Source of the DNA: Mayamaea pseudoterrestris
Taxonomy: Eukaryota
Reading direction: 5' to 3'
Assembly (NCBI GenBank): GCA_027923505.1
Contig: BROI01000021.1
Span: forward strand, 186,001-250,000
Length of the DNA stretch: 64,000 bases
The position numbers and the translations under genes are program-made. Shown here piece after piece: positions 1-64,000 of the stretch. A model generated the notes under the pieces. It made no database searches. It was not told the origin of the DNA and saw only the letters and a list, made by a program, of their open reading frames with translations. Within the stretch, counting starts at the first letter, position 1, and the number at the start of each line of letters is the position of its first letter.

Positions 1-1873
1 TTCAACGCTGGAACGCCCATGCCGCAAATGTCCTCGTGCTTCTTGCTCACCATGAAGGATGACTCGATTGACGGCATTTACGATACGCTCAAGAATTGCG
101 CGATTATTTCAAAGTACGCTGGAGGCATCGGACTTGCGATTCACAATATTCGCGGAAGCAAGTCCTACATTCGCGGCACCAACGGAACATCCAATGGAAT
201 TGTTCCCATGCTTCGCGTCTTCAACAATACGGCTCGCTATGTTGATCAAGGAGGCGGCAAGCGCAAGGGAAGCATCGCCATTTACTTGGAACCCTGGCAT
301 TCGGATATCTATGACTTCCTTGACTTGCGCAAGAACCACGGAAACGAGTCGGACCGGGCCCGCGACTTGTTTTATGCCTTGTGGATGCCTGACTTGTTCA
401 TGGAGCGCGTCAAGAGCAATGGCACGTGGAGCTTGATGTGCCCAAACGAATGTCCGGGACTGTCGGATGTTTGGGGCGACGAGTTTGTTGCGCTCTACAC
501 AAAGTACGAGCAGGAAGGCAAGGCTCGCAAGACAGTCAAGGCGCAGCATTTGTGGTTTGCCATTTTGGATTCGCAAATGGAGACGGGTACGCCGTACATG
601 CTATACAAGGACCATTGCAACCGCAAATCCAACCAGCAGAATCTCGGAACCATCAAAAGTTCCAACCTTTGCTGTGAAATTGTCGAGTATACGGCCCCGG
701 ACGAAACGGCTGTTTGCAACTTGGCGAGTATAAGTTTGTCCATGCTAGTCAAGAATGGAGTGTTTGACTTTGGCAAGCTCAAGGAAGTGACGGAAGTTGT
801 CGTCAAGAACTTGAACAAAATTATCGACCGCAACTTTTATCCAATTGAGGAAGCCAAGCGGTGAGTGCATTGTATTGCGAGTGTTGCTGACAGGTGTGGC
901 TCGCCATCATAAACACTAACAGCCCATTGCCTTTGCATGCAGATCCAACATGCGCCACCGACCCATTGGCATTGGTGTGCAGGGCCTAGCCGACTGCTTC
1001 CAGATGCTGAAGATTCCCTTTGACTCGCTCACAGCTCGCCAGTTGAACCGCGATATTTTCGAAACCATATACTTTGGGGCTTGCACCGCTAGTATCGATT
1101 TGGCGGCAATTGATGGAGCGTATGAAACGTACGAGGGATGTCCAGCCAGTAAGGGGCAGCTTCAGTTTGACTTGTGGGGCGTCGAGCCGAGCAAGCGCTG
1201 GGACTGGGCTCGTCTTAAGGAAAAGCTGGCTACGCATGGTATGCGCAATTCCTTGTTGGTTGCTCCAATGCCAACGGCTTCAACTGCTCAAATCCTTGGC
1301 AACAATGAAGGCACCGAACCGTTCACGTCCAACATGTACAATCGTCGCGTCCTAGCCGGCGAGTTCACCGTTGTAAATAAGCATTTGCTCCGCGAGTTAA
1401 CGGCTGCTGGAATTTGGAACGAAAGCGTTCGCAACACGCTCATTGCTCACAACGGATCAGTCCAAAACATTGCGGAAATCCCACAAGGAATTCGCGAGAT
1501 CTACAAGACTGTCTGGGAGATTCCGCAAAAGGCGGTACTAGAAATGGCTGCGGATCGCGCCCCGTTCATTTGCCAGAGCCAGAGTTTGAATATTCACCTT
1601 GCCGAGGTAAGCCACAAAAAGCTCACGTCCATGCACTTTTTTGCCTGGCAGCTTGGTTTAAAGACTGGCATGTACTACCTGCGCACTCGTCCCAAGGCGG
1701 ATGCCATCAAATTCACGGTTGACCAACAGCAACTCAAGTTGACTACGGGCGTGGACGCTGGCAAAATGACAAGAAGCTCCTCGTCTCCGACAAGTGCCAT
1801 GAGTACCTTGACGCATGCGGTCAAGAGTCTGGGCATGGACGAGGAGGAGGAATGCCTCAATTGTGGGGCATGA
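1..1873 (+). CDS. RRM1: Ribonucleoside-diphosphate reductase large subunit (class Ia), 5'-partial; intron 861-942
   Basis: [20 protein letters not shown] (catalytic Asn/Cys/Glu), [25 protein letters not shown] and C-terminal CxxC (ECLNCGA). Intron GTGAGT(861)...ACTAAC...GCAG(942) joins ORFs 19-864 and 950-1873 in frame ([10 protein letters not shown]). Confidence 0.97.
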
Positions 1874-1963
1874 ATGGAATTACAGATAATTGACGAAAAC
1901 TAGCGTCGTTGCTCTTAAGCATTTCAAGATAAGGTATTAAGAAAGTACTACTTATAGTCACGA

Positions 1964-3547
1964 TTATATGTCACCGGGCATGTAGAACCCGCCAGCGAAT
2001 GCTTCCACGTCGTCGCGTAATTCATCAATCATTTGTTGAACCTCATTGTTACCCTCCATCATTGCCACAAACTCTTTCAATGTCACCATCTTCTTGTCGT
2101 CGTCCTTCTTTTCCGATCGTGCGAACTCTTCTACCTGTTTAGCAATTTCGGCGCCTCGATGCAGAAACTCAGCGACGCTATCAAAGTCAGTTGCGCTAAA
2201 TCCTCGCGTGGTGAGCGCGGGCGTCCCCAGTCGCACGCCACCGGGATTGAGGGCAGACGTGTCTCCGGGAATACTATTCTTGTTGGTCGTCATGCTAACC
2301 ATTTCTAGCACCTTCTCAACTTTGGATCCTGTCAAGCCAAGCGCTCGAACATTCCAAAGCATTAAGTGATTGTCAGTTCCCCCAGTGGCCAATGTATGGC
2401 CGCGTCGAGTCAGTCCATCGGCCAACGCCTTGGCATTTTCGACAACAGCTTGAGCATAGTCTGTGAATGCTGGTTGACTCGCTTCCTTTAGTGCAACTGC
2501 CAACGCCGCAATTTGATGATTATGCGGACCGCCCTGTAACGCCGGAAAGACGGCGCTATTAATCGCCTCCATATACTGCGTCTTGGCAAAAATCATGCCG
2601 GACCGCGGCCCTCGTAATGTCTTGTGTGTCGTGCTTGTTACGACATCGGCGTATTCGAATGGACTGTCTGCAACCTTGGCCGCAACCAAACCAGAAATAT
2701 GTGCCATGTCAACCATGAGCAGCGCACCAACCGAGTCAGCAATCTTGCGCATCCGAGCATAGTCCCACTCGCGTGGATACGCCGACCCACCCGCAATAAG
2801 TAGCTTCGGAAGAAACATTTTAGCGCGCTTCTCCATTTCATCGTAGTCAATGTATCCAGTGGCGGGTGACACAGTGTACGGCATACTTTCAAAGTAGCGC
2901 GAGGTTGCCGAGACTTTGCGCTTGGCAGTTTGGAAGCCATGCGTCAGGTGACCGCCACTCGGCAAATCGAGGCCCATGATGCGATCATGTGGCTGGAGCA
3001 GAGCCGTGTAGACAGCAAAGTTGGCAGGCGATCCAGAGTATGGCTGAACATTGACACCCCAAACCTCGTGGTCGAGTTCATAAAGATGAAGCGCTCTCGT
3101 CATGCAGAGTGATTCGATCTGATCAATATATTGATTGCCTCCATAGTACCGTCGTCCAACTTGTCCTTCCGAGTACTTGTTTGTGAGACAGCTTCCTAAA
3201 ACTTGGCGTACAGCCGGGCTGCAAAAGTTTTCCGATGCGATCAGCTCCAGGCCTGTCCGTTGACGAAAGGATTCTTGAAGAATCAAATGAGAAATCTCCG
3301 AGTCTTGCTCATGAAGCAGATTCTTCTTTGTACTAGAAGCCATCGCTGAATCTGCAAATGGTTTAAGGTCATTGTTATTACTTTTGGTGCTTGCAAGTAT
3401 CGTGTCTCTACCGCTAGGAAAAGATCGTCGTGGTCTTTGCTCCTGAGTAATCTTTCCAGAAGAAGACCACGCCAATGCATCGAGACTCTTCAAGCTACAG
3501 CAGCAATATGCAATCGATAAAATAGTTGCCTTCCTTGTCTTTGGCAT
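1964..3547 (-). CDS. SHMT: Serine hydroxymethyltransferase with N-terminal signal/transit-like extension
   Basis: [35 protein letters not shown]-lysine motif [18 protein letters not shown]. About 70-aa leader with a hydrophobic stretch. Confidence 0.96.
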
Positions 3548-3781
3548 GGCGCTTTACTGATTATTCTCGCGAGGAAAATGGTAGTCAGCAAGCCATCGCG
3601 CTCATGGTGAATGGTTAGCGTCGTCAATTATCCATGTTCATTTTTGTCATCTGTCCTACCGGTTATGGCTTCAATCGCACCGGTTATGTCATATATGTCG
3701 CATTCTCACAGTTTCGTTCACTACGACCATTATCATCATAGCAAGAGTCGCTTCTTCGCAACAGAGATAGAGATTATCAAC

Positions 3782-5782
3782 ATGACTAGCCGCTCGAAGC
3801 GTTCAGCCAGCGAGCGGAATGCAGCTGATGCTTCTGCAGCTCCTGCAGCGTTATCGACGTTCAAAGTAACTGCTAGCGAAGGGATGAAGTCAAGTTCTAT
3901 CATGCACATGAGCAAAACCAAACACATTGCTTCAACTGCAGCTACCAAGAATAACCTAAATTCTCTTAAGCTTAACAAAGATTGCGGAGCATGCGTTGCT
4001 TGTCTGAATAACCGTGTCGTGAGCAAAGGGACGAGTCAATTGGACATTGCATACCTGCCGTGTCAAGGGAACATTCCATCCACATTTACTGCCATGAACA
4101 ACGCGACCTCGATCAAAGCACCAGCATCAATCGCTACGCTTCATCAAACAAAGTCCAGCAATGACACGGCGCAGATGTCTACAATGAATTCTCGTTCGCA
4201 CTTGGATGGTTTAAAGCAGACAGCCAAGGAGGCTGGTGTTTCACCCGACAATTTTGAAAATTGGAGAGTTCTTCTCAAGCGTGCGCCGACGGCATACTTG
4301 ATGCTTCAAGGTAATGACGCTAATCACAATGACAAAAGTAGCAATTGCACAACAGAAACAGTTGCAAAAGGTATATACGGACTGCCGATTCCAACTCCGC
4401 CCACGGAAAACGTTTGTTCCGCTTGCGTTTTACCAACGACCGGCGACATTGATCAAGACAATCCCATTCTCTTGTGTGACGGATGCGACAGGGAGTATCA
4501 TTTACAGTGCCTACAGCCAAGATACGTTTCCGTTCCAGAAGGAGACTTTCACTGCTGGGATTGCAGTGCGACTGGTACGACGGATGCATTGCAAGAATAC
4601 TTGCACCATGTTGAACAAGGCAGAACCAAATACCCGAATCGAGCCGAATACATATCGGCGCTACGGCAAGCTGTCATGAATTTGATTGCGCAAAACAATA
4701 AGTATTCAGGAGGGAAAAGTCGCAGGCGAAGCAAAGCTGGCGGCGTACTTGAATTTACCATGCCGACATCCGATCTGGATTTGGCGCACGTTCAAAAGGT
4801 TCATGAAGCCATTCATAGTAGCTTGGCGGATGGAAATGGCAGTCCTGCGTCGTCGCCACGTACAAGCGCTGCAGGTGATCGTGTTGCTGCAGATATGGAC
4901 ACTGTAAAAAATAACGGCATCGGTCCAGATTATATGATCGGCAAGCCCATTGAACTCTACTTCAACGACCCTAAGGAAGGCGAGCGATTTCACTCGGGGC
5001 GAATCGTCGATTATCGCACGACAATGGATGATGGAGAAACCGTCGAGTACTTGATTCGCTTTCCGGCCGGCGCAGATTACCGCAAGTCTCCCTTGACGGC
5101 ATGGGTTGCGCTGGAGGAGCATGCCATCACCGTTGGCACATCGCTGGTGTGGATGGAGGAAAAGAAGGGACAGTGGATCCCCGCTACCGTCCAGCTACGT
5201 ACGGCTCTATCACTGATACTTTTGCAGCAGCCGGTTCCAGCAATGCAGTCGCTGGAATTTGAACTGGGTCGACCTAGACATTCTTACCGCAATACGCCCA
5301 CGACAAAGCAGAGTAAGCGGGAGCGGATTACTGCCTGGACCAAAACGTTTGGTGCTCAACCAGGCCTCATTCTGCGCGACATGAAGAGTCAAGCCATGCC
5401 TTTCACCCCGGATGTTAATGAAAAAAGTAAGTTATGCCAGCTGGCAGCAGTAGATTGGCAGGAGGAGCACCGTATTCGTAAATGGCGGAGCATGACGCAA
5501 GTTGATCCGTTCGGGTATCGAGCATTGTCATCGCGCGATGAGTACCAACTGGAGTCACTCATTCCAGTTAAAGATGAAAATATGAGAAAGCGGCACCGTC
5601 TTGGCGCTCATGCCGGGTTGTGCCCCCTAGTTCCTCTTGGACTGGACCGCTTGCACCTGGCGGGGATGATGTGTCGCCGCAGCGATGAAGGATCAATCGA
5701 TCCAAATACGAAAGACGTTGCAGCCACCTTGTCCTGCAGAGTAGTTAGAATGTCATCATCGCTGTCGCGACCTGCTACCTAG
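3782..5782 (+). CDS. PHD-finger chromatin protein with a possible Tudor-like region
   Basis: PHD pattern CSAC...LLCDGCDREYHLQCL..VPEGDFHCWDC. Additional CGACVAC motif. Downstream IGKPIELYF...HSGRIVDY...EYLIRF resembles a Tudor/SH3-like barrel. Start placed at ATG 3782 (ORF opens at 3611). Confidence 0.75.
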   Translation: MTSRSKRSASERNAADASAAPAALSTFKVTASEGMKSSSIMHMSKTKHIASTAATKNNLNSLKLNKDCGACVACLNNRVVSKGTSQLDIAYLPCQGNIPSTFTAMNNATSIKAPASIATLHQTKSSNDTAQMSTMNSRSHLDGLKQTAKEAGVSPDNFENWRVLLKRAPTAYLMLQGNDANHNDKSSNCTTETVAKGIYGLPIPTPPTENVCSACVLPTTGDIDQDNPILLCDGCDREYHLQCLQPRYVSVPEGDFHCWDCSATGTTDALQEYLHHVEQGRTKYPNRAEYISALRQAVMNLIAQNNKYSGGKSRRRSKAGGVLEFTMPTSDLDLAHVQKVHEAIHSSLADGNGSPASSPRTSAAGDRVAADMDTVKNNGIGPDYMIGKPIELYFNDPKEGERFHSGRIVDYRTTMDDGETVEYLIRFPAGADYRKSPLTAWVALEEHAITVGTSLVWMEEKKGQWIPATVQLRTALSLILLQQPVPAMQSLEFELGRPRHSYRNTPTTKQSKRERITAWTKTFGAQPGLILRDMKSQAMPFTPDVNEKSKLCQLAAVDWQEEHRIRKWRSMTQVDPFGYRALSSRDEYQLESLIPVKDENMRKRHRLGAHAGLCPLVPLGLDRLHLAGMMCRRSDEGSIDPNTKDVAATLSCRVVRMSSSLSRPAT

Positions 5783-5846
5783 CTCTTTCGGATCATTGTT
5801 TTGCATAACCAGATAGTATAGAAATTTGTACTGTTACAGTAGCATA

Positions 5847-8800
5847 TTAACCTTCTACCAAGAAATCCTCCAGATCAGCGTATGGATCGTCATCAAAAGC
5901 ATCGTCGAAACCACTTTTTTGAATGTAAAAAACGTTTATCTTCTTGTCGTCCTCGTACATTTCATCGATGGCTTTGTTGCGGCTTCGGAATATTTTTTTA
6001 CCTCGCTCTTTTCGAGCTCGTCTCGCAATTTCAGCCTCGCGTGCCTTTTTCAAAGCGCATTCTGAGTCAGTTAGTTCTTGTTGACTCCTTTCAATGACAC
6101 TTAATTTGCTTTTGACAAGTTGAAGCAACCGCCCTCCTTGATCTTCGTCGCGATAATCACTATCGCTGTCCTTGCTGTGGTCGCTCGCATCGATTCGGCT
6201 GTTGCTTAAACGATTCAAGCCAGCGATAAAGCAGACATTCTGCAGTTTTGAAGACTGAAGAACACGTTTGAGCTGCTGTAGGTTTGCTTGTGCGTACTCA
6301 ATTCGAAGTAGCGCAGATTTTATCTTCTGTTTGTATTCCTCTTCGACGGCATACCATTTTGCGGCAGCCCAAATCAAGTCAAGAGAATCGAGTGTATCGA
6401 GCCAAACCAAAATACATACCAGAGACTCCACCACGTCGAGGTGGCGTGTTCCTTCTCTTTTACAACACTTCCCAGCACAAAGCAATATCGTTCGCAGTGC
6501 CTTTTGTTGCACACCCACAATCCTGTCGAGCAAAGCTAATGCCCGTAGTTTCACGCGAGACGGCAATAGAGTGGCTTTAAAACAACTAGATCCTTTAACC
6601 TTTTCGTTGGTAAACAAGCATGCTGTGCTCTTCCAAACTTCGGTCAATTCGCCTTGTCTCGCGATCATGTAGCGCTTAGCGCATTCGTCTGATGAGAATG
6701 ATTCGGCGCCGGCGTCCTTGAAGCAGATCAGAGACTCGTCCCAGAGATATTCAAAGCCTTCCAAAGTTGTACAGAATGCCCATATCCAGTGACTTTCGGT
6801 CGTCAACTGAAGATAGCGGTATGCGAGGTGATGGCTCTCTGTTCGCGGATCACTATACTTGTACAACATGTGTTCGCTTCCAACAAAATCTTCCCATAGC
6901 TTGTTGACATCGCGTCGATCCATTATATTAACGCACTGTTTAAACGCATCCGAGCAAAACTTGCATCCAGGCGATGTTTGGTGTCGATCAATTTCCCCAG
7001 AGTCGCCTTTCAATCGTAATTGCCGTATGGCTGTCCGAGCTAAGAACGGCAAATTGTACATCGACAACATAAGTGACATCTTAAAAATCCCCGATTGGCG
7101 AAGCGCATAGGAACACACAAGTCTTTGTAGCTTTTTGCCAGCGCGGTTGCAAACAGAAGCCAGGCGGCGCAAGTGAAACTTGTCTCGACAGGATGGAAGC
7201 TGGATCAGGGCTTCACGAACAGATGCGTGCATACACGCGTGGTAGGCCTCGAACAAGTCATAGTCGACCATTCCACTAGATCCCACCATGCCTTCTACCA
7301 AATCATTAGAAATGATGGCAATAATATCACAGAGCAATTCAAGCGGATGCGATGGTTCATCTATATTGACCGACGAGTTGATGCTTCCTCCACTCTCATC
7401 GCACAGCTCCACAGGAATGCATTTTGTCAAAACAGACACGACGTTAAATCGAAAGTTGCGGATGGAGAGGTCGATCTCGGCATCACTCCTGCCGTTCGAG
7501 ACTGAGACGTAAAACAGACGTAGTTGAGCAGAGGCGTCCTCGTTGCAAAGCGTTGAATACAAACGCAGCGTTGATGGAACAAGATCAAGAGAATGTGCCG
7601 GTTCGACAGCGTCCATCAGTTTAGATACTGCAGCGCACAACAGAGTTGTGGCGTTTACCATTGCATCAATGTCAGCCTGGGGTGCTCCTGTTGAGAGACA
7701 TGATTTGAAAACAGGCGTCAATAGCGTTGTAAAGTTTCTATATGCTCCAAACATGCAGAAAGCACTCCCATCCGAAATCGCACATTTCAGTGGGAGTGAG
7801 CTCATGCTCATTGTTATTAGACGACTCAGACCTAGAACAGCCCTCCTCCGATCGGACGTCGAGAGGCTCTCAAGGTGCGATGCTGCATTAAAACCCGCCC
7901 ATCGGCTTCCAATCAAGAGATCCAAAACGACGGCGCACAGGGTTCTGTTGAATGAGCTCAGCTCCTCGACTGCAGGTTGACTACTTCGTAAAGAGCGCCA
8001 GGACCCCTGTGAATTGTACACTTCCCGGCCCACTAAGCTTGAAAGCATGGCCAGAGGAGGATTAACGACCAGCTGAGCCTCATTTAACAATCGAGATTCC
8101 AAATCCGACAACGAATGTTGCGCGAGCGCCGAGAAGGACGCACAGGCAATGCTCTCCATTATTCTCGCAACGAAAAGAAAGGTGGAATATATTAAAGAAT
8201 ACTCAATTTTTGCCGCTTGTATATCAATGTTTGGGAATCGAGCGGTAGCAACTTCTTCTCTCCACACGAGCTGAAATAGATGACGATGCCAGTCGGATGC
8301 AAATAATCTGAAGTCAGCATCTCCGTTTGCTACCGCATGACAGAGGTCAATCGCCAGGCGAAGCAATCCTGCAACGTCATCTGTTTGCTCCGTTGGATGA
8401 TCAGCATGCTGACTCTTGACGAAAACTTTCGAAGGCAAGAAACGTTCCGAACACTCTTCACTTCTGCTGAGAAACGAAGTGAGACGGAGCATGACTGCGG
8501 CTAGTAAGGGCTCAGCGTCATTTGGGCGAAGGTGCCCTGCGGCGACACGCTTACATAGTTCTCCAAAAAGCCATAATCGACTTGAGAGTGGCAAGCTGGG
8601 CATGCATGATATGATTATTTGCAAGAGCATCATCCATGCTTCCGTTTCGCAGTCATCCCGTCTTGCTGCAGCAACAAGTTCGACAAGCGCATACAGGCCG
8701 CATTGAATGCTATTGAGCTCCTCGTCCAGTCTCTTAACTCCGGTTGGGGCCATAGACGCTAGCACAAAAGGAAGGTCCGGCCGTTTTAGAGTTTTCCTAG

Positions 8801-11093
8801 AAAAATTAAGCATGGCGAGGCGAGCCGACTCTAATGGTGCGAGACAAGCTGCAATTTCGATAAAGATATCGAGTGGAAGTTCCTTTGAAAAAACTGCCGC
8901 GAGTCCATTGAGCGCACAGGTAGGAGTCTGGATGCCCGCAAAACCAGTAGTCGCTATTATATTGGAAATTGCGTGAGAGATAATCTTGGATCGAGCTGTA
9001 AATTGTCTTTCAAAGAAGCAAACACCAGTGAAATGGTCTGTCATTTTCTGTACGATGAATGTCTGAATGACTGGAGCTTCCACGTAAACAACTGTCAAAA
9101 TAAGGCAAGCTAGAATCCAATCAGAAGGGCCCTCACATGTTACTGGCCTTTCTATCAAGTGCATGGCTAAATTTGCCCACACACGAGCCCGATCCGCTGA
9201 ATGGAAGGTATAACTTTCGGTCAAGGCGTCATGTCCAAGGTGCAAACTGTTGACGATTACGGTAGCAGCATGTGATAGTAATGCGTTTTGTCGTCCGTTG
9301 TAGTCTACCAAAACGCCATGCCCCGTGTGTCTGACGTCGTCAAAAATGGAACATTTCTGGCCAATGAAAGCAGCGTCCGTAACGTGTTGACGCTGCGGTA
9401 CTTTGCTCGAAACCAACACGTCTCCAATTGACCTTGCTCTCATAGTCAACGTCACAAGTGCTGTCCAGCATATAGATTGAATAATATCGTGTCGGTGATT
9501 GCTGCTGTCAGTCTTTTCTGCTTTGCCCACGTCATAGCTTTTGCCCGATCGATTCAACGCATGGAGAACTGATGAAAACAAGTCGTTTCGATTCGATTGT
9601 TGTCGCGACGCGCGAACAATCAAAAGTACCATGTTGCAATGAATGCCGGCCATGAGCTTTGCATCGTCTTCTATTTGTGCTGCGCGTTCCAAGACGGCAC
9701 CCGCCCAGCCATTCAAAAGCGCTAATTTACGCGATCGATGGGAGAATGATGCCAGACGCTCCAAAACTACTTGCTCCATGTTCGCTGTAACGACCAATGA
9801 CTCCAGAGAGGTGCAGATTTTTGCCGCATTGTGCATGGCATACATGAGCGAATGCAAACATTCTTCCGTGAGCGCATGTTGTTGCGATAAAATTGGCGAA
9901 ACACTTTTCCGACGATTAGGCAAAATCGCAGTTGGCGCATCAGTATTACTTGTTGTTGTACTCGCTGCAGCAAGAGCCAGTGCAGTGATGGCATCCGCAA
10001 CCTTGACCAAGCGCATATCCACCTTTTCCGTCGCGTCAGTCTTTCGCAGTCGACTATTCTGCACAATTTGCAAAATTCTCGTCCAATCGCTTGGCCGCCA
10101 CAACTTGCTCAGCTGCGTAACAAGTTTCAGCCACGGAACCAATGTAGCCATGGAGTGTACTGTTGAAGCATCCTTGTCCGTTTCATCTTCCTGCTGCAGC
10201 ATCATGACGCAGTCCATGGACTTGTGAAACAAGTGTTCGTCGTTCAAGCTCGCCTGCGCCAGCGAGACAATCGAGGCGAGTAGTTGTTTCGCGAATGCCC
10301 TTTCGTCGTCGAGTACAATCTTATCAGTCGACTGGTTCCCTTGCGACGAGAAGTCGCTATTGACTACCAGTAGTAGTTTGCTCATGGCTTGCTTGACGAG
10401 GACTAGAATATAATCGCGCGGAGTCTTGCTGCTGCTGCCAGTGATGTGGCTGTTGTGAGTGGATTGATTGCAAGTATCCATTTTTCTTGCCTTGTGTCCA
10501 TGTGGAAAAGATGCTGTAGATTGCTGTCGCTCGTACTGACACCACGCTGCAGCCGCTGAATACAAGAATTGTTGAATGGTTTCCAGAGAGTGTTGAGTGT
10601 TTATTGTAATGTCGGTGGCTGCCATCCAAAAAAGTTCGTAGGCTGTCGGAACGCTGTGACTCAACAAGGCGAGCAGAAACGTTTCGTGTCGGCGGAGGCG
10701 ACTGGAGGCGTCAGTACTTGTTGCAGTAGGAGTACTTGTAGCATCAACTTGTAATATCTGCTGCTGGTGCTGCTGCTGCTGTTGCTGTTGTATGAAGGAG
10801 ACATGACTCTGGAGCGGCAAGACGACTAGTGCCTCGTCAATGGAATTGGATTGTTTTGCCGAGTCGTAGTCGAGTAACGCTGCAACTTTGGCAAAATCCT
10901 TGGAGTCGACGGCAGCGTATAGCTGCTCTAATATGTCTGCGCCGCCAGTCGTTTGTAGCGTTTTGGATTGTTTGGAATCGTCTTGCACAGTCATTTGTAC
11001 TTGCTTCATGCCCAACGAATGCAGCTGCTCCTGCTGCTGACGGATATCACTGCTGATTGCTGACACTGCCTGCCTGCCTTTCCAGTCACTCAA
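5847..11093 (-). CDS. Large (about 1.7k aa) hypothetical protein, probably alpha-helical; start uncertain (first ATG at 11009)
   Basis: Uninterrupted 5.2-kb ORF; polyQ near the N-terminus; basic/acidic C-terminal motif RSRNKAIDEMY...YADLEDFL. No family recognised. Confidence 0.75.
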   Translation of the reverse strand: MSDWKGRQAVSAISSDIRQQQEQLHSLGMKQVQMTVQDDSKQSKTLQTTGGADILEQLYAAVDSKDFAKVAALLDYDSAKQSNSIDEALVVLPLQSHVSFIQQQQQQQHQQQILQVDATSTPTATSTDASSRLRRHETFLLALLSHSVPTAYELFWMAATDITINTQHSLETIQQFLYSAAAAWCQYERQQSTASFPHGHKARKMDTCNQSTHNSHITGSSSKTPRDYILVLVKQAMSKLLLVVNSDFSSQGNQSTDKIVLDDERAFAKQLLASIVSLAQASLNDEHLFHKSMDCVMMLQQEDETDKDASTVHSMATLVPWLKLVTQLSKLWRPSDWTRILQIVQNSRLRKTDATEKVDMRLVKVADAITALALAAASTTTSNTDAPTAILPNRRKSVSPILSQQHALTEECLHSLMYAMHNAAKICTSLESLVVTANMEQVVLERLASFSHRSRKLALLNGWAGAVLERAAQIEDDAKLMAGIHCNMVLLIVRASRQQSNRNDLFSSVLHALNRSGKSYDVGKAEKTDSSNHRHDIIQSICWTALVTLTMRARSIGDVLVSSKVPQRQHVTDAAFIGQKCSIFDDVRHTGHGVLVDYNGRQNALLSHAATVIVNSLHLGHDALTESYTFHSADRARVWANLAMHLIERPVTCEGPSDWILACLILTVVYVEAPVIQTFIVQKMTDHFTGVCFFERQFTARSKIISHAISNIIATTGFAGIQTPTCALNGLAAVFSKELPLDIFIEIAACLAPLESARLAMLNFSRKTLKRPDLPFVLASMAPTGVKRLDEELNSIQCGLYALVELVAAARRDDCETEAWMMLLQIIISCMPSLPLSSRLWLFGELCKRVAAGHLRPNDAEPLLAAVMLRLTSFLSRSEECSERFLPSKVFVKSQHADHPTEQTDDVAGLLRLAIDLCHAVANGDADFRLFASDWHRHLFQLVWREEVATARFPNIDIQAAKIEYSLIYSTFLFVARIMESIACASFSALAQHSLSDLESRLLNEAQLVVNPPLAMLSSLVGREVYNSQGSWRSLRSSQPAVEELSSFNRTLCAVVLDLLIGSRWAGFNAASHLESLSTSDRRRAVLGLSRLITMSMSSLPLKCAISDGSAFCMFGAYRNFTTLLTPVFKSCLSTGAPQADIDAMVNATTLLCAAVSKLMDAVEPAHSLDLVPSTLRLYSTLCNEDASAQLRLFYVSVSNGRSDAEIDLSIRNFRFNVVSVLTKCIPVELCDESGGSINSSVNIDEPSHPLELLCDIIAIISNDLVEGMVGSSGMVDYDLFEAYHACMHASVREALIQLPSCRDKFHLRRLASVCNRAGKKLQRLVCSYALRQSGIFKMSLMLSMYNLPFLARTAIRQLRLKGDSGEIDRHQTSPGCKFCSDAFKQCVNIMDRRDVNKLWEDFVGSEHMLYKYSDPRTESHHLAYRYLQLTTESHWIWAFCTTLEGFEYLWDESLICFKDAGAESFSSDECAKRYMIARQGELTEVWKSTACLFTNEKVKGSSCFKATLLPSRVKLRALALLDRIVGVQQKALRTILLCAGKCCKREGTRHLDVVESLVCILVWLDTLDSLDLIWAAAKWYAVEEEYKQKIKSALLRIEYAQANLQQLKRVLQSSKLQNVCFIAGLNRLSNSRIDASDHSKDSDSDYRDEDQGGRLLQLVKSKLSVIERSQQELTDSECALKKAREAEIARRARKERGKKIFRSRNKAIDEMYEDDKKINVFYIQKSGFDDAFDDDPYADLEDFLVEG

Positions 11094-11215
11094 ATCGCTT
11101 CTGCGGCGACGCTTTCGTCACTTGCACGTCCTTTCTTCATAAAGCTACGTACACGTATAGTTGGTTGGTCAGTTGCTCGACTCTTGACGATAGATTGTGA
11201 TCAATTCGATCAATG

Positions 11216-11426
11216 TGTTGAGCATGGATGAGAACCCAAACCGAAGCGGCAGCGGTGACGTCACGAAGACGGTCACATTTAAGTAAGCGCGGTAAGCGGC
11301 AACCGAAGGAGTGGATCGAGGACGATCACTTCTTGGAGAAAATAAGTAAAGTGGTTTTATTGACTCTGTTCTGCTTAATCATTAGTGTCGCTTCAAGGGC
11401 GCGCAAGATATATTCTAGATCCAACA
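11216..11426 (+). repeat. 5' LTR
   Basis: TGTTGAGCATGG...TCTAGATCCAACA; base-for-base match to 16227-16437 by eye. Confidence 0.97.
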
Positions 11427-11440
11427 TTTTCTCCAAGAAG
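11427..11440 (+). promoter_or_regulatory. Primer-binding-site position; non-tRNA type, complementary to LTR segment 11329-11342
   Basis: TTTTCTCCAAGAAG is the exact reverse complement of CTTCTTGGAGAAAA in the LTR. It lacks the TGG expected of a PBS pairing with a tRNA 3' CCA. Confidence 0.8.
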
Positions 11441-11453
11441 CGAGTGAAAAGAC

Positions 11454-14400
11454 ATGTCTTCGACGAGCAATACTCCGACGACAGGAGCGGCGTCGAGCGG
11501 TGGAGGTGCACCTCCCGCTCCGCCAGCAAGCGAAGGAAACCGACGCAACCGTCATTATCGTCGTGGGAATCGTGCTGGGAATCGTTCCGGGAATCAAGGC
11601 AATGGTAACAGACTCAACGGACCGAGTCGTGCGCCGAGTGGAAATTTCCAAGGAAGCGAGCCGACGCTCGCTGGATTCATCTACGACTATAACGGTTCGC
11701 GCGATCCCGATGGATTCATCCGTACGACGAACGAGATCATCACTTTCGTCGGGCGCTCCTACAAGAAATATACCAAGGAGCTGCTCAAGGGCATGCGCAA
11801 CGTGGAACTGGAGATTCCTGACGAGCCTGCACGTCCAACGAAGGATGCCGACACGACGGACTCGGACTGGTCCATAATGCTCGAGGAATACAAGGCCGAC
11901 AAGAAAGAGCATGTCGAGCGCGTGCGTGTATACTCCGACTTCCTCGCTGGTCTCTACGCCGTGTTGCATGGACAATGCACGGAGCGTATGAAGGATCGTG
12001 TCAAGTCGCACGCCAAGTTCCGAGACGCCGAGGAGGACACGGACGGAATTAAGTTGCTGGCGATTATCAAGGAGATCTCGCATACGTACGAAGGGCGCTG
12101 CAAACTTGTGGATCAAGTCGTGGCATTCAAGCTGAGTTGTTCGGACGTACTCAAGGAGCGCGCGAAAGCCTGCAGAAATATTACGAAAGCATGGTCACGC
12201 TGGCAGACGTGGCGAAGGCGGTTGGCGTCACGATGCACAACGAGATTGTGGCGTTGAACATTGCCAAGGATGACAATCGTAACAAGGCGAACAAGGAGGA
12301 TATCAAGGCCGCCGAAGAGCTCGAGCTTGCGATGCTTTTCGTGCGTGGCGCAACGGGCGAATACGCTGGGTATTGCAAGCACTTGCGCAACTGCTACCTC
12401 GACGGGCACGACAACTTCCCGTTGACGATCCACGATGCATACAACATCATGCAGCGTCGTGAGCATGCGGATGGAGAAGCCACGTTGCCAACGAACGAGG
12501 GCGTGGCGTTTCACACGACTGGTACAGCGCGTGACCCTCCCAGATGCTGGACCTGTCAACAGGTTGGTCATGTGCAGCGAGACTGTCCTACGAGAACGGA
12601 GTCTACGGAGAGTGCGCCGGCTGCAGAGGCTAGTGGGGCGCAGCACTTCACGCTGGGTAGCGAGGAAGAAAGCGATGACGACGATGAGGTCGGATACATG
12701 TTCGCGCAGCCGCCGAAGGTGAACATCTCGAAGAAGGCTGTGCTCTTGGACAATCAGTCGACAGTGGATCTGTTCTGCAACGCCAAGATGCTGACGAACA
12801 TTCGCCCGGTGCCAACGTGGATGGTGATCAGGTGCAACGCTGGTACAGTAAGGACGAACATGATGGGCGACCTGGAGGGCTATGGTCCGGTGTGGTGGTA
12901 TCCGCAGGGACTGGCGAACATTTTGAGTTTGGCGCAAGTCCGCAAGAAGTTTACCGTGGAGTATCTCATGCACGGCGTGGATCGTCCAATGTTCGTTGTG
13001 GAGAAGCCGGATGGTAAGCAGCGAGAGTTTGTCGAGACTGACTCTGGGCTGTATGTTTGCGAGAGCTTTTCGAAGGGCAAGCGCAGCGATGTCAAGGATG
13101 GAGTGGCGATGTTGACTACGGTAGACGATAACCGTACTAACTACACCAATGATGACTATTTACGCGCTGTTAGAGCTAGGGAACTGCAAATCAAAATTGG
13201 ACGGCCAAGCCTCAAGGATTACCTGCGCATCGTTACTAGCAATCAGTTGCCGAACTGTCCTGTGACGAAGGCCGACATCCTGGCTGCTGAGCACATCTTT
13301 GGACCAGATGTTGGCTCGTTAAAGGAAAGACGACGCGTCGCGCGTCGCATCTGGTGAAGCCTGCGATTGTTGAGCAGCTTCCACCGGCTATCATGAGTCG
13401 CTATCGAGACGTTACTCTTTGTGCTGACATCATGTATATCAACAAAGTCCCTATGTTGGTGACGTTCTCCCGCAGCATTCGTTTTGCTACGGTTGAGGTG
13501 ATTCAAAACCGTACGCTTCCGGTTATGTTGAAGGCAATCGAGTCTGTGTTGAAGATTTACGCACGCGGTGGGTTCCGTGTCGTCGCGGCTCTGATGGATG
13601 GGGAGTTCGCTCCAATGCTTGGCGCGTTGGCTGATCTCGGAGTGGCGCTCAATGCGACATCTGAGGATGAACACGTTGGCGAAATTGAACGTTTTATCCG
13701 TGTCGTGAAAGAACGGGTGCGCGCGACATACAACACGTTGCCATTTAAGCACGTGCCGGCACGCTTGGTTATCGAAATGACGAAGTCTGCCGTGCTTTTG
13801 CTGAATGCGTTTCGAACGAGCGTGGCATTTCGAAGGATCTCAGTCCACGCACTATTGTGACTGGTCAGACAGTTGACTTTAATCGGCATTGCAAGTATGA
13901 ATTTGGTCAGTATGTGCAAACGCATGAGTCGCACAGCAATGACATGCAGGCGCGCACGATCGGTGCGCTGGCTCTGCGCCCGACTGGTAATGTGCAGGGT
14001 GGGTTTTATTTCCTCAGTTTGTCTTCGGGCAAAGTTCTGAATCGTGGGCACGCTACGCCTTTGCCCATGCCTGATGATGTCATTGAGCGCGTGCATCGTC
14101 TCGCTCGTCAACAGAAGGCCAATCCGGGCATCGTGTTCATGGACCGCCACCGTGTTGCGGAGGCTGCTGAGCCAGTCATGTGGCACGAAGATGACGCCGA
14201 GGATGATGATGACTCTGATTATGATGACGACGCTTCTCGCGGTGACGACGACTCTGCCGGCGGAAGCGAAGGAGTGAATGCGACCGATGACGACGACGAC
14301 GACGACGATGGTGCTGACGGCGCAATCGAAGGAGTGCCGAACGACGAGGATGGTGAGGCCATTGACGGCGAACTTGACGACGCGCCAGCCGTGGATGATG

Positions 14401-16297
14401 GCGAAATTGAAGGAGTGCCCGATGAAGGCGAAATTGAAGGAGTGCCAGCTGCTGCAGACGAAGAGGATTTCGATGCGCGCTATGGCCCACGCACTGGTCG
14501 GTATGGCCTGCGTGCGCGCAAACCTCGCTCGTTCGCTCATTTGTTCACGCTCGACGCTGCAGAGGAAGTGTCGGAGCCACTCGTCACGGCACAGATGAAT
14601 ATGCGACAAGGTTTAAAGGCTTTTGGCGATGCTGGAGTGGAGGCAGTGCGCAAGGAAATGCAGCAGCTACACGACAGGCACGTGACGAAGGCAGTCCCCC
14701 CAATGCACTCTGACTCCGCAGCAGCGCAAGGACGCTCTGGCGTATTTGATGTTTCTCAAGAGCAAAAGATGAGGATCTGCGAAGGGACGCGGATGCGCGG
14801 ATGGACGCAAGCAACGAGCATACACTGCAAAGGAAGACGCAGCATCTCCAACGATAGCGACAGAGGCCATCTTTCTGACAGCTATCATTGACGCTATGGA
14901 AGGGCGCGAGGTTGCTGTGGTTGATGTACCGGGTGCTTTCATGCAAGCGGAAATGGATGAGTTGGTGCACGTTCGTTTCACTGGGAAGATGGTGGAGCTA
15001 CTGTTGGAAATTGATCGCGAGATGTACGAGCCTTGCGTCACAATGGAGAATGGCGAGAAAGTCATGTATGTTGAATTACTCATGGCGCTTTATGGTACGC
15101 TTCGAGCAGCGCGACTATTCTGGGAGAAGTTGTCCGCAAAATTGCTTGAGTGGGGCTTCGAGAAGAACCCGTACGATCCGTGTGTGTGCAACAAGATTGT
15201 CAATGGGAAGCAAATCACCGTGGGATGGCACGTGGACGATTTGAAGATTTCGCACGTCGACGTGAGCGTAGTGGATGAGTTCATCGCGCAGATGGATGAG
15301 GAGTTTGGCAAGGAGACTCCAATGAATAAGTCACGCGGAAAAGTGCACGACTACCTCGGCATGGTATTGACTATACTAAGCCTGAGAAGTAGCAATCAAC
15401 ATGGTTGACTATGTGAAGAACATCCTGCATCATGCGCCAGACGACATGGATGGAACGGCAGCTACTCCGGCAGCCAGTCACTTGTTTCAGATATCGGAAA
15501 ATCCTGTCATGTTGAGCGAAGCGAAGAAGCAGATTTTTGTGACGATTGTGATGCAGTGTCTGTATCTGAGTCAGCGAGCGCGACCGGATATTCGCACAGC
15601 GATTTCTTTCTTGAGCACGAGGCTGCAGCAGCCTGACGAAGACGACTATAAGAAGGCTGCAAGAGTGATTAAATATTTACGCGGAAGCGTGGACATGGTG
15701 TTGACGCTGAAGGCGGACCAGTCCGGGATAGTCCAGTGGTGGGTGGATGCGTCGTACGCGGTGCACCCAGACATGAAGGGTCACACTGGTGGAACAATGA
15801 CACTTGGCCAAGGATCAGTGTACAGTACGTCGGCTAAACAGAAGTTGGTAACAAGAAGCTCGACGGAGAGCGAAGTTGTGGGAGTTCATGATGTGCTACC
15901 GCAGTTGCTGTGGACAGGATATTTTCTGAAGGCGCAAGGTTTCGGGGTCAAAGACACGAAATTGTATCAAGACAATATGAGTTCAATGCTGTTGGAAAAG
16001 AATGGCAGAAGCTCAAGTACAAAGCGCACGCGACACATGAATGTTCGGTACTTCTTTGTGAAAGATCGCGTGGCAGCTGGTGAAGTCAACATTGAGCATT
16101 GTCCGACCGGAGACATGGTCGCGGATTTCTTCACGAAACCATTGCAGGGAGCCCAGTTTGGCAAGCTCCGCAACCTGGTTATGAATCTGGCCTCGAGCAG
16201 TAAGTACTACTCGGCCCAAAGGAGTGTGTTGAGCATGGATGAGAACCCAAACCGAAGCGGCAGCGGTGACGTCACGAAGACGGTCACATTTAAGTAA
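11454..16297 (+). pseudogene. Gag-Pol polyprotein, broken in this sequence by about 6 single-base indels and one TGA (real lesions or read errors)
   Basis: Zinc knuckle CWTCQQVGHVQRDC (12545-12586), protease LLDNQST, integrase ADIMYIN/DGEF/EHVGEIERFIR, RT VDVPGAF/LYG/WHVDD (15226-15240), RNaseH WVDASYA/TRHMNVRYFFVKD/DFFTKPLQG. Spread across ORFs starting at 11454, 12137, 13354, 13857, 14896 and 15401. Confidence 0.9.
16218..16226 (+). promoter_or_regulatory. Short polypurine-tract-like motif
   Basis: AAAGGAGTG directly abuts the 3' LTR, the canonical PPT position. Confidence 0.65.
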
Positions 16298-16437
16298 GCG
16301 CGGTAAGCGGCAACCGAAGGAGTGGATCGAGGACGATCACTTCTTGGAGAAAATAAGTAAAGTGGTTTTATTGACTCTGTTCTGCTTAATCATTAGTGTC
16401 GCTTCAAGGGCGCGCAAGATATATTCTAGATCCAACA
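16227..16437 (+). repeat. 3' LTR
   Basis: Identical copy of 11216-11426, followed immediately by TSD CAATG. Confidence 0.97.
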
Positions 16438-16568
16438 CAATGCAATGTTGCGTTTCGACGGCGAAAGATTTGTCGCACCACTTCTCATGTTTTGTCATAG
16501 TGGTAGTCAAGTTCCCTCGTAAAGGCAAGCGATCGGCCGCTTATTTTTTGAGGAGCACGTCGTGAGCC

Positions 16569-17519
16569 ATGATACTTCCCTCCGTCGCAAACATGCTGAT
16601 TGTTTCACTCGTTTTCCGTATACTAATAGCACTATCGTGTATAACAAGTACAAAAGCCGCTCACTCGCGTAAACGAGCCGTTGTTTACGCTCGAGCCGCG
16701 GACAAGTACGATCGCGCCATTTCCACCTTTGATTCTTCGGGGCGATTGCTGCAAGTCGACTATGGACGCAACGCTGCCAGTCGAGGCTCCAGTATATTAG
16801 CATTTATACACGAATACAAGAATGTCACCGCCGATATTGAGACGAATGGATCTACTGCGAGCTCAATGGAATCCATTTACGTTCTTGTCGCTTCGCCATC
16901 ATCGTTTAAAGTTCACCGCATCGACCATCACGTCTTCATATTGACTTCGGGGTTAGCTGGAGATGGAAGGTTCTTGGCCGAGCATTTGAGGCAGCATTGT
17001 CAGTCACTCCGACAAGCCTACGGACACGCACCATCCATCTATCAAGTCGCTCAGCGAGCGGCTCGCCTACAACACTACTTGACTAGGACAGCTGGAGCTA
17101 GACCACTTGGAACCACGGCCATGATTATTGGATTTGATGAGAATCAGCATGATGAGAACTCTGCTGCTTTAACGGCTCGCATTTATCGCACGGATCCAGG
17201 GGGAATATTGGAGGATTGCAAATACTTTGTCTCCGGCCAGCACCAAGACGCTATCCTACGAATGCTTCCAGAAGCAATGGACACGAATGACGCAACAGGT
17301 GATTGTCAATTTGACGTTATTGCAAAACTAATTCAGACCATGGCCAAGGCGAGCGCTGCTTTTGCCGAAAAAATAAACCCATTGGCGTTGGATGTTTGGA
17401 TGCTACAACGCAATTCGTCATGTCGAGGTACTTTACAAACGACATGTCTACTCAATGTCAAGGCGGATGATGCAGCTGGTATGAGCAGGCTCAAGTCGCA
17501 CTTGACAACCAATGCATAG
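16569..17519 (+). CDS. Divergent 20S proteasome alpha-type subunit with N-terminal signal peptide
   Basis: Alpha N-terminal signature YDRAISTFDSSGRLLQVDYG; KVHRIDHH, SGLAGDGR, GARPLG, IYRTDPGG; preceded by hydrophobic leader LIVSLVFRILIALSCITSTKA. Confidence 0.85.
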   Translation: MILPSVANMLIVSLVFRILIALSCITSTKAAHSRKRAVVYARAADKYDRAISTFDSSGRLLQVDYGRNAASRGSSILAFIHEYKNVTADIETNGSTASSMESIYVLVASPSSFKVHRIDHHVFILTSGLAGDGRFLAEHLRQHCQSLRQAYGHAPSIYQVAQRAARLQHYLTRTAGARPLGTTAMIIGFDENQHDENSAALTARIYRTDPGGILEDCKYFVSGQHQDAILRMLPEAMDTNDATGDCQFDVIAKLIQTMAKASAAFAEKINPLALDVWMLQRNSSCRGTLQTTCLLNVKADDAAGMSRLKSHLTTNA

Positions 17520-18006
17520 ACTCGTGACCATGCAAGGAGCAGGCGCGGTCATCAACAATATATACTGTTCGAGACATGGTTGTGCGCGGCGACACCAGCT
17601 GCAAAAATGGCTGGAACGTGTGAACAAAGCGAATGTGTGGAAGGTAGTGGCTGTACAACTGTCTGTAGACTGGCCCTTGCAAAAAATATATTTATGCGGC
17701 GATAATAGCGCTCTGTTCGCCGGCGTCGTTGCACCTCACAACGACGACCTGCATGAATGAGGTAGAGCCGATTTTACTTGACCAATACATGCATACACTA
17801 GTCATAAACACTGTTGTTTATTAATAAAATTTAAACATGTATTTTCGGCCAAGCAAGATGTAAAAATTCTGCGCCATTAGGAACAGTGCCTGCCAGGTGC
17901 CATTGACCTCCCTCCATTCTCCTGCCAGCATTCCAGTCGTATACCGACATTAAACGATAACAAATAGTGTGGACTCGCGCACAGCCAGGCAATGCCATTT
18001 ACGCCT

Positions 18007-18495
18007 CTAGTCTGATGGAAATCTTGATTCTGAAATGGCATCCAGATCATCATTGTCAACGGCATCGTTGCTGCCGGCTTCCAAAAACAGCACACTCTCC
18101 GATCGTTGCATAACGACATCGTCTTCAACATCCTCCCGTTCACATATGCTTGTTGCTCGCTTGTTGATGCAGAGTTCTCTTCCCTCCATGGAAAGGTGAC
18201 TGGAAAATGACAATTGCTTCAGGACTTGATCCTCAGTTGCCAGCCTTCGGCGATGAAATCCACGAACCGATTCACAGTCATTTCCAATCGAGCCAGACCG
18301 ACCAGTCATCGCTCTGGCATGATAATCCGGTTGAAGGTCCTGCATCATTATCGTCATTCGTTGCTGCTGCTTGGCGGCATTTTCATCGCGATCCTTACGT
18401 ATAATGGCATCTAGGTCGTCGCTCATTAGGTCCTCCGAGTAGTATCGACCGTCGTAACAGACGGAGCAGTACGATAAGGAAGCTTTGTTTCCCAT
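18007..18495 (-). CDS. Small hypothetical protein
   Basis: ATG-started 162-aa ORF in an otherwise gene-free gap; MGNKAS start compatible with N-myristoylation. Confidence 0.45.
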   Translation of the reverse strand: MGNKASLSYCSVCYDGRYYSEDLMSDDLDAIIRKDRDENAAKQQQRMTIMMQDLQPDYHARAMTGRSGSIGNDCESVRGFHRRRLATEDQVLKQLSFSSHLSMEGRELCINKRATSICEREDVEDDVVMQRSESVLFLEAGSNDAVDNDDLDAISESRFPSD

Positions 18496-18953
18496 GAGTC
18501 AGTCTATACAGCCAGCAGATTCGAAGGAAAACAAGTTTACCACCTGCAGTTCGACAAGATAGAAATCTTGTGCCCAAACTATCATGCGTTGTCGTCATGT
18601 TCCGCGGAAACAGCAAGGGCCTTGCAGCGTCTTGATTCGTGCCCATCATGCGTTTCCACGACACGGCCGTTGCGCCAGTCATAGATTCGACGTCGATCAT
18701 ATGCATACTCACGCCCAAGCCTCGCTCATTGGATAAAGGTGCGCAATGAGCAACCGATGGTCAACGACCCGGTCGGTTCCGCGTTTTGGCGATGAAGGCG
18801 TCACGCGTCAATGACGCCGAATAGACTGTGACCTTATGTGTAAAATTTTAATGTGAGTCGTACCGGTTCACACCTGTCGAAGAAGGGAGGGCGATCGAGT
18901 TAGATCGAACGTTTCGCGACCGCTCACACAGGGACAGCGCAACAAGCGTAACC

Positions 18954-19736
18954 ATGACTACCGCTAGTAACGGCAAGACAAATATCAAGGTCTCTACGCT
19001 GATATTTGACGTAGACGACACTCTTTATGACGCTGAATGTGGATTCTCTAACCACCGCAATACTCAAGGTGCGCCCCTGTTCATGCAGGAGTTCCTTGGC
19101 TTGGATCAAGACACTGCACTTGAAATTCGTAACAAGTACTTTTCAAAGTATCACTCGACAGCCAAGGCTCTGGCAGTTGCTCAGGATGATGGAGTTTTTG
19201 GTGACAAGCAATTCAAGCAGCAAGATTTGGAAGAATTCTTTGCAACCCGACTTGAATTTGACATGCTTGGCGGTCCGAAAGAGCAACTGGCCACCGATTT
19301 AGCTACATGTTCTTGTCGACTAGTTGCCTTTTCAAATGGACCAAGGGCTTACGTGAAACGAGTCTTGAAAGAGCTTGGACTTTCGCAAGTTTTCGGCGAC
19401 GACAAGCTGTTCGCCGTCACGGACACGTTACCTGCTTGCAAACCGGAGAAGGAAGCTTTCGACAAGATATTTGAAGCGTTTGGAATCAAAGCAGAGGATA
19501 GCATTATGGTTGAAGACAGTATGAAGAACATTATACGCGCCAAAGAGCTTGGACTTTACACCATACTAGTCACTGGCAAGCCAATCGATGACGACCATCG
19601 GAACGACGACGCTCCCGACGCTAGCCACCCTGCCGTCGATTTGGCCATTGAAAGCGTGCAAGACTTGAAACATGTCATGCCTAGTTTGTGGGCGACGCCT
19701 CCAACGTTTCAAGTGTCGAGTAAAAGTATAGTTTGA
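18954..19736 (+). CDS. HAD-superfamily hydrolase, pyrimidine 5'-nucleotidase (SDT1-like)
   Basis: HAD motif I FDVDDTLY, motif II FSN, motif III CKP, motif IV VEDSMKN. Confidence 0.85.
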   Translation: MTTASNGKTNIKVSTLIFDVDDTLYDAECGFSNHRNTQGAPLFMQEFLGLDQDTALEIRNKYFSKYHSTAKALAVAQDDGVFGDKQFKQQDLEEFFATRLEFDMLGGPKEQLATDLATCSCRLVAFSNGPRAYVKRVLKELGLSQVFGDDKLFAVTDTLPACKPEKEAFDKIFEAFGIKAEDSIMVEDSMKNIIRAKELGLYTILVTGKPIDDDHRNDDAPDASHPAVDLAIESVQDLKHVMPSLWATPPTFQVSSKSIV

Positions 19737-19824
19737 TTCAATTTAGAAGCATTAGATGAAAACCTGCGAAAGATTACCAAGACTCTCGTGTCGAAATGCA
19801 TTTACTTTCCAGACTTATATATAT

Positions 19825-20398
19825 TCATTGTCGCTGTTCCAGTTCCTGCACGCATTTTTCCAATTTATTCGAGTCTGCTCCAGTGAATCGTTCTACAGCC
19901 GTCTCTCCATCAAAAAGGATAAATGTTGGAACGGCTGAAATTTCAAAGTTGACGGCCGCAACGTCGTTCTCGTCAATGTCAATCTTGCCAAAAGCAATGC
20001 CTGTATACTTTTTGGACATGTCTTCGAACATTGGTTTGATCATTTTACAAGCTGTGTGTATAATATGATATACAATGTTTCGTATGAGTGGCGAAGGACG
20101 TGAGAGGAAGTAAAGGTGTACACACTGTTCATGCAACGCAACACTAACGTCGTCATCTGTTGCTCAATCGACAGAGTCTTCTCCTGTGACACTAATGTAA
20201 CAAGTACTTACGGCCGCACCAATTGGCAGTAAAGTACATAACCGACTTTTGGTTAATCATGCGAAACTTCTCGACGGCCGATTCGTCCGATAGATTGACA
20301 ACAGCAGAAAAGCTGCGATGATTATGATTTCGCAAAAGCGATTTTGCGAAGCCTGCTGATCGACTCTGATTATAAATAGCGCGAGCAAACATCATCAT
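19825..20398 (-). CDS. Thioredoxin, probably mitochondrial; exons 20398-20212 and 20051-19825
   Basis: Splicing the GTAAGT...CACAG intron (20211-20052) rebuilds the WCGPC active site; SAVPTF cis-Pro motif; Arg/Ser-rich leader ending RSFS. Confidence 0.9.
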
Positions 20399-20717
20399 TG
20401 TAGAGGAAGCTTCACAATCAAGGTTGTGCGCGAATTACACCATTAAGGATGGCGAAGCGATGGTGAGTCGCTGCGACCTACGGTACTCCATCCTGTACAG
20501 TACTGGAAAGGCAATAGTAACAATGACGTAAATGATAAACCGGTAAGACACGTCACACCTTTCAACCGTATCGCAACGGGATTTCTTGTCACTCACCATG
20601 GCGCAAGGCATGACTGTTGTAAATAAAAGCGTCCAGCATTGACCTTTCTCAACGTAAAAAACACAGTCCAATCAACCACGTACAGCCAATCTCATACGGG
20701 AGAGAATTATTGCTGAC

Positions 20718-22346
20718 ATGAGTACTGGTACTGATAAAGCTACGCAAGACCAAGCACTGGAATCTACGAACAATGAACCGTTAATCAGCACGACAGCAAC
20801 GACAATGATGCTCAGCGATGATGGATCAATTTCTGCTGTCTATGAGTCAGCAGCCTCGACGAAGCTACCTAATATTTCATTCAAAAGAATGTTGTCTCAG
20901 TCTGCGACAGAGAACTCAGTTTTAAGCCATTCTACTCCAATGGATCGCCTTTCCGACTTTGCTGCGAGCAGCTCGACAAACAAAATGACGATGAAGGACG
21001 AGTCGCCCTCGTATCTTATAGCTTTCAAGGATCGGAGTAATCAAATCAGTTCTCCTTCAGTCGATGCAAGCATTAAGGACAGCAAAGTTCTTGCATCTTC
21101 TACTCGCATGAAACGATCCTTCCAGCCGGATTCACTGGCAACGACGCCCATTGCTCGATTCAGCCTTGCCGATGAACCGGAGGGTATCTGTTACACGCAA
21201 AGCAACAGTAAGAACCAAGGATCAATGTCATCCAAACGTCGTAAGAAGTCAAGTTTGATTGGATCGGGGCGCAAGAGTTACTCGGGTCGGGCCAAGGGGC
21301 GTCCTCCGCTCGCACTTGCTGGTGCGAAATTCGTTCGTTCGTCAGCGCATTTCATCGGAACGACCATCCAGAACGCATTGACTCCAATAGCCTCACAGAG
21401 TACGACCAAGAAGCAGCAGCAGCAGCAACAACAACGCAGGATCCGAGATAGCATGTCGCCGCAAAAGCACCAGCTACCAAGCTTGCATGAAGTCAACGAC
21501 ATTCGCAAATTGATTCATGAATACACGCTACTGGCCCCGCGAGATCGACCAGAATCTGCGGCGCAACGAGTTATTAGATGCACGACGGGGTATATACTCA
21601 ATCCACCGCTAGCTGCATTTTATAGAAGTCCATTGCCGGCTCGCAGTCCTATTCACACGCGAGCAAGCAAATTGGAAATGCTGTTCAAGCATAACATTCA
21701 TCCGAAGGAACTCGACGCGTGCAAGGTTCGAGACACGCAACTGGCGGAAGCATGCACGCAATGTAGGTACCAGCGGGAGGGATACAAGTATTATTACTTG
21801 CACATGGCAACTTCTCGCATGATTTCGCCGGCCCAGTACGAGGAGCGATACATGGTGATGCTCCAGCAAATGTGTAAGATTCGGAGCGCCTACTGGTGGG
21901 AATACTTTGAACAACTATTTGCGACAAGCGCTCGAGCTGGAGCCGATGAATTTGTTATTCATGGCATGGTGCAGGAAGGAAGAGACAAGGACGTTGAAGG
22001 GCATGGCGAGCCGCCAGCTTTGGATGGGAGCCATGGCGACACAAGCGGTTGCGTAAAACGGAGCGGAAGCGACAGCACAACTGGAAGCGTCTTGGCACAC
22101 GCTCAGGGCGGAGAGGCTGGTGCAAGTGATGTCAGTCCCTCCTGGCATGCCGTCGTGGTGCTCCAAGATATGAGAGCGTCGTCGTCGGTGCCAATTGCCT
22201 CGCAGGAGCCCGTACCTTATATCAATGACGATACCACCGTATGCTCTCAGCGCTGCATTAACGCATCGACTCTGGCGACGGGTCAAGTGCTCTATTCGTT
22301 ATCGACAAACGATGCATCGGCTGAAACGTCCGTAAGGACCGAGTGA
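20718..22346 (+). CDS. Hypothetical protein with a low-complexity, basic N-terminal half
   Basis: 542-aa ATG ORF; NLS-like KRRKK, polyQ, short aromatic-rich block (YQREGYKYYY...ISPAQYEERY). Confidence 0.65.
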   Translation: MSTGTDKATQDQALESTNNEPLISTTATTMMLSDDGSISAVYESAASTKLPNISFKRMLSQSATENSVLSHSTPMDRLSDFAASSSTNKMTMKDESPSYLIAFKDRSNQISSPSVDASIKDSKVLASSTRMKRSFQPDSLATTPIARFSLADEPEGICYTQSNSKNQGSMSSKRRKKSSLIGSGRKSYSGRAKGRPPLALAGAKFVRSSAHFIGTTIQNALTPIASQSTTKKQQQQQQQRRIRDSMSPQKHQLPSLHEVNDIRKLIHEYTLLAPRDRPESAAQRVIRCTTGYILNPPLAAFYRSPLPARSPIHTRASKLEMLFKHNIHPKELDACKVRDTQLAEACTQCRYQREGYKYYYLHMATSRMISPAQYEERYMVMLQQMCKIRSAYWWEYFEQLFATSARAGADEFVIHGMVQEGRDKDVEGHGEPPALDGSHGDTSGCVKRSGSDSTTGSVLAHAQGGEAGASDVSPSWHAVVVLQDMRASSSVPIASQEPVPYINDDTTVCSQRCINASTLATGQVLYSLSTNDASAETSVRTE

Positions 22347-22723
22347 TTGCACCGCACTGACTACTTTAGTATGATTGTTCGGCCTTACCTGGTTTGAGTA
22401 TGGTCGTAGTCATTTGTTGATATCATACATAAACGATCATTTAATATTGCGTGAGTGATTGCCGAGCAGGAAATCGTTGCGTGCTTTCGCGAGATGACTA
22501 CAAGTAGGCGCATTGAAAGCAACATTAAAACATACATAGAAATTGTACCTGCTTACATGAAAAAAACACTACAAGTTACTAGTAACCGCCACGGGCAACA
22601 AACTACGATAATCGTACGAGTACAGTACCTAGTAGAGTAACCGGTCCGACGCAATTCATTGCCGCTTCCAGTCACCTGCTTGTTGCGGCACCACCACCAA
22701 CCGCACATTCTTCATTGATCACC

Positions 22724-25700
22724 ATGATGGCGTCTCCACCGAGGGCCTTGCCCGAGGACGACGAGGACTTGACTTCCTTGCTACTTTCGAGTCCGGCATC
22801 AATATCAGCCTCTAATTTGCAGCAATTGGCGGAGCGATTTCTCGCAGATTCGTCGCGTCAACGAGATGATACGTCTCCTCTCCAACAAGTAATTGATGCA
22901 GCGCAAGACTTGGGCGTTCCTTATCATGGTTTCATGCAGAATATATCCGCTCTAGCGAATAAAAGTGTTTCGGATAATGATAACTCAAATATACCAGAAG
23001 CTTTTGAGACTGTGCAAGGAAAGCGTCACTTGGAAGCAGCCATGGCGCTGTTGCAGTGCAGCAAGAGCCAAGCCGTTGATTACACGCTGGGTACTCTAGT
23101 CAAAACGACAGCCGCGAGCGACATAACGCGTTATTTGGGAACGCCGACTCTCTTGGAAAAGCTTTTGCATTACTCCTATCGTCAAAGATTGGCGCGATTG
23201 ACGGCAATCGGAGAATTGCTTCGGCTGGAGCAAGAGCCAGACAATCATCATGATGCTGCTGCTACTGCAACCATGGCTAGAAACATTTTGAATGCACTTG
23301 ACGAAACGATTAAAATACAGTCATTCACAAGCAGCAATCAACAGCAGCCGCAGCAGCAGCCGCAAGCTGAGCATCACTCGCGAGGACTCTTTCGCATGCT
23401 ACTCTCGAGAGTCATGCTGCAGCAGGAAACTTTTTCGATTGATCAGCTACTACCAGCAAAACAACTCTGCCTATCCAAAAACAAATCCGACCAGCAAGTA
23501 CATTCAGACTGGCAGCACTTGAATGCAGTCTTGTTGCAGATCCAGCGAGCTTTTTACAATCAGGAGCGCGTCTTGGCCATGCAAGTATTGGCGACGCTCT
23601 TGTACAGTCGCATGAGTGTTCATCGCAGGGATATCGTTGTTTTACTTTTATTTTTTCAATCCAATGACGACTGGTTCACGTCGTCGCCTGCAGCATCATT
23701 CTATAATCATGACGCTAGTACCAACGCAGCGACAACCAAGGAGCTTGCTCGCTTGGCTGCATTGATTGGCGTCGAATGCATGAGTCTGTGGCGTGTCACG
23801 ATGGACGAAAAATGGGTTCACAACCATCCGCTGCTGCAAAACTTGTTTGATCAGGAGGATGCAGTTGCGCTGGAATTGAAAATCATCAAGTCGCTATTGG
23901 AAAAGTACTTGCAGCAAATCACCAATCGCAGACTTGTCCACGGAACACTCGAGACGCCGGAATCGCTTGTCGCTTTGGCATATGGATTGCTGCTCATGGT
24001 GGCGCATGCTGCCATTTTAACAACTTCGCACGGCGCCACCTCGGGCGCATACTGGCAACACTTTTCAGATGACGGGGCCAACATGGTCATGGCGAGTAAT
24101 GACGCATTTTCATTCGAATACTTTGACACTGCCATGCGATCATTAGTGCCGCCAGTCGAATCTCGTCTATCCGGCAGAAGATCGGACCAGAACGCAACTA
24201 TTACCGACGGAGCAACACTTGAGGTAGCTACGGAACTAAACGCAACTGCATTGACGTTTGCAAGCATTGGTCGAGAGTTACTTAGCACTGCGGTGATTGC
24301 TTTTGACGACACGCTTCTTTCCTTGGCGCACGACGGAGCAGCCGACAATATCAGTATGCTCACGAAAATGGCCATTACCGTTCACCAAAACAGTCCGACG
24401 CTGTGTCGTCGCTTTTGGTCTGACTGGGAGAATATTCACTTGGCTCCAAATATTCATCGTATGCCCGTTCCGATTTGTTGCTTGATGGACAAGGCATACG
24501 AGCTTTCCACCAAGTCCAAAATTGCAAATACATTGCCCGGAGTCGCGCCGTTGCTGCGCATGGTGTCCGCCATCGTTTATAATGCTGATTCAACAAACAA
24601 GGTCTTGGTGCATATTCTTCCGGCTGGTGCGGTCCGAATGGCGCTGGTGTCGTGCACATCCGACAAGGTTTCTGAGGAACAACGACGAATAGTTTTGGAC
24701 TCGTTGCGAGTCTTGTCAATAACGGGTGCGTCAGCGATGTGTCGAACGCTGCTGCGAAACGCTCTTGACAAGAACAATGATTCATTAATCGACAAAGCAG
24801 ACCGGCATGGCGGTCCGCAATTACTGATAACAATAGGTGCTGGCGACAATTGTAACACCAAATGTGCCTTAACGATAGTGGGTGCGCTGGCAGTAGATGC
24901 TCCAGAGCGATGGGTACTTGCGAGTGCGCAACATATATTGCATTCCACCAAAATGGCGGAGAGTCTCGGAATAGACGAAACAAAGGTGCAAACTGCGTTT
25001 GTCTCATATATTGGAATTGTCGTGGAACGCATGAACAACATTCTTCACTCGCCATGGATTCGAATGGAGGAGAAAACGGCATTCCTTGTTACCATCGAGC
25101 GTGCTATACGCGGTTGTGCATCGCTACTATCAGCGTTGGTATCGACGATTGGAAAACAGGCTCGCTATGGGGCAAGCACCCTGGAAACTATTTACGAAGT
25201 TCTCGTGTGTCTGACAAATGCATTGGTTAGCGTTCGACCCGCCACGACGCATGCTCTACCTGAAATTCGACAAGCTATCAGCGATTTGCGTACGGCGTTG
25301 GTGACCCTCTGCGCTGCCAGCCACAACCTAGGTGGCACATTGCTACATTTTGCGACGTTGCCGGTGTCGTTAAGTTTGGCGAATGACCTTTTTGATTATT
25401 TGCAGGAGTCGAATATGACGGATGAAACTGCTATAAGCGGATCTTACAAGCTACAGGCGTTACAGCAGGTTGCAGGTAGTTTGGAATCGGCACAGAATCC
25501 AGTTCAATTTCTTGCGGACAAGGTTGACTCCGTCGAAATTGAATTTGATGGCGTTTATGCCAAAGGTTGGCTCAGCGGCGAGGATATTCAATTTGCCTTG
25601 CAAGCAGCTCAGCAAGCGATGGACCTTTTGATTATGTGGGGTTTGAATGTAGAAGACATGGCTGTGGACGACGATGAGTTGGAAATTATCACTCTGTCGC

Positions 25701-28700
25701 CGTACCATGCTCTATTGGAATCATCATTGTTACCAGCGGTATGTCATTTCCGTCAGGGAATGTTAGCGACTTGGACTACTGTTGATCCTTCGTTCCTATC
25801 GTTGTTGCTGCGATGTCTGGACAATCGCGAGCCTGACAATAACGCTGCCAGGTCTGCAAATTTTCTTGCTCTGTGTGTCATTCATGCTAAACGTCAATTA
25901 AACGGCAAAGGTCTCGGTGAGACGATGTTTCGAAAGCTGTATCAGTCGAGAGCGTTCGCGAAACTGTCCACGACTCTAACTAAAGAACTGTTGCCGAACA
26001 TTATGATGAGCACAAACGACGCTTTGCACGATACTTCGAAGATCAGCCTTGCTTCAGCGCTTTTGCGAACGCTTTCCATTTGTTGTGAAATTTCGGCGTC
26101 CATGGCGCTGAAGGCCCTTGGAAAGAGCCCCGAAGATGCTGTTTCCTCCCTATGTGTCATTGTCACCAATGTTGTTAGAGACATCGACCGACAAGACGTC
26201 AATGAGCAACCTTCCCTTAAACTTTTACGCCACCTGGAGGTTGCAAGCCAATGTCTTAGAGTACTCTTGTCTGTCTGGAGGCAAGCGAGAAGAGCAAAAT
26301 CGGATGGCGACAGTAGCGACTCGTTAAAGGCAATACTCGTAGAAGAGCATGCATTGACATTTCAGCTGGCTAGCTTTCTGTTTAGAGCATTCGGGTCTCC
26401 ATTATCGCTTGAACCTGACTTCAACTTCTTTCTCGCCTTTATCCATGATCTACTTTCCACCGAGATCAAGTGGGCCATTGAAAGTGCTGGCGATGATGGC
26501 AAACAGACTCTGGTGAACATGCTAGATTCTATCAAAGATGATAGATTTGTTTCGGTGACGACCTTCCAGACCAGCTTAAAGCAATATCCTTGCTATGTGC
26601 TAGCTTACTCGAAGCTCTCATCACGCTTAACTGCATTGTCAAACGAATCTGCTGTGCCATCCGAGTTAGTTATGCTCCTGTCGTTGTCAAGCCGCCTTGG
26701 CGATGTTCTGCGCCAGGACCAAAACTCCAGAGCGTGGCGCCAAGAGTCGCAATATCTCAGCTCCTTTGCGCATGCCGCTTCCCATCTAAGCGAGCTTACT
26801 AATGACTTCGAAGAATTGAAATTTGCCCGTCGTAATGTTGCGTCGGAGATACGCCGGTTGAAGTCCTGGGTACTCTTCTGTAACCGTTTGTCTGTCTTGC
26901 TGCGCATGGCAAGATTAGACGACAAAGTTGGCTCAATCAAATGTTTGAACAGCACGAACGTCATTGAGTGCTCACGGGCCATCGCTTGCGCGCTTCTCGA
27001 TCATTTGCGGGCTGTGAAGCACGCTGAAACAGAATTGACTGCGTCGGGTGTTGTCTCGGAAGGGATGGCGATGGCTGGACATCTGGCTGCTTGTCTGTTA
27101 AACTTTGTCGAGCTATGCGGCTCAAACGACGAAGTCGGAGTTGATGTCATTGAGTCTGTCGACCAATGTCTGGCAGAATTCTATTCCGTAAATGTGACTA
27201 ACTTAGAAGTCGGCGAACTGTTATTGACCATCGCTTCGGCCCTATATGCCTTGCGTCCACCTTTAAATAAGGTTAACGCCGTTGAAGAAGCGAGGGTAAG
27301 ATTCAACAACACAAAGCTTCGTCTTGTTCAGTCTTGCTGCAATGCAATCCGAAAGTTAGACTCTGTAACAGCGACGGCAGATGTTCGCCAGATTGCTTCC
27401 TGTTTTCGCTGCGCGCTGACGCTGTTGGCGACGGTTGTCGCATCATTTGCACATACGCAGGAGACGCAAGAGAACGATCGACTTGCATCTGAAGCGCTAG
27501 AAATATATGTGAACGGCGACACTATCCGGACTATTGATCGCTTGCTGAAGTTACTCTCTTCGAATGCACCGGGTGCTAACGACACGCAATACGTTGGTCC
27601 TCTTTTGTCGTCATTGGAGTTGCTCACAGCATTAGCATTATCCAAAAGTCCTACACTTCTGACAATGATGATGGTGAATAATGTTTCTAGTTTCGTCAAC
27701 AGAGTCTCGGTAATGGTTTGCAGTTTTTTCGCTCACGAACCTAATCTGGATGGCACCACTTACAGAGCAAAGGGCTCTGTCAGCCAGATGCACCAAGCTT
27801 GTCTACGCTTTCTGTCAGCCATTCTTCATGTCGCAAACCTTTCAGAATCGAGCACAAATATTTCCTCGCAATGCATTGCTCTCGCCATCGACTATTTTGC
27901 TACTATCACGAGCATTTTCGAGTGTTTAAAGCAAAGCAGCACTGTTCCGAATTACTGTTTGAGGCTGAACGTACTTCAAGAATGTGAATTGGTGCTTTCG
28001 ATAAGCGCGACGCTTTGTTCAAACGGGGCGAATAATTTATTCGCGAAAACTTGTCCTGAGCTGTTTCAAACTCTAATATCTTGTTCGAGAAATCTGATTG
28101 TTGCGGTGGGTTCATTCCTGGGAGCATCTGCAGCTGCTCGCGAACGCTTTGCCGCCATTGATGCTGACGATGCAGATACAAGTGATCATCAAAATAACAG
28201 ACAAGGGCCTGTCAGCCTAGCTGACCGCTTGCTGAGGAACGGTGCTCCCAACACCAAACATGAAGCCATCCGTTTCTCTCATCTACGCTATGAGCATTAC
28301 GAGAACGATACCATCGATAACGACGAGTTAGCGGAAAGCAAGCAGGGAGTATCTTATGTTGCGCGGCGAGATGGCGAAGAAAGTCCTCACTCGTTAATGT
28401 CTTTGGAACAGAAGTGTCGATTGTCCGTATATAGCCAATTTGCTTTTGAACTCGAACTTAAGGCCGCCGAATGCTTGTTTTTAGCGTCCACAATATTGAT
28501 GAAGACTCATCCGGCATCATCAGCATTCGTTCGTTTTACTTCGACGGAAGTTGCGAGACTTGATGGACTCTCTTTGGCGAAGAACGGAAGCACAATTGCG
28601 TTTCGGCGTGGACGCAGTCCGAAAAATCAGCTTTCGCCTCAAAATGGCCGACCTATTGATTCATGTGAAGCACTTACGTACGGTGAAGTAATTCAGGTGG

Positions 28701-29260
28701 ATACATTCAACCGATTATGGCAAGTGCGCATATCCGACGGCACGAGCGAAGTTGTTGTTGTCAACGAATCGGAACTCGCTGGAATTGAAGATTCAATGAA
28801 GCTGCGTTGCGTTCTGGCCTATCGCCCAGCTCCCGAAACAGCAAGTGAGCTTGAGCAAACGCTTGTTTCGGCGTCAACTGGTCATCTGCTCTTGGCGCTC
28901 CGATGGTGCCACAATATTTCTAAGTTGGATGTTGCAAACTCTTCATCGGCTTCCCTTATTCATCGCTTGACGGAGGTCTTGGCAATATTTGTTGCCAAGG
29001 AGCTGTCCATCCACCGCAAGATAGGGAGTCCATCGATGCTGGGCCAGCCCGGCTATGTGCCGCTAATTGCCAGTCAGATATTCGATCTATTTGGAGTCGA
29101 GTCTACCAGCGACCTTTTGCAATCCTCCCATCGTAGCGTGCATCCAATTCTTTCTTCTCAATTGTGGGCCATCGTGCGATTGCAGCTGCATCACGAACTA
29201 GCCAACGCGGCGCAAGATCAAGAATTATATCCATTGCGTGGAAACCGTCTAATCTCATAG
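22724..29260 (+). CDS. Very large alpha-solenoid protein, possibly Nup188/Nup205-like nucleoporin
   Basis: 6.5-kb intact Leu/Ala-rich ORF. Motifs YSYRQRLARL...ELLRLE, FYNQER and PTLCRRFW are reminiscent of Nup188/205. The ORF is solid; the product call is tentative. Confidence 0.6.
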   Translation: MMASPPRALPEDDEDLTSLLLSSPASISASNLQQLAERFLADSSRQRDDTSPLQQVIDAAQDLGVPYHGFMQNISALANKSVSDNDNSNIPEAFETVQGKRHLEAAMALLQCSKSQAVDYTLGTLVKTTAASDITRYLGTPTLLEKLLHYSYRQRLARLTAIGELLRLEQEPDNHHDAAATATMARNILNALDETIKIQSFTSSNQQQPQQQPQAEHHSRGLFRMLLSRVMLQQETFSIDQLLPAKQLCLSKNKSDQQVHSDWQHLNAVLLQIQRAFYNQERVLAMQVLATLLYSRMSVHRRDIVVLLLFFQSNDDWFTSSPAASFYNHDASTNAATTKELARLAALIGVECMSLWRVTMDEKWVHNHPLLQNLFDQEDAVALELKIIKSLLEKYLQQITNRRLVHGTLETPESLVALAYGLLLMVAHAAILTTSHGATSGAYWQHFSDDGANMVMASNDAFSFEYFDTAMRSLVPPVESRLSGRRSDQNATITDGATLEVATELNATALTFASIGRELLSTAVIAFDDTLLSLAHDGAADNISMLTKMAITVHQNSPTLCRRFWSDWENIHLAPNIHRMPVPICCLMDKAYELSTKSKIANTLPGVAPLLRMVSAIVYNADSTNKVLVHILPAGAVRMALVSCTSDKVSEEQRRIVLDSLRVLSITGASAMCRTLLRNALDKNNDSLIDKADRHGGPQLLITIGAGDNCNTKCALTIVGALAVDAPERWVLASAQHILHSTKMAESLGIDETKVQTAFVSYIGIVVERMNNILHSPWIRMEEKTAFLVTIERAIRGCASLLSALVSTIGKQARYGASTLETIYEVLVCLTNALVSVRPATTHALPEIRQAISDLRTALVTLCAASHNLGGTLLHFATLPVSLSLANDLFDYLQESNMTDETAISGSYKLQALQQVAGSLESAQNPVQFLADKVDSVEIEFDGVYAKGWLSGEDIQFALQAAQQAMDLLIMWGLNVEDMAVDDDELEIITLSPYHALLESSLLPAVCHFRQGMLATWTTVDPSFLSLLLRCLDNREPDNNAARSANFLALCVIHAKRQLNGKGLGETMFRKLYQSRAFAKLSTTLTKELLPNIMMSTNDALHDTSKISLASALLRTLSICCEISASMALKALGKSPEDAVSSLCVIVTNVVRDIDRQDVNEQPSLKLLRHLEVASQCLRVLLSVWRQARRAKSDGDSSDSLKAILVEEHALTFQLASFLFRAFGSPLSLEPDFNFFLAFIHDLLSTEIKWAIESAGDDGKQTLVNMLDSIKDDRFVSVTTFQTSLKQYPCYVLAYSKLSSRLTALSNESAVPSELVMLLSLSSRLGDVLRQDQNSRAWRQESQYLSSFAHAASHLSELTNDFEELKFARRNVASEIRRLKSWVLFCNRLSVLLRMARLDDKVGSIKCLNSTNVIECSRAIACALLDHLRAVKHAETELTASGVVSEGMAMAGHLAACLLNFVELCGSNDEVGVDVIESVDQCLAEFYSVNVTNLEVGELLLTIASALYALRPPLNKVNAVEEARVRFNNTKLRLVQSCCNAIRKLDSVTATADVRQIASCFRCALTLLATVVASFAHTQETQENDRLASEALEIYVNGDTIRTIDRLLKLLSSNAPGANDTQYVGPLLSSLELLTALALSKSPTLLTMMMVNNVSSFVNRVSVMVCSFFAHEPNLDGTTYRAKGSVSQMHQACLRFLSAILHVANLSESSTNISSQCIALAIDYFATITSIFECLKQSSTVPNYCLRLNVLQECELVLSISATLCSNGANNLFAKTCPELFQTLISCSRNLIVAVGSFLGASAAARERFAAIDADDADTSDHQNNRQGPVSLADRLLRNGAPNTKHEAIRFSHLRYEHYENDTIDNDELAESKQGVSYVARRDGEESPHSLMSLEQKCRLSVYSQFAFELELKAAECLFLASTILMKTHPASSAFVRFTSTEVARLDGLSLAKNGSTIAFRRGRSPKNQLSPQNGRPIDSCEALTYGEVIQVDTFNRLWQVRISDGTSEVVVVNESELAGIEDSMKLRCVLAYRPAPETASELEQTLVSASTGHLLLALRWCHNISKLDVANSSSASLIHRLTEVLAIFVAKELSIHRKIGSPSMLGQPGYVPLIASQIFDLFGVESTSDLLQSSHRSVHPILSSQLWAIVRLQLHHELANAAQDQELYPLRGNRLIS

Positions 29261-29372
29261 TTTCGGCCGTTCGTACCAGCAATCTTGACGTACATCGTAC
29301 AGGTAATCCACTCATTAACTCCAAAAAGATTGAGATTTTAACTATGTATTTAATGATTTATTTAAAGGCCAT

Positions 29373-32300
29373 TTAACGGCGGCGATTAAACCCATGCTCC
29401 GTATCGTACTTGTAGCGTGTTTGAGCATCCGACAAAATCTCATATGCCATCTGAATGCGGCGAAACTTGTCGGCAGCGTTTGAATCGTGTATGTTTTTGT
29501 CAGGATGCTCTGTCAGCGCCTTAGCCCTGTAAGCTTTTTTCACATCTCTTGCCGTCGCGTTGAAATCGATTCCGAGGACAGCGTAGTGCGATATACTGAG
29601 ATCCGACCCCGGCGAGCCATTGACACTTCGCTGGTGCGCTGAATGAGATCCACCTGCATTCGCCGATCTTGCCCGGTTCCCTTCCTGGTTGCCAGATGAC
29701 TTGCTTGACGCCGATGGACCCGAACGTGGGTGCCGTCCGGCAAAGGAGTCCCAATGAAAAGGATCACTCCTTTGATTGTGCCAGTCCTGTCGTCGCTGCT
29801 GAGCATTATGATTTGGACGATAATTGCTACCATCATACGACTGAGAGTGCATATTGTCATGTCGTCGCTGCCACTCGTTTCGTCGATTCTCTGTCTCACG
29901 CGCTGCGGCATCCATTCGACGCTTGACAATGTGCACATCGTCAAGTTCCTTTAACACTGTAGTAACATCTTCAGCTGTCACCTCTCGAGGCAAGTCAAAC
30001 CAACAGGGCGATCCACCTGATGACGTTTTAGGATTAGACTTCCCCTCTGCCGCCAACTCTCGCCATTTTTCATACTCTCGAATCGCTTCTTCGCATCGAC
30101 TTAACCGACTGTAGCACCGAGCTCGACGAAGCAGAGCCTTCATATAGCGAGGATGTATGCGCAAAGCAGCGGCGCATTCGTCAAGAGCGTCATTGTATCG
30201 ATGCAACGCCATAAAACATGCTGCACGGTTGCAATATAGAACAGCATGGAGTCGACCGCCAGCGGTTCGAAGGCTCGGGCTAGTCAAATCTTCTCCATCG
30301 ATCGCAAGGCACTTGCCATATTCCTTAGCAGCAAGGTCATAATCCTGCAACCGAAAAAGCTTGTCTCCATACTCTCGACCTTTTTTGGTTTTATTGAGCT
30401 TAATAAACTCACGCGACAACCACGAGAACTTACTATGCATGACACTTCCGCTGTAAAGATGACGACCACTTTCGACTAACTCTTCGATCGACTTTAAAGC
30501 AGCTTCTGCGGAAGGATAGCGCTCTTCAAGACGCAGTGCACGTATGTATATCTGAGTCAGCGAGTGTGGCAGGCGCAAGACGGCTTCGCCACAAGCTTTG
30601 GAATTCAGTTTCACCTCTGCTTCTTCGTCGGTTTCATCCACTACTGCAAACGACGAGGCACTCAAGAACTTAGCTTTGGGGACGCCTGGCAACGGATTGT
30701 GTGACGCAAGATCAATTTCATGGAACAAGGCCTCCAGAGGAACACGGGAGCAAGCGAGACGTTCCAAGAAACCGGCCACCTCTCGCCACCGATTCATCGT
30801 CACCAATAGCGTCACCTTGCTTTCGAACAGGTTGACAGACCCACAGGCTACGCTAAGAGCACTTTTTACTTGCGCAAGCGCCTCAACAAACAGGCGCCTG
30901 TCATTCTTCTTGGCGCTTCCGCTTGACATCGTCGCGACGCAAGTCGAAATTGACGCGCATAGATCTGCAAGTCGCTCAGCGTCAAGTTTGGTCAGTGTTG
31001 CCTCTGTAACCATTTGATTTAGCAGCGATTTGCATTTCTCTGCATCGGATTGAGCAAGAATAGTTGGAAACATGGTCAATCCTCTAGTCGCGTGTTCAAT
31101 TGCTTTGTCTAGCGTTTGAACTGCAGTAACGTGGTCTCCACTCTTCAAATACGCCTTGCCGAGTCGTAACAACAGCTTGACACGCAACGGCAACCCACTG
31201 TCGTGCGAGAAGAACTCTCCAGGCCCAGACGCTTCAGAAACGTACAAAAGTCCTTCAATGCAATCCCTGATGGCTGGCTCGAAAGCTTCCATCATGACAA
31301 AACAAGCTGCTCGATTCGACAACAGAACTGACAAGGTATCATTGGGTGTTGGTATATCTATTCCGTCAAATAGCTTTATCGCCTTGGTCCATTGGACAAT
31401 ACTGCCGCAAAAATCCTTTGCCTCATATAGGTTGCGAGCTTCGTCACGAAGCACAGCGACTAGTTCTGCCCGCTTTTCATCTTGCGATGGCGCCAGCGGC
31501 TTCTCTGGTCCGGATCCTTCTGTAAATCTATTAGTGGGAGTGTGTGTTTCCTTACTTTGTGCATTTAAGAAAGAGTCAGCCGCGCCAAATGCAGTCGCAG
31601 CAAACGACTTTGCGCCAGTATGCCAAGAATAAGCCGCCTGTGCACGCGTCTTGTTTCTTATTGGAGTTGCTTGCTTGCTGCGAGGAATATTTGTGCCAAT
31701 ATGGAACATTGCCGCACCGTCGGTAGGATGATGAATGCCCACATTAAACTTTGGCGGAGGCGTAATTTCCATCGAATCAACCTCCATAGGCGAAGGCGGA
31801 TTAGTGACGACGGCGGGAGCAGGTGCACGAAACGTGGGCGCTACCTTGACTGAACTGATGCGTCGAGAGTTTACCCTCCCGCGTCCTCGTCCCTTGCAGT
31901 TAACTGGAGGTCCACCAATCGAAAAACCAACATCAACTGTGTTGCTGCTAGCATTCGACAAGCCATGATTCACGGGATGCAGCGGCATGGTTCCACTAGC
32001 AAAGCTCATTATCGGCTGTTGTGGTATATTGCTTTCTCTCGCAGGGGCAGAAGCAAAAGGATTCGGAAATGACGACGATGGCATTGGACAATCAAAGACT
32101 GGAGCTTCATTCACAGTCACAAAGGGCGGCGTTCCTCCTTTGCGTCGATTCTTGCCTCGCCCAGTTTGAAAGGCATTGGCAGCCGGCTCATGACCAAAGA
32201 CTGCATTCGCATCTTCCACTAATGTCGAAGCTTTCGGTGTTCGAAATTGTTGCTGTGGTGGAGTCAACCGCGTCGTGACATTGGGCGGCAGGTGCGTCGT

Positions 32301-33593
32301 GTCGTCGTTGACTGATAACTTATTAAAATCAAAAAGAACCGGCTCATCTGACAGCTTGGCCTCCTTATCAATGTGCAGAGTCGAAAAGTCAAATCCAAAG
32401 TCTATATTGTCAAGCTGCATTGGCTCCGACATAGATTTGCGATGACGTGTCTTAGGTTGTTGCCCAGCTTCATCGTCATCTTGCTCAGCTCCATGATTTG
32501 GTCGATTCAGCGACGCGTTACCCATGTCTGGAGTAAATAATGTGAAAGTGGAAGCAGTGGAGTTGTCATCCAGGTCATCCGTCGTATTGGCGCGTCGACT
32601 CGTAGTGGTAGTAGCAGTGGGAGTGGTAGTCTTGGACGATAACCTTCCTCCTTGCTCACTGTCCTCATCCTGTAAACCGGGTCGAGCCGTCAACCTTGTA
32701 GTTGCCGTTCCTTGTGCAGGCGTTGCTAATGTTTGCTGCCTCGTAGGAACGGGTGAGTTGGCTCTTTGACTGCCGATATTGGCAAAGGGTGATTTCGCGC
32801 GAGCAGGTTGACAAGGCTTTTCTGCACTAGGATCCAGCATGGGCGATGCTCTTCCGGAGAAGTGACGAGCAACGCCGCGCACTGGAGTGCTTGCAGATGG
32901 TTCCTGTATAGCTGCTGTATTTGATGTATTGCTTGTAGCCGCAGTAGTGGTATTGTAGGCCATGGTATCGTGTTCCTTCTTTTCCTCCTCAACAGTGATA
33001 TTTCCGCGTTCATTTTTGCTGCTATTGCTTCGCGTAAAAATGCGAAACGGCGATGGGGACCTCGCTCGGACATGCGTAGAAGTATTTGCTGTCGATGCAG
33101 TCGCTGGTTTCGCTCCAAAGCCAAAGAATGAGCGTAACGGGGTGGAGCTCCTAGTATGCTGCTGTGGAAGACTGGATTGTCGCTCGCGCTGTCTTCCTCG
33201 CAACGCCACTGGAGTTCGCGCTGCTGCTGCAGCAGGAGGATCAAAAAGCGTCTGCAGATTTGTGCTTTTTGCTTCAAATCCAGCGGAATTCTCCTGCCCG
33301 GATGAATGCCAGGTTGATGTACTCGTCGGCTGCTGCTGCTGGCGCTGCAATCCCAAACTCCCTGCAGCTCCACTTCCAATGCTGCTGCAACTGCTGCTAC
33401 TCGTCTGTCGCTTCTCCAGATTCAATTGAATCAATTTTGCAGCCAAGTCTCTAAATTGCTCTCGTCCCAAATCGATTTCCAATCGGTCCTTTAATCGGTC
33501 GGCCAAATCCTCAATCTGCTGCTCGTTCCGACTTGCTCCTCCTCCATGCTCCTCGAGGCTCCACGAATCCATCAGCGACTGCAGATCCATCAT
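29373..33593 (-). CDS. TPR-repeat + C-terminal J-domain co-chaperone (DNAJC7-like) with long disordered N-terminus
   Basis: TPR motifs LLSNRAAC, LYCNRAAC and YMKALLRRARCY; J domain HYAVLG...VKKAYRAKALTEHPDK...AYEILSD. Start placed at ATG 33593. Confidence 0.85.
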   Translation of the reverse strand: MMDLQSLMDSWSLEEHGGGASRNEQQIEDLADRLKDRLEIDLGREQFRDLAAKLIQLNLEKRQTSSSSCSSIGSGAAGSLGLQRQQQQPTSTSTWHSSGQENSAGFEAKSTNLQTLFDPPAAAAARTPVALRGRQRERQSSLPQQHTRSSTPLRSFFGFGAKPATASTANTSTHVRARSPSPFRIFTRSNSSKNERGNITVEEEKKEHDTMAYNTTTAATSNTSNTAAIQEPSASTPVRGVARHFSGRASPMLDPSAEKPCQPARAKSPFANIGSQRANSPVPTRQQTLATPAQGTATTRLTARPGLQDEDSEQGGRLSSKTTTPTATTTTSRRANTTDDLDDNSTASTFTLFTPDMGNASLNRPNHGAEQDDDEAGQQPKTRHRKSMSEPMQLDNIDFGFDFSTLHIDKEAKLSDEPVLFDFNKLSVNDDTTHLPPNVTTRLTPPQQQFRTPKASTLVEDANAVFGHEPAANAFQTGRGKNRRKGGTPPFVTVNEAPVFDCPMPSSSFPNPFASAPARESNIPQQPIMSFASGTMPLHPVNHGLSNASSNTVDVGFSIGGPPVNCKGRGRGRVNSRRISSVKVAPTFRAPAPAVVTNPPSPMEVDSMEITPPPKFNVGIHHPTDGAAMFHIGTNIPRSKQATPIRNKTRAQAAYSWHTGAKSFAATAFGAADSFLNAQSKETHTPTNRFTEGSGPEKPLAPSQDEKRAELVAVLRDEARNLYEAKDFCGSIVQWTKAIKLFDGIDIPTPNDTLSVLLSNRAACFVMMEAFEPAIRDCIEGLLYVSEASGPGEFFSHDSGLPLRVKLLLRLGKAYLKSGDHVTAVQTLDKAIEHATRGLTMFPTILAQSDAEKCKSLLNQMVTEATLTKLDAERLADLCASISTCVATMSSGSAKKNDRRLFVEALAQVKSALSVACGSVNLFESKVTLLVTMNRWREVAGFLERLACSRVPLEALFHEIDLASHNPLPGVPKAKFLSASSFAVVDETDEEAEVKLNSKACGEAVLRLPHSLTQIYIRALRLEERYPSAEAALKSIEELVESGRHLYSGSVMHSKFSWLSREFIKLNKTKKGREYGDKLFRLQDYDLAAKEYGKCLAIDGEDLTSPSLRTAGGRLHAVLYCNRAACFMALHRYNDALDECAAALRIHPRYMKALLRRARCYSRLSRCEEAIREYEKWRELAAEGKSNPKTSSGGSPCWFDLPREVTAEDVTTVLKELDDVHIVKRRMDAAARETENRRNEWQRRHDNMHSQSYDGSNYRPNHNAQQRRQDWHNQRSDPFHWDSFAGRHPRSGPSASSKSSGNQEGNRARSANAGGSHSAHQRSVNGSPGSDLSISHYAVLGIDFNATARDVKKAYRAKALTEHPDKNIHDSNAADKFRRIQMAYEILSDAQTRYKYDTEHGFNRRR

Positions 33594-34240
33594 GTTAGTG
33601 GTACGCGCGTAGGGGTAGCCCAGTGCAGTGTCTACTGACTGAAAGTACTGTATAACAGTCACTTGATGATGTATTGGTATGGTATCGTGCTGCTCGTCCA
33701 GCCACGCGGATCCATCGTTTTCGCGCGTCGAGTGGTCGTTGTCGAGAGCCCGCACCCGCGCATCCGGCGCACGTCATCCAGGTATCTTTACGACAAATTT
33801 AGATATGCCTTTCGATGGAGGTTATGTAGATGGAGTATTCAAGGTTGAACTTTCACACTGCATGACTCCCTGTATCGAGAAAAGAGTACACTCGATTTGA
33901 TCCGCAATCATCCATCACAAATTGAACTACCAGTAGCCTCAACGAAATGCTGCCAATGGAAGGAAACGTAATGTGGTTCGATTTGAATATGTTTTGGCTG
34001 CATACTGTATAGCAATGGCTGGCTACAAGCATTCAACTCTGAATCCACACTCATTCATGCGAGGAGATGACGCTCACTTGCTGACGTGTTGTACGTATAC
34101 TCTACACTCTAGCCTTCATCGTTCCGACAAGTTTTTACAGTAGCATATTCGTTCGTTTGTGCAATGCGTACCGGTATGTACAAGCAAAGGCGACAAAATC
34201 ACTGTCGCTCGAGTCGCAACGAATGATCGATACTATATAT

Positions 34241-35269
34241 TTACAAGATGGGACATTCCTTGAGCAAGGAAAACACCGTATTGAAGCTGGAAACATCCGA
34301 TGAGGCTGCGATTAGCACTGGATACAATCTGAAATTAGCATCAATCATATGGATTGCCGCTGGAAATGCAAAGCTTAGTTCCTTGACGCCGTCCGTCCAC
34401 TGTCGACCAGCTGCGAGCGCAGCGTGCAAGGGTAAATGCCCGTGATGGGCAAATCCGGCTGCTCGCGGAAACGTCTCAACAAGCCGACGAACCAATGTAG
34501 CATCAAATGTAGGCTTTTTCATCATTGTATGGGAAACGACAAAGTGCAGAGGTAGCATGTTTTCGCATCGACGCATGGGAAGGGACGCTTGATGCGGATA
34601 CACTGAAAGCATCAAGTGTAAGAGGCTGTTCGAAAGTCCCAGCTCCAGAGCAACATGAAATTCCTCGTCATGTTTGATTGATTGGTTAAAGGTGGCGAAA
34701 TGAGCTGCCTTGATGGTCAACATGAGCTTGGTCCAGCCGATAGGTTCAGATGCAACGTTCAACGGATTGGCAGTCTTACTCCAATTGTCGCAAATAGCAT
34801 CTACCAATTTTCGACGACTAAATGTCTTGGTTTGCCACAAAGCCAAAGAGGGTTGTCGATGGAGTACATACTCAAGCATATTGACTGATTTTGATGGATG
34901 GTAAAGCAAACCTAACGCATCCTGTCCCATGACGTCGGTGTGAACAATCGCATCTGGAAATGCATCAAAGAGAATCTGCACCACTTGACTGGAGCAGTCC
35001 TGTCGGATGGCATGAAATATCGGTGTTCTTCCGTTGGCATCGACTGCATTGGCAGCCTTGGGATAGTCGTGGAGGCAAGCCTTGATTTCGGCGACTGCGA
35101 GGTTCTTGCTGGAGGTGCGAATCAATGCATGCAGTGGAGAATACGCAGTCTTCTTTGCCAAGGATGCACAGAAACGCTTCATGGGAGGAGCTACCAGTAG
35201 TAACGAAGCAAGAGTCGGCTGCTCTTCCAGCAAATGCTTGTTTTTCAAGCTTGCCGTTGCTTTCGTCAT
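34241..35269 (-). CDS. Ankyrin-repeat-like protein
   Basis: Repeated SPLH/GRTPIFHA/LPLH helix-turn-helix units separated by YP/FP-x-A linkers. Confidence 0.7.
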   Translation of the reverse strand: MTKATASLKNKHLLEEQPTLASLLLVAPPMKRFCASLAKKTAYSPLHALIRTSSKNLAVAEIKACLHDYPKAANAVDANGRTPIFHAIRQDCSSQVVQILFDAFPDAIVHTDVMGQDALGLLYHPSKSVNMLEYVLHRQPSLALWQTKTFSRRKLVDAICDNWSKTANPLNVASEPIGWTKLMLTIKAAHFATFNQSIKHDEEFHVALELGLSNSLLHLMLSVYPHQASLPMRRCENMLPLHFVVSHTMMKKPTFDATLVRRLVETFPRAAGFAHHGHLPLHAALAAGRQWTDGVKELSFAFPAAIHMIDANFRLYPVLIAASSDVSSFNTVFSLLKECPIL

Positions 35270-35718
35270 GACAATGCGAACAGGAATTTACAAGACGCAG
35301 CAGCTTATTTCGCCGAAGCTATGATTCAGTCCGCTTGCAAAGTCTTACAACCAAAGATGATACTATGATATAGATGCGACGGCGAGGCCCATGCTTGTTT
35401 TAGTCGTCGAACAAACGCACGTCGGACGGAAGATAGAGCGAAAGACGAATCATCGGTCGGCATGTTGACGAGGCCATTCCAAAGCGAAAGGGAACGCGAC
35501 GTCGGCATTCGGTCGTGCGATTCGACAAGAACGCCACGCAGGCTATTGCTAAAACACGTCATCATGACGAGCCAATCAGAATTGCCGACGAAGTCGATGA
35601 AAAGTCAACCGTGTCATTTTTAAAACCGCTTGTTTTTAGAAGTGGTACGACATGTGTGAGAACCGTACGTCACGCGCGACGCGCCACACAAACCGAAAAG
35701 AATGGAAGCCACAATGAT

Positions 35719-36207
35719 ATGAGCGCCGCTTCTGGAAGCCATAGAGAATTAACCATGGATTTGAATAACATGATAAACCCTTCATCTACTGCAGCGCCAA
35801 TTCGACTAGAAGATCCACGTACTTCCGCAGCGGCTGCAGGATCAAGGACCACGACAATAACTTCGCAGGAAGTCCATGACCAAACGGAAGCTGCTGATGA
35901 AATTTTGACACTTTCACTCCGCGCCAGGCCATCAGTTCGCTGGGATGATTCCGTCGTAGACAATGAAGGTCTTGGTCGCAAGACTAGTAAACGTTGTTGT
36001 ATATTTCACAAGGAACGAAGCTTTGGAGAATCGTCGACAGACTCGAGCGGCTCGAGCGACCATGAGTATGACTCCGACAATAGTAGCGGATCTAGCGCAG
36101 CAAGTGGAGATGATGCAGGCAAGAAACCAAAAAGCAGCAAGTCTCGTAAGATTGCACGTCCGAAGAAGAAGGAACAGGTTCCAGACTACCAGCGGTTTCA
36201 CGCCTAG
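35719..36207 (+). CDS. Protein phosphatase 1 inhibitor-3 (PPP1R11/Ypi1 family)
   Basis: Signature RPSVRWDDSVVDNEGLGRKTSKRCCIFHK (RVxW + VDNE + KxCCI) followed by a Ser/Asp-rich tract. Confidence 0.9.
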   Translation: MSAASGSHRELTMDLNNMINPSSTAAPIRLEDPRTSAAAAGSRTTTITSQEVHDQTEAADEILTLSLRARPSVRWDDSVVDNEGLGRKTSKRCCIFHKERSFGESSTDSSGSSDHEYDSDNSSGSSAASGDDAGKKPKSSKSRKIARPKKKEQVPDYQRFHA

Positions 36208-36521
36208 AACTGACGAGGCTGTTTGCATGCAAAGAGTGTCTTTATGTAAAGTCACATCACACTTGCATTGCGGCTTTTCATTTAGATTTTAAGTTATACA
36301 AGTACTATACAGCACAAAGCTATACTTATTGGATTAAAGCACGGGACGACCGAGGATATGGTAGGGACGCAGGACATGTAGTCAATCAAGAAGCAAAGAA
36401 CGAATGACTGCACAGCACAAAACTTTCCAAATATTAGCCGCAATCCATGTCCACTCATGGAAGAGATGGGTGAGCATGCGTGAGAATACCCTGCGCCACG
36501 CAAACAACTTTCCATTGTGAT

Positions 36522-38669
36522 TTACGTCGCTAGTCGCTGAGAACGACGAGTCACAACACTTTTGTTTGTTGGCGTCTGCTGGTCCAGCGCCTTTTCGTGC
36601 TTATTATCAAGCTGGCTAGCGCTGCTCTCGTCAGATGAGTCGTCGCAGCTCTTGTATGACGCTTCTGAAGCGGGCACAATGGTGGCACTCTTTGTGGCTG
36701 GCGCAACGTGCGGCATCTCTAATGAGTCCAAAATAGCATTGGCTTGGTTTGCAGCCTCATCGCTAGCATCCTCCCGACTGACATGGCCGCGTCTATTGCT
36801 ATTCATCATACTGCTAACAACCCCAGTGTCGAAAGCAATCTTGGCCGTGATGAGCTTGTTGGACGCTGGACTGAATTTAGCACGGAAACTGCCGCGAAAT
36901 GTCAATCCAGAATGCGACTACCAGTAAAAGAAATTGAAAAGGCAAGAAATAAGCGACTTCATTGTCAATTTGCAATTTATATCCTTGACGCGCAACTTAC
37001 CGGCTGTCCGCCAACGTAAGGTATCGCTTCCCACTCTAGGACAGCAAAGCAACCATCCATAAAAAAGTCAGTACGATCACAACGATACTGGAGAGTGACG
37101 AAGTCTGTCATGTCGTCTTCCAACGTTTGCAAAAAATTGGACAAATGGTCTGCGTCTTCCATAACGGCATGAACGCCCAAGAGTTGTTGCTGACAATCAT
37201 TATTTTCCGAGCCACCATCAACCATGCTGCGATAGCTAGTAATCGGCAAGGTAAAGGCAAATCCATCCTCCAAAATGGCCGCCCAACGCGTAGAGCTCTT
37301 TTCGTTTCGTCCGCGCAGTTTCAAAAATTCCTCGGAAACACGGAAACGAACCTCGCGCTGCTCCAAGTCGCGCTGCAACAACTGCTTGCGTTGGACTTCG
37401 GCAGCGTCGCGTTGGTTGACAACCTCGACCAATGTTCGCTTGAGCTCATCAACGTAGGCCTTTTTTCGGAGACGGGTATTTCGGGCATGCTCCCGGTTGC
37501 GGTCGCGGTTTTGTTTGGCCCGGTCATCGGCCGTCAGTGTCGGACGAGCACGCGCGCGCTCAGCCTGGAGTTTAGCATCGTGGCTGCTGCCAAATGATGA
37601 CGACGCAGCAATGGCTGGAGCAACCATTGCGGAAACGCTGGCACTGGCCGTCACCCAGTTATTTCCGGTAAGCGCCTTCACGTGAGAAGTGCTGGTATCA
37701 ACTTTGCCAGTAAAGGCAATGTCACCCTTGTCCAGCGGAACATCATCAGCGGTCTTGGCCGTGGAAATGAGCGACGAAACGGCCGCCTGAGCGAGTGACT
37801 TGAAGTTAGACTTGTCGCGCGATTGTATAACGTTGGGTGCAGATCCATGGGGCTTGACAGCAACTGCGTCCACAACTGGAACACGATTGACCGCTCCCGA
37901 TAGCTCTTTCGGTGGCACAACCTTTGGAGCACCGCTTTCTGTTCGCGAATCCGCCAATGATTCATCCTCATTATCACAGTGCTCCGAGGCCTTGAGTTCT
38001 CCTTCTGGTGACGCACCCTTGATCGCGCGGGTGTTGCGTGTGGGCGTCACTGGAGTCGTTGGCTTTCGCGAGGAGCTATTGTTTCCGCCACGAGCTGGAG
38101 AAGCTTTCTTCTTGACAGACGCCGGCCCATCGGCGTTACTATTCTTGCGCTTTTTAGATCCCTCCTTTATAGCTCCAGTCCCTTCGGCACCTCCTAATTC
38201 ACTCTTTTTAGCCTTTTCAGGCGGAAGAAGCGTCGTCAAGTCGTTGAACGAAGTGGAGGGTCGAAAGGCACCAAACCCATCGTCGTCCTTTTCCGCTTGA
38301 CCATTTTGAACCTTGCCTGTAGACTGCGCTGGAGTTTCCGCCCCTTGACCAAGCAGATTTGCAATGTCTGTTGCATAAAATTCGAAGGCGGGATTTAGTC
38401 AAAGAAAGTTCATCTCTGCAACGCTCAACTCCCAGACAATCCGAGTATAACTTACAAGCGTTGTGATGATGATCATGATGGTCCTCATCCGCGACGGAAC
38501 TGTTGTAAATGTCATCCATCAAATCGTCCGAAAACAAGTCTCCCTCGAACAAGTCGCGAGATGGAGTGTCTTCTTCATCGTTGTTGTTATTGCTGGGAAT
38601 CTTTTCACTGTTAGTTGTGGCAGCAGGAGTTGATGTTTCTTCGGCAGGGGTCCAATCGTCCGAGTACAT
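36522..38669 (-). CDS. bZIP transcription factor, paralog A; exons 38669-38456, 38367-37001, 36917-36522
   Basis: Basic region QNRDRNREHARNTRLRKKAYVDEL plus coiled coil. Two GTAAGT...AG introns (38455-38368, 37000-36918) join three ORFs in frame. Confidence 0.88.
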
Positions 38670-39957
38670 GGTAACTTAAAAGTTGCTGGATGTTTCTTGT
38701 CTTATATTCTAGCAAAAAGTATGTGATTTACAATTGATTGAGACAGCCTTTGTAATGTCAAAGGCTCGAGCGAGTGAGATCGATTGGCGATTGGTGAAAG
38801 AGTGATGGGTGTGTGCGAGGTGATGGGTGGAGGAAAAAGATTGGAAAAAGTCTCTTTCTCTATGGAGCGTTCAAGTCTGCGAAATATACGAAAAAGCGAG
38901 ATTAGGTTAGTGAGTATCTTTGTATCAAGCAAAAGTCATTATGGCATTGATACGACAACGCAGATGGAAGATCCAGGAGGTCCGTGCCAAGCGACGTATA
39001 GCAATCGGCTTGATCGAATATATCCCTCCCTCGCTGGCTTTCCAATCCATTTGGAAGCGCTCTTCACTCAGCACAAGAATCGTTCGAGTACAATCTTGTC
39101 TTTGAAAAAGGACACACGGCCGTTTCCGATGGGTGCTTGATGGGTGATGTGTATCCTCCATTGGCAACCATGGGGGATTCTCTATCATGAACGAGTAGAC
39201 GAGTAGAGCGACTCGAAACCTAGTCTCTCTATCATGTTCTATTGGCTCTTCATTCCAAGTAACTCACCTGTCATATAAAGTGATGGAAGAGAAGAAAGAA
39301 ACAAAAGGACGAATCTACCAGTACCAAGGAGAGATGTGGATGAACGGACTGCGCAAGCCATCAAAGAGCTTTGCGTGTGGATCGTCCAGTCACCAGTCTA
39401 TGATACCCGGGAACGATCTTCAACCGGGAGCCAATGATCGCCGACAAAATATCAAATGCATTTTGATTGGCTATATGTTTCTGAAATCAGATCACCAATA
39501 TGAATAGAGCTCTCACAGATCAACGAGGACCAATGCTTTTTTGTGTGATGAGTCACTGATAGAAATTCACGATCAACCATCCAATAACAAATCGGAAAAC
39601 CGTGACGTACATTTCAATTCGATCGTGTATCACTGCTCAAACCATGGCAGAAGGCAAGTCGAAGCTCGATGCTCGAGTAGCAAGCAGAGTGCTGCGAGCA
39701 AAGAAGTACAGAAATGCTGCATCTCCTAATACCGTAAAGTTACCATGATGCTTTGTCGCCGTGGACAAAAGTATGGTGTTTTTGTTTGTCGTGTAAATGC
39801 CAAACGACATAAAATTCTATCGAAAATTCAATTTTTGGTAAAACACATAGTTGCTATAGCACATTTTTTGGTTAGCCTAGCTGCGTTGCACAAAGAAGTT
39901 CATTTGCACATGACTGCAAGTGAACTACATACATGAAATCCCCAGTGAACAGTCGAA

Positions 39958-41666
39958 TTATAATTCTTGTTTGTCGTTCATTGAGCCCGAAAGGCTGCCG
40001 TCCGTCGACGTGTCATCCTTCTCCGACTCACCCGAGGAACCTACAGATGGCGTGACAAGGTTACTCTTGTTCATGTTTGATGACGCCACAAGACGTGGGA
40101 TACCAATCGAGCTCAAGATGGCGTCCGCTTCACTGCCATCTTCGTCCGCATTCGCGCGTTCGTACTCGACCATGGAAACGTTGCGCTTCATCGATGGACG
40201 GATGACAGAGTGAATAACTCCGGTATCGAACATAAGCTTGGCCGAAACAAGTTTATTGGATGTTGGACAGAAGCTGGCACGAAAGCTGCCTTTGAAGTAA
40301 CGTTCCGTCCCGACGATGTTTGCTTCCCATTCCAAAATGCCGATGGTGCCATCCATGACAAAACCATCGCGGTCACACGTGTACTTTAACACGGCACCTT
40401 GACCAAACAAGCAAAGGAAACCGGACAAGTGCGATGCGTCAGCCATGCAGTCACTTACCCCTTTGATGACTTGCTCAGTGTTAGCGCCGCTGTGTACCAT
40501 ATTTCTGTAGTGCGTGGCCGGGAGAGTGAGGGAAAAATGCTCATCTAAGATGGCAGACCATCGACTAATGCTTGCTTCATTTGTCCCACGAAGCTTGAGG
40601 AACTCCTCAATGACACGAAACCGCACTTCCTTTTGCTCGGCTTCCATGTGATCCATTCTGCGTTTCTCCTGCTCAGCTTCATCGCGCTGCGCTACAAGCT
40701 CCACAAGTGTTTTCTTCAGCTCGTCCACGTAAGCCTTTTTGCGTAGCCGCGTATTTCTAGCATGTTCGCGGTTGCGATCACGATTTTGGGAGGCTCGTTC
40801 GTCGGCCGTTAATGGTTGGCGGCGAACGTTGCGATTGGTACATTTGTTGCTGCTTGCTTGACTGCCCGTGGAAGCGAGTGATGCCGATGATGACGACGAA
40901 ATATTGGTCATCGGTGCAGCATTTGCAATGCTCGAAGACGCATAGACCCAATTGTTTCCAGTAAGCGCCTTGACATGCGCCGTGCTCGTGTCTACATTGT
41001 CGGACGCTCGCTTGTCTTTGTTAGCTTCCGTTGTACCCATCAATGCCGTTACCGCTGCTTGTGCAGTGGCCTTGAGCCCCGTCGTTCCCGGAGGATCGAC
41101 AGAGTTTTTCTTATCCATCATGTTGGAGTTTGACAAACATTGGTCGGTAGCAGCGACAGAGGCAGCCACGCCTTGCATTTGACCCACGGTGGCTGGGGAG
41201 GACGGCACCATGTGTGACTTGTTAGTTGCCTTGGACGCTGCAATGGTGCGCGACCTTTTGGGCGAGACCGATGGCGATCCCGACGCCTTGCGCTTTTTGG
41301 GTGACTTTGTTGTCAATTTGCCTTTAGGAGCATTCGAAGCGTCCGCTGCAGCAGTTGCTTCATTGAGCGAGCCATCCAAAATGGTCTTGATGTCGTTGAG
41401 AAAAACAGCGGGGCGGAAGACATCCAAACCGTCGTCTCCGACAGCCCCGGCATTGTCGTAGGGATTCAGCTGCAAGCCTGACATGTCTATTGACAAGGGT
41501 TAACAAGTGTAAGCTTTGACTGGGTAAAATCTACTCGTACAAACGTTCACACGTACACGCACTTACAGTTGCTGTCGAATATGATTTCGTCTAGCATAGG
41601 CATGAGTTCGCCATCGAACAGGCCAGTTTCGGCTTCGTTGGTTTCGTTCTGCCAGACAGGGGTCAT
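39958..41666 (-). CDS. bZIP transcription factor, paralog B; exons 41666-41567 and 41486-39958
   Basis: Same basic region QNRDRNREHARNTRLRKKAYVDEL; GTAAGT...ATAG intron 41566-41487 keeps frame. Confidence 0.88.
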
Positions 41667-43006
41667 ATGAAACTAGCGTATGTGATTGCACTGATAGTTC
41701 TTGTTAAAAGTTAGTAGATGCTTCTTTGTAAGGTAGACTGCTGGATTGCTGAGAGAAAAAAGCGCTAGTGTCAAAGGTAATGGGCTGCCCTGTAAAGTCT
41801 GTTTGGATGAATGATATGATACAGTAGAGTGCTGCAACGAAAGAAAGATACATAGTGAGCAAGCGCTTGTACTCGTACAGGAGGCGCGAGGAGGCAATAC
41901 CGCTGATGGGAGCAAGCATGGCAATCTCTCTTCCGACAGAATTCACAAGGCAGGAGACTCTCCGATGGGTAACGGTGCATGGAATTCAGTGAAACACGGG
42001 CATTCATCAACATGTCGTTATATATTCGATGCTTCTCACTCTATTCTAAAGCGGTATCATCGAACAGATTCCATTCGATTCGATGCTAATCTCATCAGAA
42101 GATTCGGCCATTTCAAAGCAGCGACTGTCAATCGGTCATTTCATCGCACCGCAAGACTCACCGAATAAATAATGAATGCGAGAAGTGGATGATTAGCTGG
42201 CGAAGTGAAGGTGGAGATGTACAGATATGGTCATGGACAGCACCAACGGCAAGAGGTTTCCCCTACTGTAAGCCCATGGAGCAAGTCAAAAAGTTGCCGT
42301 CGCGTTGCAAAAAGTGAAGCGGTCGACCCCAAGTGCTCACGAGCGATCGATAATGGGCGACGACGAACCGAGCGACTGTTCGCGTGCAATTTCATCGATC
42401 GTGCGAGTAATGATGGCGTGTCGCTGGCTGACGTACCTCAAATGACTCTTGCTCAACCAATCACAGCCTGCAACGAAGGTGACGATGTTGTCGTGGACAC
42501 GTTGATGCATTTTGGCGAAACTTGGCCATGGAAACTCACAACGCTGACCATTCACATTGTGAAATTGCCTAAGCAGCGAGCATTGCATGACCACGTCTTG
42601 TGACGACTGCAATATCTTCTGACGCATGCAGAGAGGGCAATGATTGATGAACCATTTATGACTCACATGTTCATGAGAATGGCCTAGTTGATACATTTGC
42701 CCCTCTTCCAGTTGCGGCCTTGGCTTGGCGTAGCCGCTCCAGTGGCGTACCGGTACCAAGTACATATCGATCATAACAAGTGCCAAGCCATCTACGTACA
42801 ACGTTGTCTGCTACGTCAAAGATCTGTACTGTAGAGCATTTAAATATTGAACAAGTACGGTAGGGCAACATCGCAAGAAAGAGGTGCGAGCAATCCATTG
42901 CCAAAGAACAGCGTGCATGATTGTAGATTCGAAAATATACCCTTTGAGTACAATTTGTACAGACTAATACGACCGTAATAGAACGAAAATGCATATACAG
43001 CCTGTA

Positions 43007-44107
43007 CTATTTTATGCGGGTCGCCGTCAATAGGATTGGAGCGTCGGTCCAACCAACCTTGGCATGCTGGTATACTCGCCATGTTTGCCGCGGCGGACCC
43101 GACTGCTGAACGTACTCTACAGCCTTTCGCAAAGAGTCCTTCTGTCCGCTATCGAGTTGCGACAATGACTCTATGTATTCGTTCCAATCCTGGGTATTGC
43201 TCGTCAGCAATGCCAGACATTCCAAAAAAGCGTAAGCCATTTCATGCTCCAACTGATTCGTCCGCGGGTAGGTTGTAACGCTGAGCAGTCCACCGACTCG
43301 AAGCAGTAGCGAAGCATCAATCAATGACTCCAATGTTGAAATCGGTGTGGTGATGCATTGTTCCTTGTTGTTCGACTGCGGGAGGAAGCCAAGGTTGTAG
43401 ACGACTAACGCGACGGATGATGAGTTCTGCCGAGTAATTGCTAGTGGAGCGTGCGACATTTTCATGATATGAATGCGATCTTGCTCCAGTTGCACTGGAT
43501 ATTGCAACTCTAATCGCTGTCGCGTCGTTTCGCATGCTTGCTGTTGAATATCAATGCAGTAAAGCTTGGACGCAGTACTTGTGCTTGTGATGTCGTGTAA
43601 AGGAAACAAAATGTTTGCAATCGCCAGCGAATCATTGCCATTGCCAGCCGTCGCATCAATCGCTGAATCAATTCCTGGTCTCAGAATAGTCTTCCAAAGC
43701 AAATGTGCCAATGCCGTCGTGGCAATGGTCGGATTACTATTGTAGTGTAGCGATAAGTGACGCTGCAGTTGTAGCTCCTCCTCGTAGTTTGCAACCTTCG
43801 CTTGCTTATCGTTGGTCGAGGCAGCGGCAGCTGCTTGAGTCGAATTACCGGTAGACTTGCAGGTGAGAGTGCTTCCAGCACGTGACAAAACCCTTCGTAG
43901 CAGCAAATCAATACTACCGGTTAACTTTCGTTTATCGTTGAGCCTGTGGTTGTTGCTGCCACCGCCGATTGCTCGACATGAAGGGTCATGGAGAACGTTT
44001 CGGCTTCGACGAACAAACGTCCTTTTAGATACAAAACAGCTTCGCACGGTAGTCTGTCTCGATATGAAACAAAATACTGCTAGCATGGCAATAACTTGTA
44101 TCGTCAT
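43007..44107 (-). CDS. SAM-dependent methyltransferase, MnmM/YtqB-like ('putative rRNA methylase'), with organelle-targeting leader
   Basis: IDATAGNGND, DIQ, VYNLGFLP and LLRVGGLLSVTTYP motifs; hydrophobic signal followed by an Arg/Ser-rich transit-like region. Confidence 0.8.
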   Translation of the reverse strand: MTIQVIAMLAVFCFISRQTTVRSCFVSKRTFVRRSRNVLHDPSCRAIGGGSNNHRLNDKRKLTGSIDLLLRRVLSRAGSTLTCKSTGNSTQAAAAASTNDKQAKVANYEEELQLQRHLSLHYNSNPTIATTALAHLLWKTILRPGIDSAIDATAGNGNDSLAIANILFPLHDITSTSTASKLYCIDIQQQACETTRQRLELQYPVQLEQDRIHIMKMSHAPLAITRQNSSSVALVVYNLGFLPQSNNKEQCITTPISTLESLIDASLLLRVGGLLSVTTYPRTNQLEHEMAYAFLECLALLTSNTQDWNEYIESLSQLDSGQKDSLRKAVEYVQQSGPPRQTWRVYQHAKVGWTDAPILLTATRIK

Positions 44108-44553
44108 GGTTCATGGTATTTCTCTCATGGTTCATGTCTATGAAGTCGAAGACAAAGATCGGGAAAACAATCGCATCGGTTCTCACCTTCGCTTGACACG
44201 TCACTATTGATAGTAGAGGTTAAAATAAGGATTTGAATCTTGTAGCTGCCGCGTGACCATGGCCGACTGATTTTCAACGGCTCTCCACTCCTCAAATCAA
44301 GCAGCAGTTGACTGTCGTCGCTGCGTGCGGGTTGCAGTATCACATTCATTCGTTCGACGAGCATGACATCCGCTCGACTCTCGTATACGCCGCAGCCGCA
44401 TGAGCAGGTACGATATGGTAATAGGGATGGATGCGTGTGGTGAACCAGTGCATGTATATAGCAACGTCCGTTTCGCTTCCGCTGCTCTTCCGAATCCGTT
44501 CTGTATTTCCTGTTAATCCTTGTCTCTCAAATCTTCTCTTGTATTTTCTAATC

Positions 44554-47361
44554 ATGTTACGGCAGGCCTACTACGAAGGCTTGTTCCAGGCGGCTGACGT
44601 TCAGCGCGGCGGAGCCATTGGAGGTCCAGACGCAGTTCGCTTCTTTTCCAGTTCCAAGCTTTCCATTGACGCTCTCAAGAGCATTTGGACCGTTGCGGAT
44701 CAGCCTCCAACCAATTCTCTGGATAGATACAAATTTGCCGTGGCGGTCAGGTTGATTCAGCTGCTTCAGAACGGACAGCGTGGACAGGGAGAATTCCTAG
44801 CGGCTCCTCCTGGGGTCACGCTCCGTCCAGTCTTTTTTGAAGGCTTTTCGGGAGTCTCTGTTCCAATGCCGACGCCTGCGGGACCTCTCATGCAGCAGAG
44901 TCACCAGCAGCAGCAGCCGCAGCAGTCGGTGCAATCCATTTCGGATCATGCTAGCGTTCATTCGCAGCAGCAGCAAATGCAACGTTCATTGACGGTACAA
45001 GATCCATACACCATGACCCCGCAGGAACAGTCTCGCTATGAAGCACTTTTTCCGCAGTATGCGAAGCCGGATGGGTTTTGCTACGGAGCCGAAGCCGTTG
45101 CGCTCTTTACAAAGTCGGGGGTGCCGCAGGATCAGCTAGCAGCCCTCTGGAATATGGTTGATTCGCCAGTGGATAATCGATTGGACAAGCTGGAGTTTGC
45201 CATGGCCATGCACTTGATTGTTTGCGTCTCGAAGAAAAACTTGCCCATGCCTCCGGCGCTGCCAACGTCTTTGAAACTTTTGAAAGGTCAGCAAGGCCAG
45301 GGCCAGGGTCAGGGTCAGCCAGCGCCGTTGCTACAGCCGCAGCAAACTCAGCAGCCTCCACAGTCTCCCATGACAAACATGAGTACGACAGCTACAACAA
45401 ACATGCAGCCGCCTCCGCTACAAGCCAATGTTTCGAACATGACCGGAGTGTCAATTGGCGGTGGCAATTCCAGTCACATATCATCACCGCAATCGATGCG
45501 TAAAAGTCTCGGTGCTCCAGGTTTAAACAATCTACCAGGACCGCCTCCATTGCAGCCGCAAGGTGGAATGTCCATTTCAGATGCCTTTGAAGGACTCGAT
45601 GCCGCTGGTGGCGCTAGTGGTGGCGGCGGTGGAGGTGGAGCGAGCGTGACAAGCTTTGGCGGTGGCGGATTGGACGAGCACTCCTACCACCAATTTTCGC
45701 AGCCGCCTGTGGCAGGTAGTTCATCGTTTGACATGGGTCCATCGGCAAGCGTTGCACGCGTTTCGTCGCCTGTCGTTAAAACTGATTCGCGTCGACCCAA
45801 GACGTCGGAACAATTGAAGCATTCCTACAATTTAGAATCAAGCAGCGAGGAACTCACCAAGCTTAAGGAGATTTTACAGAAGCTTCAGGCGGAGAATATT
45901 TCGCTCAAAGCTTCCATGGGTCACTTAAACGAAGAAGAGAAGGATATTCAGCGAGAGCTTGGTGCCGTGGTGTCTGAGATTTCCAAGCTGTCAAATGAAT
46001 TGACGACGTTGCGCGCCAAGGTGTTGGCCAGCAAATCCAAGCTTATAGAGGCGGCCGCGGAGCTTAGTGCGGCCAAGGAAAAGAAGAGGTGAGTGTATTT
46101 TCGTCTTTGCACTAAATAAATGAGCTAGTCCTTGCTCACTCCTGTTGTCTACTCACATTGACTCAGCGTCATCCAAGACTTGATTGGTGAAGCGAAGTCG
46201 ACCAAGGTGGCTATTGACGAAGCTTATGACGGTATCGAGAGAGCAACGGCGGCACTTCAAGCTCCAGCCATGACCACAGCACCGTCGTTTGATCATGACT
46301 TGTTCGGAATCGGTAGCGGCGGCGATGTAACCTTAGGCTCTGCTCCTGTTCCTGCAGCGGCGCAACGAGAGTCGTTCACTTCGCCTGTCGTCGATACTGT
46401 CGGATCGTTTGCGAGTCAAGAGTCGCAGCCTCGTCAAGTGGAGCAGCAATATTCTTACCAGAGTCATTACAGCGAGCAACTAGCACCTGAATCAACATCT
46501 GTTTACCAACAGCAATACACAATGCCATTGAACAATTTTGGCCACCAGGGAGTTGCAGACAATGGCAACTATGGCAAAGGCGGCCCGACGCATCGAAAGA
46601 ATCAGTCGACAGGGTCTTTTGGCAATATCATGGGTGGCGACGTTGGAGCGCTCCCTTCCGAAAACACTACGTTGTCATTGTACGCTGTGCCAGAAACAAA
46701 TGCCGCGGAATCGTCACCATCTATGGACGATGTTGGAGCTCTCAAGAAGAAGCTTAAAGAAGCCGAAGATGTTGCGCGAGAGGCTGAGGACTCCAGACGG
46801 GCGGTCGCGGCTGAGCTGGATGAAATTCGGCGCGTGGCTGATGAGGCGGACCAAAAAGCTCGTCAGTTTCAAGTAGACTTGGACAAGCAAGCAACGAAAA
46901 AGAAGGGGTTGCTTGGAGGGCGCGGCAAGAAGAAGGAAGCAAAAGAGGGAGAGCAACTTTCGGCTGATTCAAACCAGAAAAAAACCAAAGTATTGCAGAT
47001 TCAAGCGCAGCTGAAGGATGCTGAGGCGTTGGCTAGTGACACAAGAAAGGAGGTGGAGCGCTTGAGAAGGGAGGTGGAAGACAGCGAGGTCCAAGTTGCG
47101 TCTGCGGCATCCATGCAGCATCAACAATCTTTGTCAGCTCCAAGCTACGGTGCGCCTTTGAACGATTATGGCGGAGCATCGCCAACGACCATGAGTGCGG
47201 CGCCATCGTGGTTTCCACAAACCAACCAATCGGCGCCAGTGACAAATGGCGACGGTAGCATGGGTGGCTTCGAATCTCATGTCATGGGTGGCGGTGGTGG
47301 CTACGATATTCCTGAACCAGTTACCGGCGACGCGGACCCGTACGGGAATCCATTTGAGTAG
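44554..47361 (+). CDS. EH-domain endocytic adaptor (Eps15/Ede1-like); intron 46089-46166
   Basis: Two EH domains (LKSIWTVAD; LFTKSGVP..QLAALWNMVD...LDKLEFAMAMHLI), coiled coils and a C-terminal NPF. GTGAGT...TCAG intron joins the two ORFs in frame. Confidence 0.88.
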
Positions 47362-47406
47362 TTTCTGTATGTATCAGTTGCTTTGATTAACGACTGCTTT
47401 TATATT

Positions 47407-48462
47407 CTACTCTTCAAGCGAATCCTGCACCATGCGCATAAAGTAGTCGTGCCATCGATAATCGTTTGTGAGCTCGGGATGGAAGGCGGTGCAAAGCAAA
47501 TTGTCTCGCCGAACTGCACAAATTACGTCTCGCGCATCCGTTGTCGACGACGCCCCAGGCAAAACAATAACAGAAGCATCACTCGGCACTCTCGACTTCC
47601 GCTCGCAAGCTTGCTTTGTGTCATCGTCTCCAACGGCAACGCTCATTTGCACGACGTTTTCTCCTGCAGCAATTTTGCGTTCCAGCTCGTTCAAAACGGA
47701 AGCAGCTTGGCGACAGGGCGTCGCGGTCACCCTTCCAAGCACGTCGACGTCTGGCCCAACACTTAAAATGGCAGGCGCTCGTATAAAGACTCCAGGAAAC
47801 GGCTTGTCATCCTTGTTGCATCCGGGTGGTACAGGCGTTGGCATTTCAAAGCTACTAATCTGAGATCCAAAATAGTTGCGGCAAACAAGTATATCCACGC
47901 CTCCAATCAAGGCTTGTCCATTTTCAATGACAGCTGACGCTCCAACGCACTTTTCAGCAAGAAGAATCATGCCGGCGCAAGTGCCCCACGTTGGTTTCGA
48001 GTGGCAAAAATCTTGAAGGCACATCCACATGGTCTTGTTCGTGTCTTTGCAACGCATGTTGGTTCCAATCAAGCTAATGGCCGTCGACTCTCCGCCCGGC
48101 AAGACTAGTCCATCGATTCCCTGCAAATCTTGCGGAGTTCGAACCTGGAATGATAATGAAAGCGATATATTGTGTGAGATGTTGGTCAATTCACTGGTTA
48201 TTTTCACGGAACAATTACAATCGGGTGCAGAAGGAGCCTCGACACGTAGGATAATCCGATCTACCGCAGGCAATCTTGCAAATCGTCATATATAGTTTCT
48301 TCTATAGAGCGCGCTAAAATATTCTTCTATGACTCGACGAAAAGCAAAGCATGCGTAAAGGAGACGTACCTGGACGGTTCGACATCCAACTTGCTCGAGA
48401 CATTTTTGATGCTCCTCAAACGCTCCTTGCAACGCCAAGACGCCAATCACAGGACCCTGCAT
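47407..48462 (-). CDS. PDX2: Pyridoxal 5'-phosphate synthase glutaminase subunit; exons 48462-48370 and 48144-47407
   Basis: Exon 1 MQGPVIGVLALQGAFEEH; exon 2 LPGGEST, WGTCAGMILL, RNYFGSQ, FIRAP, FHPELT; intron GTACGT...CCAG (48369-48145). Confidence 0.95.
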
Positions 48463-48912
48463 GACAAGATACTAGTTTCGATTTATCACTGGAAAAGTAC
48501 TGGGTGCTGCTTGACTTTTAAGCTACTGCTCTTCATCTCTCAGGGTCGGTCGGTGATTGCGGCTTTTGTTGTGGAGGATGAAAACCGTCCGTCCCTCGAG
48601 TTGAGTACCAGTACGATCCATGGTTCAACTGTTCCTTCCATACTGACAGAGAGGCTTAAGTATTTGTCACACAGACATAGGGGCACTATAACAAAGATAT
48701 ATCAATGACTAGCATTTGGAAGCTGGTTGTACTCTTGAGATGATACATAGTATTTGGCCTTGTTAAGCCCCTTCCGTGCTCTCACTGTCACTCGTCGGGG
48801 TGCCGCATGACGACCATGGCATGCTTGCCCGTCAGAGTCCACAGTCGACACAACGACACGTACAGGTATATATATTGAGGAGGCTACTGATTGGACTTGA
48901 CTAGTCAAAGTC

Positions 48913-49479
48913 ATGCCAAGAATCTTCATTGTTCGAGAGATATCCAGGACTACCGGTAGTAATGCTAACCTGACGTCATCTCTTCGAGGTGCATTCGCCG
49001 TTTCGGTAGGCTTGCCGATCGTTTTCGGCATCACCGACAGGTTTCACATCAATACGTCGACCATTCGCCTCTTCCTTGCAACCATTACCATTTTTTCAAT
49101 GGTTTCGTTGCTACCGAGATACTTGACATGGTCTTCAACGAGAGAAGCGAGCGTTACAATCTATCCCTTCGGCATTCAACTCATCGGCGCATCCGCCAGC
49201 AAGATTCCTACGCTCCTGCTTCACGAACAAGTCAAAGACGTCATTGTCAATGAAGTCATCCTGGCGCACAAAATCATTAATGTTATCTTGTTCCGAATTA
49301 ATGATGAGAATGGGATGATTAGACTCGTACAAGCTTTTCCTGGAATGGAAATGGAGTACATTGACTGCCTTGGAATACGCAACGACATTACAGAGGCGCT
49401 CCTTCCACTAGCGACTGCTACAGACAAGAAGAACTTTCTCTATCAAACGGCAGCTTTAACAGATACCCAGCATCTCTAA
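48913..49479 (+). CDS. PIG-H-like GPI-GlcNAc transferase subunit
   Basis: Two hydrophobic helices, then EASVTIYPFGIQL and VKDVIVNE...LVQAF, resembling the PIG-H domain. Confidence 0.55.
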   Translation: MPRIFIVREISRTTGSNANLTSSLRGAFAVSVGLPIVFGITDRFHINTSTIRLFLATITIFSMVSLLPRYLTWSSTREASVTIYPFGIQLIGASASKIPTLLLHEQVKDVIVNEVILAHKIINVILFRINDENGMIRLVQAFPGMEMEYIDCLGIRNDITEALLPLATATDKKNFLYQTAALTDTQHL

Positions 49480-49486
49480 AGACCCA

Positions 49487-52400
49487 TCAATTAGCATTTG
49501 GCTTGTCACTCAGGAGGTTCCAATACTCGCGCGCTTGGTGCTCAATCTTGGCCCAGAATCCTTGCTTGTCAATCAAGTCCTTTTGAACAACGTCGCCCAC
49601 GTCTTGGAGCTGCGTGCCGAGTCGAACCATTTGATGCTGGTACTGCGCAGTCGATAAGCGACCCATGGCGCCGCCAACGACGCGATCCATTTTAAGAACG
49701 TTTTGATCAACTAGCATGCCCAAAATGTCTTGGAAACTCTCGGGCGAAAGCATTTGCAATTCGTCGGGAAAGTCGGTCAAGCATGCCGTCACACACTCGC
49801 GCAAGTCATGGACCTTGGCAAGCTGTACACTTTTGCGCGCCAATGTTACCATGACACACAAAACAATCTTGCCGAACAGGGGAATGCCTCGAATGCGCTC
49901 TGCCAAACTGTCTTGAGCCAATTGGGAAGACTTTATGTGATCCTTGAGTGTCACTAGTGGCTTGGTCATGGTTGCAATGGCCCCGTATTCGACGGAAGAA
50001 AGAGTTTGGAGGCGATACTTGACCGCGTCGGCCACCATGTCTAGAGCGGCGCGAACATCCCCACTGGCCTTGGCGACCTTGTTCGTCATTAGTCTCAAGG
50101 CCGCCTCCTCAATCACCTTGGTGCCGACACGGCGCTCGATTATATACTGAAGCTCCGGCGCCGTGTATCGACAGAATTCTATTGTGCGTTGAAACTGTGC
50201 GAAACAAACAGATAGAGCGTCAGTGGAGGGCTTGGAAAACGCAGGAGTAACTTTTTGTGTAGATGAAGATGTGTAATCATAACATGTCAATCATACCTTG
50301 CCAATTTTGTTAAGTCGTTCGTACTTGTCGCTGCCAATTGTATTGGAGATCCCAATCATGACAAGAGGGTAGTTTTCGTCGGCTGCGCAGCCAAAAACCT
50401 TGGAGAGTGCTAATTCCGCCTTGGAATATCTCTCGAGCTTGGAATCGGACACCAATGTATCGATTTCGTCCAGCACGAGAACCACAAACTGCTTGGAGTT
50501 TCGAGACAAAATTTGCTTCAAGCTGGCTGGTGACGACTTGAACGAATGTGATCCTGCGCTTGACGCCAGTTCGCCAAAAAGACTTGACATGGGGTCGGTG
50601 CTAGCCCTCACGCTCACAGCATTAACATAGCAAAGCAAGGGAGAGCGGCAGTCGTCATCGACTGGAACCGCTTGAATCACCTTTTCGCAAACAAATTTAA
50701 CGCCCGATGTCTTTCCTATGGCCGTGGAGTAGTGAAAAGGTGAATGATGCGAGGTCATTATACGTAAATCATGCACTCAAACGCCGAGTAAAATTACACT
50801 CACCAATGCCAGGTCCGCCGCAGACGTAAATGCTAGCGCCGTCGTTCTCCTTTCCTCCGTTGGCACCTTCTGAGTCGATGGCGCCGCGGATAAATTGTTC
50901 AAGTACAAGTAGATTGTTCGCCAAATGTGGCATGGCGGACTGATCAACGACAGGCGATGATGCTTGGTACGACGTCTTCAAGACCTCGAGGCAAGCCTCC
51001 AGCTTTTCTCCATTCAGCCTTTTCTGGTCAGGGAGGTAAAGAACTTCACTTGCAGCGGTCAATATGGACGTCGCTCTGTAAGCTTTTGCAACAATGGGTG
51101 ACGTCGGAATTGTTGAGAAGGGAGGTGCAAGAAGATTTGGTCGTGAATCACATTCAGAGATTATTTTCGTTTTGCCGCAACTTGCTGTTGCTTTTCTCAT
51201 TGAGCTATCTGCAGGTGTCTTTTTGGCACGCTTCACTGTCGACGACTTGCTGGATGAAGTCACTACGGACTCTGCCACGGGCGTCGTGACAGATCTCTTT
51301 TTATTGGTCGTTGCAACTCTGCGGCTACTAGCTCTGCCGTTAGTCGTTTTGTTTACTGGAGGAGGCGTGCGCACAATGGATTCTGGAACTGTTGTCTTTC
51401 CGGATTGGTTTCTGAGAGTTGACCAAGGCTCGTCATGTGACAGAGCGACTTGATTCTTTTCGGCCGCGCTAGCTTTCTTCGTTGTCGACGTTGCGCTGTT
51501 TTTACCAGCTGCCTTTGCGACTGGCGCAGACGTTTGTTGGATCGTTAGCGTAGCATCTGCCTTTCTGGGTCGTCCCCTGCGCTTGGGCAAAGGCGCCGCT
51601 TCAACCGCCGATGAAGCTTCAAACTGCTTAACACTGCGCGCTTTCGCCTCTTTTGCCAAAGTACTGCTTGCAACCTTTTTCGAAGGGTAACTTGTAGTCC
51701 TAGCAGGCGTACGCAAGTCGATTCGTGGCAGCGTTACCTTGTTTGACCGACTTCTCGTGGCCTTGATTGGACCTACCTTTGTCTCGATATTCGTCACTTT
51801 CTTGCTCCGACGCGATGAGCGCTCCGACGACACCTTTGGAGGACTCGCCGTGACAATAGTATTTCCACATCCTGGCGATGAGAGGGCGTAGCAGCTTCCC
51901 TCCATTTCCGAAACGTCGTCATCATTGTCGGCATGTACATTGTTGTTCTTTCTGCTGCTGCTGGTGCATCCCTTATAAGCCTTGGCCGACTCAATCATGG
52001 CAGGAACAGAAGGCGCAGAAGTGTGCGCTGTCGCTGGTTTCGTATTTAGACTTGGTTGGAGCAGCGATGCCGTTTGCGTGTTGCTTGTCGTGGTTGTCGC
52101 CGCATCTGCAGATTGCTTTTTAACTGCAGCACCCGTCGCTCCATGCGTGGTAGAATTCGCAGCAGCAGCAGCAAGTTCAGTAGTTCCTGCCGTTGCTGCA
52201 GCGACTGATTCTGTTGTTGCCGTATGCTTTCCTCGTACATCACTTTCAGCAGTGGCTGCGTCAAGCGATCGAGACGCAAAGGTTTCAATGACGCCTTTCA
52301 ACTCCTTCAGGCCTAATTTCCAATACCCATTAGCCTGGCATTCATACTGACGCACTATATCTAGATGCTGCATCAATGGAAGAAATGTTCCTTCGAACTT

Positions 52401-52733
52401 GAATACCGTCAAGTCAGATCCCAATCCAAGCAGCAAGTAGACTTTGGTAGGACGAGATAACTCGCTTGGCTTGCTTCCCCAATCGATAACTTGAACCGCA
52501 TTGGCGCAATCAAAGTCCTCCAAGAGTTCGTTCTTGCGCTCGAGAGGAAATTGATCTGCTCCTATGGTCGACTTGACAATGTCCATATCGTACTCAAGCT
52601 CGATGCAGGGCCAAGGCCATGGCCATAGTTCAGGTGCTCTTTCGCCTAGATCCAAGAATCCAGTTTGCTTCATGGCGAAATCTTTCCATCTATTCTTTCC
52701 TGTTAGCGACATGATTCCATCCACCTTGGTCAT
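49487..52733 (-). CDS. CDC6: Cdc6/ORC1-family AAA+ replication initiator; exons 52733-50804, 50715-50297, 50194-49487
   Basis: Walker A GGPGIG|KT rebuilt across intron 50803-50716; Walker B LVLDEID; sensor 1 IGISN; YTAPEL; SGDVRAALD. Second intron 50296-50195. Confidence 0.8.
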
Positions 52734-53269
52734 TTAATAGCCTTTCGCTTTCACACGGTTTTAATTGATGTAAGGGGTGCTGGGTGCTCCATTGACTGCA
52801 ATGCCGATTATGTTGTGAGGCGATGGCCAAGCAACGTCGTCATTGTCACGCTCACGGATTCATGGATGCCAATGAGGAGCTCGACTGGCGCGCTGGAGCG
52901 CCGGTCGACTCATCTGTGACTCACAATGTGAGTACATGTTCCAAACGAAACGTCAGCGAGATTTAGCTACCGTATTGATACCGATATCAGAGGAATAACA
53001 AGTAGCAGTATTTTATCATACAAGTACACCTACGAGAATATTGAGAGTAAATGTCGTATATGCAGTGGCTCTAACAGCTATTCAAAATTGAAAATGACCA
53101 CGTTGTATACGCTCATTTTCTCTCGATCATGGCGTGTCGCCCTAACCTCTGCATCGTCCGTGGTATCTTGATGCATCTCCTTGTCACTAATCTGCAATGC
53201 AACATATACCGAGCCATGATTGTATGGTATCATAGTACGCGAATAGAAGCCAATTTTCACTTGCAGTCG

Positions 53270-54226
53270 CTACGCAACCAAGCAGCCTAGAATCGTGACT
53301 GGAAAGGCAAATGGCCCAAGGACACTTCGCACCATTTTAAACGTACGTTTGCTAGTTGACACAATCACTCCAAAGCTCCTTTTTACTCCACTCGAGACTC
53401 GCCTGTATTGTCTCCGGCGGCTAGCTTTCAGCTCTGCGTCATACACAGCGCGCTGCTTTTCATCCAAAAGTATTGACGCACATTCCTCCAATGCAATAAA
53501 GGCTTCGTTGGCCCGACCATCGCGATTACGGTCAGGATGCACCAGTCGACTCCTGTTGCGGTAAGCCTTCTTAATTGCCTTTTCAGACTTGTGAAACCAT
53601 TTCATGGCAGGTATGGTCACGTGGAACACACCAAGGTTGATTCGTCGAGATGGTATTTGTAACTCCAAGTAGCGCAAGCCCAGCACGCCGTACAAGTCGT
53701 TGCGTTCGTGCCCTTTTAAAACGTTATTAACTATGGATGCATCCTTCTTCTTTTGAGCTTTAGCCCTTTTCTGCTGCTCCTGATTCATCTTTGCGAAATC
53801 CTTTTGGAAAAGTGCTTCTCGTTCCATTCGTATTCTTTCCGTTTGAGCCATGCGAAGATCATTTTCCGCCTGCGCCTTTCTTTCTTGTTCTCGCAAAACA
53901 TCCTCATCGCGTTGAAAAGGATCATTGTAGTCGCCGTAATGCATACGCTCCTCTTCAAGTATCTCGTTGACAAAGTCGTCACCATCGAATTGCTGAGCCG
54001 ATATACAACATAACGTCGACGAAAGAACACGAATGGTGGATATGAGTAGGCTGAGCAGCGCAAAACTTCTGTTTCGACCATGAAAGCGATGGTATCTTGA
54101 TTGATTCATCAGACTGCTTTCGTTTATTATGTATGGTCGCGTCGGTGATGGATGAACGAAACGACGGAGCGAAGAGCAATTTTGACAGTGGTTGCACTCA
54201 TTACTGGTGCGACATGATGCGGTCAC
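53270..54226 (-). CDS. J-domain (DnaJ) protein with hydrophobic N- and C-terminal segments; start uncertain
   Basis: DLYGVLGL...IKKAYRNRSRLVHPDRN...ANEAF. Confidence 0.75.
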   Translation of the reverse strand: MTASCRTSNECNHCQNCSSLRRFVHPSPTRPYIINESSLMNQSRYHRFHGRNRSFALLSLLISTIRVLSSTLCCISAQQFDGDDFVNEILEEERMHYGDYNDPFQRDEDVLREQERKAQAENDLRMAQTERIRMEREALFQKDFAKMNQEQQKRAKAQKKKDASIVNNVLKGHERNDLYGVLGLRYLELQIPSRRINLGVFHVTIPAMKWFHKSEKAIKKAYRNRSRLVHPDRNRDGRANEAFIALEECASILLDEKQRAVYDAELKASRRRQYRRVSSGVKRSFGVIVSTSKRTFKMVRSVLGPFAFPVTILGCLVA

Positions 54227-54716
54227 GAAAGGACAAAACGATGACTAATAACAGTGAGTCTGTGCTAATGTTGCTATGCCAGCATGCCAACTAGCCAGGA
54301 GTCTTCTTAATGCGGAGACGAAAGCATTGAAAAGGTCAAGTTGAGTCTCACAAGTGCGGTGTAATTGCAAACCCACGGCGTGCCTCAGTCGCCCTCCATG
54401 TGGCTTCAACAATCGGCTCTGCGCCGATGAAGATATGGCATTTCATGTATTGCGTGCGCCGAAGCAGAGCTATAGTAACATACGTTGGGTCAACGCATCA
54501 GTACGACATCTCATTGGCGTGGCTCGCTGATTAAAATTGTAAAATTGTTAACTACGCACCCCCTGCCGAAAAGATTGCATTTGCTTAGCCAGCAAGCTCC
54601 AAATAATAGGCACGTCTCGACGAAAAGATGAAGACTGACACCAATGAGCTGCTTGAAAGCATTCAATCACTCAATTCATTGTAACAGCTAGCTTAAATTC
54701 AACACGGGGTTCGCCA

Positions 54717-55445
54717 TCAAGCGTAGCAATTCCGAGACATTGCCTTGGTTCGACTCGCATCCCTGTAGCACAATGTCATGATAATGTTGGTTCTCTTGCC
54801 GGAAAAGAGCGGAGTCGTCTCATGCAAATGATCGCCCCAATGTATGGTCGCCATTCCTTGTTCCTGCTTAACGAGAAAGGTGTGCGGCAATGGTTTCTCG
54901 TCAATGTCGGATGCTGGGAGGGCAGCGAGATCCTTGCCATCTGTAACCACAAGACTTTTGGTTCCATAGAAGAGTACATTTGAGCCAGTTGTATCTGGCG
55001 TCCGTTCCAAACAAATGTTAATTGTAATGTCACTCGGATCAGTGTGTCTGGCTCCCGACGTGTCCGCTTGTTTCGAATGATACTGAATCAAAAAGGCATC
55101 GTCCAAACGCAACTCTCCCATGGATTTGACGCTAAAGTACTTGACAATTGCTTGCGATATTGTCGAATCCTTCAATATGGCATCAAACGGAAAGTCTTCT
55201 TCATCAAAAATGTTACGATAAAAGGCATACTGCTCGTCAGCTTGAGCCGAGTAGATTTCCGGAGTGACTCTTGAGAGGGTATGCGCCCACTCCTGCCACT
55301 GCTCGCTGCTGACTTTATCCGTCAAAAGCTTGACGCGACATACTCCACACTTCAACAGCAACTCTGGGTCTTCGACTAGTTGAATGGTCGAATCAGTCGT
55401 CTCCTGCATTCTGTTGCAAATCGAGATCGGAACCGTAGTCTTCAT
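54717..55445 (-). CDS. 2-oxoglutarate/Fe(II)-dependent oxygenase
   Basis: HxD (HTD) + ITINICL, distal His (HLHETTP) and GKR 2OG-binding Arg. Confidence 0.8.
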   Translation of the reverse strand: MKTTVPISICNRMQETTDSTIQLVEDPELLLKCGVCRVKLLTDKVSSEQWQEWAHTLSRVTPEIYSAQADEQYAFYRNIFDEEDFPFDAILKDSTISQAIVKYFSVKSMGELRLDDAFLIQYHSKQADTSGARHTDPSDITINICLERTPDTTGSNVLFYGTKSLVVTDGKDLAALPASDIDEKPLPHTFLVKQEQGMATIHWGDHLHETTPLFSGKRTNIIMTLCYRDASRTKAMSRNCYA

Positions 55446-57252
55446 GGTCGACTGGTCGACGTTTCGACATCATTCACATCACACGCAGTGGCGCGCCATG
55501 ACGTCACTTGAGTCGTGGTACGACTGAATGACGTTTCAGATGCCACGGAACAAATCCAACTCATTTTCTAGTATAGAAGACATGCGAGGGACCGACGAGG
55601 GACCACACCGGTACGACACCAAACCGTCTTTGCGGTATTGACCGAAGCGAGAACGAAAGATGCGCGTCCCGACGCGAGAGAAAAGTGACAAGTACTTTGG
55701 ACGTAAATATAGTGTTAACTATTACTCTTACTGGCCATAAAAGCATTAAATAGTCCACTTGAACTCTTGTAGGTTGCTAAACTGGGAATATATGATCCCA
55801 ATAGAATTCTTCAATGACTTGAAAGGAACCTTGCTATTCGCATCCGTTTGCTTTGCAGCTTGCCACTTTGTGTCAGCCAATGCGCGCAAGGTAGTGTGCT
55901 CAATTCTAGAGGTGCACACTTGCACTCACTTTGAAACTCCCTCGCAAAGCTTGCAATCTTTTAATTGTTCACGCCAATGTCACTGGCACATTGGTGAAGT
56001 GGCCTCCAATTGACTGACAGTGAGGCTGAAATCTGCCACCGTCAATTCGACGCCTGCCGGGCCTCGGAAAACCTCCAAACCAAAACCGGTGAATCAAGTA
56101 ATCCAGCGGGTGGTATAGCCCGCAATGGCAAGGTACCGCTGGGCGCAGACAATGGCCCTGAATGCACCGTGTGGGCCTTAAATCAGAGCAGCGACAAGGA
56201 TGGGAATGTTCTCGGAGGGCATGTCGGTCAATCCAATCAAGTACTTAAAGGAGGATCAGCAGTCAGAGTGAGTTTGATGCACCATTCAAAGAATCATCAT
56301 TTGTCTCAATGTAACGGGCAAGGAAGGAGGCCGTAGGGAGAATGACTCTGACAACTGGAAGGACTGCGGCGCTGCGGCAGGCGTGTCTGCTCCATGACGG
56401 CGGCCATGGTGAATTGCACTCACATTTATTTCCTTGTCAATAGCAGCATTGGAGGCGGCTTTTTAAAGATTTAAAGAACAAATGACAATGTTAGCAACAA
56501 CAAGATGGGGCTGCTTGGAGGAGCTTGCCGTTTTTGCGTGTTGGTTTTGACGAACGTTTGATGCTGCTGCTGCGAGTTGATTTTGGCACATTGACACAAC
56601 TCTCCTTGATTAAAGTTGTAACTTGTTGTCATTATGTATGATCAAATGAAACTGCCTTTGTCTGTCGCTTCTCCATGGTTCGACTGCATGTCTGTGATGT
56701 TCGACGTTCGACTACCGCTGGCCGCTGCGGGCGTCGATGCTGAGGCGCGCCATTCATGTTATTTGCTGCGCTGAGGTGCGTCACACTATGTATTGCCATG
56801 GAGGTGCGTAGGTTGTTGTCGCCGTTTTCTATTCTCCTTTTGCTTGTTGTGTTTGTTGTCGAACGTTCGATGCTGTTGCTGATGCTGGTTTCCTGTTTGC
56901 TGGTTGATTTCGGCACATGACACGATTTGTGTGGATGGCTGTTCATGCACGCACGTCGCACCATCTCCCGAGTCAGCGGGCGCCCGCTCGCGCGCTTCGA
57001 GGGACCTGCGGTCCCCCGGGGGACCGTTCCGGTCCCTCCCAAAAAAATTTTCAACGCACCAACTTGCCGCCATCGCGCTCATTCTTTCTCTTTCAACGGC
57101 TCCGGTAGTCAAACAGTCCCTACACTCTGCAATGCAGCTTTCATGTTGTTGCCGTTTTCAGTCGATTACGTACGGATGTGAGGTGCCGAACGCTCCTGAA
57201 GCGCTAGCACATACATTTAGAATTCAGATTGTCAAGCAAGTTACTCTCGACC

Positions 57253-58632
57253 ATGTTGGAAAAAGTTGCACAAAACCTGGAGAATGTTCACGATTCTCCT
57301 AGCGAGCAGCTTTTGTGTGACGAATCGATTCAAACGAACAAAGAAGCTGATGCAGAAATGAACTTTGCGCTGCAAAAGTACGCAACAGGTAAAATCGACG
57401 AACTGCAAAATGATTTGGCGCCGCTCAATGCAACTTGCGTCACATCCAATCAATCCAAGCGCAGAAAGAAACGACTTGCTGGCCGGACTGATCTTCAGTC
57501 ATTGCACGACGAGCTGGACGAAACAGTTGCGTCCCTCGGAATTATTGCACTAACTGGAGACGAAGCAGACAGCTTTTCGAGCGCATCTAATTCCAGCGCG
57601 GCCTCCAACCAGTTTGTCTTGAGCAACATGCAGGCAGTGGCAACTACGACTACAGCCATGCCATTAGGCACTGGCCACAGCGTTGCTACGTCCAGATCCA
57701 AACGTTCGACTCGATCATCAAGATCTTGCCGGAGTGGATGGCCACGAAAGCGTCTGGAGGAGGCTGTTTATGCCACCATACTCGAGGCGTCGCGGACCAA
57801 GCTGAGCAGAGAGGATGATGACCAATCAGCAACCGCAGATAGTGTCGCCTCGACTGCCGACTACATATTGAAAGATCTTGATCATTTGTCGGCGGTGTAT
57901 GGGAGGGCGCTGCCTACGAGTCAAACCGACCCGTTCATGCTTTTTCAACAGTTCCAGCCCCTTCCGATTATCCCATCAGGCACAATGGCGAGCGAGGATT
58001 CATCGCTTAAATCAATTGAGATGCAACAGCCATCCATGACGCAGTCCGACGAGCATACAATGTTGGTTCGTTCGTTGTCGGACAACGATCCTTGGCACCA
58101 CAAAATTGACGACTTGGACGAGGTTGAACCGTTCGCCAATGCAATTTCATTTCAACAGGAAAACGAAATTTTGCAAGAGTCGATGGCGTCAAGTTTCGAA
58201 CAGTCAACCCCTGCCACATCCAAGTCGATGGCGTCGAGTTTCGAACAGTCAATCCCTGCCACACCCAACGAAACGTCGGTGGACTCGGGAGTACTCTACA
58301 GTAACGATACAAATGTTCAAATTTTGGATGAACCGAGTTCTGCTGCGTCAAGTCATTGTCGTGGTCACGCGGATGATGAAGTCCGACAGACAGCTCCCAT
58401 GTCGGACCTATTTGCCAGCAACTGTTCCAGGGATGGTTTAGATGATGATGCGAATGACAATCATTGGATTACTTTTGGAGAAGAAGACGACAACCCTTTT
58501 GTATCTACCAACCCTTCGGAAAAGTCTTTGAGTGCAAAGACTAACTACTCCTATCCCTATATTCGCTCTAGTTGGAAGAGCAGCGAAATGGGTTGGAAGG
58601 AAACGTCCATGAATGGTCAAGCATCCTTTTAG
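57253..58632 (+). CDS. Hypothetical Ser/Asp-rich protein
   Basis: About 460-aa ORF from ATG 57253; low complexity; contains an internal 15-aa duplication. Confidence 0.6.
   Translation: MLEKVAQNLENVHDSPSEQLLCDESIQTNKEADAEMNFALQKYATGKIDELQNDLAPLNATCVTSNQSKRRKKRLAGRTDLQSLHDELDETVASLGIIALTGDEADSFSSASNSSAASNQFVLSNMQAVATTTTAMPLGTGHSVATSRSKRSTRSSRSCRSGWPRKRLEEAVYATILEASRTKLSREDDDQSATADSVASTADYILKDLDHLSAVYGRALPTSQTDPFMLFQQFQPLPIIPSGTMASEDSSLKSIEMQQPSMTQSDEHTMLVRSLSDNDPWHHKIDDLDEVEPFANAISFQQENEILQESMASSFEQSTPATSKSMASSFEQSIPATPNETSVDSGVLYSNDTNVQILDEPSSAASSHCRGHADDEVRQTAPMSDLFASNCSRDGLDDDANDNHWITFGEEDDNPFVSTNPSEKSLSAKTNYSYPYIRSSWKSSEMGWKETSMNGQASF
58179..58268 (+). repeat. 45-bp tandem duplication (2 copies, in frame)
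   Basis: GTCGATGGCGTCAAGTTTCGAACAGTCAACCCCTGCCACATCCAA followed by a near-identical copy; encodes SMASSFEQS(T/I)PAT twice. Confidence 0.9.
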
Positions 58633-59239
58633 AGCCTTGTCGCTGTTTCCAATCGGGCACCGGTGAATGTAGCGCATGAGTAGTTCTTTTACCTTAATTA
58701 GTAAGCGACATTATGGCGTCGTATCATTTGGATATGGGCAATCTGGCGGGACGATAGATACATCAAGGTATTGGATTGGCGTAAAAGCGTTACCGCACCG
58801 ACAGCTAGCAGTTGCAAAGTACGCAACGCATGCTCCTCTTGCAAAATGCGTGCAAGCGTCACAATGCTGTTTTCCATCCCCTGGCGTTGGCAATCTGCCT
58901 TGGGGCAGACTTAGTAGCATGTCCATTGAAAGCAACCTGCGTGAGACACCGTAATGTTTGCGCAACAGCATCCCTGCCACGAACCATTTCTGTAAAAACA
59001 GTAATATCTCCGATTTGACGACTATTTTTTGTACTGTTGCTCGTTAACATCTATTGCCTGTAGCTCGCCTCGACAGGAAAGGTTCAATGGGACGTACCGT
59101 AGCGTTTTAGCTACCGGTGCAACATTCCATCTGTCGGAACCACTGCGACTTTTGAATCTCGTTTCAACGCTCGTCCGCTGCGTTCCACCATGACAATCAC
59201 AAATGTTTGAACCTTGCAGCAATCGTTACTATCCATATC

Positions 59240-60475
59240 ATGACTGATTTGGATATTAGTAATGACGCCTCCAACGACGAGAAGAAGGACTCAAATAGTC
59301 CCGTCTACCAGATTCCGCAACGAAACGACTTCGAGTCGCTCGAATACAGCTCGACTGCGGACTCGTACACGGCCTTTGCAGAGTCGTCCGTTACTGGACA
59401 TCCAGCAAAGTTTCACCAACATTCCCATGCGGATGCAACGGAGGTTGTGCATGAAATGCATCTGGCTTTATTGTATCTGCTGAGCCATCCAGATGAGTTT
59501 CATAAAGCCTTGATGGAGTCTCCTATCGGGACCGGCAGTCGAGTTGCAACGACGTTGGCTCAATGGAACGCTGAATATGACACGGAAAGTATCGTAGATG
59601 ATGGACAAGAAGGCTCAGTCCTTACATCAAAACATGAAAACAGTCTTGACAGCTACAGTAACGACAAGCAAGCTGCTCTGGCGGGATCTACACCGCTTCC
59701 CTTTGTCGTCTTTGCGGACGATGCCGAGGTTGTTCTTCCACAGGCCCATACAGCCTCGCAACTATTCGGGCTTGAACGGATTGACGGAATTGAACTGGAA
59801 GCTGCAGCAGGTATTCCTGCCATTTCGCAGCTCTTTTTGAGGTGGCTTGGTACGTTTCCTAGTGAGCGCAATGAATCCTGATCGCGAGCTTGTTGTGGCT
59901 CAGATTAATACGTTTCAATTCGTTCGTCCGCAGCACTCATGCCAGGCGGCGATCACTTGAACATCATTGATCCTCCTGGATTGACAGTAATGCGAATTGC
60001 AGGCGGAAGGTATCGCGTCACCGCCGCACACCGCGTTGTTTGGACATGGATGAATAATTTTGCCGCACTAAATGATGATACCGAGGAGGAGGTTGACAAA
60101 CTCCAGATAGGAGACTTGGTTACCATGACGATCATTGATGTTTTTGAGACGGATAATCAAGGCAAACTGTTGTCGTATTGCCCAACGTTTGACAATCGAG
60201 CGGTGCACAAGACGATGCAAACTACAGAGACCTTGATTAAATCGAGAGGAAAGCTGCTCAAGGCGCTCCACGACGCACAAAACAGCAAGTTGGCAAAACT
60301 AGTAATGGAGAAGGCTACCATAATGGGAAACATGGTCAAGCAAAGGGTTGTTGACGCTACAAAAAGTAGTTACGAATCAACGACGGGGCGGAAACGGTCG
60401 GACAGCAGTGGACCGGCCTTTTCGGATGCGGCAGTAACTCTTCATCCGGAGCAGTTTACAGTTCAGTCAGTGTAA
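59240..60475 (+). CDS. Hypothetical protein; intron 59850-59933
   Basis: GTACGT...GCAG intron joins ORFs in frame (FLRWL-A-LMPGGDH); globular-looking core. No family recognised. Confidence 0.7.
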
Positions 60476-60564
60476 CGTAAATAATAGTTTGTATTAAATA
60501 CGTAATAGTAATGGATAGCTAAATTAAATCGATTTGCATATCCCTGTGGTGTTACCGCACACAT

Positions 60565-62483
60565 TCATTCCATCATGGTGGCCATCATGGCGTTGTCCAG
60601 CTCTACAGCCCGCTTCCAGTCAGAAAGATCGGCCGCACTAGCCCGACGACTTCGAGCCTGCAGACGCGTCAATGTGAGCCACCGGTGAAAATCATTGTCG
60701 CTTGGCATGTATTCGCCCTTTAGCCTTGCCAACTCGCGTCGTCGCACAAAGTCTCCTTGGGCCTGTTCCAAAACAATTGGCGGCAAGAGAATATTCCTAT
60801 ACAAAATTCCTTTGGGCAAAAGTGCCTTTGAACTGCTTCGAGCTGCTGCCAGCGAGTTGCGCAGGCTGTGAACGACCGAATCATCGTTGCGTTCACACTG
60901 CATTATATCTCCCATCGTCAAAACTTGCACTTGCAGCAAGCACGGCAGAACCGTCAAGGACGTCATGGTAGACAGCACGATGATCCGAATGTCAGCTTCG
61001 AAAGGAATCTGGACGTTTCCTTCAAACGAATAAATCATTTTGTGACCCATTGCGAGTCGCCGGAGAATTTGCAATCGTTCAACCTGGCCCGCTGACAGTT
61101 GCTGCAGCTGCAGAGCGCCAATGTTCAAAATGAGAGTCGTGCCTTTCAGCAGCTGCAAAGATGTGGGAACGAGTCGTCCATTTCGCTTCATTGGAGGGAG
61201 CAAATCGTCCAGAGACGTGCCTGCTGTGATGCTGTGACACTGAACTGTCGGCACAATATGCATAAACATTTCAAACAATTTGGAAGCCATGACGGCGCAT
61301 TCTTCGACGCATGGTAGGACGACGTTAAGTGAGGCGCATCCCAAGGTTGTATCCTGCGGCGTTCTCACTGGAGCCCATTGCGAGGACTCATGGAGTGCTT
61401 GTCGCTCCGCCATGGAAAGTAGCGTCATCCACAATGCGAACGCTACAGTGTCAGATATGTGCAGGGCATTGGCAAGTGCAGAGATACTTGATTCACTCGT
61501 TGCTATGGTTTTTTGTTCCGTGGCTAGCAGCGAATCGATGTCATGCGCTTGATAGTAAAGAACGTGAATTCTTGGCAAGTGACGACCCGGTGGAAGCTGT
61601 ACGTTCCCCCACTCGTCGTAGTCTGGCTCCTGTACAAAGGCATCATCTCGATCGTCCAAGACACCAATAATCTCAACGATTTGGTTAAGCATGAGTTTCG
61701 ACACGAATAGCTCTGGATCCGTCTGATATTGATCGTAGTAGAGCTTGGCTAGGAAGGGGACCGTGTCGGGGTCGCTGTTGAGTTGAGACACTGGCCAAAC
61801 TTGTGAGCCGACTGTCTCCATATCCGCGTCGTGTACGTTACTAGCGTGAGTTCCGTCCTCGCCCTCATGAAATAGTCGATGACGCTTTTGCCGCTTCTCC
61901 TGTCCATCTACAAGGACGTTGCGAAACCATGGAGTAGCGAATGGAATGGGTGCAATTAGTAGAGGCGTTCGTTCAGCCAGCCGCGGTGTCTCATCCGTAA
62001 AAGCAATGTTAAAGGTTGCGTTGGATGCGAAGTATTCCGTGTCAAAAATGTCTTGCACAAAGCCAATAGCTCGGACAAGTTTCCCCGGCAGCAGACAAGA
62101 ACCGGGAATGATAGATTCACTGCCAGTCATCAACGGCTCACCGAGAAGACTTCGATCAAGCCATGGAATCGAGTCCTTTCACAGTACGAAAGAGCAGGTA
62201 GACGGAGTCAGACAGACACCAAAATGTCACTCAGTCAATGATGACAAGCAAAGATTGACGGACGCAATCGGAACATCAAGCTCGTACATAGTATACAGCA
62301 ATCAGCAATCCAAGCGGTTTCACTGTCAACCTCTCGCGCAGCACATACTTTTTCATTCGCAAGTTGTTCCCAATCAGTCTTTGTGACGAACATTCCAGAT
62401 TCCAGTTTATTCAGCCAGTCACCCTGATCATCAAGACTATTCACTGGAGTAACAATGGGGCCGTTCATGGTCCTTGTCGCCAT
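60565..62483 (-). CDS. MCMBP: Mini-chromosome maintenance complex-binding protein; predicted intron 62348-62176
   Basis: LVRAIGFVQDIFDTEYF, LPRIHVL, GRLVPTSLQLLKGT and FHRWLTLTRL motifs. A GTATGT...AAAG intron links the upstream 45-codon exon in phase 0. Confidence 0.8.
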
Positions 62484-62779
62484 GGTGCAGGACGCAGCTC
62501 AGATGCAGGATGCCGCAGCGCTAGCACACGTTGCATTGCATTGCCGAAACGCTCTGCAGTATACATACCGTTCCGACGGGCATCAATCAACGGTGCGACA
62601 CATGAATGGATGAGTCATTGTAAATGACCAGCCGTTTTCAATGTCTTCGCTGCTCATCGACTGCCGATCACCATGATGTATGTGGCAGCTATGGCAGTGA
62701 TGGCCTCTTCGGCTTCTTGGACTTGCAATGGAATAACTATACTCACAGTCAGTACTGGATTGACAACCCAAGCAGCGTC

Positions 62780-63988
62780 ATGGTTGCGTCTTTATCGTCT
62801 TTGACTGTGAGAGCAGTCTGCATGGTGCTGCTTCCGATACTTGGACTGTTAGTGACGTTCAACATTGAAATCATGCAAAACATTCAGACTCGCTTGACTG
62901 TGAACAAAACAAATCAATCGAATTATTATCTGCATTACATCGATCATAACCGAGAGCAACCGCGACCTCGTCATTTACGACTTGTCTTTATGGGTGACAG
63001 CATGACGCGTTACCAATACCTTAGCCTTGCGTACTTTTTGTCCACTGGAATCTGGTTCGAATATGGCGACGACAACGACGAGGATGAAGAGGATCTGCGG
63101 AACAAATCAACAAAAGCTCCACAAAGCTTGAGTGATTCCCGTCGTCGCAACTTCAACCTGATGCAGGCCCACTCTTTTCACAATCCGCTCAAGCCGCACG
63201 ATGATTGGAACGAATTCTTTCGACACTCCAACCAAATGCTTGCACCAAATGAAATCTGCGATTGCGAGCGCAGCGCTGATTACTCTATTGCTGTGGAACG
63301 AAGATACTTTTGGGAGAAGACACTCGACAATAAGCTTGTATACATCAACTTGAACGGCCACGAAGGGACGTCGAACCGTACTGGTTTTTACGGGCGGATG
63401 GATGCGCGTCGAGTCTTCCATGACCTATTCGACGACCAGTTCAAACTGACAAGCGGTTTCGCCTCCAACATTACAGATAGCGCCATAAAGGAGTTGCAGT
63501 GGACCAACATCAAGTCACTAATAAAACAACAATCATTGAAATGGGAGGCATTCTCATGGGGTCAAGTTTTGCAAAGGCATGTAGCAGCTCTGGGCCTTGA
63601 TGATCTTGGTTCCGTTCCAGTTGTTTTCAATGCTGGCCTTCATAAACACAACTTTCCTGATGCAGCAGAAGACCTAATACAGGCACTTAATCAAACAAAC
63701 ATGCATGGTGTATGGAAAACTACAACTTACACCAAGGGCCAATTACTCAAGTCCTCCTCTTTGTCGATTCTTCCTTGCGATGTCACCATGTGCGCCTTGC
63801 TGCCTCGCTGTTTAAACGTGTCCTGGACTTCACTTATAAATCCAGACTTGTATAGCGATCGGCTACATTTTCATGAACCGGTGTATCGAGTCATGAACGA
63901 GGAACTTTTGAATATACTTGGCGTACTACCGAAAACATACCATACGTTGAAGCTTGTCATGGGGCGGCTAGGGGCAATAAAAACATGA
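62780..63988 (+). CDS. Membrane-anchored SGNH/GDSL-type esterase or acyltransferase-like protein
   Basis: N-terminal TM helix; block I VFMGDSMTR, block III NAGLH, block V DRLH (DxxH). Confidence 0.7.
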   Translation: MVASLSSLTVRAVCMVLLPILGLLVTFNIEIMQNIQTRLTVNKTNQSNYYLHYIDHNREQPRPRHLRLVFMGDSMTRYQYLSLAYFLSTGIWFEYGDDNDEDEEDLRNKSTKAPQSLSDSRRRNFNLMQAHSFHNPLKPHDDWNEFFRHSNQMLAPNEICDCERSADYSIAVERRYFWEKTLDNKLVYINLNGHEGTSNRTGFYGRMDARRVFHDLFDDQFKLTSGFASNITDSAIKELQWTNIKSLIKQQSLKWEAFSWGQVLQRHVAALGLDDLGSVPVVFNAGLHKHNFPDAAEDLIQALNQTNMHGVWKTTTYTKGQLLKSSSLSILPCDVTMCALLPRCLNVSWTSLINPDLYSDRLHFHEPVYRVMNEELLNILGVLPKTYHTLKLVMGRLGAIKT

Positions 63989-64000
63989 CAACAGTTAATT

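What the first reader, a model, noticed from the sequence alone, without database searches (positions are those of the whole stretch)
11326..11440. Copia retrotransposon with a self-complementary PBS: candidate tRNA-independent, self-primed reverse transcription
Seen: the sequence right after the 5' LTR is TTTTCTCCAAGAAG (11427-11440), not a TGG-type tRNA PBS. It is the perfect reverse complement of CTTCTTGGAGAAAA inside the LTR (11329-11342); the match is 15 bp if A11426 and T11343 are included. That LTR segment starts within an initiator-like TCACTT (11326-11331). Known: S. pombe Tf1 (Ty3/gypsy) primes reverse transcription by annealing the first 11 nt of its own mRNA to the PBS, after which RNase H cleaves off the primer; copia elements typically use host tRNAs. 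Inference: a transcript starting near 11328 would fold its 5' end onto the PBS around a loop of about 82 nt, giving a Tf1-like self-priming system in a copia lineage. I cannot check whether this has already been reported for diatom CoDi elements.
Basis: partly seen in the sequence, partly recalled or inferred. Interest (0 to 1): 0.88.

Follow-up and report, generated by a model that had tools for sequence, protein, structure and literature searches.

The report
Self-primed copia retrotransposon lineage in diatoms
A jumping gene of the copia type in a diatom, and dozens of its relatives, carry a start site for DNA copying that pairs with the beginning of their own RNA rather than with a host tRNA, so they very probably prime their own reverse transcription as the yeast element Tf1 does.

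Summary
Window 11426-11440, at the 5' LTR/internal boundary, is the perfect reverse complement of 11329-11343 inside the LTR: 15 nt with an 82-nt loop. No run longer than 12 nt appeared in 20,000 shuffles.

The element (11216-16437) is a Ty1/copia retrotransposon with identical 211-bp LTRs and a CAATG target duplication. One public run holds the empty site. Its family is multi-copy and includes an intact 1477-aa polyprotein.

The decisive evidence is comparative. Among 79 metagenome contigs of relatives, 40 of the 41 that hold the gag N-terminus have a perfect 14-18-nt pairing at the same place. The exception is an old copy with 13 of 15 pairs. The arm sequences differ between lineages (24 distinct among the first 32), and all 14 aligned pairs show compensatory changes. 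The 3' arm starts at the LTR's last A (…AACA). The 5' arm starts at +1 of a diatom initiator-like motif, TCAH(+1)W, in 25 of 44 elements.

This fits Tf1-type self-priming and argues against tRNA priming. The transcription start and the RNase H cut remain untested.

Self-priming is already predicted for the plant copia lineage TAR, so this is a new member of a known kind. My literature searches found no report of it for diatoms.

The parts
11211..11215 (+). Target-site duplication CAATG (left copy)
   Evidence: the same 5 bases flank both LTRs; a contig of run X1 joins 11210 to 16438 with 5 shared letters, which is the empty site.
11216..11426 (+). 5' LTR, 211 bp, TGTTG...CAACA
   Evidence: 100% identical to 16227-16437.
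11326..11330 (+). Initiator-like TCACT (fits the diatom consensus TCAH+1W); inferred transcription start at C11329
   Evidence: The motif is read and the consensus comes from PMC4686930. The same motif sits at the same place in 25 of 44 elements, and one base earlier in 8 more. The start itself is not measured.
11329..11343 (+). 5' arm: inferred self-primer (first 15 nt of the transcript), CTTCTTGGAGAAAAT
   Evidence: Covariation in relatives.
11344..11425 (+). 82-nt loop (rest of R plus U5); predicted hairpins at 11350-11383 and 11385-11404
   Evidence: Fold. The U5 hairpin with a bulged U is partly conserved in relatives (60.4% of cells paired against 46.0% in shuffles; covariation score 0.320 against 0.155).
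11426..11440 (+). 3' arm: primer binding site, ATTTTCTCCAAGAAG, starting at the last A of the LTR
   Evidence: It is anchored at ...AACA in all 43 positive relatives, by construction of the scan, and in all 32 of the unanchored scan.
11454..16297 (+). gag-pol coding region, broken into six frames in this copy
   Evidence: In-frame pieces are 99% identical to the intact 1477-aa protein P0001. One search places one-base differences from the abundant copy at 12123, 13320, 13812, 14696, 15368 and 15383.
12542..12589 (+). CCHC zinc knuckle of Gag
   Evidence: PF00098, E 6.4e-06.
13378..13818 (+). Integrase catalytic core (fold level)
   Evidence: Model with mean pLDDT 79. Foldseek top hits are retroviral integrase cores, E about 3.5e-07, probability 1.00. 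Pfam found no rve domain.
14782..15363 (+). Reverse transcriptase, RVT_2 (the copia-type RT family)
   Evidence: PF07727, E 4.6e-16.
16218..16226 (+). Short purine-rich tract AAAGGAG(TG) directly before the 3' LTR (inferred polypurine tract)
   Evidence: Read; function inferred from position.
16227..16437 (+). 3' LTR; holds the second copy of the 5' arm at 16340-16354
16438..16442 (+). Target-site duplication CAATG (right copy)

Best explanation
The element belongs to a diatom Ty1/copia lineage that primes minus-strand DNA synthesis with its own RNA, in the manner of Tf1.

The proposed steps are:
1. Transcription starts in the 5' LTR at the base after TCA (C11329). This is inferred.
2. The first 15 nt of the RNA (11329-11343) fold back on 11426-11440, which begins at the last base of U5, and close an 82-nt loop that carries one or two hairpins. 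The pairing is shown by sequence, fold and covariation.
3. The element's RNase H cuts the 5' strand at the end of the duplex, after 11342 or 11343, and leaves a 3'-OH. This is inferred from Tf1.
4. Reverse transcriptase extends that primer through U5 and the rest of R (11425 back to 11344), giving a strong-stop DNA of about 82 nt. The usual strand transfers follow. This is inferred.

Because the primer is the element's own sequence, the binding site is free to drift as long as the LTR arm drifts with it. If plus-strand synthesis copies the primer, complementarity is restored at every cycle. That would explain why young copies are perfectly paired and only an old copy is not.
For: (1) The pairing is exact and far beyond chance.

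(2) It sits where a primer must bind. The 3' arm starts at the last LTR base, and only 13 nt separate it from the gag ATG at 11454, so there is no room for another binding site.

(3) It is conserved. An unanchored scan of up to 630 nt upstream of gag found a perfect inverted repeat of 14-18 nt with a 52-158-nt loop in 31 of 34 relatives. Two of the three misses were recovered once a contig wrap (L014) and a longer leader (L065) were allowed. The third, L032, has 13 of 15 pairs, and its LTRs are only 92.9% identical. In the consolidated scan, 43 of 79 loci and 40 of the 41 loci with the gag N-terminus are positive.

(4) Controls for the unanchored scan: the longest repeat was 12 nt in 124 coding windows of the same loci and 13 nt in 680 shuffles. 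For the anchored scan, ten other 4-mer anchors gave 0-3 loci each.

(5) Covariation. There are 24 distinct arm sequences among the 32 elements. RNAalifold found the helix on its own, with compensatory changes at all 14 pairs. 93.8% of cells are paired, against 57.3% in shuffles and 39-53% when the partner is slid. The covariation score is 0.910, against 0.238 in shuffles (0 of 500 reached it) and 0.11-0.22 when slid. The nearest relative by RT (L027, 74% identity) has an unrelated arm. Both major clades of the RT tree carry the feature.

(6) The 5' arm starts at +1 of TCAH(+1)W in 25 of 44 elements and one base later in 8 more (consensus from PMC4686930). Where both LTRs are on a contig, the 5' arm occurs twice and the 3' arm once.

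(7) The binding sites are variable and mostly very AT-rich. That is the opposite of what a shared tRNA primer would impose.

(8) The family is or was recently active. LTRs are identical and the TSD is intact. Run X1 has the empty site, with element depth of about 1100-1500 against 38 in the flank. An intact polyprotein, P0001, exists.
Against: No transcription start, no strong-stop cDNA and no RNase H cut has been observed.

No host tRNA set could be compared. No genome is held, and no tRNA gene lies in the window or in the 79 loci. A small host RNA complementary to this one binding site is therefore excluded only by the comparative argument.

10 of 44 elements lack the TCAHW motif at the arm. 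Most of them have CCA, GCA or TTA instead.

The energy of the whole leader fold is not unusual (z = -1.64).

The window copy itself cannot make its proteins because of frameshifts, so it would depend on intact copies.

Related sequences share ancestry, so cell counts overstate the number of independent events. The shuffle control does not correct for this; the slid control does.
Confidence: 0.77

Rival explanations
1. The long-range helix is a conserved RNA structure with another role, such as genome packaging, dimerisation, translational control of gag or protection of the 5' end. Priming would then be done by a different, unidentified primer.
For: The helix encloses further hairpins, one of them partly conserved, as in retroviral leaders that serve several functions. 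No primer has been observed directly.
Against: The 3' arm begins at or one base after the last LTR base in all 32 elements of the unanchored scan. That is the one position fixed by the chemistry of LTR regeneration. The window has no room for another binding site. No TGG-type or otherwise conserved site follows the LTR in the relatives. A purely structural helix would tolerate G-U pairs and mismatches, yet the arms are perfect in 40 of 41.
Confidence: 0.1
2. Self-priming happens in trans. The 5' end of one genomic RNA, or a cleaved 5' fragment, anneals to the binding site of a second RNA packaged in the same particle.
For: The sequence evidence cannot tell an intramolecular pairing from an intermolecular one. 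The defective window copy must in any case be served by proteins from other copies.
Against: Loop length stays within 52-158 nt and hairpins inside the loop are conserved. Both suggest a constraint on a folded single molecule. From memory, the Tf1 precedent is described as a fold-back of one RNA; no paper was read for this point.
Confidence: 0.1
3. A half-tRNA or tRNA-fragment primer, as in Drosophila copia or the plant Osser and Bianca lineages, happens to match this binding site, and the LTR complement is incidental.
For: Half-tRNA priming is common in Ty1/copia (PMC6317226). Host tRNAs could not be checked.
Against: A 15-nt incidental complement was reached in none of 20,000 shuffles, and it recurs with different sequences in 42 further relatives. 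Binding sites such as those of L002, L006 or L057 are almost pure A/T and differ between close relatives (L010 against L011, L002 against L003). tRNA-primed lineages keep one binding-site sequence.
Confidence: 0.02

Closest known systems
Tf1 of Schizosaccharomyces pombe and the Tf1/sushi group (Ty3/gypsy), the experimentally shown self-primed LTR retrotransposons
   Same: The primer binding site lies directly after the 5' LTR and is complementary to the start of the element's own transcript. A hairpin lies in U5 inside the loop. There is no tRNA-type site. The mechanism is as summarised in PMC6317226 and PMC5445492 (passages read). From memory, the Tf1 duplex is 11 nt.
   Different: The protein backbone is different: RVT_2 and an integrase upstream of the RT, so Ty1/copia and not Ty3/gypsy. 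The arms are 14-18 nt rather than 11. The duplex usually includes the last base of U5. The hosts are diatoms. Nothing has been shown biochemically here.
TAR lineage of plant Ty1/copia elements (including Houba and Osr-1), predicted to self-prime (Neumann et al. 2019, PMC6317226)
   Same: Same superfamily and same in-silico criterion: an LTR segment complementary to at least 10 bp starting 0-5 bp after the 5' LTR (methods passage). The window element meets it with 15 bp starting at position 0.
   Different: The hosts are land plants. Whether the diatom lineage is related to TAR or acquired the trait independently was not tested, because no plant sequences were on hand. The paper's Additional files 1 and 5, which hold the evidence for TAR, could not be seen. 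I do not know whether covariation of this strength was shown there.
CoDi (Copia from Diatoms) groups of Maumus et al. 2009 (PMC2806351)
   Same: Diatom Ty1/copia elements of 5-8 kb with short LTRs (153-844 bp), TG/CA ends and near-identical LTR pairs (passages read). The named relatives of the window element are all from diatoms: Mayamaea, Nitzschia, Fistulifera and Fragilaria.
   Different: The main text of that paper says nothing about primer binding sites, tRNAs or priming: 0 occurrences of tRNA or priming, and the single 'PBS' is the buffer. Which CoDi group this element falls in was not tested. Its Additional file 1 (structural features) could not be opened.
Fungal GalEa copia elements with a Conserved Hairpin Site in place of a PBS (PMC5445492)
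   Same: Copia elements without a tRNA-type binding site, with a conserved self-complementary sequence at the PBS position.
   Different: There the site is a 9-bp local palindrome with no complement in the LTR, and the authors state that the Tf1 model does not fit. Here the complement lies 52-158 nt upstream in the LTR, as in Tf1.

Membership tests
Ty1/copia (Pseudoviridae) LTR retrotransposon | Reverse transcriptase of the RVT_2 family | tested here: met
   PF07727, E 4.6e-16 on window 14773-15405 and 2.8e-16 on P0001.
Ty1/copia (Pseudoviridae) LTR retrotransposon | Integrase encoded upstream of reverse transcriptase | tested here: met
   Window 13291-13857 folds as a retroviral integrase catalytic core and lies before RVT_2. 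Pfam rve itself was not detected.
Ty1/copia (Pseudoviridae) LTR retrotransposon | Two LTRs with TG...CA ends and a 5-bp target-site duplication | tested here: met
   empty site in run X1.
Self-primed LTR retrotransposons (works like Tf1) | Sequence directly after the 5' LTR is complementary to a segment of the LTR (at least 10 bp, starting 0-5 bp after the LTR; criterion of PMC6317226) | tested here: met
   15 bp starting at the last LTR base; also met in 43 of 79 related loci.
Self-primed LTR retrotransposons (works like Tf1) | The complementary LTR segment is the very 5' end of the mRNA | not testable with these tools
   No RNA run was available. Indirect only: the initiator-like TCAH+1W has +1 at the first arm base in 25 of 44 elements.
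Self-primed LTR retrotransposons (works like Tf1) | RNase H cleavage of the RNA duplex releases the primer, and cDNA carries element RNA at its 5' end | not testable with these tools
   Needs biochemistry on particles.
Self-primed LTR retrotransposons (works like Tf1) | No tRNA-complementary PBS | tested here: inconclusive
   No TGG-type site is present and the sites vary between relatives. No host tRNA set was available for comparison.
Tf1/sushi group (phylogenetic membership) | Ty3/gypsy polyprotein: RT before integrase, chromovirus-type | tested here: not met
   RVT_2 with the integrase upstream of the RT. It works like Tf1 but is not a member.
Plant TAR lineage of Ty1/copia | RT/RH/INT phylogeny places the element within TAR | not tested
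   No plant reference sequences were on hand. All named relatives are from diatoms.
CoDi groups of diatom copia elements | RT phylogeny places the element with reference CoDi1-7 elements of Phaeodactylum or Thalassiosira | not tested
   Reference elements were not available. Relatives are named as diatom proteins.

The most novel reading that the evidence does not exclude
A whole, species-rich clade of diatom copia elements has given up tRNA priming. It arrived at Tf1-style self-priming independently of both the fungal/vertebrate Tf1/sushi group and the plant TAR lineage, or it kept self-priming from an ancestral LTR element, as the scenario in PMC3601003 would have it. Primer and binding site are re-copied from each other at every cycle, so the pair drifts freely and stays perfectly matched. 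The element is thereby independent of host tRNA pools and invisible to any host defence that targets tRNA-type binding sites.
Probability: 0.4. Interest if true: 0.72.

Novelty: new member of a known kind. Interest (0 to 1): 0.6.

Why it matters
Copia elements are the main mobile elements of diatom genomes, and some are switched on by stress (PMC2806351). How they start reverse transcription is not described in the literature I could search.

A self-primed lineage has three consequences:
- It explains why annotation tools that look for tRNA-type binding sites will fail on these elements.
- It gives a simple signature for finding and dating intact copies: ...AACA followed by the complement of the bases after TCA in the LTR.
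- It provides more than 40 natural compensatory variants of one RNA duplex for testing the rules of self-priming.

It also bears on whether self-priming is an ancestral or a repeatedly derived way of starting LTR-element replication.

Tried and rejected
- Whole-genome search: no genome is held for this window, so other copies and host tRNAs could not be examined.
- ARAGORN found no tRNA gene in the window or in the 79 loci, so the tRNA-complement test could not be run.
- The viral-contig scan with the RT piece found no relative.
- Sequencing runs: no RNA holder was listed. All four runs laid were contigs, so they cannot show a transcript start.
- No variation was listed in either arm among the copies in those runs, so they gave no within-family covariation. 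81 further rows of that table were not shown.
- Rfam, with the E-value threshold on 11100-11600, gave no family.
- The bacterial promoter/terminator scan found nothing, and it is not meant for eukaryotes.
- Pfam found no integrase, protease, RNase H or gag family. A PDB sequence profile hit only zinc knuckles. The integrase was settled by fold instead. The RNase H domain was not confirmed by any family search.
- No contig starts exactly at a 5' arm, so none could serve as evidence for the start.
- Earlier findings of this scan: nothing by place, words or sequence.
- Literature: searches for self-priming with diatom and retrotransposon or LTR, self-prim with copia and Tf1, and CoDi with PBS returned no paper describing self-priming in diatom elements.
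- L045 has a 14-nt match of a different layout, with two 3' copies and no TCA. I do not count it as understood, although it is one of the 43.

Full report
**The observation.**
- The bases after the 5' LTR, 11427-11440, read TTTTCTCCAAGAAG. Their reverse complement lies at 11329-11342 inside the LTR.
- With A11426 and T11343 the match is 15 nt, around an 82-nt loop. TCACTT is at 11326-11331.
- In 20,000 shuffles of the LTR, the longest complement to the post-LTR bases was 12 nt, in 2 of 20,000.
- The 15-bp helix is part of the minimum-free-energy fold of 11328-11460. The energy of the whole fold is unremarkable (z = -1.64).

**The element.**
- The repeat finder reports 213-nt repeats at 11214-11426 and 16225-16437, 100% identical. 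Two of those bases are a chance match.
- The LTRs are 11216-11426 and 16227-16437 (211 bp, TGTTG...CAACA). A 5-bp duplication, CAATG, flanks them at 11211-11215 and 16438-16442.
- A short purine run, AAAGGAG, precedes the 3' LTR.
- The coding region carries a CCHC zinc knuckle and an RVT_2 reverse transcriptase.
- Pfam sees no integrase. A model of window 13291-13857 (mean pLDDT 79) matches retroviral integrase catalytic cores (Foldseek E about 3.5e-07, probability 1.00). The integrase therefore lies before the RT, which is the copia order.
- In this copy the reading frame is broken five or six times.

**The family is multi-copy and recently mobile.**
- A protein that its source names as a hypothetical protein of the diatom Mayamaea pseudoterrestris is an intact 1477-aa polyprotein. 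It is 99% identical to the in-frame pieces of the window copy.
- Nine public runs from three studies hold most of the element. None is on record as RNA.
- In the four runs laid on the window, the abundant form differs from the window copy by one-base indels at 12123, 13320, 13812, 14696, 15368 and 15383, where the window's frame changes. The window copy is thus the odd one.
- All of these sites except 14696 lie outside homopolymers. I cannot say whether they are real mutations or assembly errors.
- In run X1, a 56-kb contig joins 11210 to 16438 with five shared letters. That is the empty site. Depth over the element is about 1100-1500, against 38 in the flanks.

**Relatives.**
- A protein search with P0001 found 903 relatives at E ≤ 0.001. 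The listed ones are 40-69% identical, and the few with names are diatom proteins from Nitzschia, Fistulifera and Fragilaria.
- An alignment of 28 of them (A1) was used to scan metagenome contigs. This returned 79 loci.
- A gag profile located the gag N-terminus in 41 of these loci.

**The pairing is conserved.**
- I searched up to 630 nt upstream of gag for the longest perfect inverted repeat with a loop of 30-260 nt, with no assumption about position. 31 of 34 relatives had one of 14-18 nt, with loops of 52-158 nt.
- In 124 coding windows of the same loci the longest repeat was 12 nt. In 680 shuffles it was 13 nt.
- The three misses are accounted for:
  - L014 has a perfect 15-nt pair once its contig ends are joined at their 15-nt overlap.
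  - L065 has a 17-nt pair further upstream than my search window reached.
  - L032 has 13 of 15 pairs, and its LTRs are only 92.9% identical, so it is an old copy.
- A consolidated scan, anchored on AACA at the 3' arm, found perfect arms of 14 nt or more in 43 of 79 loci and in 40 of the 41 that hold the gag N-terminus. Most of the other loci are contigs that lack the 5' part of the element.
- Ten control anchors gave 0-3 loci each. Several of those were the same helices seen from the other arm.

**The pairing covaries.**
- The arms are not a conserved sequence. Among the 32 elements there are 24 different arms.
- Close relatives differ by compensated changes: one pair between L002 and L003, three between L010 and L011.
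- The window's nearest relative by RT (L027, 74% identity) has an unrelated arm. Both major clades of the RT tree carry the feature.
- On a MAFFT alignment of 23 leaders (A2), RNAalifold predicted exactly this 14-bp helix, with changes on both sides at all 14 pairs.
- Pair counts on A2:

| Measure | Observed | Shuffled partners | Partner slid 1-3 columns |
|---|---|---|---|
| Cells paired | 93.8% | 57.3% | 39-53% |
| Covariation score | 0.910 | 0.238 (0 of 500 reached the observed score) | 0.11-0.22 |

- Three rows of A2 (L006, L013, L027) are visibly out of register, which lowers the observed values rather than raising them.

**Where the arms sit.**
- In all 32 elements of the unanchored scan, the 3' arm starts at, or one base after, the final A of a conserved ...AACA. 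It is CAACA in 30 of 32.
- In the window and in L024, where LTR pairs define the boundary, that A is the last LTR base.
- Where a contig holds both LTRs, the 5' arm occurs twice and the 3' arm once.
- The 5' arm starts right after TCA. A published initiator-like consensus for diatoms is TCAH(+1)W (Kadono et al. 2015, PMC4686930; discussion passages read). 25 of 44 elements, the window among them, have this motif with +1 at the first base of the arm. Eight have it with +1 at the second base, one within three bases, and ten not at all.
- At a fixed position the motif is expected in about 0.6% of random sequence (my arithmetic).

**Mechanism.**
- The arrangement is that of Tf1: the first bases of the transcript pair with the site at which minus-strand synthesis must start. 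What is shown here is the pairing, its position and its evolutionary maintenance.
- Three things are inferred: the start at C11329, the cut by RNase H at the end of the duplex, and extension through U5 and the rest of R to give a strong-stop DNA of about 82 nt.
- A tRNA primer is very unlikely. The binding sites differ between close relatives and are often almost pure A/T. In the window only 13 nt separate the arm from the gag ATG.
- The near-universal perfection of the arms, with the single imperfect case in an old copy, fits a cycle in which one arm is copied from the other during reverse transcription. This is my inference. It predicts that mismatches are found only in copies that no longer replicate.
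- Inside the loop, a hairpin with a bulged U (window 11385-11404) is partly conserved: 60.4% of cells are paired against 46.0% in shuffles, and the covariation score is 0.320 against 0.155 (on an alignment where roughly half the rows are in register). From memory, it recalls the U5 hairpin that Tf1 needs.

**Comparison with what is known.**
- Self-priming is established for Tf1 and the Tf1/sushi group of Ty3/gypsy elements.
- It has been predicted for the plant Ty1/copia lineage TAR, including Houba and Osr-1. The criterion is a complement of at least 10 bp in the LTR to the bases starting 0-5 bp after it (PMC6317226; passages of results, discussion and methods read).
- The window element meets that criterion. 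It is not a Tf1/sushi member, because it has a copia backbone.
- Fungal GalEa copia elements have a local palindrome at the PBS position, for which the authors reject the Tf1 model (PMC5445492, passages). That is a different arrangement.
- The founding paper on diatom copia elements does not mention binding sites, tRNAs or priming in its main text (PMC2806351).
- Full-text searches for self-priming together with diatom, copia, Tf1, LTR or CoDi found no description of it in diatoms. The library holds open-access papers and bioRxiv only.

**Verdict.** It extends a known mechanism to a large diatom lineage. It does not reveal a new mechanism, and experimental proof is still lacking. I rate it a new member of a known kind, with interest 0.6.

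Noticed in passing
window 11454-16297: The window copy differs from the abundant copy in four public runs by six one-base indels (12123, 13320, 13812, 14696, 15368, 15383) and small clusters of substitutions (for example 13795-13801 and 14761-14780), although its LTRs are identical. Only 14696 lies in a homopolymer. It is either a real defective copy mobilised in trans or an assembly error.
   Followed up: partly
window 11385-11404; alignment A3 columns 47-68: A hairpin in U5 with a bulged U (4 bp, U, 4 bp, loop of 5) recurs with compensatory changes in about half of the aligned relatives. From memory, it resembles the U5 stem-loop required by Tf1.
   Followed up: partly
window 11353-11362; A2 columns about 45-55; L014 ends: A TGGTTT(T)A motif follows the 5' arm by 3-12 nt in many relatives. 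It can pair with an ACC-containing stretch about 20 nt further on. The L014 contig begins and ends with the same 15 nt at exactly this motif. If that contig derives from RNA, this would mark the end of R (the polyadenylation site). Not tested.
   Followed up: no
window 5847-11093 (- strand): An uninterrupted ORF of 1748 aa with no Pfam family ends its 5' side about 120 bp from the element. The insertion therefore lies just upstream of this gene's start.
   Followed up: no
window 16224 joined to 11214 in runs X2 and X3: Contigs in two runs pass from the 3' internal end through a single LTR back into the 5' internal region. This is most simply a collapsed assembly of a repeat, but a one-LTR circle or a tandem array would look the same. 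L036 and L022 also show two elements sharing an LTR or lying in tandem.
   Followed up: no
runs X2-X6: The element is held at 0.87-0.88 of its sampled words in runs labelled with five different coded organisms from two further studies. The flanks of this locus had no cover in the three such runs I laid. Whether these are the same diatom as a passenger, related species, or transfer between species was not examined.
   Followed up: no
L045:7688, 9314, 9530: A 14-nt complement with a different layout: one upstream arm without TCA and two downstream copies after ...GAACA. It may belong to a different element type.
   Followed up: no
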